NCBI GenBank assembly: GCA_051439425.1
Contig: JBFRWD010000122.1
Coordinates: forward strand, 1 to 30,114
Direction of reading: 5' to 3'
Length of the DNA stretch: 30,114 nucleotides
From: Synechococcus sp.
GTDB taxonomy: Bacteria > Cyanobacteriota > Cyanobacteriia > Thermostichales > PCC-7336
Under the pieces are notes generated by a model. That model saw only the letters and a list, made by a program, of their open reading frames with translations. It was not told where the DNA came from and did not search any database. Made by a program: the position numbers and the translations under genes. The stretch's first letter is position 1. Every line of letters starts with the position of its first letter. This document shows positions 1 through 30,114 of this stretch, one piece after another.

Positions 1-114
1 TTGAGCCGTAAGACTCTCTGCTATTCCAAATCGGAAGCTATGCTCAAACACTCGATTCGATTGCTGCTGCACTACCTTCGATATCGTGATGTTCCGACAC
101 CATCAGCCCCTTAA
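1..114 (+). CDS. IS1-family transposase, C-terminal fragment (partial)
   Basis: 37 open codons from position 1 to TAA 112-114 containing the RKTLCYSKS...RLLLHYL motif. Confidence 0.85.
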   Translation: MSRKTLCYSKSEAMLKHSIRLLLHYLRYRDVPTPSAP

Positions 115-125
115 TGTGCAACGCC
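1..125 (+). mobile_element. Right end of an IS1-family insertion sequence (runs off the left edge)
   Basis: Frame 1 reads LSRKTLCYSKSEAMLKHSIRLLLHYLRYRDVPTPSAP* (TAA 112-114), matching from memory the C-terminus of cyanobacterial IS1 InsB-type transposases (RKTLCYSKS..ML..SIRLLLHYL). It is followed by CTTAATGTGCAACGCC (reverse complement GGCGTTGCACATTAAG), an IS1-like terminal repeat ending at 125. Confidence 0.85.
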
Positions 126-1878
126 CAATAATGTATTTGAATGGATTAAAGGTGGATATACGCGGCTGATTACATTCATGACACGGATGCAATTCCTGGT
201 CGTGACTGTCTTCTGTATTGGTGCTGTAGCCACTGCTTGGATGTTCAGTATCGTCCCAGGGGGCTTTATTCCCGCCGAGGATCAAGGTTACTTCTTCCTT
301 GTAATGGAAGCACCACCGGGGTCATCCCTTAATTACACTGAAGACCTTACCGTACAAGCGGTAGAAGAGGTTATGACCTATGACGAAGTGGAACATGCTT
401 TAGGGCTAACGGGATTTTCTTTCGACGGTCAGAACAGTAACAAGTCACTTGCGTTTGTAAAACTCAAGCCTTGGGAAGAACGTCCCGGACCGGAGAAGTC
501 TGTATATGGGGTGATGCAACGAGCCAACCAAAGGATGAGCCAAATCATTGGTGGCGGCCGAGTCTTTGCAGCTAATGCTCCCCCTGTGGATGGTTTGAGT
601 AATTTTGACGGCTCTGAGTTTATGGTTCTTGACCAGCAGCTCAAAGGAATGGACGCGCTGATAGACAATACGCGGCGTGTTGTCGATGCAGCCAACCAAC
701 GTCCAGAAATCGGGCAGGCAATTACAACCTTTACCTTCAACAGTCCGATGCTGGAGGCCGATATCGATCGCGATGAAGCCAAGGCCCAAAACGTAAGAAT
801 TGACGATATCCTCACGACTTTGGGGACTTACTTAGGGTCTAGCTTTGCCAATCAATATGTACTGGACGGTCGTCTCTATCGGGTTTATGTACAGGCAGAA
901 GGAGAGGCGAGGACCAATCCTGCCGATATCGAGCGTTTGTACGTCCGCTCTCAAGATGGCACATTGGTGCAGCTCAGCAACTTGCTCACTGCTAAACCCA
1001 TTGTTTATCCACCCATCGTCACGAACTATAACGTTTTTCCTGCGATTAAAGTCATCGCGGCTCCTGCTCCTGGCTTCAGTTCCGGTCAGGTGATTCTTGC
1101 CATGGAGGAAGTCGCTAACGAAGTTCTTCAGCCTGGTTTTGGCTACGACTGGACTACCACTGCTTCGGAAGAAAAAGCTGCTGGTGGTGCAGCGATAGTC
1201 GTTTTCGGCCTTGCCTTTGTGATGGTGTTCCTGGTCCTGTCGGCTCAATACGAAAGCTACGTCGATCCAATCATTATTATGATCACGGTGCCCGTATCGA
1301 TGCTGGGGGCGATCGGCGGAATTTGGTTGCGAGCTAATTTCATTCAGCAGTCTGTACTAAATCCTGGAGTCGGTATTTGGCCGATCCTCAGCAGTAACAT
1401 TTATGTCCAAGTGGGTTTGGTGATGCTGATTGGCTTGGCAAGCAAAAATGCCATTCTAATTGTGGAGTTTGCCAACCAAGCACGCGCATTGGGGATGGAA
1501 ATTACTCAGGCTGCCATTCGTGCTGCCGAAAGTCGTTTTCGGCCTATTTTAATGACGGCCATTTCAACGGTTGTGGGTTTCTTGCCCCTCTTGATAGCAT
1601 CTGGGGCTGGGGCCGTAAGTCGCTGGTCTTTGGGGACGGCGGTATTTGGTGGCATGTTGATGTCGACGACATTGAGTTTGTTGTTTGTTCCCAATCTCTA
1701 CATCTTGATCAAGACCTTCGAGCGAGACTTCTTACAAGGGGGAGGTAAGAAACCTAAGCCACCTAAGCCACCGACGTCTCCAAGACCGACAAATGGTCGG
1801 AAGGAATCACTTCAATCTCCCGAAAAAACAGAGGCGCTGCCGGGGGCAATGCGAATGGGTGACGAGCCGATTCTTTGA
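126..1878 (+). pseudogene. HAE1/AcrB-family RND efflux permease, C-terminal half, separated from its N-terminal half by IS1
   Basis: GFIPAEDQG, LSAQYES, GLASKNAILIVEFA and RFRPILMTA motifs of the second RND repeat. RND-like sequence (NNVFEWIKGGYTRLI) begins at the IS end, and the upstream frame is closed by TAA 112-114. In-frame ATG at 178 gives 566 aa. Confidence 0.85.
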
Positions 1879-1934
1879 GCTTCTATCCAACATGAAAGAT
1901 AGAGCGCTGTTGTAGCGTAACTAGGCTGATTTGA

Positions 1935-2141
1935 ATGACCCACAGTAGAGTCTTAAGTCTGTTGACCGCACAAAACCTGTTGCTAGGGGCCGGGATTAGA
2001 ATTTTAGCAACCCACGGTAATGGTGATACTCGCTATATGGCGGTAGGCACTGTTTTCGCTCTTGCCGGTATCGTTATCTGGGGGCTAAACGGAAAAGGGA
2101 TTCGCAAGTTTTTAACTGATAGCCTAGAGGAGCAGGAGTGA
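1935..2141 (+). CDS. Small hypothetical membrane protein (68 aa)
   Basis: ATG-start ORF co-directional with neighbours; hydrophobic segment AVGTVFALAGIVIWGL and acidic tail. Confidence 0.55.
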   Translation: MTHSRVLSLLTAQNLLLGAGIRILATHGNGDTRYMAVGTVFALAGIVIWGLNGKGIRKFLTDSLEEQE

Positions 2142-2143
2142 TT

Positions 2144-2236
2144 ATGTTTGATGATTGGACAGTCGATGATTGGATAAACCATATCCTGTTTGTGGGAGCG
2201 ATCTTGCTTCTAATATGGAGCTTTATCTTTGCGTAA
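2144..2236 (+). CDS. Candidate 30-aa single-pass membrane microprotein MFDDWTVDDWINHILFVGAILLLIWSFIFA
   Basis: AGGAG SD just upstream, starts 2 nt after the preceding TGA, acidic N-terminus plus one hydrophobic helix; below the ORF-track cutoff. Confidence 0.55.
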   Translation: MFDDWTVDDWINHILFVGAILLLIWSFIFA

Positions 2237-2356
2237 ACTCCATTCACATGTTGGAGGACTTTCAATCAAGAATCCCTCCCTGGTTGAAAGAGATTCGCTC
2301 CTATGGACGATTCACCTAAATCAATTGAATTATTGCTTCTTCGAGGTTAGAGACTC

Positions 2357-2596
2357 ATGAATCTCAGAGTTGTAATCGCAGCGGGCATCATTTCGGCCCT
2401 TGTTGGGGCAATGCTTGGCATTGTTGCCTCTGCTATGGTTGAACATTCCAGGGTTAGCCAACGAACCCCGCATCGCAAGCGAAATGCGATCGCCGGCGCA
2501 GCAGTAGGGTTTGTGATTGGTTCTGGGTATGCAGCCCTCAAGCAAGAGGGCGATGACTATTTTGATGGAGGTGGTGAAGAAGAAAAGCAAGGATAG
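2357..2596 (+). CDS. Small Gly-rich 2-TM hypothetical protein (79 aa)
   Basis: GAGG upstream; two GxxxG-rich hydrophobic segments and an acidic tail. Confidence 0.75.
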   Translation: MNLRVVIAAGIISALVGAMLGIVASAMVEHSRVSQRTPHRKRNAIAGAAVGFVIGSGYAALKQEGDDYFDGGGEEEKQG

Positions 2597-2660
2597 TAGT
2601 TCTTGAGTTGGCTTAAGGGGGGTCGACGATGTTTTTGCTATTCATCCATCACCCACCAGC

Positions 2661-3215
2661 TTATAATTCACACCGAATCAAGCTTGTCATAAAGAAATTA
2701 GCCATCTTGGCACCATAAGGAGAACTCCACCACTCATGTGGAAGTGCTCCTGGAGGTGCCTCTAGAGAAAAGTCAAAATCGTCGTACTCTACACGTGCAC
2801 CATTTTTGCGCCAGCCCACTTTCTCCGCGGTCTTTTTAAGGGGGTCAAGATCCTCTGCCCTGAGGGCATTGATACTGCCTCCAACCTCCAAATAGGTTTT
2901 GAGCTGCAAACCAAATCCAAAGCGACCGTTACTGTATTTCATCCATAGCCCATCGATTGTCCGTAAAGCACTGCAAGGATAAGTCTGCATATCTGCAGGT
3001 GCAATATCGTCTTGATTGGCTTTACCAGAAACGTCCACTAACACCTTTGTGGTTTCTTTGTCTGCTTCCTTCCACTGTCCGGCAGCTAGCAAATCCCGCA
3101 GTCTCCCATATCGATAGGTATCGGATAAACAGGCTAAAGCATCGTCTAAGCGCTTTTCTAATTGAGTCACGCGATCTTCTAAAGATCGTTCGGTATTTGC
3201 TTCGTTCTCAGCCAT
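2661..3215 (-). CDS. GUN4-domain protein with short N-terminal coiled coil
   Basis: LRDLLAAGQWKEADKET, PCSALRTIDGLWMKYSNGRFGF, VGWR and APPGALP motifs of GUN4-like domains. Confidence 0.9.
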   Translation of the reverse strand: MAENEANTERSLEDRVTQLEKRLDDALACLSDTYRYGRLRDLLAAGQWKEADKETTKVLVDVSGKANQDDIAPADMQTYPCSALRTIDGLWMKYSNGRFGFGLQLKTYLEVGGSINALRAEDLDPLKKTAEKVGWRKNGARVEYDDFDFSLEAPPGALPHEWWSSPYGAKMANFFMTSLIRCEL

Positions 3216-3425
3216 AGCCCTTCTTTAAATCTGACTAGCACCAAGATTTTAAACTGGAGAATTGCGAATGCCGCCAACATTCAGAAAATCTACAGCTGAC
3301 AGCTCTTTCTTCTCTACCTATTTGTAATGGCTTATATCGTATGTAAATTTTCTGTGGACAACTAAAGGTTCACCATCAATCGTGTCGTAAACTATGACGT
3401 AATCGCACTAGAACTGTAGGAAAGA

Positions 3426-3884
3426 ATGAACTATACACGAATTCTAGTTGCCCTTGAAGCACCTCCATTCAGCGATGAAGTTTTTGAACGAGCAACGGCG
3501 ATCGCTCAAAATAGTGGTGCTTCTTTACTCCTAGTTCACGCCCTAACAACGACCATAGATTACTTAGACCCCACCCCATCGGTCTACAGCGAGTCTATTC
3601 AGGACTTTGCCGATCAGTTTCAAGAAAGTCGCAGACTTGTGGAGCTAAAGTTAGCAGAATACGGAAAAATAGCAACCGACCGGGGACTTTCAACCGAGTG
3701 GGAATGCGAAGCAGTCAAACCAGAAAAACTAATTTTGGATCGAGCTAAAAGTTGGAATGCCGATTTGATCGTGATGGGGCGACGCGGGCTAAGAGGACTT
3801 AAAGAAATATTGCTAGGAAGTGTCAGTAACTACGTCATCTACCATGCTTCCTGCTCGGTGCTCATTGTTCAACAGGACAGTTGA
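3426..3884 (+). CDS. Universal stress protein (UspA family)
   Basis: YTRILVAL N-terminus and ADLIVMGRRG..GLKEILLGSVSNYVIYHASCSVLIV signature. Confidence 0.95.
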   Translation: MNYTRILVALEAPPFSDEVFERATAIAQNSGASLLLVHALTTTIDYLDPTPSVYSESIQDFADQFQESRRLVELKLAEYGKIATDRGLSTEWECEAVKPEKLILDRAKSWNADLIVMGRRGLRGLKEILLGSVSNYVIYHASCSVLIVQQDS

Positions 3885-3945
3885 TAGTGTCTCGAATCCC
3901 AGTCTAAAGAGATTAGAATGCAGTTACACACGAGATGAGTTTGTT

Positions 3946-4110
3946 GTGAATTCCCTTTTAGCAAAATGGAAATACAAAGGGCGGCTGCTGTTTTTTCTTG
4001 GAGCTGCAGTGACATTGCTGTGTTTTGACTATCATTATGGAATGATGGCTCTGTCAGCGCTTGGGTTTATTTTTGTCTCTAAAGGAATGCGAACTCGAAA
4101 GAAAGCCTAG
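3946..4110 (+). CDS. Small 2-TM hypothetical protein (~54 aa, GTG start inferred)
   Basis: 3' part of ORF 3820..4110: basic N-terminus, two hydrophobic stretches, basic C-terminus RTRKKA. Confidence 0.55.
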   Translation: MNSLLAKWKYKGRLLFFLGAAVTLLCFDYHYGMMALSALGFIFVSKGMRTRKKA

Positions 4111-4357
4111 AAGACAATTCAACTATCGGATAGGCCTCATTAAAGTAGTGTTGACTCCACGACGTGCAAGTCTCGGATTGGCAACGTTCAATCATCAGGA
4201 TTGACACCTTAGGAGCCGCTAAATGGCCCAAACATATACTTCCTCTAACGCGTACTACTTCCTATCCCCTCGCCTGTTGCACAACTCCCAATCGGATGCA
4301 GTTTGGTAGCTTTGGGATAGCCTAAGGAGCGATCAAATTCACTTGCGGGTTGCCTTC

Positions 4358-4732
4358 ATGGATCTCATCCAGTTGTTTCAATCATCTGCCAATATCCAGT
4401 CGTTCTCTGATGGAGAGATCATCTTTCAACAAGGGGACTCGGGTGAGATTAGTTATGTCTTAGTTAGTGGTCAGGTAGATATCCAGGTTCATGGTCAATC
4501 TATTTACGTTGCTCAGCCAGGAGAAATACTGGGCATCATGGCCCTGATCGACGAAAAGCCTCGTAGCGCTGCGGCGATCGCGACGGAAGACTGTCAGCTT
4601 GTTCCCCTATCTAAAAAAGACTTTTTATTCCTAGTTCAGGAAACTCCATACTTTGCGATCGACATTATGAAAATGCTGTGCGAGTGGCTGCGTCTCATGG
4701 ATGAGAAGGTGGCGAGCCGCGATACAGTTTGA
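4358..4732 (+). CDS. Stand-alone cyclic-nucleotide-binding domain protein
   Basis: GEIIFQQGD, YVLVSGQV, GEILGIMALIDEKPRSAAA phosphate-binding cassette; no HTH domain. ATG 4358 chosen as start. Confidence 0.9.
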   Translation: MDLIQLFQSSANIQSFSDGEIIFQQGDSGEISYVLVSGQVDIQVHGQSIYVAQPGEILGIMALIDEKPRSAAAIATEDCQLVPLSKKDFLFLVQETPYFAIDIMKMLCEWLRLMDEKVASRDTV

Positions 4733-4863
4733 CCGTTTTGAAAATTACCAGCCAACAAGTCTGACAGCAACCCAGATCATTCGGTTTTCAGAGGGTATTA
4801 GCCTCACCAAATCCTCAATTAGACATTCCTACAATGGGGGCAGCCCACGAGAAATCGGTACCC

Positions 4864-5529
4864 ATGATTTACCTGCCGGTCTCCGCCCTTCTCTTCCTCA
4901 TCCTCCTACTCTCTTTGCCGTTTTTAATTCTGGCGCTCACCTTCGACGTCGTCACTGTCTCTGCTGCCAAACTTGGATTTGCCCCCGGCGTCGCCCTCTT
5001 GTTACTCATCCTCATTTTCATCGGTGGCACCCTAAACATCCCCCTCTACCGCACCGAAACCATCGTGGAAGACCCTGCCATGAAGCGGTTTCACGACTTT
5101 TGGGGCCAACAATTCTGGGGCTTTCCCATCCACCACATTCGCAGATCTAGCATCGTCGCTCTCAATGTCGGTGGCGGGCTCATCCCCATCCTGCTGGCCC
5201 TCTATCAATTCACCCAAGCTCCCTTTTTCCCTATCATCGCCGTCACCGCCCTTGTCACCACCGTCAGTTACTACGCCTCCCAAATCGTCCCCGGTATCGG
5301 CATCCAAATTAACCCGCTTCTGCCCCCCATCACTGCTGCCATCACCGCCAGCCTCCTCGTCCCCCACGCCGCCCCCGTAGCCTTCGCCGGAGGCGTCCTC
5401 GGTACCCTTATCGGAGCCGACCTCCTCCACCTTCACGAACTCAACTCCCCTGGTGTCATGAGCATTGGCGGCGCCGGAGTCTTCGACGGCATCGCCCTCT
5501 GCGGCCTCTTCTCCTTACTGCTTAGCTAG
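4864..5529 (+). CDS. DUF1614-like integral membrane protein
   Basis: GGTLNIPL, VALNVGGGLIP, GVLGTLIGADLLHL and SIGGAGVFDGI motifs; ATG 4864 (MIYLPVS) chosen as start. Confidence 0.85.
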   Translation: MIYLPVSALLFLILLLSLPFLILALTFDVVTVSAAKLGFAPGVALLLLILIFIGGTLNIPLYRTETIVEDPAMKRFHDFWGQQFWGFPIHHIRRSSIVALNVGGGLIPILLALYQFTQAPFFPIIAVTALVTTVSYYASQIVPGIGIQINPLLPPITAAITASLLVPHAAPVAFAGGVLGTLIGADLLHLHELNSPGVMSIGGAGVFDGIALCGLFSLLLS

Positions 5530-5679
5530 AGCAGGCTGACTTTCGAGGCACGATCACTCAACAAAAACTCTACAGTCAGCCTGAAAGAGAAGAGCGACAA
5601 GAGCGCCTGCTGCTCACCTCCACCTCTATGCACCCCATACAAATCTCTCCGTCAACCTCACATGTCCGCAGGTCTTCTC

Positions 5680-5750
5680 GGAGGGGTTGGAGGGGACGCG
5701 CCTCGTCCCCTGCTCGCGGGGTCGCGAGGGGGGTCGACACTCCCCTCGCA
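5680..5750. repeat. Two tandem GC-rich palindromic (REP-like) units between convergent genes
   Basis: AGGGGACG/CGTCCCCT (5691-5698/5704-5711) and GCGAGGGG/CCCCTCGC (5724-5731/5742-5749); each hairpin is preceded by GGGGT. Confidence 0.7.
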
Positions 5751-5765
5751 ACCTACCAACGCTAG

Positions 5766-6566
5766 TCAACCTCCACTAACCCAACCTCCTAGAGGTCCAA
5801 CGAACCTCTCCAACCCCAACAACCGAATCCGCCCCCCGCTGCAAACTTTCTCCCGATCGCGCTCCAGGTTATACCCCCACCCGGCCAAAAACAACCCAGC
5901 ACCATCCAAGTCAGCCTGCTCCTCTACCAACTGCAACGCCCCCAACCGATCCTCCACAAACCACAGCCGATCGGCAGAAACCCCTTCCGCCTCCAACACC
6001 AACCGCAACGTTTTGTACTTCGGTCGCTTCACTTCCTTGCCAAAAATGCGATCGTGCGGAAACTCCACCCCAGCCTGCTTTAACAGTTGATGAATAAACC
6101 GCCCCTCCTTCGTCGACACAATAAACACCCGCACATCCCCATCCAGCCAAGCCTGCAAGCGTTCAATCGTCCCCGGATAAAACCCCTGAATCGCCATCCA
6201 GCCATCCAAATCATTCGCTATCCATTCATCCCGCACGCGATCGACTAGAGTAACAATCCGCGAGCGATCGCCACCCTCTCGCTCCATCACCTTTCCCAAC
6301 ACCTGAGGCCAACCTTCTACAATTCGCTCCTCACTCTCCCCTAGCATTAACGCCCGCAAAAGCACCGGCATCTCCCACCCCGTCTCAATCACAGGTCGCA
6401 GTCGATAAAACCCTTCTGCCAGTCCTGCAGGCGGCTCAACTGCTGCTAGTGGCTGACTAGCGGGTGGCCAAATCTGCACATAGGCTCGCCAGGCGGTTTG
6501 AAAATACTCCTTCAACCCGTTCAGAATCACCCCATCAAAATCCAGTGCCAGAATTTCAGGCTTCAT
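5766..6566 (-). CDS. HAD-superfamily hydrolase
   Basis: LALDFDGVI motif I, IVSTK motif II, K motif III, WFVEDR motif IV, AGWGYN. ATG 6566 overlaps the tsaE stop (ATGA). Confidence 0.9.
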   Translation of the reverse strand: MKPEILALDFDGVILNGLKEYFQTAWRAYVQIWPPASQPLAAVEPPAGLAEGFYRLRPVIETGWEMPVLLRALMLGESEERIVEGWPQVLGKVMEREGGDRSRIVTLVDRVRDEWIANDLDGWMAIQGFYPGTIERLQAWLDGDVRVFIVSTKEGRFIHQLLKQAGVEFPHDRIFGKEVKRPKYKTLRLVLEAEGVSADRLWFVEDRLGALQLVEEQADLDGAGLFLAGWGYNLERDREKVCSGGRIRLLGLERFVGPLGGWVSGG

Positions 6567-7060
6567 CGCTCGTGCCCCCAAGTCCCCGATTCAAATGCAT
6601 CAAACGCCCGCCCCCACCAGCGAGCATGCTTATCCCCCGACGCCGTCACTGTTAGTCGTCGTGCATCATCCCCCACCACCTCCAACTGCAGCTGTAACCA
6701 CTCTGTTGGCAGCTCCGGCAACCGCTCTGGCCATTCAATTGTCAAAATCCCTTGCCCGTCTCCCAACTCTTCCAATCCCAAGTCGTACACCCCCTCAGGC
6801 GTCAATCGGTACAGGTCGCAGTGAAACAGCGGCACCCGCCCCTCCCAATACTCCTGAATCAACGTGAATGTCGGGCTGAGAATCGCATCCTCAATCCCCA
6901 ATCCGCGCCCCAATCCCTGCGTAAACGTTGTCTTGCCACCCCCCAAATCCCCCTCCAATAACAACACCAGCCCCGGCACCGCACATTCCCCCAGTAGTTG
7001 AGCGAGAGTTTGTGTCGCCTCAGGAGACGGCAGGATGAGAGGACGATCGGACTTCGACAT
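6563..7060 (-). CDS. tsaE: tRNA t6A37 biosynthesis ATPase TsaE
   Basis: LEGDLGGGKTT, SPTFTLIQEY, HCDLYRL and IEW motifs. Confidence 0.97.
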   Translation of the reverse strand: MSKSDRPLILPSPEATQTLAQLLGECAVPGLVLLLEGDLGGGKTTFTQGLGRGLGIEDAILSPTFTLIQEYWEGRVPLFHCDLYRLTPEGVYDLGLEELGDGQGILTIEWPERLPELPTEWLQLQLEVVGDDARRLTVTASGDKHARWWGRAFDAFESGTWGHER

Positions 7061-7473
7061 TAGAGAGTGAAACGTGGTGGATGGCAGTTGTGAAATCTAG
7101 CGAAACTATTCAGTTCTCGACTGGCGATCGCGCAGACTCTACCCCGAACACTGTAGCGCCAGTTCTCCTACCCATTTTCAGCTATGTCCTGCAATTGGAT
7201 TCCGCACAAAGTCGGACTCATTTCTCGAATATCGGGTGCTAGAATGCGGGCGCTTCAAGGAAAAAACGGCACAAGTGGAGTCTAGTACGCTGTCCAGGAG
7301 CGATCGCTCTCTCGGGCTGGCTGCAATATATTCAACATCGAATAGCACCTCTCGTAGCAAGTCCGAACAATCTATAAACATTCGGCGATCGCACCCAATC
7401 GTGCTGCGACCAAAGCAGCTAGAATCACACATTACAGACTGAAGACCAACCTAAATCGGGAGATACTGCCACC

Positions 7474-8700
7474 ATGCCCCAGAACAGCACCAAACCCAGC
7501 GCTGAAGACGCCGCCAAACAAAAAGCGCTGGATCAAGTGCTCGGCCAAATTGAACGCAACTTTGGCAAAGGGGCCATCATGCGACTGGGGGATGCCTCGC
7601 GCATGCGTGTCGAAACCGTCTCCGCCGGTCCCCTCACCCTCGATCTCGCCCTAGGGGGAGGCTTGCCAAAGGGACGTGTGGTTGAAATCTACGGTCCGGA
7701 ATCCTCCGGTAAAACATCCATTGCCCTGCACGCCGTAGCGGAAGTTCAAAAAGCGGGTGGTGTTGCGGCTTTTGTGGACGCCGAGCACGCTCTAGACCCC
7801 ATCTACGCCTCTGCATTGGGCGTGGACATCGAGAATTTGCTAGTCGCTCAACCCGATACCGGTGAAGCAGGTCTAGAAATCGTCGACCAGTTGGTCCGCT
7901 CCGCTGCTGTGGACATTGTTGTCATAGACTCCGTCGCTGCGCTGGTGCCAAGGGCCGAAATTGAAGGGGAGATGGGGGATGCTCACGTCGGCTTGCAGGC
8001 TCGCTTAATGAGTCAGGCTCTGCGAAAAATCACTGGCAATATCGGTAAAACCGGCTGCATTGTGGTGTTCCTCAACCAGTTGCGCTCCAAAATCGGTGGC
8101 ATGGGATACGGTCCGCAAGAAACCACAACCGGCGGTAACGCCCTCAAGTTTTACGCCTCCGTTCGCCTCGATATTCGCCGCATCCAAACGCTGAAGAAGG
8201 GGAATGAGGAATACGGCATTCGCGCTCGGGTCAAGGTGGCCAAAAACAAAGTCGCCCCTCCATTCCGGCGAGCTGAGTTTGACATCATTTTTGGCAAAGG
8301 GGTATCCAATACCGGCTGCATTCTGGACTTGGCCGAAGAGACTGATTTGGTGCAGCGCAAAGGGTCTTGGTACAGCTATAAGGGTGAGAACGTTGCTCAA
8401 GGCCGAGATAACGCGATCGCTTATCTGGACAACAATCCCGATGTCCGTGCTGAGCTGAACTCTAGCGTGCGCGAACAGCTCTCGATGGGGGCTTCCGTGT
8501 CCGCTAACTCCGTTGCCCCCACCCAAGCCGAAGCTGACAACGGCTCGTCTACCTCCGTCCCTGCTGAGACAGCAGCCAGTGCGAGCTTGGACGCATCCAA
8601 TGGCTCGAAAACAAATGGAGCGAAGGCGAACGGCAGTAAAGCCAATGGTGTCAAGGGAACTGATGCCAAAACCAAAACCGCTAAAACTGCTAAGCGCTAA
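7474..8700 (+). CDS. recA: Recombinase RecA with long C-terminal extension
   Basis: [40 protein letters not shown] and KNKVAPPF motifs; GGGAG SD. Confidence 0.99.
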
Positions 8701-8705
8701 ATCAC

Positions 8706-9716
8706 TTGTCTGCCTTCTTCTCCTTTTGGATAGCCGCTCCACCTGCGGCAATCGTCTTGATTGCCGCTCTTCTACTCGACTTCTGGATTGCCGATCCCTG
8801 GAGTTGGTATCACCCCGTTCAGGCAATGGGTTGGGCGATCGGTAAGGGCAAAGACATCATCCTCGCACTCAAGCTATCGCCATGGATGCAGCAGCTTGGC
8901 GGAGGCTTGCTGACCCTGTTGCTCTTGGTTGGCAGTTACAGCTATGCGGCAGGGGTAATCGCGATCGCCCATCGCATCCACCCTTGGGCTGGACTGACCA
9001 CTCATGCCGTATTGCTCGCCAGTTGTCTTGGGGCCAGAAGCTTGAGACTGGCTGCACTGTCGGTAGTGGGGCCGCTCAAGGATGAGGACCTCTCTCGCGC
9101 CCGCCATCTGCTGAGTCGTTACGTGGGTCGAGATACTGACGCTCTAGACGCCCCAGAGATTTGTCGGGCGGCGATCGAAACCGTGGCAGAAAACACCCCC
9201 GATGGAGCCACAGCACCATTGTTCTACGGCCTAATTGGTGGTGCCCCTCTGGCCTTTGCCTACAAAGCTCTCAGTACTCTCGATTCCATGGTGGGCTACC
9301 GCCGTGAGCCCTTTACCCATCTGGGCCGCATCCCGGCTCGCTTAGAAGATGCCGTGACTTGGCTGCCCTGCCGCCTAACGGTGCTAACCCTGGCACTATG
9401 GAGCGATCGCCCTTTCGATTACCTGCGCAACTGCCGTCGAGATGCCACTCAAGACCCCAGCCCCAACTCCGGTTGGAGTGAAGCGGCGTTTGCATGGAAG
9501 CTAGGGGTCAGGCTGGGAGGAACGAACAAATATCAAGGAACTATAAAAATCAAGCCGTTTCTCGGTCAAGCAAAGCAGTCGCTCACAACACAAACCATCA
9601 TCAACAGCACAAAATGGTTGCGACGGGTGATGGTTATCTGGACTTTGGTTGCAACCTGTGCGTATTACCTCAACTTTTTGCTGTCTAACTCGAATCTAAT
9701 CAGAAAGATTTTCTAA
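8706..9716 (+). CDS. cbiB: Adenosylcobinamide-phosphate synthase CbiB/CobD
   Basis: DP..WYHPV, VGRDT, ETVAENTPDG, YKALSTLDSMVGY and SPNSGWSEAAFA motifs; start approximate. Confidence 0.95.
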   Translation: MSAFFSFWIAAPPAAIVLIAALLLDFWIADPWSWYHPVQAMGWAIGKGKDIILALKLSPWMQQLGGGLLTLLLLVGSYSYAAGVIAIAHRIHPWAGLTTHAVLLASCLGARSLRLAALSVVGPLKDEDLSRARHLLSRYVGRDTDALDAPEICRAAIETVAENTPDGATAPLFYGLIGGAPLAFAYKALSTLDSMVGYRREPFTHLGRIPARLEDAVTWLPCRLTVLTLALWSDRPFDYLRNCRRDATQDPSPNSGWSEAAFAWKLGVRLGGTNKYQGTIKIKPFLGQAKQSLTTQTIINSTKWLRRVMVIWTLVATCAYYLNFLLSNSNLIRKIF

Positions 9717-10057
9717 AACAGCAGACTACTCAACAAGCTATTCAAAATTCCAAAAACTAATGCACCCAGCAATGCACTGACAATTCCATTCTTGAGTCGG
9801 AATCCTTCGACAAGCTTGGCCGCCAACCCAAAAATAAATACATTAATCAAGAAGTAAACAAGACCTAAAGTTAGCCAATTGAGCGGAGACGTCAAGAACT
9901 GTAAAATTCTACCTACAGTCGCATTCAGGAGTCCAAAAACAGCAGCGGAAATAGCAGCACGACCAAAAGTATCAATTTCAACCCCTAGGAAAGGTAGTTT
10001 TGAAATAATAAATAAACTAACTGTGTTGATAAGCCAAATAACAAGAAGACCGATCAT
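9713..10057 (-). CDS. YvlD-like 4-TM membrane protein (phage holin family 4)
   Basis: FGLLNA...IL..LTSPLNWLTLGL..FLIN...LVEGF pattern. Confidence 0.85.
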   Translation of the reverse strand: MIGLLVIWLINTVSLFIISKLPFLGVEIDTFGRAAISAAVFGLLNATVGRILQFLTSPLNWLTLGLVYFLINVFIFGLAAKLVEGFRLKNGIVSALLGALVFGILNSLLSSLLF

Positions 10058-10175
10058 TTGTCAGAACCTCTATTACGTGGGACTAGAAGAATATTTTTAA
10101 AAGTACCCCGGACGTTTTTGTCTGGATAGCTAAGTAAAAATGCTACACTTGATTGATGTTCTTACATATTAAAAT

Positions 10176-11267
10176 TCATGGATGTTCATCGAATTCCATT
10201 GTAGGGAAGGCCGATAAGGGGCGATCGCATTTCACTTCTAGCCGGATGTGAGTGCCGGTCTCAATGGGTTGGGGATCGTACAATTGGCGCACGTGTAGTT
10301 CGCGCCCGGAAGGTAACTGCAGGCAGTACATCGCTTCATGTCCCAGGAATTGTCGACCTCGCACGAACACATCACTATCGGCATCGGGGATCAGGCAAAA
10401 ATCTTCCTGGCGAATCATGATATCGGCGCGATCAGGTACTGCAGCCTCTGGGGATGATGCAGCTTCAGGCACCTCAACATTCAGGACCCCAATCTCGCTT
10501 TGCCACCCCTGCTGTGTACGCTGAGCCGAGACAAAATTTGCTTGCGCTACAAACTCTGCCACAAATCGAGTTTTGGGAGAGCGGTACAGCACTTCGGGAC
10601 TGTCACACTGCTCCATCCTCCCTTTGTTCATCACTGCCACGCGATCCGAAATAGACAGTGCCTCCTCCTGATCGTGAGTGACAAAGACCCCGGAAATTTG
10701 CGCTGTCTGCAAAATTTCTCTGACCTGGAGTCGTAGGCGATAGCGAATGCTGGCGTCGAGATTGCTAAACGGTTCATCCAACAAGATTAATTGGGGACGC
10801 GGTGCTAATGCTCGTGCCAGTGCCACCCGCTGTTGTTGCCCCCCCGACAGCTCCGCCGGATAGCGATCGCAAAACTCCGTCAACCCAACCAGCTCAATCG
10901 TTTCTAGTACTCGTTCCAGTGCGTCTTTCCGGCTCAGCTTAGTATGCTTCAAACCAAACGCCACATTTTGCTGCAACGTCAGGTGTGGGAATAGAGCGTA
11001 ATCCTGAAACACCACTCCCACTTGCCGTTGCTCCGGGGGAACCCAGCTATTTGGCCCCGCAACTACGCGATCGCGAATCAAAATCTGTCCGCGATTGGGC
11101 TTCTCAAAGCCACCAATCAACCTCAGCAGTGTCGTCTTCCCACTCCCGGAAATCCCCAACAACCCCAGCAGTTCCCCTTCCGCCAACTGCAATGACAAAT
11201 CCTGCAGTACATCTTGGCCGGGCAAATAATGCTTCCATACATGGTCAATTGTGAGTACTGCAGTCAT
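10176..11267 (-). CDS. ABC transporter ATP-binding protein, Fe3+ (FutC/FbpC)-like with TOBE domain
   Basis: GISGSGKTT, VFQDYALFPHL, LSGGQQQRVALARAL, LLDEPFSNLD and VTHDQEEAL motifs; upstream Fur-like box. Confidence 0.9.
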   Translation of the reverse strand: MTAVLTIDHVWKHYLPGQDVLQDLSLQLAEGELLGLLGISGSGKTTLLRLIGGFEKPNRGQILIRDRVVAGPNSWVPPEQRQVGVVFQDYALFPHLTLQQNVAFGLKHTKLSRKDALERVLETIELVGLTEFCDRYPAELSGGQQQRVALARALAPRPQLILLDEPFSNLDASIRYRLRLQVREILQTAQISGVFVTHDQEEALSISDRVAVMNKGRMEQCDSPEVLYRSPKTRFVAEFVAQANFVSAQRTQQGWQSEIGVLNVEVPEAASSPEAAVPDRADIMIRQEDFCLIPDADSDVFVRGRQFLGHEAMYCLQLPSGRELHVRQLYDPQPIETGTHIRLEVKCDRPLSAFPTMEFDEHP

Positions 11268-11334
11268 GCGGAACGAAGAATCGTATCGAGTTTGCGAAAG
11301 TCAGCCCCATCATTTTGGGTCATAACTTCGATTG

Positions 11335-11353
11335 ACTGCAAATATTTCTCAAT
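11335..11353 (-). promoter_or_regulatory. Candidate Fur (FurA) box upstream of the ABC ATPase
   Basis: Minus strand ATTGAGAAA-T-ATTTGCAGT, an imperfect 9-1-9 palindrome resembling ATTGAGAATnATTCTCAAT-type Fur sites, ~68 nt upstream of the start. Confidence 0.55.
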
Positions 11354-11402
11354 AAATTCCAGCAACCACCGTCGATTTACTCCAAAGACCAATAACTGTG
11401 TC

Positions 11403-11493
11403 GTCCTTGGTCCTTGGTCCTTGGTCCTGAGCAAGAAGTGACTGAGGACTAACGACCTAATGGCTAATGACTAATGACTAATGACTAATGACC
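11403..11493. repeat. Heptamer tandem repeats (STRR2-like) in inverted arrangement
   Basis: (GTCCTTG)x3+GTCCTGA at 11403-11430 and (CTAATGA)x4 at 11464-11491, with degenerate units between. Confidence 0.9.
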
Positions 11494-11501
11494 AGCTCCC
11501 C

Positions 11502-12335
11502 TTACCGCCTCTCCATCAATCCCCGATAAGCCTGACTCCCAAACCATCGATCGATCTCCCGTGCCCGCAGCACCGGCACCGGATGAGAGCGCCCACTATT
11601 CTGCAACTGCTTCAGCGTCGCCTGCCAATCATTGCTATCCAATTCGTCATACGTTCGCGCCTGCTCTAAAAACGCCGCCACATTCAGTTGAGACGCTAAC
11701 TTAGGCGATCCCCCACACAATTTCATCAATACCGAAGCCACTGTCTCGGAGTTTTGGGCCACTAGCAAAGCCGCGCGATCGCAACTAAACTCCGCACACT
11801 GCACCCAATTCATCAGTTGCTCCTGCAATGCCTGCTGCAAGATGATTCCTCCCAACGGCAGCAAACCAGCCGACAGCACCAGCATGTTGGCGATCGTCAA
11901 ATACACCCCATGGTTGCACTTCAAATGCCCCAACTCATGGGCCAGTACCGCTTGGATTTCGTCGGGCTCTAAGAGATCGAGGAGGGAGGTATGCACCACA
12001 ATAAACGGTTGCTTGCCCCGCATAGCAAACGTGTAGGCGTTTGGATTGGGATTTTGCTTGATGTAGAGCTGTGGCACCTCCAGGTCGAGAATCGTGCAGG
12101 CATCTACGAGTAATTGATGTAAATCTGGCAGTTGCCGATCGCTGACCTGGACGCTGGAAGCGAGGTTATCGACGTACAACAGTTGCTCCACTGAAGGGGC
12201 GACTAAGTTTTGGATCAGCAGGTTGAGACCGGGAAACACCTGCAGCGATCGTGTCGCTTGTTCGTCAATCGGATGGCGAAAGTGTCGGGCTTGCAAGCCG
12301 TACAAAATCGAGCGGGAGGATGATGTGTAGGACAT
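11502..12335 (-). CDS. M48-family (HtpX/Ste24-like) zinc metallopeptidase
   Basis: PNAYT, VLAHELGH (HExxH), AEFSCDRAA and SHP motifs. Confidence 0.93.
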   Translation of the reverse strand: MSYTSSSRSILYGLQARHFRHPIDEQATRSLQVFPGLNLLIQNLVAPSVEQLLYVDNLASSVQVSDRQLPDLHQLLVDACTILDLEVPQLYIKQNPNPNAYTFAMRGKQPFIVVHTSLLDLLEPDEIQAVLAHELGHLKCNHGVYLTIANMLVLSAGLLPLGGIILQQALQEQLMNWVQCAEFSCDRAALLVAQNSETVASVLMKLCGGSPKLASQLNVAAFLEQARTYDELDSNDWQATLKQLQNSGRSHPVPVLRAREIDRWFGSQAYRGLMERR

Positions 12336-12992
12336 TCAAATAGCGCGATAGGAGATGAATTCCCGAAAGCGATTCAAAACGTAAATCTGCTCCGGGATGG
12401 GGTTGGGAAGCGTGGTCTGCTCTGGCTCGGGCGCGCCAGCATTGTGGTTCTGGGCAGCATTGGACTCATCCACCCAGAAGATCACCCGATCGCCCGCGCG
12501 GCTGCCGTCAGTCACGAACTGACCCCGGTCGGCTACTGGCTCGGACATCATTACATATTGGCGATTGGCCACGGTTAGTTGTTCGGGCATGTTTGCCGTC
12601 CGAAACAGTTCGTTCAGCACGTCCGGCTGCTCTAACACGCTTACGAGACGATCCTTCCACACTTCTGCGAGGGCAATGGCTGTATTGGTTGCGTTCGCCT
12701 CAGCGTCTTCCAATGTGACGTCTAGCAGTAGCGTATCGTTCACCAAAAGTTGTGCTAGGCGATCGGTGCCTTCAACGGTCACATCTAACCGCTCGTCGTC
12801 TGCAGCTTCCACGATCGCCATCAGTCGCCCATCGATCTGGCGCACCCGCTCATCTGTGCTCTCCTGCGGCTGACGAATGGTCAGTACCGGTCGACCCAGC
12901 ACCTTAAACTCTGTTTGGGCAAACGCCATGCCTCCCCACGTGCTAGCCGCTAGCCCTAATAAAACTGCTGTTAGCGATCTCTGTATCCTCAT
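12336..12992 (-). CDS. Hypothetical exported protein (218 aa)
   Basis: Signal-peptide-like N-terminus ending AFA|Q; its stop directly abuts the M48 start codon. Confidence 0.8.
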   Translation of the reverse strand: MRIQRSLTAVLLGLAASTWGGMAFAQTEFKVLGRPVLTIRQPQESTDERVRQIDGRLMAIVEAADDERLDVTVEGTDRLAQLLVNDTLLLDVTLEDAEANATNTAIALAEVWKDRLVSVLEQPDVLNELFRTANMPEQLTVANRQYVMMSEPVADRGQFVTDGSRAGDRVIFWVDESNAAQNHNAGAPEPEQTTLPNPIPEQIYVLNRFREFISYRAI

Positions 12993-13385
12993 TCTTCATC
13001 CCTCTTAATCCAGTTACAGGCTCTGCCGGTGAAACGTGACTATCGCGGTGGGCGGTCTAAGTGCAGTGCTTGCCATTCACTATTGCAACGATAATGTTTT
13101 GCCTGCAATTGTAAAGTTGCTTTTCACAGGCAGGTCTATCGGGACCGTAGCGCACAACACGCAGTTGTTTTTCCAACCTGATGAATTGATCCGTATGGCT
13201 TGATAGGCATGCATGGTCTCCAATATTGGTCGCAATTGATGCCCCATACGCGGGTACTACTAATGTACGAGCGTCGCATTTGAACGAATGCAATACGAGC
13301 TGTAGTCACACAGTCTTCGATTGCATCTCCGTGAGGCTGATGACTCCAGCAGTACTCCAGCACCGCCAACGCACACCTGCAACAC

Positions 13386-15047
13386 ATGCAAACCTGTCAC
13401 TGTCTCAATCCTGACTGCCAGCAACCCCACAACCCCAAGGATGCCAAACGGTGCGGTACCTGTGGGAGTGCTTTACTGTTGCGGGGTCGGTATCGTGCCT
13501 ATAAGCGTTTGGGGCAGGGGGGGTTCGGGACGACATTTTTGGCGCGCGATCTCGATATGCCCTCTCAGCCGTGGCGTGTGATCAAGCAACTGCGGGTGGC
13601 TGAAGCCTCCGAGCAGGTGGCTCAGCTTTCTAAAGAACTGTTTATGCGAGAGGCCCAGGTTCTGGAGAAGCTGGGGGAGCACTCTCAAATTCCTACCCTG
13701 TACGCCTATTTCGGAGAGGATAACCGCTTTTATCTGGTGCAGGAATTTGTGCTAGGCACGACCCTCTCGAGTGAAGCTCACCGCAATGGAGCCTTTAACG
13801 GCGAGCAAATTCAGCAGGTGCTACGAGAAGTCTCGCTGATTCTTAGCTACGTTCACAGCAAGAACACCGTTCACAGAGATATCAAACCGGCCAACTTGAT
13901 TCGTCGTAAAGATGACGGTCGTCTGGTGTTGATCGACTTTGGTGCGGTGAAGCAAATGGGCATTGCCGGTATGGAAGAGATGCCGTCGTCCGTGACAGCG
14001 ATACGATCGCTAGGATTCTCCCCCCCCGAGCAAATGGCCGGTCATTCTGTCGGTCCTGCCAGCGATTTGTATGCATTAGCTGCTACGTGTATCAATCTGC
14101 TGACGCGCAAATCTCCCAATCGTTTTTTCGACTCCAAGCGTAACTGTTGGACCTGGCAGGATGAAGTGGAGTTAGACGAGCGCCTGACCGGTATTCTGGA
14201 ACGGATGCTGCACCCTACCATGTCGGAGCGCTATGAAAGTGCGACGGCAGTTCTGCGCAGTTTGCAAGAATCCACCAGCATTGGCATGGGGGCTGGTTCC
14301 CGGCTGCACTCTGAGGCTACGGCGGCCCAGTCAACGGTGGCAGCGGGCACAAATCCTATTTCGCGCAATTGGTCGTATCGGGTCGGAGATACTGGATTTA
14401 CTCCGATCTCGCCATATCGACAGGAGCAACCGAGGGCCCGTTCAGCCGTTATCAATCCTGCTTTACCCAGTCGCGATCGCACCAGTCATACCCGTCCCGC
14501 ATCTGCTGATGTTCGCTCGGCCCCCAATCGGCCTGCGTCTAGTCCTTCCTCGTCGATGGAAGGTGCGGATCTGAGCAATCGCAATATGGCAAAGGAAAAC
14601 TTAGCCGGAGTCAATTTGCGTAAGACCAACTTATCGGGCACTAACCTGTCTGGAGCAGACTTACGAGGTGCGGATCTGCGTGGAGCCTCGTTTACCGGTC
14701 CTCCCCCCAAGTGGCGATTCGTGCTGGCAAGAGTTCTTTGGATGATGCGCAACCTAGCAGGTATGTTAGCTGGTGTCCTCTGCTTGGTGTTAGCCGTTGC
14801 TGCGGCTGGATGGGGCATTTACAAACTGACCGGTAATTTGTGGTTGGGAGCAATTGGCGGTTTGTTGGCAGCAATTTGGTCGGGATGGTACGTCTGGCAA
14901 TTCACAGAGCGCCGTTTGGATACGGCTATCATGGTGGCTGACAGCCCGCAACGTCACACACTGTTCAAAGGTGCTGACCTGCGTAAGGCAAAGCTTGACA
15001 GTGGTTTGAGGGCCCATGCCAGGCGGCAGGGGGCTCGACTGAGCTAA
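13386..15047 (+). CDS. Ser/Thr protein kinase with 4-Cys prefix, pentapeptide repeats and two TM helices
   Basis: CLNPDC...[37 protein letters not shown](D/N)LxxxNL repeats; hydrophobic hairpin near the C-terminus. Confidence 0.95.
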
Positions 15048-15067
15048 GAGAACTGGTGACTGTTGGA

Positions 15068-15877
15068 TCAGATGCGGACGGGAATTTGGCGATCGCGCAT
15101 GGCTGCTTTAATCTCGCTGACTGAAAGCTGTCCAAAGTGCAGGAGAGATGCTAACAGTGCTGCTTCTGCCTTGCCATCTATCAATGCATCGCAAATATGG
15201 TCCGTGTTACCCGCTCCGCCCGATGCAATCACCGGAATTTGCACGGCCTCAGCGACACGACGAGTGAGTTCTAGATCGTATCCAGCCTGGGTTCCGTCAG
15301 CATCCATGCTAGTGAGCAAAATCTCTCCCGCTCCGCGGGATGCCATTTCTTTTGCCCATGCAATGGCATCGATCCCTGTTGCGTCTCTGCCGCCCCGAAC
15401 ATACACTTCCCATTCAGCTTCGGTCCCTAGCTGGTTATTCGACAGGTTTGAGGTATGACTTTGCGGTGATGTTGACTTTCGACGGGCGTCGATTGCCACT
15501 ACGATACATTGCTGTCCAAATAGAGCACTAGCCTCGCTGACCAAGTCAGGAGTACGGACAGCGGCGGAATTCATACTGACCTTATCGGCCCCAGCGCGTA
15601 ACAGATCGCGAATATTCTCGACAGTGCGTACCCCACCGCCTACCGTGAGTGGGATGAAAACTTGCTCGGCAGTACGCTGCACCACGTCATAGATGATGCC
15701 ACGATCTTCATGGGTGGCTGTGATGTCCAAAAACACCAGCTCGTCAGCCCCAGCTTCGTTGTACGCTCGGGCGAGCTCAACCGGATCGCCTGCATCAACA
15801 AGATTGACAAAATTGACTCCCTTCACGACCCGACCGGCATTGACATCGAGACAGGGGAGGATGCGTTTGGCTAGCAC
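15068..15877 (-). CDS. hisF: Imidazole glycerol phosphate synthase cyclase subunit HisF
   Basis: (M)[44 protein letters not shown] and PVIASGGAG motifs. GTG 15877 chosen as start; contains a ~15-aa polar insertion after DARR. Confidence 0.97.
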
Positions 15878-16057
15878 GAATACTGGTTTGAGCGCGATGC
15901 TTCGAGTGTTACATATCCAGGTTATGTCAGGAGCAATTGTTGTCTTGAGTCTTCCTGAATGCATGAAGAAATGCTTTATGGGGGAAGCTCGTGCCTCACT
16001 TTGCCTCAGAGTCAGTGAGAATGCGTAGAATCATGGGTCTCCACGCAGGATACTGGC

Positions 16058-16086
16058 TTGACGATCCGAGATTGGCTGACTAAGGT
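16058..16086 (+). promoter_or_regulatory. Sigma70-type promoter for the DAHP synthase leader
   Basis: TTGACG (16058-16063), 17-nt spacer, TAAGGT (16081-16086). Confidence 0.6.
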
Positions 16087-16156
16087 TTATCAATAAGAGT
16101 GCTTGGCGTATTGGTCTTCAGGATGTCAGGCATCAGCTTATATAGGATTTCAGAAC

Positions 16157-16204
16157 ATGCAATCGACTCGATTTAGTTTTTGGTTTACCCAGGGGTGCAC
16201 TTGA
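16157..16204 (+). CDS. Candidate leader peptide 1, MQSTRFSFWFTQGCT* (Phe/Trp control codons)
   Basis: AGGA at 16144-16147; 4 aromatic codons in 5 (16172-16186); stop lies inside the antiterminator 5' arm. Confidence 0.75.
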   Translation: MQSTRFSFWFTQGCT

Positions 16205-16243
16205 CCGTCAACTGCTCCAATGTGTTCAGCGTCAAGTGACCCC
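16192..16243 (+). promoter_or_regulatory. Antiterminator hairpin of attenuator 1
   Basis: GGGGT-g-CACTTGAC (16192-16205) is complementary to GTCAAGTG-ACCCC (16231-16243), 13 bp with one bulge, and overlaps the terminator 5' arm. Confidence 0.7.
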
Positions 16244-16275
16244 CCCGCAAGTGATACGCGAGGGGGTTTCTATTT
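16239..16275 (+). terminator. Intrinsic terminator of attenuator 1
   Basis: ACCCCC-c-CGC [AAGTGATAC] GCG-a-GGGGGT followed by TTCTATTT. Confidence 0.7.
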
Positions 16276-16290
16276 GGGAATCTCTGCACC

Positions 16291-16464
16291 ATGACTATTG
16301 CCTATTCGATTTTGACCGATAGAAACAATCATCTAGGTTTGATGGGGCTATCCAGAGTGGTTGTTTGTTTTGAATGTGCGATGCGTCGCGCCAGCTTTTG
16401 CCCATCGCACATATGGCAATGGTTTTGCACCTTTATGTTTTGGTTCGGACAGTCGTCCGGGTAG
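16291..16464 (+). CDS. Candidate leader peptide 2 (57 aa; in-frame ATGs also at 16342, 16381, 16435) ending ...IWQWFCTFMFWFGQSSG*
   Basis: Open frame from ATG 16291, just after terminator 1, to TAG 16462-16464; 7 Trp/Phe codons in 11 (16414-16446); stop inside the antiterminator 5' arm. True start uncertain. Confidence 0.7.
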   Translation: MTIAYSILTDRNNHLGLMGLSRVVVCFECAMRRASFCPSHIWQWFCTFMFWFGQSSG

Positions 16465-16493
16465 ACCGTTGCACTTGCAAGCCTTCTGCCCGG
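16445..16493 (+). promoter_or_regulatory. Pause (1:2) and antiterminator (2:3) hairpins of attenuator 2
   Basis: 1:2 is TCGGAC[AGTC]GTCCGG (16445-16460). 2:3 is CCGGGTAGA (16457-16465) with TCTGCCCGG (16485-16493), 9 bp including one G-U. Confidence 0.75.
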
Positions 16494-16516
16494 TACCGCT
16501 AGGTCCGGGCCTTTTT
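16488..16516 (+). terminator. Intrinsic terminator (3:4) of attenuator 2
   Basis: GCCCGG-t-ACC[GCTA]GGT-CCGGGC followed by CTTTTTGTT, ~30 nt before the DAHP synthase ATG. Confidence 0.8.
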
Positions 16517-16547
16517 GTTGTTAGTAACTTTTCTGGAGAGTCAACCC

Positions 16548-17417
16548 ATGAATTCAGCGAAATTGGTCTGTAAATCTTCCCCCAAGCAAACCACTAGCAT
16601 CATTACTATTGGCGATCGCCTCGCTATTGGCGGTAGCGATATCGTCATCATGGCTGGCCCCTGTACGATCGAAAGCGAGCAGCAAATGGAAACTGTTGCA
16701 CGACATTTGGCACCGTCGCCAATCGGGATGCTGCGGGGGGGAGCCTACAAGCCCCGCACCTCTCCCTATAGTTTTCAGGGCTTGGGGCCGCAAGGTCTCG
16801 ACATCATTGCCAATGTCGGACGTACTTACAATCTCCCGGTTGTGACTGAAGTTATGGCAGTAGAGCAGATCCCGCTGGTGAGCGATCGCGCGGACATGTT
16901 GCAGGTGGGTAGCCGTAACATGCAAAACTTTGACCTACTCAAAGCCGTCGGTCAGAGCGATCGACCCGTTCTCCTTAAACGCGGGCTGGCCGCAACTCTA
17001 GAAGAATTCGTCATGGCGGCTGAGTACATTCTCAGCTATGGAAACCCAAACGTCGTGTTGTGCGAGCGGGGCATTCGCAGTTTTGATTCGTACACGCGAA
17101 ATGTCTTGGACCTGGGCGCAGTTGTAGCGTTAAAGCAGCTTGTCCACCTGCCAGTCATTGTCGATCCGTCACATGCATCGGGACGCCGAGAGCTGGTAGC
17201 CGATCTAGCGCGGGCGGCTATCGCTTGCGGTGCTGATGGGCTGATGATCGAGTGCCATCCCACTCCCGAACTCTCCGTGTCAGATGCTGCCCAAGCCTTG
17301 TCCTTGGATGCTGCTGTGAATCTTGCAGAAAGTTTGCGACCGATTGCCGCAGCTGTAGGTCGTAGCTTAGCTACTGGGCGATCGCTCGCACCATTAGGTG
17401 AACTTGCCCGCACCTGA
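16548..17417 (+). CDS. aroF: DAHP synthase, type I-beta, catalytic domain only (289 aa)
   Basis: IMAGPCTIES, RGGAYKPRTSPYSFQGLG, QVGSRNMQNF, LCERGIR and VDPSH motifs. GGAGAG SD before ATG 16548; only ~30 residues precede the AGPC motif. Confidence 0.95.
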   Translation: MNSAKLVCKSSPKQTTSIITIGDRLAIGGSDIVIMAGPCTIESEQQMETVARHLAPSPIGMLRGGAYKPRTSPYSFQGLGPQGLDIIANVGRTYNLPVVTEVMAVEQIPLVSDRADMLQVGSRNMQNFDLLKAVGQSDRPVLLKRGLAATLEEFVMAAEYILSYGNPNVVLCERGIRSFDSYTRNVLDLGAVVALKQLVHLPVIVDPSHASGRRELVADLARAAIACGADGLMIECHPTPELSVSDAAQALSLDAAVNLAESLRPIAAAVGRSLATGRSLAPLGELART

Positions 17418-17648
17418 TTGTGTGAAGTAAATCTCCCTTAGCCCAACTCGTTGCTGGGCATTTCGAGCGTTTACACACTCTGAAATCCGGGTGGCCGTGT
17501 GGTTGATTGATTCAAACCCGTTTTCTCTACTGTCTAATTCAGGTAATGTGGTGCAAAGGTCGATCGCAGTGCGGTTTGGTATTGCCCTCGATCGCGGCAT
17601 TCTGCCAGGTGCCAGTGAGGGAATTTTCGATAGGAGGGTCAGGCAACC

Positions 17649-18743
17649 GTGTCGCGATTCTTATTTGTTGGATCTACGGCTGCGTACAGTGGGAAGTCCG
17701 CCATTATTTTGGGGCTTGCCAGTCACTTGCAACAGCAAGGTATAGCTGTCGCATATGGAAAACCTCTGGGGGCGTGCATGGGGGGAGACTGTTTGCCGGA
17801 TGGCTCCGACCCCGATGTGAAATTTATTGGGGATTGGCTGAGATTACCTCAGGAATGCAAGCTACCCACCATTGCTCGACTCGACTCAGAGACTGTGATG
17901 GAGGCAATTGACGAGACAACTCGCATTGACTATTCTGCGAAGCTGGCAGCGTATCAGCAACAGTGCAGTGCTCAAATCAAGATATTGGAAGGGCCTGGAG
18001 ATTTGCAGGAGGGGCAACTGTTTCAGCTTTCGCTGGCAGACATGGCTACTCGTTTAGATGCTTCCATCTTGTTACTCGTGCGTTACAACTCTGCTGTGGT
18101 AATCGATAACGTATTGGGTGCCCAAAAACTGCTGGGGGATCGACTGATTGGCGTTGTCTTTAATGACGTTTCCCCAGATGAGCGAACAACCGTTACCGAA
18201 CGTGTGGTGCCTTACCTCGAACATCACCACATCCCGGTTTTGGGTATCTTGCCGACCAACCGCATTTTGCGCAGCATTAGCGTTGACGATCTAGTGCATC
18301 AGCTAGGAGCTCAGGTTTTGTGTTGCGAGGATCGTTTGGATCTCTTGGTGGAAGAGATTGCCATCGGTGCCATGAACGTGAACTCAGCATTGAAGTATTT
18401 TCGCAAGTCGGAGCACAAAGCGGTGATCACGGGGGGCGATCGCACCGACATACAATTGGCAGCTCTGGAAACTTCCACTAATTGCCTGATTTTAACCGGT
18501 CAACTGCCGCCAACTGATTTGATTCGTCAGCGGGCTGAAGAACTAGAAATACCTATTTTGTCAGTGGATCTTGACACACTGACAACGGTGGAACGCATTG
18601 AGCGGGTCCTGGGCCAGGCCCGATTGCATGAGGAAGTTAAAGTTCGCTGTATTGAAGAGTTAATCGATCGCGAACTCGATTTCTCCCGTTTATTCGACCT
18701 GCTTGACATCCCCCATCCGCACGAGAAAGTCAAGTCTGCATAA
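17649..18743 (+). CDS. Phosphotransacetylase-N-terminal-like protein (BioD-like P-loop plus DRTGG domain)
   Basis: AYSGKS, YGKP, ILEG, IGAM and ITGGDRTDIQLAALE...LILTG motifs; no PTA catalytic domain. Confidence 0.9.
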   Translation: MSRFLFVGSTAAYSGKSAIILGLASHLQQQGIAVAYGKPLGACMGGDCLPDGSDPDVKFIGDWLRLPQECKLPTIARLDSETVMEAIDETTRIDYSAKLAAYQQQCSAQIKILEGPGDLQEGQLFQLSLADMATRLDASILLLVRYNSAVVIDNVLGAQKLLGDRLIGVVFNDVSPDERTTVTERVVPYLEHHHIPVLGILPTNRILRSISVDDLVHQLGAQVLCCEDRLDLLVEEIAIGAMNVNSALKYFRKSEHKAVITGGDRTDIQLAALETSTNCLILTGQLPPTDLIRQRAEELEIPILSVDLDTLTTVERIERVLGQARLHEEVKVRCIEELIDRELDFSRLFDLLDIPHPHEKVKSA

Positions 18744-18931
18744 TGACTTCTTGGGCACTACATATGGAGCTTGCCGGGAAATATACTTTTCAAAAAGCAC
18801 CATATGTATTGATTTTTGGCCTATTTCTGATTGTTAGAAAATGATAATTGCGATCGCATTTCTAACCAGGAAAAAATACTTATTTATGCAATTTCGCGGT
18901 TAGTAAGTGGCAAACATTCGGGATCGAGGGA

Positions 18932-18937
18932 TATACT
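18932..18937 (+). promoter_or_regulatory. Candidate -10 element (TATACT) for a short intergenic transcript
   Basis: TATACT with weak -35 TGGCAA at 18908-18913 (18-nt spacer), in AT-rich intergenic DNA. Confidence 0.45.
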
Positions 18938-18943
18938 AAGTTT

Positions 18944-18996
18944 ATTCATCACCTCAACACACCACTCCTCCCCCAGTCCTGTCTGGGGGTTTTTTT
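18944..18996 (+). ncRNA. Candidate ~55-nt sRNA with C/A-rich single-stranded region and anti-SD motif
   Basis: Bounded by a -10 box and a strong terminator; no ORF; body ATTCATCACCTCAACACACCACTCCTC has no G. Confidence 0.5.
18970..18996 (+). terminator. Rho-independent terminator
   Basis: CCCCCAG[TCCTGT]CTGGGGG followed by T7. Confidence 0.85.
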
Positions 18997-19423
18997 ATAG
19001 GTGTCTTAGTTATTGAAAAGATTGATCGCTAACCTTGATATTAAAAGGGATGATTTAGTGTTAGTAGATTTCTTAAAGTTCCTTTTGGAATGCAATCAAT
19101 TGTCTGGCAACCTTTCTGCCTTTGAATCGCCTCTTTGCTACAGTGCTCGGCAATCCGCTATTGAGAGTTTTCCCAGTACCTTTGCTCATGGATCGAGGCT
19201 GTGAGCTATCTCCGCACTCCAGAATTTACTGCGGATTGCTATACGTGCCTCAGCACATTGAGGGGCTGCTGGGGGGAGTTTGCGGCGAGGTCAATATGCT
19301 GGGGTCAATCAGATCGAAGCGATCGGCATTCGATGCCCGTTGTATTGCTGGTATGGCAAGAGACCTTGCACCCGATTCGGTCTGGAACTATGGTGTCTGG
19401 AGGTTAGGAGGGACGGTGACGGT

Positions 19424-19870
19424 ATGGTCGCGGACTGGCAGGTGTATACAGATGGTGGGTGCTCTCCCAATCCTGGGCCTGGCGGCTGGGGGTTTGTGGT
19501 TGTTGCGGGGGGCGAACCGGTTTACGAATGCTGCGGTGGTGAGTCAGCCACTACCAATAACCGCATGGAGCTGACTGCGATCATCCGCGCGATGGAATAT
19601 TGCCAAGACAACTCTGGAGATTGGAGCAGCGTTCAGCTCTACTCTGACTCTAACTTGTGCGTGCAAACCTACAATGCGTGGATGAACGGTTGGGAAAAAC
19701 GAGGCTGGAAACGTTCGAAGGGCCCCGTTCAGAACTTGGATTTGGTCAAGCAACTGGCCGCATTGAAGAAGCAATCTCCCGAATTTAAGCTGGCCTGGAT
19801 TAAGGCGCATGCCGGTCAAACCTGGAATGAATATGCAGATCGCTTAACTCACCAGGGACGACCTGCATGA
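19424..19870 (+). CDS. rnhA: Ribonuclease HI
   Basis: VYTDGGCSPNPGPGGWG, TTNNRMELTA, YSDS, QNLDL and WIKAHAG...NEYAD motifs; AGGAGG SD before ATG 19424. Confidence 0.96.
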   Translation: MVADWQVYTDGGCSPNPGPGGWGFVVVAGGEPVYECCGGESATTNNRMELTAIIRAMEYCQDNSGDWSSVQLYSDSNLCVQTYNAWMNGWEKRGWKRSKGPVQNLDLVKQLAALKKQSPEFKLAWIKAHAGQTWNEYADRLTHQGRPA

Positions 19871-19912
19871 ATACGAATGTCCACTCATAATCCGTAATCT
19901 ATTCATCCTCTC

Positions 19913-21490
19913 GTGCATTGTTTGGAGACAGTTGATAAGCCAGTTGTTCGTTCCACCTGGCAGCAATTAGGGTGGGTATTGGGGGCGATTGCCCTGACGT
20001 CTTTAGGTGCTCCCAACCGCTGGCTGCACTGGTATCCTGCCGCGCTCTTCGGCCTCTCCCCCCTGTTCTATTTATGTTGGAGTTGTGCCACTCTCCGGCC
20101 GCAGTGGCGGTATTGTGCGGCGATTTGCTTGGGCTTTTGTGCGCTTGTGTTTCTCCCCGACCCGCTGTCAGTGCCAGCATTGACGTGGGCTGAAACCGTT
20201 GCCGGAATGTTGGTTTCTCCACTGGTACCGCTGTACTTTGTGGCTGCAGCACTGCTCAGTTTGCACTTGAGTCGCCCCTGCCCGCTGTGGCTGCGTCCCT
20301 TGGCGCTCGCTACTGTGTGGACGGCATTTGATGGCGTGTTTGCACTGCTGCAACTTCCACTACCACTGCACTATGGAGCCTGCCTGTTTGATTTCACGCG
20401 TGCGATTCAGATTGCCGATGTTACTGGAATTTGGGGGGTCACGTTCCTCGTAATTTTTAGCAATGCGACTCTCGCAGCCTTGCTTGTGTTAGTTAGAGAC
20501 CGAACCTTTAGAAACGTTCCGACTAATGGGCTCGTGTTAATGCTACCGCTGGTCGTCTTGTGGGGGATGGCGTTGCTGTACGGAGGACATCAAGTATCTC
20601 TGTATCGGACTGCAGTTCTGCAGATGCCGACTACTGAGACGTTCGCTGTTGGGACTATTCAGCAGGTGGCGTGGCTGTCCGGCGATCTTAGCCGTCAGTA
20701 TCGGCGCGATCGCTATCAAGAAATGCAGACCCTCAGCCAGTCGGCTCTTTCTGATGGAGCGCACCTGTTGGTGTGGCCGGAGGGGGCTATGCGTATTCAA
20801 GTGGCGGGCTCTGTGGATGAGTCGCTTTTTGTGCAGCCCTTACTAGAACAGTTACCGCAGGGTGGGGGCTTGATTCTCGGCAGTAGCGAGCTGGCACCGG
20901 CCAACGCGACCGTGCCTTGGAACGAGCGGAAATACATCAATACGGCACTACTCTACGGATCGAACGGCACCATTCGCGATCGCTACGGCAAGCAATGGTT
21001 GTTTCAATATTTCGAGACCAGCCGCTTTGTTCCATCGACGGCTGGCTATGCGCCTCTCGATGCTGGCGATCGGTTGGGCGCTGTAGGGACGCAAATCTGC
21101 TTGGAGAGCGTCATACCTCACGCATCGCGGGAATTGGTGCGAGCTGGGGCCGAATCATTAATCGTTATTTCAGACGATAGTTGGTTTGGCCGCAGTAACT
21201 GGCCTATCCTGCACGGTGTGTTGTCAGTCTTCAGAGCGGTTGAAAACCGGCGTAGCTTTGTATTTGTCAACAACACGGGAGGCAATCTGATTGTGGCGCC
21301 CTCGGGGGATATTGCTGCGGCCGGTCAATTGTGGCAACACCGGCATCTCAATGGCCCCATCTATCGCCTGAACGAACGTACTGTTGCCAATCGGTGTGGA
21401 GATTGGCTAGTTTGGGGGTGCCTTGTTTGTTCGGCAGGACTGCTGGTGTGGGCATCGCTTCAGCGTCAGAAACGTACTCCGATCGCTTAA
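19913..21490 (+). CDS. lnt: Apolipoprotein N-acyltransferase (Lnt)-like protein
   Basis: Multi-TM N-terminus, IQIADVTGIWGVTFL, nitrilase triad VWPE / YGK / ICLE, DSWFG, RAVENRR and a C-terminal GDW+TM; start approximate. Confidence 0.85.
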   Translation: MHCLETVDKPVVRSTWQQLGWVLGAIALTSLGAPNRWLHWYPAALFGLSPLFYLCWSCATLRPQWRYCAAICLGFCALVFLPDPLSVPALTWAETVAGMLVSPLVPLYFVAAALLSLHLSRPCPLWLRPLALATVWTAFDGVFALLQLPLPLHYGACLFDFTRAIQIADVTGIWGVTFLVIFSNATLAALLVLVRDRTFRNVPTNGLVLMLPLVVLWGMALLYGGHQVSLYRTAVLQMPTTETFAVGTIQQVAWLSGDLSRQYRRDRYQEMQTLSQSALSDGAHLLVWPEGAMRIQVAGSVDESLFVQPLLEQLPQGGGLILGSSELAPANATVPWNERKYINTALLYGSNGTIRDRYGKQWLFQYFETSRFVPSTAGYAPLDAGDRLGAVGTQICLESVIPHASRELVRAGAESLIVISDDSWFGRSNWPILHGVLSVFRAVENRRSFVFVNNTGGNLIVAPSGDIAAAGQLWQHRHLNGPIYRLNERTVANRCGDWLVWGCLVCSAGLLVWASLQRQKRTPIA

Positions 21491-21523
21491 CTCCTCTGAG
21501 GTTTCACGCGACGCGGACCATCG

Positions 21524-22429
21524 CTATTCATTGAGCGTTTGGTTGTAGCTAGAGGCTAAGATCTGGGTCCCGCTGCCATCTTTCGTTAACACTTCCAGCA
21601 GCATGGAATGGGGATCGCCGCCATTCAGAATAGTGGCCGAGCCGACGCCCTGAGCTAATGCGCGAATGCAGCATTGCACCTTGGGGATCATGCCGCCTGC
21701 AACCACGCCATCCTCAATCAACTGACGAGCGGTCGGTATATCCATGGCGTCAATTAAGGTGTCGGGATTGTCTTTGTCCCGCAAAATTCCGGGAGTGTCT
21801 GTCAGCAAAATCAGCTTCTCTGCCCCCAGTGCTGCCGCGACCTCTCCGGCGACAGTATCGGCGTTGATGTTGTAGGCCTGTCCGTCATCATCGGCAGCTA
21901 CGCTAGAGATGACGGGGATGTGGCGATCGCCAATCAGTGTTTTCAATAATGTCGGATCGGTGCCGATGACCTCCCCCACAAATCCAATTTCTTCCCGGCC
22001 CTGCGATCGGGCTCGGATCAAATTGCCATCCCGACCGCAGAGCCCCACAGCGGAGCCTCCAGCCAGGTTAATCAGTTGAACGAGTTGTTTGTTAACGCGG
22101 CCAACCAGTACCATTTCCACTACTTCCATCGTGTCCGCATCTGTTACCCGCAGACCATCGACAAACTTGAATGGAATATCGAGTTTTTTCAACCATAGAT
22201 TGATCTCCGGCCCCCCACCGTGCACGATGACTGGACAAATGCCAACACAGGCTAGAAACACCACATCCCGCAGAATTTCGGCTCGGCGCTCCTCGTGTAC
22301 CATCGCTGCTCCGCCGTATTTGATGACGATGGTGCGACCCTGAAACTTTTGAATGTAGGGTAGAGCCTCGCTGAGAATTTGGGCGCGGCTAAGCGGATCG
22401 TAGGTGAGTGGGGAAACGCTGGCGGTCAT
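21524..22429 (-). CDS. argB: Acetylglutamate kinase
   Basis: [37 protein letters not shown] and GGMIPKV motifs; ATG 22429 chosen as start. Confidence 0.97.
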
Positions 22430-22513
22430 GAGAGAGAGGGGCGTGTAGTCCAGATGACTATACCTCATGGGAAGATTTAGGGGGCATGGGTATTAAGGAG
22501 GGGATCGTGCTCA

Positions 22514-22580
22514 CGACTAATGACCAGGGACCAAGGACGAACGGATTACTGGTTATTAGTCATGGGCTATCAGTCATTGG
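22514..22580. repeat. Degenerate heptamer (STRR2-like) repeat cluster
   Basis: CGACTAA TGACCAG GGACCAA GGACGAA, then TTAGTCA and TCAGTCA in the opposite orientation; same family as 11403-11493. Confidence 0.75.
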
Positions 22581-23580
22581 GGAGGGATTGCTTTGCTGGA
22601 ATGGATTCTACGAGTTGCTCTATGGGGGGGACGGGATAGACGGTATTGAAATGTTTGTAATTGATGACGCGACGACCATCATGGCGAGTTGAGAAAATGT
22701 CGCGAAATCTGTGGTTCCAAAATATTTCGCTGGGTAGGTAAGAATGGCGAGCATGGATGGTTTGGGAAAACGTTTCGTCTAAACCCGTCATGGTGGCAAT
22801 CGCTTCTCCGCCTAAACGCTCTAGATCTGTGCGGGATAATCCATACAAAGGGCTGGAGCGATCGATGGGATGCATCACCGTCCAGGTCAAACCAAAAATG
22901 GGTGTTTGCGATCGGAGTAAGCGAAGATTGTGGAACCGGACCATCTCCTGTCCTTCTGCGCTGATTTCCTTCAACAGCAGAGACAGCAAGACTTGGCCTT
23001 CTAAAATTTGGTTCCGCCGCAAGTTGCGAATGCGAAACATCAACGTGGGCATGCCGTTATATGTCGAGATGGTAGCGACATCCGAAAACAGTACCCGTGC
23101 TGTCGGACGAGAGACGCGAGCAAACACCATACCGGTAATGGTGGCTAAGCCCAGCAGTCCGGCTAAGGCTTCTACTGTGGCCACCATGTTTGTGTAGAAG
23201 GATATGGGATGCATGGCCCCATATCCCAATGAGGCCATCGTCTGGACGCTAAAGAAAAAGGCATCCCAAAATGAGTGAGGTGTAGCGTTTGCAATTCCGT
23301 CTGGGTCGACCAAGTAAAGGAGAGCGAAGATCCCATTTCCAACGATATAGAGCACAAACGTAGCAGCAAAAAAACCCGACCACGGGATGCTCATCAAGAG
23401 GTGATAGAGATCTCTCCAAGGGGGATGATCGTCCCCAATTCGAATGATGTTGGGTAACCCATTGCGTGCAATCACCCGATTCTCGAAGCAAGGGCCTTTA
23501 GGATTTTTCCAGCGCTTATCGTGGAAAAACAGGCGGTTAATGAGTCGCGAGCAGTAGTCAACAAACGGCTGCATTCGCAT
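22570..23580 (-). CDS. KirBac-type inward-rectifier potassium channel
   Basis: WRDLYHLL slide helix, AFFFSVQTMASLGYG pore, FARVSRP.ARVLFS, LMFR, WTVMHPIDRSSPLYG and ARHSY motifs. Confidence 0.93.
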   Translation of the reverse strand: MRMQPFVDYCSRLINRLFFHDKRWKNPKGPCFENRVIARNGLPNIIRIGDDHPPWRDLYHLLMSIPWSGFFAATFVLYIVGNGIFALLYLVDPDGIANATPHSFWDAFFFSVQTMASLGYGAMHPISFYTNMVATVEALAGLLGLATITGMVFARVSRPTARVLFSDVATISTYNGMPTLMFRIRNLRRNQILEGQVLLSLLLKEISAEGQEMVRFHNLRLLRSQTPIFGLTWTVMHPIDRSSPLYGLSRTDLERLGGEAIATMTGLDETFSQTIHARHSYLPSEIFWNHRFRDIFSTRHDGRRVINYKHFNTVYPVPPIEQLVESIPAKQSLPND

Positions 23581-23937
23581 GACGATACAACATCAATACA
23601 TGCATACAAGCTTCATGCTCGCACAAGCTGTCCTCGTTGGTGCCAACGGGGGTCATGCTGCAGAGACATCTGGGATAAGTGGCAATATCCTGCCAAGACC
23701 GGTTGTTCGAATGTATGTAGCAATTTGCTGTTGGGGCTGGAGTGGTAGAGGCATCCCAATGCGCTAGCTATGGCAAGCCGCTCTAAGGTTTGGAGTGTTG
23801 AGGTCTGTAGAATCCTTGATCGGCGAGGAAAAGTACTCAGGAAACTCTCCATAGCGGATTGCCAATCGCTATAGTCTTCGGGGAAAAATGTCGGGAAAAT
23901 CTACCAAAGCGAATTGCCGATCGGTATAGATTGGGGC

Positions 23938-24915
23938 TCAAAACTCAACTTCTACGTTGGCTAATTGCTGGCCTCGACCCACGGTCAAAATGGCTGACCT
24001 GGGGCGCGTATCCAGAAAATCAATCAGGGTATTGAGGTTGCGCAGGGGAGTGCCGTTCACTGCCAGAATGCGATCGCCCGGTTGAATACTGAGACGTTCG
24101 GCTAACGATCCCGGTTCAACTTTCTGCACAATCAAACTATTAGCATCTACCGATACACCCAATCGAGGACGGGAATTTGGCGGTGGGGCATTACGTCTAG
24201 GGGCATTTGAAGGTGCCTCAACTGAAGGAGGTGCGGCTGCAACCGGGCCATTACCGTTCCCCGCACTAGCGATGAAATCTTGGGCGACGGGTGCGCTAGT
24301 TGCAAACCCAATGCCTATGTTTCCCTGACCTCCAGGGCTCAAAATAGCCTTATTGACTCCGATCAGTTCTCCCAATGAATTGAGGAGAGGCCCGCCGGAA
24401 TTACCGGGGTTGATCGCTGCATCCGTTTGTAAGTCGCCGTTATTGCCGATACGACTGAGGATTCCCGTCGTGAGCGTGCCTTCCAGGCCGAAGGGATTTC
24501 CGATCGCGTAAACCCTTTGCCCAACCTGAATATTGCCCGGGGCTGCAAACGGAATGGTTGGAAACTGCTCATCCGCATTGACTTGAACCAATGCAAGATC
24601 GTTTGTGCGATCGAGCTGCAGCACTTGCCCACTGTACTGCCTGCCGCTGGCTGTGGTGATCTGCACTCGTTGGTTGCCTCGAACCACGTGCTCGTTGGTC
24701 AAAATGAGTCCGGATGGATCGATAAATGTCCCTGTGCCAGCTCCACCACGGTTTCCGATTGTCACAACTGCAGGCCGTGCTGCGTTATAGACGTCGATTG
24801 TGCTTTGTTCGTCACCTTGAAATTGAGCTTGGACTGGTACAGGTGAGAGGGCGAATATAGGGCCACACACTAACAGGGTGGAAATCAGCGAAGAGAGAAA
24901 GCGGCTGCGGGTCAC
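23938..24915 (-). CDS. HtrA/Deg-like trypsin serine protease with PDZ domain
   Basis: Signal peptide, TNEHVV (His), NDLAL (Asp), DAAINPGNSGGPL (Ser) and a C-terminal PDZ domain. Confidence 0.95.
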   Translation of the reverse strand: MTRSRFLSSLISTLLVCGPIFALSPVPVQAQFQGDEQSTIDVYNAARPAVVTIGNRGGAGTGTFIDPSGLILTNEHVVRGNQRVQITTASGRQYSGQVLQLDRTNDLALVQVNADEQFPTIPFAAPGNIQVGQRVYAIGNPFGLEGTLTTGILSRIGNNGDLQTDAAINPGNSGGPLLNSLGELIGVNKAILSPGGQGNIGIGFATSAPVAQDFIASAGNGNGPVAAAPPSVEAPSNAPRRNAPPPNSRPRLGVSVDANSLIVQKVEPGSLAERLSIQPGDRILAVNGTPLRNLNTLIDFLDTRPRSAILTVGRGQQLANVEVEF

Positions 24916-25438
24916 GATCGCAACTTTTACCTGGAGGAATGAGTTGTATCTTAGCTGGAGGCTACCTCCACCTAAAGGTTTGGCTGCTACGTAACGCTTG
25001 CTGTTTCGCGCAATTGCTTGCAGGGGACAACGTCAGTTGGAGCTACTTGAGCTGGGTACTTCTTTCACAGCACAACCTACTAAGGTTGGAGAGGAGTGCT
25101 ATCGAACTCAGGTTGAACAATGGCAGTTCGCAGGAACGTCTGCCATCTTCCGAGTCAGTCTTTGTGATTGGCTACAGTTCATTTCAGAGTGAGTGCGCAT
25201 GTCAGCACGTAATGGTTACGGGCTTTATGGGAGCCTAATAACTATCTCGGATTCTGAGTAGTTAAAGCTACCTCCCTTGCTCGGATTGAATGTAACGTTA
25301 TGCTACGGCCTCTGACAAGGTGACAAAAGTGATGAGACACAGCCTGTAGAGGGGTCTTCCTCTGTCTTAGGTTAGTGGGCGCAAGCTGTCTGCACTTGCC
25401 CAACCCTGAAAACCGACGATCCCAAGAGTAAGCGTGCG

Positions 25439-26314
25439 ATGATCGGAAAAACTGCGAGAAACATTTACCAGCGCCTGGAAGAGGCAGTGCTCTATTCAAA
25501 TCTCGACCCGTCGATGCTTGACGGTTTGACCCCCGAACAATACCGAGGAGACAATCGGGATTATCAGAAGTTTATCGTTGTCTCTCATCATCGCTCTGCC
25601 TCGTCAGTTATTATCAACACCCTGCAACGGCATCCCAATGTATTTCGGTTTGCCGAGGTTTTTTTACCGAAGCACGTGCAGTTTCTGAAGCCGGGTTACG
25701 ACGATGATTCCCGGTTGATGTACTACTTGCGAAAGCAGTACCCTGTGGAGTTCTTAGAGCGGCTCATCTTTACCGGATACCAAGACAACGTCAAAGCAAT
25801 GGGATTTAAGCTATTTCCCGAGCAGTTGGATTTCCCTCATATGGCTCCTGTGTGGGATTGGCTTGAAGCCCGGCCAGACATCAAAATCATTTTCCTAACC
25901 CGTGAAGATTTACTGGCATACTACACTTCGCTAGTTCTCGCTATTAAGACCGGTACATGGGGTGTGGCGGGTAGAAAGCAGCAGGCTAAAGCGGAGAAAG
26001 AGCTCAAGAAGAATCGCACGGTACGGCTAGATTATGACGAATGCCTTGCTGTGTTTGAAAGGCGCAAACAGCTCAATGATTATGCGCTGAGTCGCTGTAA
26101 GAACCACGATATCCTCAAGGTCAGCTACGAGGATGTGACCAGCGATCTCAACAATAGCTTGAAGCTCTCACAAGAATTCCTTGGCTTGTCTCCACAAAAA
26201 TTGAAAGTGCGGAGCTCCCGTCAGCAAGTGCGCCCGATATCGGATGTAATTTCGAATTATCAGGAACTAAAAGAGCAGTTTTCCAGCACGGAATGGTCGT
26301 ATTTATTCGCCTAA
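25439..26314 (+). CDS. Sulfotransferase-family (Stf0-like) protein
   Basis: FIVVSHHRSASS...L.RHP....E, GFKLF, KIIFLTREDLL...S, VSYED and ISNYQEL motifs. Confidence 0.8.
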   Translation: MIGKTARNIYQRLEEAVLYSNLDPSMLDGLTPEQYRGDNRDYQKFIVVSHHRSASSVIINTLQRHPNVFRFAEVFLPKHVQFLKPGYDDDSRLMYYLRKQYPVEFLERLIFTGYQDNVKAMGFKLFPEQLDFPHMAPVWDWLEARPDIKIIFLTREDLLAYYTSLVLAIKTGTWGVAGRKQQAKAEKELKKNRTVRLDYDECLAVFERRKQLNDYALSRCKNHDILKVSYEDVTSDLNNSLKLSQEFLGLSPQKLKVRSSRQQVRPISDVISNYQELKEQFSSTEWSYLFA

Positions 26315-26451
26315 TGATTGGAGTCCACCTTCAGTCTTGTGATGGAGTCAACACTATCTGTGCAATCCAAGGGGTTGCAACCGGGGCCATGTGGGCATCT
26401 TTTTGGGTCGCTCGCGAGCCTACTTGGCCAAAATTGAGTGACCCATACTCT

Positions 26452-27078
26452 TTATCGCCACCCGAGACGAATGGCAAAGGCGCCGATCAAGACGGCGATC
26501 GCCGTTGCACTAAAGGCTTCTGGAAAGGTGCGCGTCAAAAATACTAAACCCGCCCCAATTAAAAAGCTACCCACAAGTACAATCCCTCGCTGGACTAAGG
26601 GAGGGGTGCGCTCAATCGATCGCTTGCAGATTCCAAATGCTAATGCCAGACCAATGGCCACAATTGCGGCGATTAGATAGTCGGTTGCAAGGTTAAATAG
26701 ATACACCACCAGTCCCAACACCCCCAGAATCAGGAGTACCAAACGGAAGAATAAATATTCCTGGCGACGCATGTCTTCTGGAATATCTACACTGGCTTCA
26801 ACACCTTGATAGGCAAACGAAGCAAGTTGTAGGGGCTCGGCGCTCTCTTCGCGGATGGGTAGAGCATATAGATTTACTTTCTGAATATCTGGAGCAAAAA
26901 CCGCATCTAAACCGGAGCTGACAATTGACTGAACGTTGGATCCATCCGGGATTGCACCGGGCATATGGCGCAGCACAATAGACAGAATGGGGCCACGTTC
27001 CTGTATGTCTACCAAGCAACTGTAGGGTTGCAGTTGATGTTCCAGGATGCTCTTCAGTTGCTTGAGTTGTCGCCTCAT
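26452..27078 (-). CDS. Hypothetical membrane protein (soluble N-domain plus ~4 TM helices)
   Basis: 208-aa ORF with GAGG SD and a hydrophobic C-terminal half. Confidence 0.75.
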   Translation of the reverse strand: MRRQLKQLKSILEHQLQPYSCLVDIQERGPILSIVLRHMPGAIPDGSNVQSIVSSGLDAVFAPDIQKVNLYALPIREESAEPLQLASFAYQGVEASVDIPEDMRRQEYLFFRLVLLILGVLGLVVYLFNLATDYLIAAIVAIGLALAFGICKRSIERTPPLVQRGIVLVGSFLIGAGLVFLTRTFPEAFSATAIAVLIGAFAIRLGWR

Positions 27079-27427
27079 GACCTCAATTGCTCCGTAACCC
27101 GTCTTCCATTCAATTTGTTAGCAGTCGGTGTGCATAGATTGATAATGAGTACCCGAACCTTGGCCTAGTGTAGCGAATCAATCAAGCCTCCACAGAATGC
27201 CGTTTTATTGGCACTGGTTCGTGTGACTTGAATCGAGGGGAATCAATTTGTAAGTTTTACAATTCCAATCAACTCTCGCTCCACAATGATTGTGATGACA
27301 TGCTGAAACGCGCAGGAAGGTTGGTTCTCGGTCATTCTATTCTTCGAAAGGCCGACAGGGCTTGGCAAGGGCACCACCATCACTAACACCTCAGCACGAA
27401 ATCAATGCTTGTCTGATTGCAAAGTAC

Positions 27428-28840
27428 ATGTCTGCCCATCGTTTTAGTTCCCGCACGCGCTCACCCCTTCGATGGGGATACGAGAGACTGCTTGCCTTCA
27501 TTATTCTGGCCAATGTCAGTTTGGTTGTGTTTGACTCAACCTACGTAAGATGGCGAGATGTCTACGTTCGTTATCTGCCTCGATTGACGCGCCTCTACGA
27601 TCCCGTCAAAGGCATCGAGCCCCATCGCGTGACTCAACGCTATCTGGATACCGTTGACGAGCTGGAACAACAGTTGATGCAGGATGGTTTAGACGGTCCA
27701 GCTGTCCCCAACATGCTACAAAGCTTGCGCAGCCAGAGTGTTGAGGCGATTGACGATAATCCGTTTCAACTGGCCAACCGTCTAGGAGCCTTCGAGCGGG
27801 CAAAAAATCGACTTCGCGATCGCACCGGTCTGGAATCATCTAAAGCAGCGTTTGCACAGTTTTGGACAATTGAGCATTTACAACAAGAGGGATGGGAAGA
27901 GGGGCTGGAGTTCTTTGATAGCCAGGTTCGCCCGCAATTCGAGCGGAATTTTTATCGCAATATTGATGAATCCGGTCAGTTTGTGGAGGGATTTTATCGG
28001 ATCGATCGCTGGTTTCTTCTGGTGTTCGCGATCGACTTCCTGCTGCGTACCTGGTTCCTGTCACGCCGCTTGCGTGCAGTCAGTTGGAAAGAGGCTGTTC
28101 TGTGGCGCTGGTACGACATTCTGCTACTGTTGCCATTTTGGCGATGGTTGCGATTCATTCCGCTCAGTATCCGGTGGAGCGATGCGGGGTTGGTGAACCT
28201 GAGCCCCATCCGCTTGCAATTGGTGCGCGGCATCAGTGCTTACCTTGCAGCAGAAATGACTGAATTGATTGTGGTCCGAGTCATCGATCGCATTCAAGCT
28301 GCTATCCGTATGGGTACCTTGGCCGAACGGGTCTTGGCAGAACCGCAACGGGAGTTCATTAATGTCAATGGGGTGGATACGGTGTCTGCAATTGCGGAGC
28401 AGGCGATCGAACTGTCTATTTATAAAGTGTTGCCCCGACTTCAACCAGATATCGAAGCACTGCTGGCCCATACTCTTGTCAGTACTTATAGCAATTCGGC
28501 CCTCTACCGCAGCCTGCGTGGGCTACCAGGCATGACTCGGGTCCCTCAACAACTCACGCAACAACTGTCCCGCCAATTGGCTTCTAGCGTGTATGGTGCT
28601 GCGATTGCTGCGTTTGAAGATGAAGAAGGCAGGCGACTGTATGACAATTTGATCGCGTCCTTGCGATCGTCACTGCGTGCTGAGTTGAGTACCGCGCAGT
28701 CACTAGAGCCTTTGCAAACCTTGCTGGTGGATTTGTTAGAGGAAGTGAAACTGAATTACGTTCAACAATTCGAGCAGGATGATGTGGAACAGTTATTGTT
28801 GGAAGTATCCGAATTAAGAGTCCCCCGAGAACACCGATGA
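27428..28840 (+). CDS. Hypothetical membrane protein with ion-transport-like TM segments
   Basis: Long ORF; TM1, a large loop, DRWFLLVFAIDFLLR, WYDILLLLPFWRWLRFIP and a helical C-terminus. ATG 27428 chosen as start. Confidence 0.85.
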   Translation: MSAHRFSSRTRSPLRWGYERLLAFIILANVSLVVFDSTYVRWRDVYVRYLPRLTRLYDPVKGIEPHRVTQRYLDTVDELEQQLMQDGLDGPAVPNMLQSLRSQSVEAIDDNPFQLANRLGAFERAKNRLRDRTGLESSKAAFAQFWTIEHLQQEGWEEGLEFFDSQVRPQFERNFYRNIDESGQFVEGFYRIDRWFLLVFAIDFLLRTWFLSRRLRAVSWKEAVLWRWYDILLLLPFWRWLRFIPLSIRWSDAGLVNLSPIRLQLVRGISAYLAAEMTELIVVRVIDRIQAAIRMGTLAERVLAEPQREFINVNGVDTVSAIAEQAIELSIYKVLPRLQPDIEALLAHTLVSTYSNSALYRSLRGLPGMTRVPQQLTQQLSRQLASSVYGAAIAAFEDEEGRRLYDNLIASLRSSLRAELSTAQSLEPLQTLLVDLLEEVKLNYVQQFEQDDVEQLLLEVSELRVPREHR

Positions 28841-28993
28841 AAGCAGAGTGGCTCCGGATTGAATGCTTACCCTGATTCAGCAAGCTCGAACGGTCTGCGT
28901 AGGCATGTCTCTGATGTCTAATGCAATCCCGGCTGAATTGGGCGGGGAGTCGTGCTTGCCCATTGACATCAAGATCGAGCGATCGTGCGTCGC

Positions 28994-28999
28994 TATAAT
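28994..28999 (+). promoter_or_regulatory. Consensus -10 element upstream of prfB
   Basis: TATAAT ending 34 nt before the prfB ATG. Confidence 0.5.
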
Positions 29000-29033
29000 C
29001 TGAGGTACTTCAACGGGTTGACCCCAACACTCT

Positions 29034-30114
29034 ATGGAAACTGCTGAACTCAGTCGTACATTAGCCGAACTGGAGTCCCGCCTGGGTAAAGCCCAGGACT
29101 ATCTTTGACGTGCCTACTCTCGAACAGCAAATTGCCGTTATGGAGCAAGAGGTATCCCAGCCAGAATTTTGGGATGATGCCGATGCCGCCCGCGCCTCCA
29201 TGCAAAAGCTCAACGGTCTTAAGCAACCCCTGGAACAGTTACGAGATTGGCAAGCTCGTTTGGATGACGCCCAAGCGATTGTGGAGTTGCTGGAGGAAGA
29301 GGACGATCCGGCCCTGAAGGAAGAAGCCGAACAGGATGCTAGCAAGCTGGCTAAAGAGCTGGATGCCTGGGATTTGCAACAACTGTTATCGGGTCCCTAC
29401 GATCGTAAAGGTGCCATCTTGACCGTGACGGCAGGTGCCGGCGGTACAGATGCACAGGACTGGACGGAAATGCTCCTACGCATGTACGTGCGCTGGTCGG
29501 AAAACAGTGGCTATGCGGTAAAAACCTTGGATCTCTCTCAGGGAAACGAAGCGGGTATTAAGTCCGCCACCATTTCGATTGAGGGAGAGTATGCCTATGG
29601 CTATTTGTCTGCCGAGAAGGGCAACCATCGCATGGAACGCATTAGCCCCTTTAATGCTAACGGCAAGCGTCAGACCAGCTTTGCTGGGGTGGAAGTCATG
29701 CCGATTCCTGACGAAGAGGCGGAGTTCGAGCTGAAACCGGATGAACTGGAGTTTGACACCTCGCGATCGGGCGGGGCTGGCGGACAGAATGTGAACAAGG
29801 TGGAGACGGCCGTGCGCGTTGTGCACAAGCCCACCGGAATTGCTGTGCGCTGTACCCAAGAGCGATCGCAATTACAAAATAAGGAACGGGCGCTGCAAAT
29901 TCTGAAGGGCAAGCTGATGGAGCTAGAAGAGCAAAAACGCCAGCAGGAATTGGCAGAGATTCGCGGCGAGATGGTGACGCAAGGATTTGGCGGTCGCATT
30001 CGCACTTACACCTTCGACCCCTACAAGATGATCAAAGATCACCGCACAGGAGTTGAGACCTACAACGTTGATGGCTTTATGCAGGGAGAGCCGGAGGAAG
30101 TTGCTCAGTTTATC
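29034..30114 (+). CDS. prfB: Peptide chain release factor 2 (programmed +1 frameshift; runs off the right edge)
   Basis: [24 protein letters not shown] then CTT TGA C. The +1 frame continues DVPTLEQQ...[43 protein letters not shown]. Confidence 0.97.
29094..29109 (+). promoter_or_regulatory. prfB +1 ribosomal frameshift cassette
   Basis: CAGGAC TAT CTT TGA C; CTT at 29103-29105, TGA at 29106-29108. Confidence 0.95.

Follow-up and report, generated by a model that had tools for sequence, protein, structure and literature searches.

The gene for a short DAHP synthase in a Synechococcus sp. genome is very probably governed by two ribosome-dependent transcription attenuators, arranged in series in its 5' leader. 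The locus lies in a stretch of 30,114 nucleotides, referred to here as the window, and was compared with orthologous loci of other cyanobacteria. The reading is carried by the anatomy of the leader, its conservation, the covariation of its helices, the codon pattern of its two small ORFs and its exclusive link to the DAHP synthase gene.

Two units upstream of a short DAHP synthase gene

The order at the locus is divergent hisF, unit 1, unit 2 and the gene for a 289-residue DAHP synthase. Each unit is composed of a short ORF with Phe and Trp codons, an antiterminator that holds the stop codon of this ORF in its 5' arm, and a GC-rich terminator with a U tract. The elements, in window positions, are as follows.

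16058 to 16086, plus strand: candidate sigma-70-type promoter, with -35 TTGACG at 16058-16063, a 17-nt spacer and -10 TAAGGT at 16081-16086
16157 to 16204, plus strand: leader ORF 1, 15 codons and TGA, ATG at 16157, encoding MQSTRFSFWFTQGCT followed by the stop
16192 to 16243, plus strand: antiterminator 1, 5' arm 16192-16205 pairing with 3' arm 16231-16243, fold of -23.2 kcal/mol
16238 to 16276, plus strand: terminator 1, stem 16238-16248 / 16258-16268, fold of -17.8 kcal/mol
16291 to 16464, plus strand: leader ORF 2 in its longest form, 57 codons, ending in HIWQWFCTFMFWFGQSSG and the stop TAG at 16462-16464
16444 to 16461, plus strand: candidate 1:2 (anti-antiterminator or pause) hairpin, 16444-16450 pairing with 16455-16461, 7 bp, -8.6 kcal/mol
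16455 to 16496, plus strand: antiterminator 2, 5' arm 16455-16465 (the last two sense codons and TAG) pairing with 3' arm 16485-16496
16488 to 16522, plus strand: terminator 2, stem 16488-16497 / 16502-16510, U5 at 16512-16516 and then GUUGUU, -17.3 kcal/mol
16535 to 16538, plus strand: Shine-Dalgarno-like GGAG, 9 nt 5' of the DAHP synthase ATG (16548)
16548 to 17417, plus strand: short type I-beta DAHP synthase (3-deoxy-7-phosphoheptulonate synthase), 289 aa, lacking an N-terminal domain

The promoter, the two leaders, the hairpins, the Shine-Dalgarno sequence and the ATG had been listed in an earlier note on this DNA, and all are present in the sequence with small corrections. The promoter was found as given there, and its key positions are kept in all four genomes of the genus: TTGAC is invariant and the -10 element retains TAnnnT. 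A simple promoter and terminator scan called neither this promoter nor either of the two terminators. The promoter escaped the consensus scan because just 8 of 12 consensus positions match, and the terminators, in our reading, because the loop and bulge of terminator 2 and the broken U tract of terminator 1 fall outside the rules of the scan.

Leader ORF 1 has its Phe/Trp run, FSFWF, at 16172-16186 and is preceded by AGGA at 16144-16147, 9 nt before the ATG. Its TGA (16202-16204) is inside the 5' arm of antiterminator 1. Positions 16238-16243 are common to the 3' arm of antiterminator 1 and to terminator 1, and the two structures are mutually exclusive. The U tract of terminator 1 is interrupted in the window (UUUCUAUUU, to 16276) and is therefore weaker than in relatives; with this broken tract the terminator may be inefficient. 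No 1:2 hairpin is evident in unit 1, and the default of this unit should be read-through when no closely coupled ribosome is present.

The start of leader ORF 2 is ambiguous, with candidate in-frame ATGs at 16291 (57 aa), 16342 (40 aa) and 16381 (27 aa). Its Trp/Phe run, WQWFCTFMFWF, spans 16414-16446, and positions 16488-16496 are common to antiterminator 2 and terminator 2. The 1:2 hairpin is kept in 4 of 4 genus genomes, where one C-to-U change retains a G-U pair, and is 86% paired over 92 sequences, with weak covariation and pair counts not above those of shuffles. The fold of the whole of unit 2 contains an additional helix, 16416-16428 with 16461-16472. In both units, as the earlier note had proposed, the leader stop falls within the 5' arm of an antiterminator that competes with the terminator, an arrangement seen in the folds and conserved in relatives.

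The enzyme scores above the curated cut-offs of Pfam PF00793 (E 2.9e-75, 253.1 bits, cut-off 25.5), TIGR01361 (350.2 bits, cut-off 267.75) and NCBIfam NF006421 (388.3 bits, cut-off 335), the last covering profile positions 71-336 of 338. Long DAHP synthase paralogues have an extra N-terminal domain of about 70 aa and are without such leaders. We considered whether the short enzyme is the sole entry enzyme and rejected this, as the genome also has a leaderless type I-alpha, aroFGH-type DAHP synthase; a type II DAHP synthase was not found in this genome, which is 96% complete.

Conservation, helix covariation and codon pattern

The comparison used 96 orthologue loci, drawn from a set of 16, the window among them, and a set of 80 named loci; about 460 loci were reported in all. 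Some genomes are present twice in this sample, for example as L012/L093 and L013/L090, which have identical leaders. A leader-1-type ORF occurs in 91 of the 96 loci, a count to which the window's own leader 1 was added by hand since its U tract failed the filter of the detector, and a leader-2-type ORF occurs in 93. Four of the missed leaders are at contig ends. The aromatic leaders, the stop codon in the antiterminator, the mutually exclusive terminators and the tandem units are kept across many cyanobacterial families. Strains of Nostoc, Microcoleus and Phormidesmis are among the carriers, and Nostoc has leaders with Tyr codons. Tandem units recurring at this rate are more than chance, and the control runs of the detector differ: among 13 control loci (12 of long paralogues and the type I-alpha DAHP synthase locus of the window genome) there were 3 matches, none like the two conserved leaders.

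The helices were aligned over 89 sequences for unit 1 and 92 for unit 2. The outer helix of antiterminator 1 (13 bp) has 88.3% of its cells paired, and 8 of its 13 pairs have changed on both sides; terminator 1 (9 bp) is 97.5% paired with 6 of 9 pairs so changed. The corresponding values are 96.2% and 2 of 8 pairs for the outer helix of antiterminator 2 (8 bp) and 95.7% and 6 of 10 pairs for terminator 2 (10 bp), whose closing pair is A-U in 44 and G-C in 39 of the 92 sequences. Whole structures are 78-96% paired, versus 15-68% for slid controls, and the U tracts directly 3' of both GC-rich stems are conserved. To see whether the two units share an origin, the profile of each was searched against the other; the similarity was colinear but weak (best E 9.8e-6), with 23 matches at E < 1 among 89 unit-1 sequences and, in the reverse search, 9 among 92 unit-2 sequences, a result that fits duplication as well as convergence.

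Several features of the leader ORFs suggest that they are translated. An in-frame ATG is present in 89 of 91 leader-1 and 84 of 93 leader-2 ORFs. Leader 1 is most often 18 aa long (63 of 91) and leader 2 most often 20 aa (53 of 93); the medians are the same, that of leader 2 being taken outside the window's genus. Among homologues the last 16 codons include on average 6.0 aromatic codons in leader 1 and 7.0 in leader 2; the aromatic positions are aromatic in 77-91 of 91 and 67-93 of 93 sequences, respectively, and Phe, Tyr and Trp exchange freely at them. All three amino acids are encoded in 85 of 91 leader-1 and 86 of 93 leader-2 ORFs. The Tyr codons vary synonymously, with TAT and TAC at about 1:1 (for example, TAC 39 and TAT 26, or TAT 34 and TAC 33). 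Counted from the final aromatic codon, the stop is the 7th codon in 62 of 91 leader-1 and 77 of 93 leader-2 ORFs, and the 6th in the window. An alignment of upstream regions of cyanobacterial orthologues, which the earlier note had proposed, thus finds conserved aromatic positions and covarying stems, and the note's Phe/Trp attenuator reading is strengthened by the compensatory helix changes together with the synonymous variation of aromatic codons.

The genus of the window departs from this pattern. It has lost the Tyr codons of most relatives, its second leader is lengthened to 27-64 aa, and the tails of its two peptides, TQGCT and GQSSG before the stop, differ from those of relatives with the pairing retained. 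The loss of Tyr codons at the level of a genus is a natural experiment on the identity of the sensed amino acids.

The link of the device to its gene is exclusive. Searched against 151 genomes of the class, a covariance model built on unit 2 matched 49 of them, once each, at E <= 1e-5, and the best 30 of these 49 matches all precede a short DAHP synthase gene on the same strand, at a distance of 26-118 nt. No further copy of either unit was found in the window's own genome by nhmmer with both unit profiles. A generic scan of the same genome for other aromatic-leader devices (an aromatic-rich ORF tail and a terminator) returned 132 matches, mostly noise; the top match, C123, was rejected as it is out of frame and within a coding region.

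Proposed mechanism and alternative explanations

From these sequences we infer that the ORFs are translated, that ribosomes stall in them, that transcription terminates and that the effects of the two units multiply. In each unit a ribosome would translate the short leader ORF with RNA polymerase transcribing just ahead. With charged tRNA-Phe and tRNA-Trp plentiful, it would reach the stop codon and, since this codon is part of the antiterminator's 5' arm, would prevent the antiterminator from forming; the GC-rich terminator would then fold and transcription would end at the U tract. With either charged tRNA scarce, the ribosome would stall in the aromatic run a few codons upstream, the 5' arm, left free, would capture the 5' half of the terminator by pairing, and the polymerase would read through. 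The ribosome footprint extends some 12-13 nt beyond the A site on the 3' side. A ribosome halted on the final aromatic codon, or on the one before it, would hide part of the antiterminator's 5' arm, and full release would come only from stalls early in the run. The scheme also presupposes that translation keeps close pace with transcription in these bacteria.

The gene would be reached only by transcripts that pass both gates, and read-through would therefore approximate the product of both probabilities, so that the basal level would be low and the response steeper. Since Phe and Trp codons occur in both leaders, the two units would sense the same signals, and the term "AND-like gate" offered in the earlier note is inapt; the likely gain of having two units is a multiplied response with less leak. 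As the short DAHP synthase lacks the N-terminal domain of its paralogues, attenuation may take the place of allosteric feedback for this enzyme. Cyanobacteria are described as having no Rho (PMC12360218), and regulated termination would therefore need intrinsic terminators.

Do the two units merely repeat each other? One possibility, which we regard as rather unlikely, is a non-redundant proofreading gate whose units have opposite failure modes. Unit 1, having no 1:2 hairpin, would terminate only after a ribosome completes the leader, and unit 2, with its candidate 1:2 hairpin and terminator-favouring fold, would read through only while its aromatic codons hold up a ribosome. Both gates would then open only on aromatic-specific stalling, and general translation failure, or a polymerase outrunning its ribosome, would not open the two together. 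If true, this would be direct evidence that the Rho-less cyanobacteria keep the leading ribosome near RNA polymerase, and a natural two-stage design that rejects false starvation signals. The minimum free energy folds contain the antiterminator, the terminator or neither in 30, 40 and 19 of the 89 unit-1 sequences and in 19, 71 and 2 of the 92 unit-2 sequences. A consistent thermodynamic default state per unit was not found across the loci, and the result is sensitive to segment boundaries.

Explanations other than serial attenuation by translating ribosomes must also be weighed. Arrest peptides of the TnaC kind would sense free aromatic amino acids in the ribosome instead of charged tRNA, and the residues after the aromatic run do look conserved as peptide (..VH.E before the stop in leader 1, ..WPR.SSG in leader 2). 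This conservation is at the level of nucleotides, however: the tail codons are fixed as such (GTT in 76 of 89 sequences, GGG in 80 of 92) because the tails form antiterminator arms, and they coincide with the antiterminator and 1:2 arms. Where tail codons change the pairing partner changes too, the divergent tails of the window's genus keep the pairing, and Phe, Tyr and Trp exchange freely at the aromatic positions; we consider this explanation highly improbable. Even less credible to us is a switch of the riboswitch, T-box-like or TRAP-like kind, which would bind a ligand or protein and in which the small ORFs would be incidental. Mutually exclusive conserved hairpins before a biosynthetic gene have the look of a riboswitch, and few leader-1 ORFs (5 of 91) have a Shine-Dalgarno-like motif in front of them, but conservation extends to the start codon, the frame, the length and the place of the stop within the antiterminator region, Tyr codons vary synonymously, the codon content fits the end products of the pathway, and the alignments have no conserved unpaired pocket outside the helices. 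A cmscan of positions 15900-16700 against Rfam 15, which includes Trp, Phe, His, Leu and Thr leader families, likewise gave no relevant match at E up to 10; the four chance-level matches returned were to unrelated families, all below a third of the gathering score.

The hairpins could instead act mainly on translation of the DAHP synthase or on mRNA stability. A recent preprint argues that canonical terminators explain a minority of cyanobacterial operon ends (PMC12642595). Against such a role here, both stems are GC-rich with conserved U tracts directly 3' of them, and a gap of 26-118 nt separates terminator 2 from the start codon, with the Shine-Dalgarno sequence outside the terminator; we regard the proposal as very unlikely. 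Somewhat less remote, and still improbable, is an additional function in trans of the terminated leader RNAs or leader peptides. Two short, stable RNAs, each capped by its terminator, would be set free by attenuation, and rnTrpL and peTrpL of Sinorhizobium meliloti provide a precedent (PMC7298713). Nothing points to a target, however, copies having been sought by profile in the window's own genome, and the peptide tails are accounted for by the RNA structure.

Relation to known attenuators and distribution

Attenuation by leader peptides is one of the founding cases in the study of gene regulation. The cyanobacterial device has no sequence or Rfam-model similarity to the E. coli trpL and pheL attenuators with their regions 1-4. 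Compared with the leaders of trpL-trpEDCBA and pheL-pheA in E. coli as described in PMC11802643, the likeness is in the short leader ORF with a run of end-product codons and in a mutually exclusive terminator and antiterminator, the choice between which is set by ribosome position. Unit 2 of the window has a candidate 1:2-type hairpin, and none is seen in unit 1. Unlike the E. coli systems, the cyanobacterial device has its stop codon inside the antiterminator 5' arm, would in most relatives sense three amino acids at once, and consists of two complete units in series in a different, Rho-less phylum.

Leader-peptide control of DAHP synthase itself is already known from other bacteria. In Corynebacterium glutamicum the leader peptide aroR, with Phe-Tyr-Phe, precedes an operon containing a DAHP synthase gene (Neshat et al. 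2014, as cited in PMC11802643), and transcription of aroR-aroF goes up as ribosomes stall under Phe limitation (PMC11802643). There too an aromatic leader peptide lies upstream of a DAHP synthase gene, but that system, as summarised in the same source, is a single unit with no Trp codon reported, from a different phylum and apparently unrelated in sequence, whereas the genus studied here has two units and no Tyr codons. The uORFC-13-1 motif of Acholeplasma is likewise a predicted Phe-codon uORF and intrinsic terminator before aroF (Brewer et al. 2021, PMC8632094); compared by its description, it has the same three components, as a single predicted unit in Acholeplasma and environmental sequences only. 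Tandem attenuators have been described in the mgtCBR leader of Salmonella (Lee and Groisman 2012, PMC3641672), where two ORFs sense ATP and proline-charged tRNA, respectively, with additive effect, and which that account calls a singular example. Unlike that leader, both cyanobacterial units have the same kinds of codons and lie upstream of a biosynthetic gene.

The earlier note knew of no characterised leader-peptide attenuation in cyanobacteria. Our search of the openly accessible full-text literature agrees in finding no cyanobacterial report of such attenuation, and a 2016 paper states that there were no reliable data on attenuation in this group (PMC4833913). A conserved, gene-specific attenuator pair would add a mechanism to the phylum, would imply that in cyanobacteria ribosomes trail RNA polymerase closely enough to decide termination, and would demonstrate end-product control of a DAHP synthase that has no regulatory domain. 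It would also offer a compact, doubled, low-leak sensor of aromatic amino acids for engineering of the cyanobacterial shikimate pathway.

Spread beyond the class was not seen in a phylum-wide sample, in which 20 of 151 genomes match, all of the same class. The locus is also present in three metagenome-assembled genomes labelled Obscuribacter, Sericytochromatia and Actinomycetota, where its placement depends on correct binning.

Leader region of the DAHP synthase gene

A 583-nt intergenic region separates hisF (minus strand) from the DAHP synthase gene (plus strand) in the window, and the presence within it of two units in series, each comprising a leader ORF, an antiterminator, and a terminator, was confirmed. 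Judged by the sequence, the ORF list, and the folds, the elements named in the earlier note were correct apart from four amendments. The promoter-like TTGACG-17-TAAGGT is present, but it agrees with the consensus at only 8 of 12 positions, and the promoter scan did not call it. Leader ORF 1 is there with its ATG corrected to 16157, the first terminator is present but has an interrupted U tract and is probably weak, and leader ORF 2 is present with an ambiguous start (in-frame ATGs at 16291, 16342, and 16381).

Features of the leader region and flanking genes
15068-15964, minus strand: hisF (PF00977)
16058-16086, plus strand: promoter-like TTGACG-17-TAAGGT (sequence)
16157-16204, plus strand: leader ORF 1, MQSTRFSFWFTQGCT* (sequence, ORF list)
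16192-16205 with 16231-16243, plus strand: antiterminator 1, leader-1 TGA inside the 5' arm (fold)
16238-16248 / 16258-16268, plus strand: terminator 1, then UUUCUAUUU (fold)
TAG at 16462-16464, plus strand: C-terminal end of leader ORF 2, ...WQWFCTFMFWFGQSSG* (sequence, ORF list)
16444-16450 / 16455-16461, plus strand: 1:2 (anti-antiterminator) hairpin of unit 2 (fold)
16455-16465 / 16485-16496, plus strand: antiterminator 2, leader-2 TAG inside the 5' arm (fold)
16488-16497 / 16502-16510, plus strand: terminator 2, then U5 (fold)
16535-16538, plus strand: GGAG 5' of the DAHP synthase ATG (sequence)
16548-17417, plus strand: DAHP synthase gene, ATG at 16548, 289 aa (PF00793, E 2.9e-75)

Two neighboring genes, for a Ser/Thr protein kinase with pentapeptide repeats (13386-15047) and a DRTGG/AAA_26-domain protein (17649-18743), have no obvious tie to aromatic amino-acid synthesis.

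Comparative evidence from codons and RNA pairing

Conservation in relatives, a check proposed in the earlier note, was examined in 96 orthologue loci: the window, 15 relatives' loci (65-84% protein identity), and 80 named loci drawn from a scan with one genome per species, with a few genomes in both sets (leaders are identical in L012/L093 and in L013/L090, for example). The named loci span Nostoc, Microcoleus, Calothrix, Scytonema, Tolypothrix, Phormidesmis, Oculatella, Leptolyngbyaceae, Elainellaceae, Crinalium, Coleofasciculus, Desertifilum, and others. An ORF of the leader-1 type (consensus M..SYFYFWF.VVH.E*) was present in 91/96 loci, counting that of the window, which was entered manually since the T-run filter rejected its U tract, and one of the leader-2 type (M..SWFYGFYFWPR.SSG*) in 93/96. 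Neither unit was seen in L059 and L103, where the upstream sequence is just 47 and 102 nt, and only leader 2 in L085 and L100, both cut by contig ends. Two loci are natural single-unit variants: L014 has one leader-1-type unit only, 131 nt before the gene, and L107, from a Microcoleus MAG, has lost unit 1 and the leader 2 start through rearrangement and carries an unrelated hairpin just upstream. The same detector, applied as a control to 12 loci of long DAHP synthase paralogues and the type I-alpha DAHP synthase locus of the window's own genome, gave 3 matches in 13, none like either leader.

Four comparative observations indicate that the leader ORFs are read as codons. An in-frame ATG lies 5' of the aromatic run in 89/91 leader-1 and 84/93 leader-2 ORFs, with modal lengths of 18 aa (63/91) and 20 aa (53/93). 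Positions near the invariant Trp codon are aromatic in 77-91 of 91 and 67-93 of 93 homologues, respectively; F, Y, and W swap at these positions, and the synonymous Tyr codons occur at about 1:1 (TAC 39/TAT 26; TAT 28/TAC 27; TAT 34/TAC 33). The C-terminal residues are held as particular codons (GTT 76/89, CAC 64/89, GGG 80/92), and the stop is the seventh codon past the last aromatic codon in 62/91 and 77/93 homologues (the sixth in the window). Conservation of the tails could be read as the mark of a specific arrest peptide; however, these codons make up the antiterminator 5' arms and their conservation is therefore at the RNA level, which speaks against that reading. Phe, Tyr, and Trp are all encoded in 85/91 leader-1 and 86/93 leader-2 ORFs overall.

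Stem covariation, likewise proposed as a check, was counted in alignments A1 (unit 1, 89 sequences) and A2 (unit 2, 92 sequences) for structures that we specified, and all four main helices have pairs changed on both sides.

Pairing and covariation in the main helices
Antiterminator 1, outer helix: 13 pairs, 88.3% of cells paired, 8 pairs changed on both sides
Terminator 1: 9 pairs, 97.5% of cells paired, 6 pairs changed on both sides
Antiterminator 2, outer helix: 8 pairs, 96.2% of cells paired, 2 pairs changed on both sides
Terminator 2: 10 pairs, 95.7% of cells paired, 6 pairs changed on both sides

One column pair of antiterminator 1 is G-C in 35 sequences, U-A in 19, C-G in 16, and A-U in 3, and the closing pair of terminator 2 is divided between A-U (44) and G-C (39). 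Whole structures were 78-96% paired, versus 15-68% in a control with the 3' partners slid by 1-3 columns. In both units the 3' arm of the antiterminator overlaps the 5' arm of the terminator, so the two folds are mutually exclusive. In unit 2 the short 1:2 hairpin has 86% of cells paired with weak covariation, and no counterpart was seen in unit 1. Minimum free energy folds gave an inconsistent default state for both units.

Proposed attenuation in series and its precedents

The comparative evidence supports the attenuator interpretation, and the region is best explained as a series of two transcription attenuators of the classical, ribosome-dependent type. A ribosome at the leader stop codon would cover the antiterminator 5' arm and let the terminator fold, while a shortage of Phe- or Trp-tRNA would stall the ribosome in the run, leaving the arm free for the antiterminator to form and the polymerase to proceed. 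A ribosome stalled at the last aromatic codons would, by its footprint, cover part of that arm. By default unit 1 would be expected to allow read-through if no ribosome is close behind, and with two gates in series the read-through probabilities would be multiplied. The AND-like gate suggested in the earlier note does not hold in the sense of a gate for different signals, because Phe and Trp codons are present in both leaders. The use of intrinsic terminators would fit with the absence of Rho from cyanobacteria (PMC12360218).

Within the genus of the window, Tyr codons are absent from both aromatic runs in 4/4 genomes (leader 1, FSFWF or FNFWF; leader 2, FMFWF, FCFWF, or FFSSFFWF), and the device there should sense Phe and Trp only, judging from these codons. 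The candidate promoter is also kept in 4/4 genomes, with TTGAC invariant and a -10 of TAnnnT. The second aromatic run lies ~100 nt farther from terminator 1 than it does elsewhere, which brings the leader-2 ORFs to 27-64 aa. In the window, these extra ~100 nt, which other cyanobacteria lack, hold a strong predicted hairpin (16374-16412, -17 kcal/mol) that falls within the long form of leader ORF 2. The in-frame ATG at 16381 is sequestered in this hairpin, whose sequence the closest relative does not conserve. The first Trp codons of leader 2 (16416-16428) pair in the fold with 16461-16472. In another genome of the genus (locus L011), TAG replaces CAG four codons before the usual stop (window 16447-16464), and leader 2 ends ...FFWFG* with the downstream RNA arms unchanged.

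The same logic operates in E. coli trpL and pheL, and in C. glutamicum the leader peptide aroR is known to precede a DAHP synthase operon (PMC11802643); in Acholeplasma a leader of this kind has been predicted (PMC8632094). Salmonella mgtCBR also has tandem attenuators with two short ORFs, which answer different signals, and is termed a singular example in that source (PMC3641672). The earlier note knew of no characterised leader-peptide attenuation in cyanobacteria, and the full-text literature searched, mostly without subscription journals and so with room for an older account, likewise gave no description of the device. According to PMC4833913, reliable data on attenuation are lacking for cyanobacteria. 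The main text of PMC12642595, on cyanobacterial termination, contains none of 'leader peptide', 'DAHP', 'aromatic', 'attenuat', and 'leader', and that of a further recent termination paper none of the first three. The device would be a textbook mechanism in a doubled, multivalent form for which we found no report in the phylum.

Putatively regulated enzyme and distribution

The window enzyme matches TIGR01361 (type I-beta) and NCBIfam NF006421 at profile positions 71-336 of 338, and is therefore missing about the first 70. Many of the genomes with the short enzyme also encode long paralogues, which have an N-terminal extension of 66-77 aa, presumably the regulatory domain of type I-beta enzymes, and had no such leaders in the 12 loci scanned. 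If the extension is regulatory, attenuation would place under end-product control an enzyme that has no allosteric feedback. The gene behind the predicted attenuators is not the sole pathway entry, because the window's genome also has a 358-aa enzyme of type I-alpha (aroFGH-type; L118:1372-2448, contig C110), upstream of which the detector found no aromatic leader; a type II enzyme was not found in this genome (96% complete), nor did the unit profiles find further copies of either unit.

We applied the covariance model of unit 2 (R1) to an even sample of 151 genomes of the class, of which it matched 54 at E <= 0.01. At E <= 1e-5 it gave 49 matches, one per genome; the best 30 of these 49 are all followed, at a distance of 26-118 nt, by a short DAHP synthase gene on the same strand. 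Presence tracks family (5/5, 8/8, 4/4, 5/5, and 7/9 in five families; 0/7 to 0/9 in six others). In a phylum-wide sample, 20/151 genomes matched at E <= 1e-5, all 20 from the window's class.

A lone small ORF at L025, MKISQYWYSFTFRSATEVRHRSG*, appears to mix both leader types; it has no match by the unit profiles and sits ~321 nt upstream of a DAHP synthase paralogue (54% identical). The same gene, at 68-69% identity and with both leaders, is present on contigs of three MAGs (L050, L070, L096) labeled Candidatus Obscuribacter, Candidatus Sericytochromatia, and Actinomycetota; either mis-binning or genuine spread outside the class could account for this.

Follow-up and report, generated by a model that had tools for sequence, protein, structure and literature searches.

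The intergenic region upstream of the type I-beta DAHP synthase gene of this Synechococcus sp. probably contains two ribosome-mediated leader-peptide transcription attenuators in tandem. The element analyzed here would be the proximal of the two (16291-16516 of the window, that is, the whole analyzed stretch of 30,114 nt in contig JBFRWD010000122.1), controlling a DAHP synthase without an allosteric domain, as judged from sequence comparison and modeled RNA folds. The anatomy of the element is conserved upstream of the same gene in related genomes, its aromatic residues are selected at the codon level, and its modeled folds have the geometry of a switch. Through such an arrangement, a shortage of aromatic amino acids would probably turn on the first gene of aromatic synthesis.

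Locus and anatomy of the two leaders

The upstream neighbor of the leader region is a hisF-like gene on the minus strand (15068-15964, as listed among the open reading frames [ORFs]). Downstream, on the plus strand, the ribosome-binding site GGAGAG (16535-16540) precedes the DAHP synthase gene, which runs from ATG 16548 to 17417 and encodes 289 amino acids. The protein matches PF00793 in Pfam with 253 bits and NF006421 with 388 bits, the latter over profile positions 71 to 336 of 338. Since the NF006421 match begins only at profile position 71, the N-terminal regulatory (allosteric) domain appears to be absent from this enzyme. The 584-nt gap between the hisF-like ORF and the DAHP synthase gene contains two leader ORFs; downstream of each lie a hairpin and a T-run. 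The proximal leader ORF ends at 16464, upstream of the biosynthetic gene and on the same strand, and 32 nt separate the end of the proximal T-run from the DAHP synthase ATG. The genome also contains a second DAHP synthase, a type I-alpha enzyme, and no type II DAHP synthase was found in it.

The region from 14500 to 18500 yielded no covariance-model match in Rfam 15 at E values up to 1. Simple scans of 15800-16700 returned no promoter and no terminator; both terminators were overlooked, likely on account of a 9-nt loop and a mismatched stem in terminator 1 and of a bulge in terminator 2. A look-up of public RNA sequencing runs for 15900-17400 gave none that contains this region. A crude genome-wide scan for further leader-peptide attenuators, in which 595 terminator-like sites gave 22 candidate amino-acid-rich ORF tails and 7 of these were inspected, retained the element in the window alone, and the scan is insensitive, its thresholds having missed the distal leader of the window itself. 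A His-rich candidate from the same scan proved to be the C-terminus of a 410-amino-acid open frame.

The distal leader ORF (attenuator 1; 16157-16204, plus strand) translates into MQSTRFSFWFTQGCT, followed by a stop codon. Its antiterminator (16192-16205 with 16231-16243) and its terminator (16240-16248 with 16258-16266, followed by a T-tract at 16267-16275), both on the plus strand, were read from the sequence and folded. The proximal leader ORF, also on the plus strand, extends in its longest version from ATG 16291, 15 nt past the T-tract of terminator 1, to TAG 16462-16464, and its 57 codons encode MTIAYSILTDRNNHLGLMGLSRVVVCFECAMRRASFCPSHIWQWFCTFMFWFGQSSG. The first-pass annotation had described this ORF with four in-frame ATGs (16291, 16342, 16381, and 16435), and all of these coordinates hold on rereading and translation. 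It had also counted 7 Trp or Phe codons in 11, which the translation of the regulatory codons bears out: positions 16414-16446 (plus strand; family positions -16 to -6 from the stop) encode W Q W F C T F M F W F, in which 7 of the 11 codons are for Phe or Trp and three of them are for Trp. Such runs are rare. Stop-free 11-codon stretches with at least 7 aromatic codons occur only 58 times in all six frames of the whole 4.8-Mb genome, and those with at least 7 Phe or Trp codons occur 7 times. The conserved part of the proximal ORF comprises only about the last 16 codons (16414-16461).

None of the candidate starts of the proximal leader is preceded by a strong Shine-Dalgarno sequence. A stable hairpin with a 10-bp stem was found by folding at 16374-16412 (plus strand; -17.0 kcal/mol, z score of -2.6, with 3 of 200 shuffled sequences folding as well), and it carries ATG 16381 in its 5' arm, while the RNA around ATG 16291 is unstructured (z score of +1.3). 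These two features together lead us to lean towards a long leader, starting at 16291 or 16342. Among the individual codons, ATG 16291 is the foremost candidate, at a little under an even chance; 16339/16342 is a considerably weaker one, and 16381 and 16435 are both rather unlikely, the former because it is buried in the hairpin.

The predicted RNA switch overlaps the end of the leader ORF. In the antiterminator (2:3; 16457-16493, plus strand), the last codons and the TAG stop pair with the 5' arm of the terminator, as CCGGGUAGA (16457-16465) pairs with UCUGCCCGG (16485-16493) over 9 bp with one G-U pair. This hairpin folds at -20.2 kcal/mol (-21.4 kcal/mol in the shorter transcripts of the masked folding described below) and encloses an apical mini-hairpin at 16470-16481. 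Relative to the family, the antiterminator of the window is shifted by a few bases, and the stop codon itself is paired. The intrinsic terminator (3:4; 16488-16510, plus strand, with a U-run extending to 16522) folds at -17.3 kcal/mol and reads GCCCGG(U)ACC-GCUA-GGUCCGGGC, followed by C, five T's at 16512-16516, and GTTGTT. The consensus of the last three codons, AGU UCC GGG, is identical to the terminator's 3' arm, and the 5' arm, CCCGGAACU, can pair with either. The positions originally given for the antiterminator (16457-16465/16485-16493) and for the terminator (16488-16510 plus T5) stand, now with computed folds, and the proposal of a trpL-type attenuator is supported by the DAHP synthase gene lying directly downstream.

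Conservation of the leader tail and the helices

For comparison, the best 80 of 460 confirmed DAHP synthase relatives, sharing 65% to 72% identity, were taken from a species-level genome collection; these 80 loci are the closest homologs of one protein, include many from Nostoc and Microcoleus, and are not independent of each other. A proximal aromatic leader was found in 78 of the 80 loci, which is 78 of 78 with enough upstream DNA, since the two loci without a leader call (L022 and L066) have just 47 and 102 nt of upstream sequence. The leader ends about 85 to 355 nt before the gene in the 78 loci. The family consensus tail is S-W-F-Y-G-F-Y-F-W-P-R-x-S-S-G-stop, to which the tail of the window, W-Q-W-F-C-T-F-M-F-W-F-G-Q-S-S-G-stop, aligns without gaps, and the alignment of the window to the family covers the tail, the stop, segment 3, segment 4, and the U-run. 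Of the related loci, 75 extend 330 nt or more upstream from the proximal stop, and 73 of these carry a distal aromatic leader, the consensus of which is S-Y-F-Y-F-W-F-x-V-V-H-R-E-stop.

A covariance model was built from 79 proximal sequences, including that of the window. In the window's own genome the model matched one site, with an E value of 1.4e-10, the window being part of the training alignment. It also matched three same-genus genomes outside the training set (E values from 1.4e-6 to 5.2e-11) and gave no matches in 26 other genomes of the same family or order. In a sample of 151 genomes from the phylum, 20 were matched at E < 1e-8, including the window's own, all of them in the window's class, and the 19 matches in other genomes are full length. 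Small genomes of the phylum also gave weak matches (E values between 3e-4 and 1e-2), mostly to the terminator half, which were excluded from these counts. All 26 model-matched loci are followed by a DAHP synthase gene whose start is no more than about 130 nt away.

The substitution pattern of the leader is that expected of a coding region. Aromatic residues occupy family positions -14, -13, -10, -9, -8, and -7 in 75 to 79 of the 79 sequences and position -12 in 64, and at the conserved aromatic positions Phe, Tyr, and Trp substitute for one another. In the two Tyr columns, TAC and TAT are both used (30 and 23 times in one, 35 and 29 times in the other). In 71 of 78 loci, an in-frame ATG precedes the stop by 16 to 25 codons (by exactly 20 in 46 of them); of the remaining loci, six have GTG or TTG at 17 to 21 codons and one has none. 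The codons next to the stop are fixed at the nucleotide level: the last Gly codon is GGG in 77 of 77 sequences, Ser is encoded by TCC or TCT only, and Pro is encoded by CCC in 53 of 59. The fixed GGG points to a constraint on the RNA.

Both helices of the switch are conserved. The terminator helix has 8 bp, with 96.8% of 632 cells paired, and four of its pairs changed on both sides; none of 500 shuffles reached this level of pairing, and slid controls reached 69% at most. RNAalifold finds the terminator unaided and adds a closing pair, which is A-U in 37 sequences, G-C in 34, G-U in 5, and C-G in 2 and which therefore covaries. In the 9-bp antiterminator helix, 92.5% of 711 cells are paired (slid controls, at most 57.5%). 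Ten cells of this helix changed on both sides, which was reached by none of 500 shuffles, and three pairs changed on both sides, which was reached by 84 of 500. The covariation is modest because the helices are nearly invariant. As segment 2 also encodes the end of the leader peptide, selection on the peptide could account for some of its conservation.

The 1:2 helix behaves differently from 2:3 and 3:4, and the earlier proposal of a complete 1:2, 2:3, 3:4 switch is upheld for the latter two, which are kept across the 79 sequences, and not for 1:2 family-wide. In the window, segments 1 and 2 form a hairpin at 16444-16461 (plus strand), in which UUCGGAC (16444-16450) pairs with GUCCGGG (16455-16461) at -8.3 kcal/mol, much weaker than the 2:3 hairpin. 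The pause hairpin of the first-pass annotation is therefore present in the window, and it is kept in the subtype in which F-G follows the Trp codon; across the family, it does no better than shuffled sequences (73.5% of cells paired, 73.7% after shuffling), with a central mismatch in 66 of the 79 members. The subtype comprises six sequences (the window, G001, G002, G003, L044, and L074) with a proper hairpin, UUCGGA-N-UCCGGG. Six of its seven pairs do not vary, and the remaining one covaries, with C-G in three of the sequences, A-U in two, and U-G in one. Because 1:2 is not kept family-wide and is much weaker than 2:3, its role is uncertain.

Geometry of the proposed switch and alternative explanations

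Under the proposed mechanism, a polymerase that has passed attenuator 1 would transcribe the leader ORF, the last 16 codons of which carry the Phe/Trp run. With ample charged tRNA-Phe and tRNA-Trp, the ribosome would reach TAG 16462 and cover segment 2 (16457-16465), so that 3:4 would pair and the terminator at 16488-16510 with its U-run would halt transcription 32 nt before the gene. A ribosome stalled with its A-site at F16438, W16441, or F16444 would instead cover segment 1 and leave segment 2 free to pair with segment 3 while segment 4 has yet to be transcribed, and the polymerase would enter the gene. Translation, stalling, and termination in vivo are expected from the conserved anatomy.

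Ribosome positions were modeled by masking 31 nt around the A-site and folding transcripts to just after segment 3, before segment 4 exists. With the A-site at stop-21 (the last Trp codon) or earlier, segment 3 was held by segment 2 in 79 of 79 sequences, and with the A-site at stop-18 (F16444 in the window), it was held in 77 of 79. From stop-15 to the stop, segment 3 was free in all 79. The aromatic run thus ends exactly at the last A-site position that leaves segment 2 free. In the window, folded with 5' context from 16381, a mask at F16438, W16441, or F16444 gave 9 of 9 antiterminator pairs, and a mask at the stop codon gave 6 of 6 terminator pairs in the same context. The idea that a ribosome stalled at FWF would free segment 2 is consequently borne out in the masked folding, where a ribosome at the stop codon covers segment 2.

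Helix 2:3 matches or exceeds 3:4 in stability, with energies of -21.4 (2:3) and -17.3 (3:4) kcal/mol in the window and medians of -19.6 and -17.3 kcal/mol in the family, where 57 of 79 members have the stronger pairing in 2:3. Folding of the full transcript with the Trp codon occupied by a ribosome gives the terminator as the lowest-energy structure for 71 of the 79, including the window. Full-transcript equilibrium folding is ambiguous for the window, in which the antiterminator appears only with a longer 5' context. Because equilibrium prefers the terminator once segment 4 is present, the switch has to be kinetic, with 2:3 forming first and persisting, as is usually assumed for the classical attenuators. 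Without a ribosome, 2:3 forms in 79 of 79 transcripts ending after segment 3, so an untranslated leader would not terminate by default via 1:2 plus 3:4 as in trp, unless the nested helix described next itself acts as a terminator. The naked window RNA adopts either 1:2 plus 3:4 or a nested helix of 1:4 plus 2:3 (-39.2 kcal/mol), and both folds place a GC-rich helix immediately before the U-run; the naked RNA would thus presumably terminate as well.

Several other explanations share part of this evidence. The tail FWF/P-G/R-x-S-S-G-stop could belong to an arrest peptide that senses a free aromatic amino acid, as TnaC does with Trp, in which case the ribosome would be held at the stop in times of plenty, segment 2 would be masked, and termination would be enforced. 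The conservation of Pro at -6 (59 of 79), Ser at -2 (71 of 79), and Gly at -1 (77 of 79) beside the stop is in keeping with this, as is the weakness of 1:2 in most members, from which it may follow that termination requires the ribosome to remain at the stop during the transcription of about 50 nt more. However, the tail codons are fixed at synonymous sites (GGG, CCC, and TCC/TCT), as RNA pairing predicts; the window has F-G-Q where the family has P-R-x; and in the same-genus genome G001 the stop lies 4 codons earlier, leaving the SSG codons untranslated and segment 2 still kept. An arrest peptide is accordingly very unlikely. The conservation of segments 2, 3, and 4 as RNA would also fit a translation-independent switch, in which a protein or an uncharged tRNA binds the leader RNA in a TRAP- or T-box-like manner and the frame is incidental. 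An RNA ligand site would explain neither the aromatic-to-aromatic replacements and the free choice of TAC or TAT at fixed frame positions nor the constant spacing of the start codon seen in 71 of 78 loci, and the region has no Rfam match at E values up to 1, which makes such a switch highly improbable. That the simple scans gave no promoter might suggest that the element has no regulatory role and is a constitutive terminator or insulator, its aromatic-rich frame being due to chance. Yet the frame, the stop position, and the alternative pairing are kept in 79 of 79 sequences, always before the same gene, and a terminator 32 nt before a gene of an essential pathway would silence that gene, so this reading can hardly be maintained.

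The leader product might also be a functional small protein of 57 residues, for instance one that binds metal via its CFEC and CPSH motifs, with the terminator merely ending its transcript. The first-pass annotation had raised a metal-binding or independent function for these motifs, and the frame does extend over 57 codons from an ATG that lies in unstructured RNA, with long open frames of 53 and 64 codons from the first ATG in same-genus genomes too. However, a search of 40 relatives, three same-genus genomes among them, gave no match to the N-terminal 41 residues (best E value, 0.03), and the DNA encoding these residues cannot be aligned within the genus. The peptide comparison proposed with that idea thus separates a conserved tail from Cys motifs that lie in an unconserved stretch and have no counterpart in any of the relatives examined. 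The three long peptides have only the tail in common, the frame of G002 is limited to 29 codons by a stop, and Pfam contains no family for the 57-residue product. A leader peptide with a function of its own was rejected on these grounds, the N-terminal part being unconserved even within the genus, and this reading is as implausible as a constitutive terminator. The spacer at 16276-16415 was also considered as a repeat, which its single occurrence in the genome rules out. Ribosome-mediated attenuation remains the preferred reading of the element.

Genus-specific features and comparison with known systems

The leaders of the genus differ from those of the family in the amino acids that they encode. 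At proximal position -12, Tyr occurs in 53 of the 79 sequences, and at -9 it occurs in 64; at these two positions the window has C and M, G003 has S and M, and G002 has S and C. In the distal leaders, Tyr is found at W-4 in 61 and at W-2 in 60 of 73 sequences; all four genus genomes have R at the former and S or N at the latter (R and S in the window). Elsewhere, 76 of 79 proximal leaders and 71 of 73 distal ones retain Tyr. Since the regulatory run contains no Tyr codons, the sensor in this genus should answer to Phe and Trp only. At L056, a locus from another lineage, neither leader contains Tyr, and Phe is found instead. A link between the missing Tyr codons and the second DAHP synthase was considered and is not clear, given that the type I-alpha enzyme occurs in three of three same-genus genomes and also in two of the five other attenuator-bearing genomes checked.

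The proximal leader is also longer, at 27 to 57 codons in the window and 27 to 64 in the genus, compared with about 20 elsewhere. The first ATG past terminator 1 would give 57 codons in the window, 53 in G003, and 64 in G001, where it is the sole canonical in-frame start; in G002, a GTG behind a GAGAGGGA motif opens a frame of 29 codons. Stops 1 and 2 are 260 nt apart in the window, 304 nt apart in G001 and G003, and 177 nt apart in G002, compared with 135 to 262 nt in the family (modes of 146 and 170 nt). Between terminator 1 and the aromatic run, the window cannot be aligned with its nearest relative, G003, though the tail and the switch of the two are 91% identical. The genus may thus carry a reprogrammed, tyrosine-blind form of a double attenuator that occurs phylum-wide, in which the Tyr positions have become non-aromatic in both leaders, the proximal ORF has been stretched, and a true 1:2 hairpin has been gained, so that the DAHP synthase would answer only to the charging of tRNA-Phe and tRNA-Trp. 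This is a tentative proposal, with slightly less in its favor than against it.

Leader-peptide attenuation needs ribosomes close behind RNA polymerase. If the proposed mechanism holds, a conserved attenuator at the entry enzyme of the shikimate pathway would argue for transcription-translation coupling in cyanobacteria, and it would represent a natural sensor of the aromatic amino acid supply in a phylum used for the production of aromatic compounds. The removal of Tyr codons from both leaders in one genus would then be a natural experiment in specificity.

The trpL-trpE and pheL-pheA systems of Escherichia coli are leader-peptide attenuators in which codons for the end product lie in a short ORF. 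The element in the window shares with trpL and pheL the mutually exclusive 1:2, 2:3, and 3:4 pairings, the terminator with its U-run, and a stop codon beside segment 2. In contrast to them, its 2:3 hairpin (-20.2 kcal/mol) is far stronger than 1:2 (-8.3 kcal/mol), and 1:2 plus 3:4 is not the predicted default fold when the leader is not translated. It also differs in that its leader would sense two amino acids (three in the wider family), may have 27 to 57 codons, and belongs to a tandem pair, and in that the region has no Rfam match.

By function, the closest described case appears to be aroR-aroF of Corynebacterium glutamicum (Neshat et al. 2014), in which, according to the available text (PMC11802643), a leader with Phe-Tyr-Phe precedes a DAHP synthase gene and responds to Phe and not to Tyr; the same text states that aroR-aroF transcription rises with ribosome stalling under Phe limitation. 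The likeness, as far as that text describes the system, is a functional one only, namely, the placement of aromatic leader-peptide codons ahead of a gene for DAHP synthase. On the same description, aroR-aroF belongs to another phylum and has a single leader, whereas the window has two in series, with Phe and Trp codons and none for Tyr. Two short ORFs in one leader are found in the mgtCBR leader of Salmonella, where each is thought to control alternative stem-loops, according to the portion of the source consulted (PMC3641672). As described there, mgtCBR is a virulence operon with separate short ORFs, unlike the paired amino acid sensors before a biosynthetic gene in the window.

For cyanobacteria, Korolev et al. 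(2016) state in the available part of their text that there are "no reliable data" on the mechanism of attenuation (PMC4833913), and a full-text search of the openly accessible literature found no description of this element. In Synechocystis, according to the available part of a recent preprint (10.64898/2025.12.20.695498), Sml0012 is a possible attenuator peptide for aroQ, which is a different gene. Compared with these systems, the element in the window is best described as a probable leader-peptide attenuator with a genus-specific codon set of Phe and Trp only and an unusually long leader, a description that comparative anatomy supports well.

Probable distal attenuator and the hairpin before the aromatic run

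The distal attenuator of the window (16157-16275) and the proximal one, which precedes the type I-beta DAHP synthase gene, share a common geometry. In the distal leader, Trp is placed seven codons ahead of the stop, which is itself contained within the 5' arm of the distal antiterminator (16192-16205 with 16231-16243). This antiterminator overlaps the distal terminator (16240-16266). Tyr codons are also absent from the distal leader.

Immediately 5' of the aromatic run of the proximal leader, a 10-bp hairpin (window positions 16374-16412; -17 kcal/mol, z of -2.6) buries the ATG at 16381. This hairpin could act as a pause site, a translation brake, or an insulator. At the equivalent place in G003, a genome of the same genus, reading of the sequence by eye revealed a different putative hairpin of 7 bp (CCACUGC...GCAGUGG).

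Leader variation and distribution of the element

In G001, another genome of the genus, the leader (L084, about 1510-1540) stops four codons earlier, at FWFG-TAG, and the CCGUCCGGGUAG of segment 2, the segment that pairs with the 5' arm of the terminator as the antiterminator, lies untranslated downstream of this early stop. The retention of segment 2 3' of the stop indicates that the RNA element has been preserved in this genome despite loss of the peptide tail.

Tyr-free leaders were also observed at other loci, namely both the proximal and distal leaders of an Elainellaceae metagenome-assembled genome (MAG) (L056), in which Phe replaces Tyr, the distal leader only of L001, and the proximal leader only of L048. 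The proximal leader of a Microcoleus MAG (L070) has an open frame of only 20 codons, with no ATG, GTG, or TTG 5' of the aromatic run.

Among the 151 genomes of the phylum sample, those outside the class of the window gave only weak, mostly partial matches. The full element occurs in three MAGs labeled Candidatus Obscuribacter, Sericytochromatia, and Actinomycetota (L013, L033, and L059), which could reflect either mis-binning or true occurrence outside photosynthetic cyanobacteria.

Other loci in the genome of the window

A His-rich frame matched in the attenuator scan (contig C124, about 22100-22306) was rejected as a leader because it is the C terminus of a 410-codon open frame, the last part of which is an extended His/Gly/Ser repeat (…HSHGHGHSHGH…HHHHNGHHHH) with a terminator after it. 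This end of the protein is possibly a metal-binding tail.

Besides the type I-beta enzyme, the genome encodes a type I-alpha DAHP synthase (contig C110, L087 1372-2448; 358 amino acids; TIGR00034, 495 bits), and no aromatic leader was seen by eye in the 380 nt upstream of its gene. The type I-alpha enzyme was found in all three same-genus genomes and in two of the five other attenuator-bearing genomes checked.
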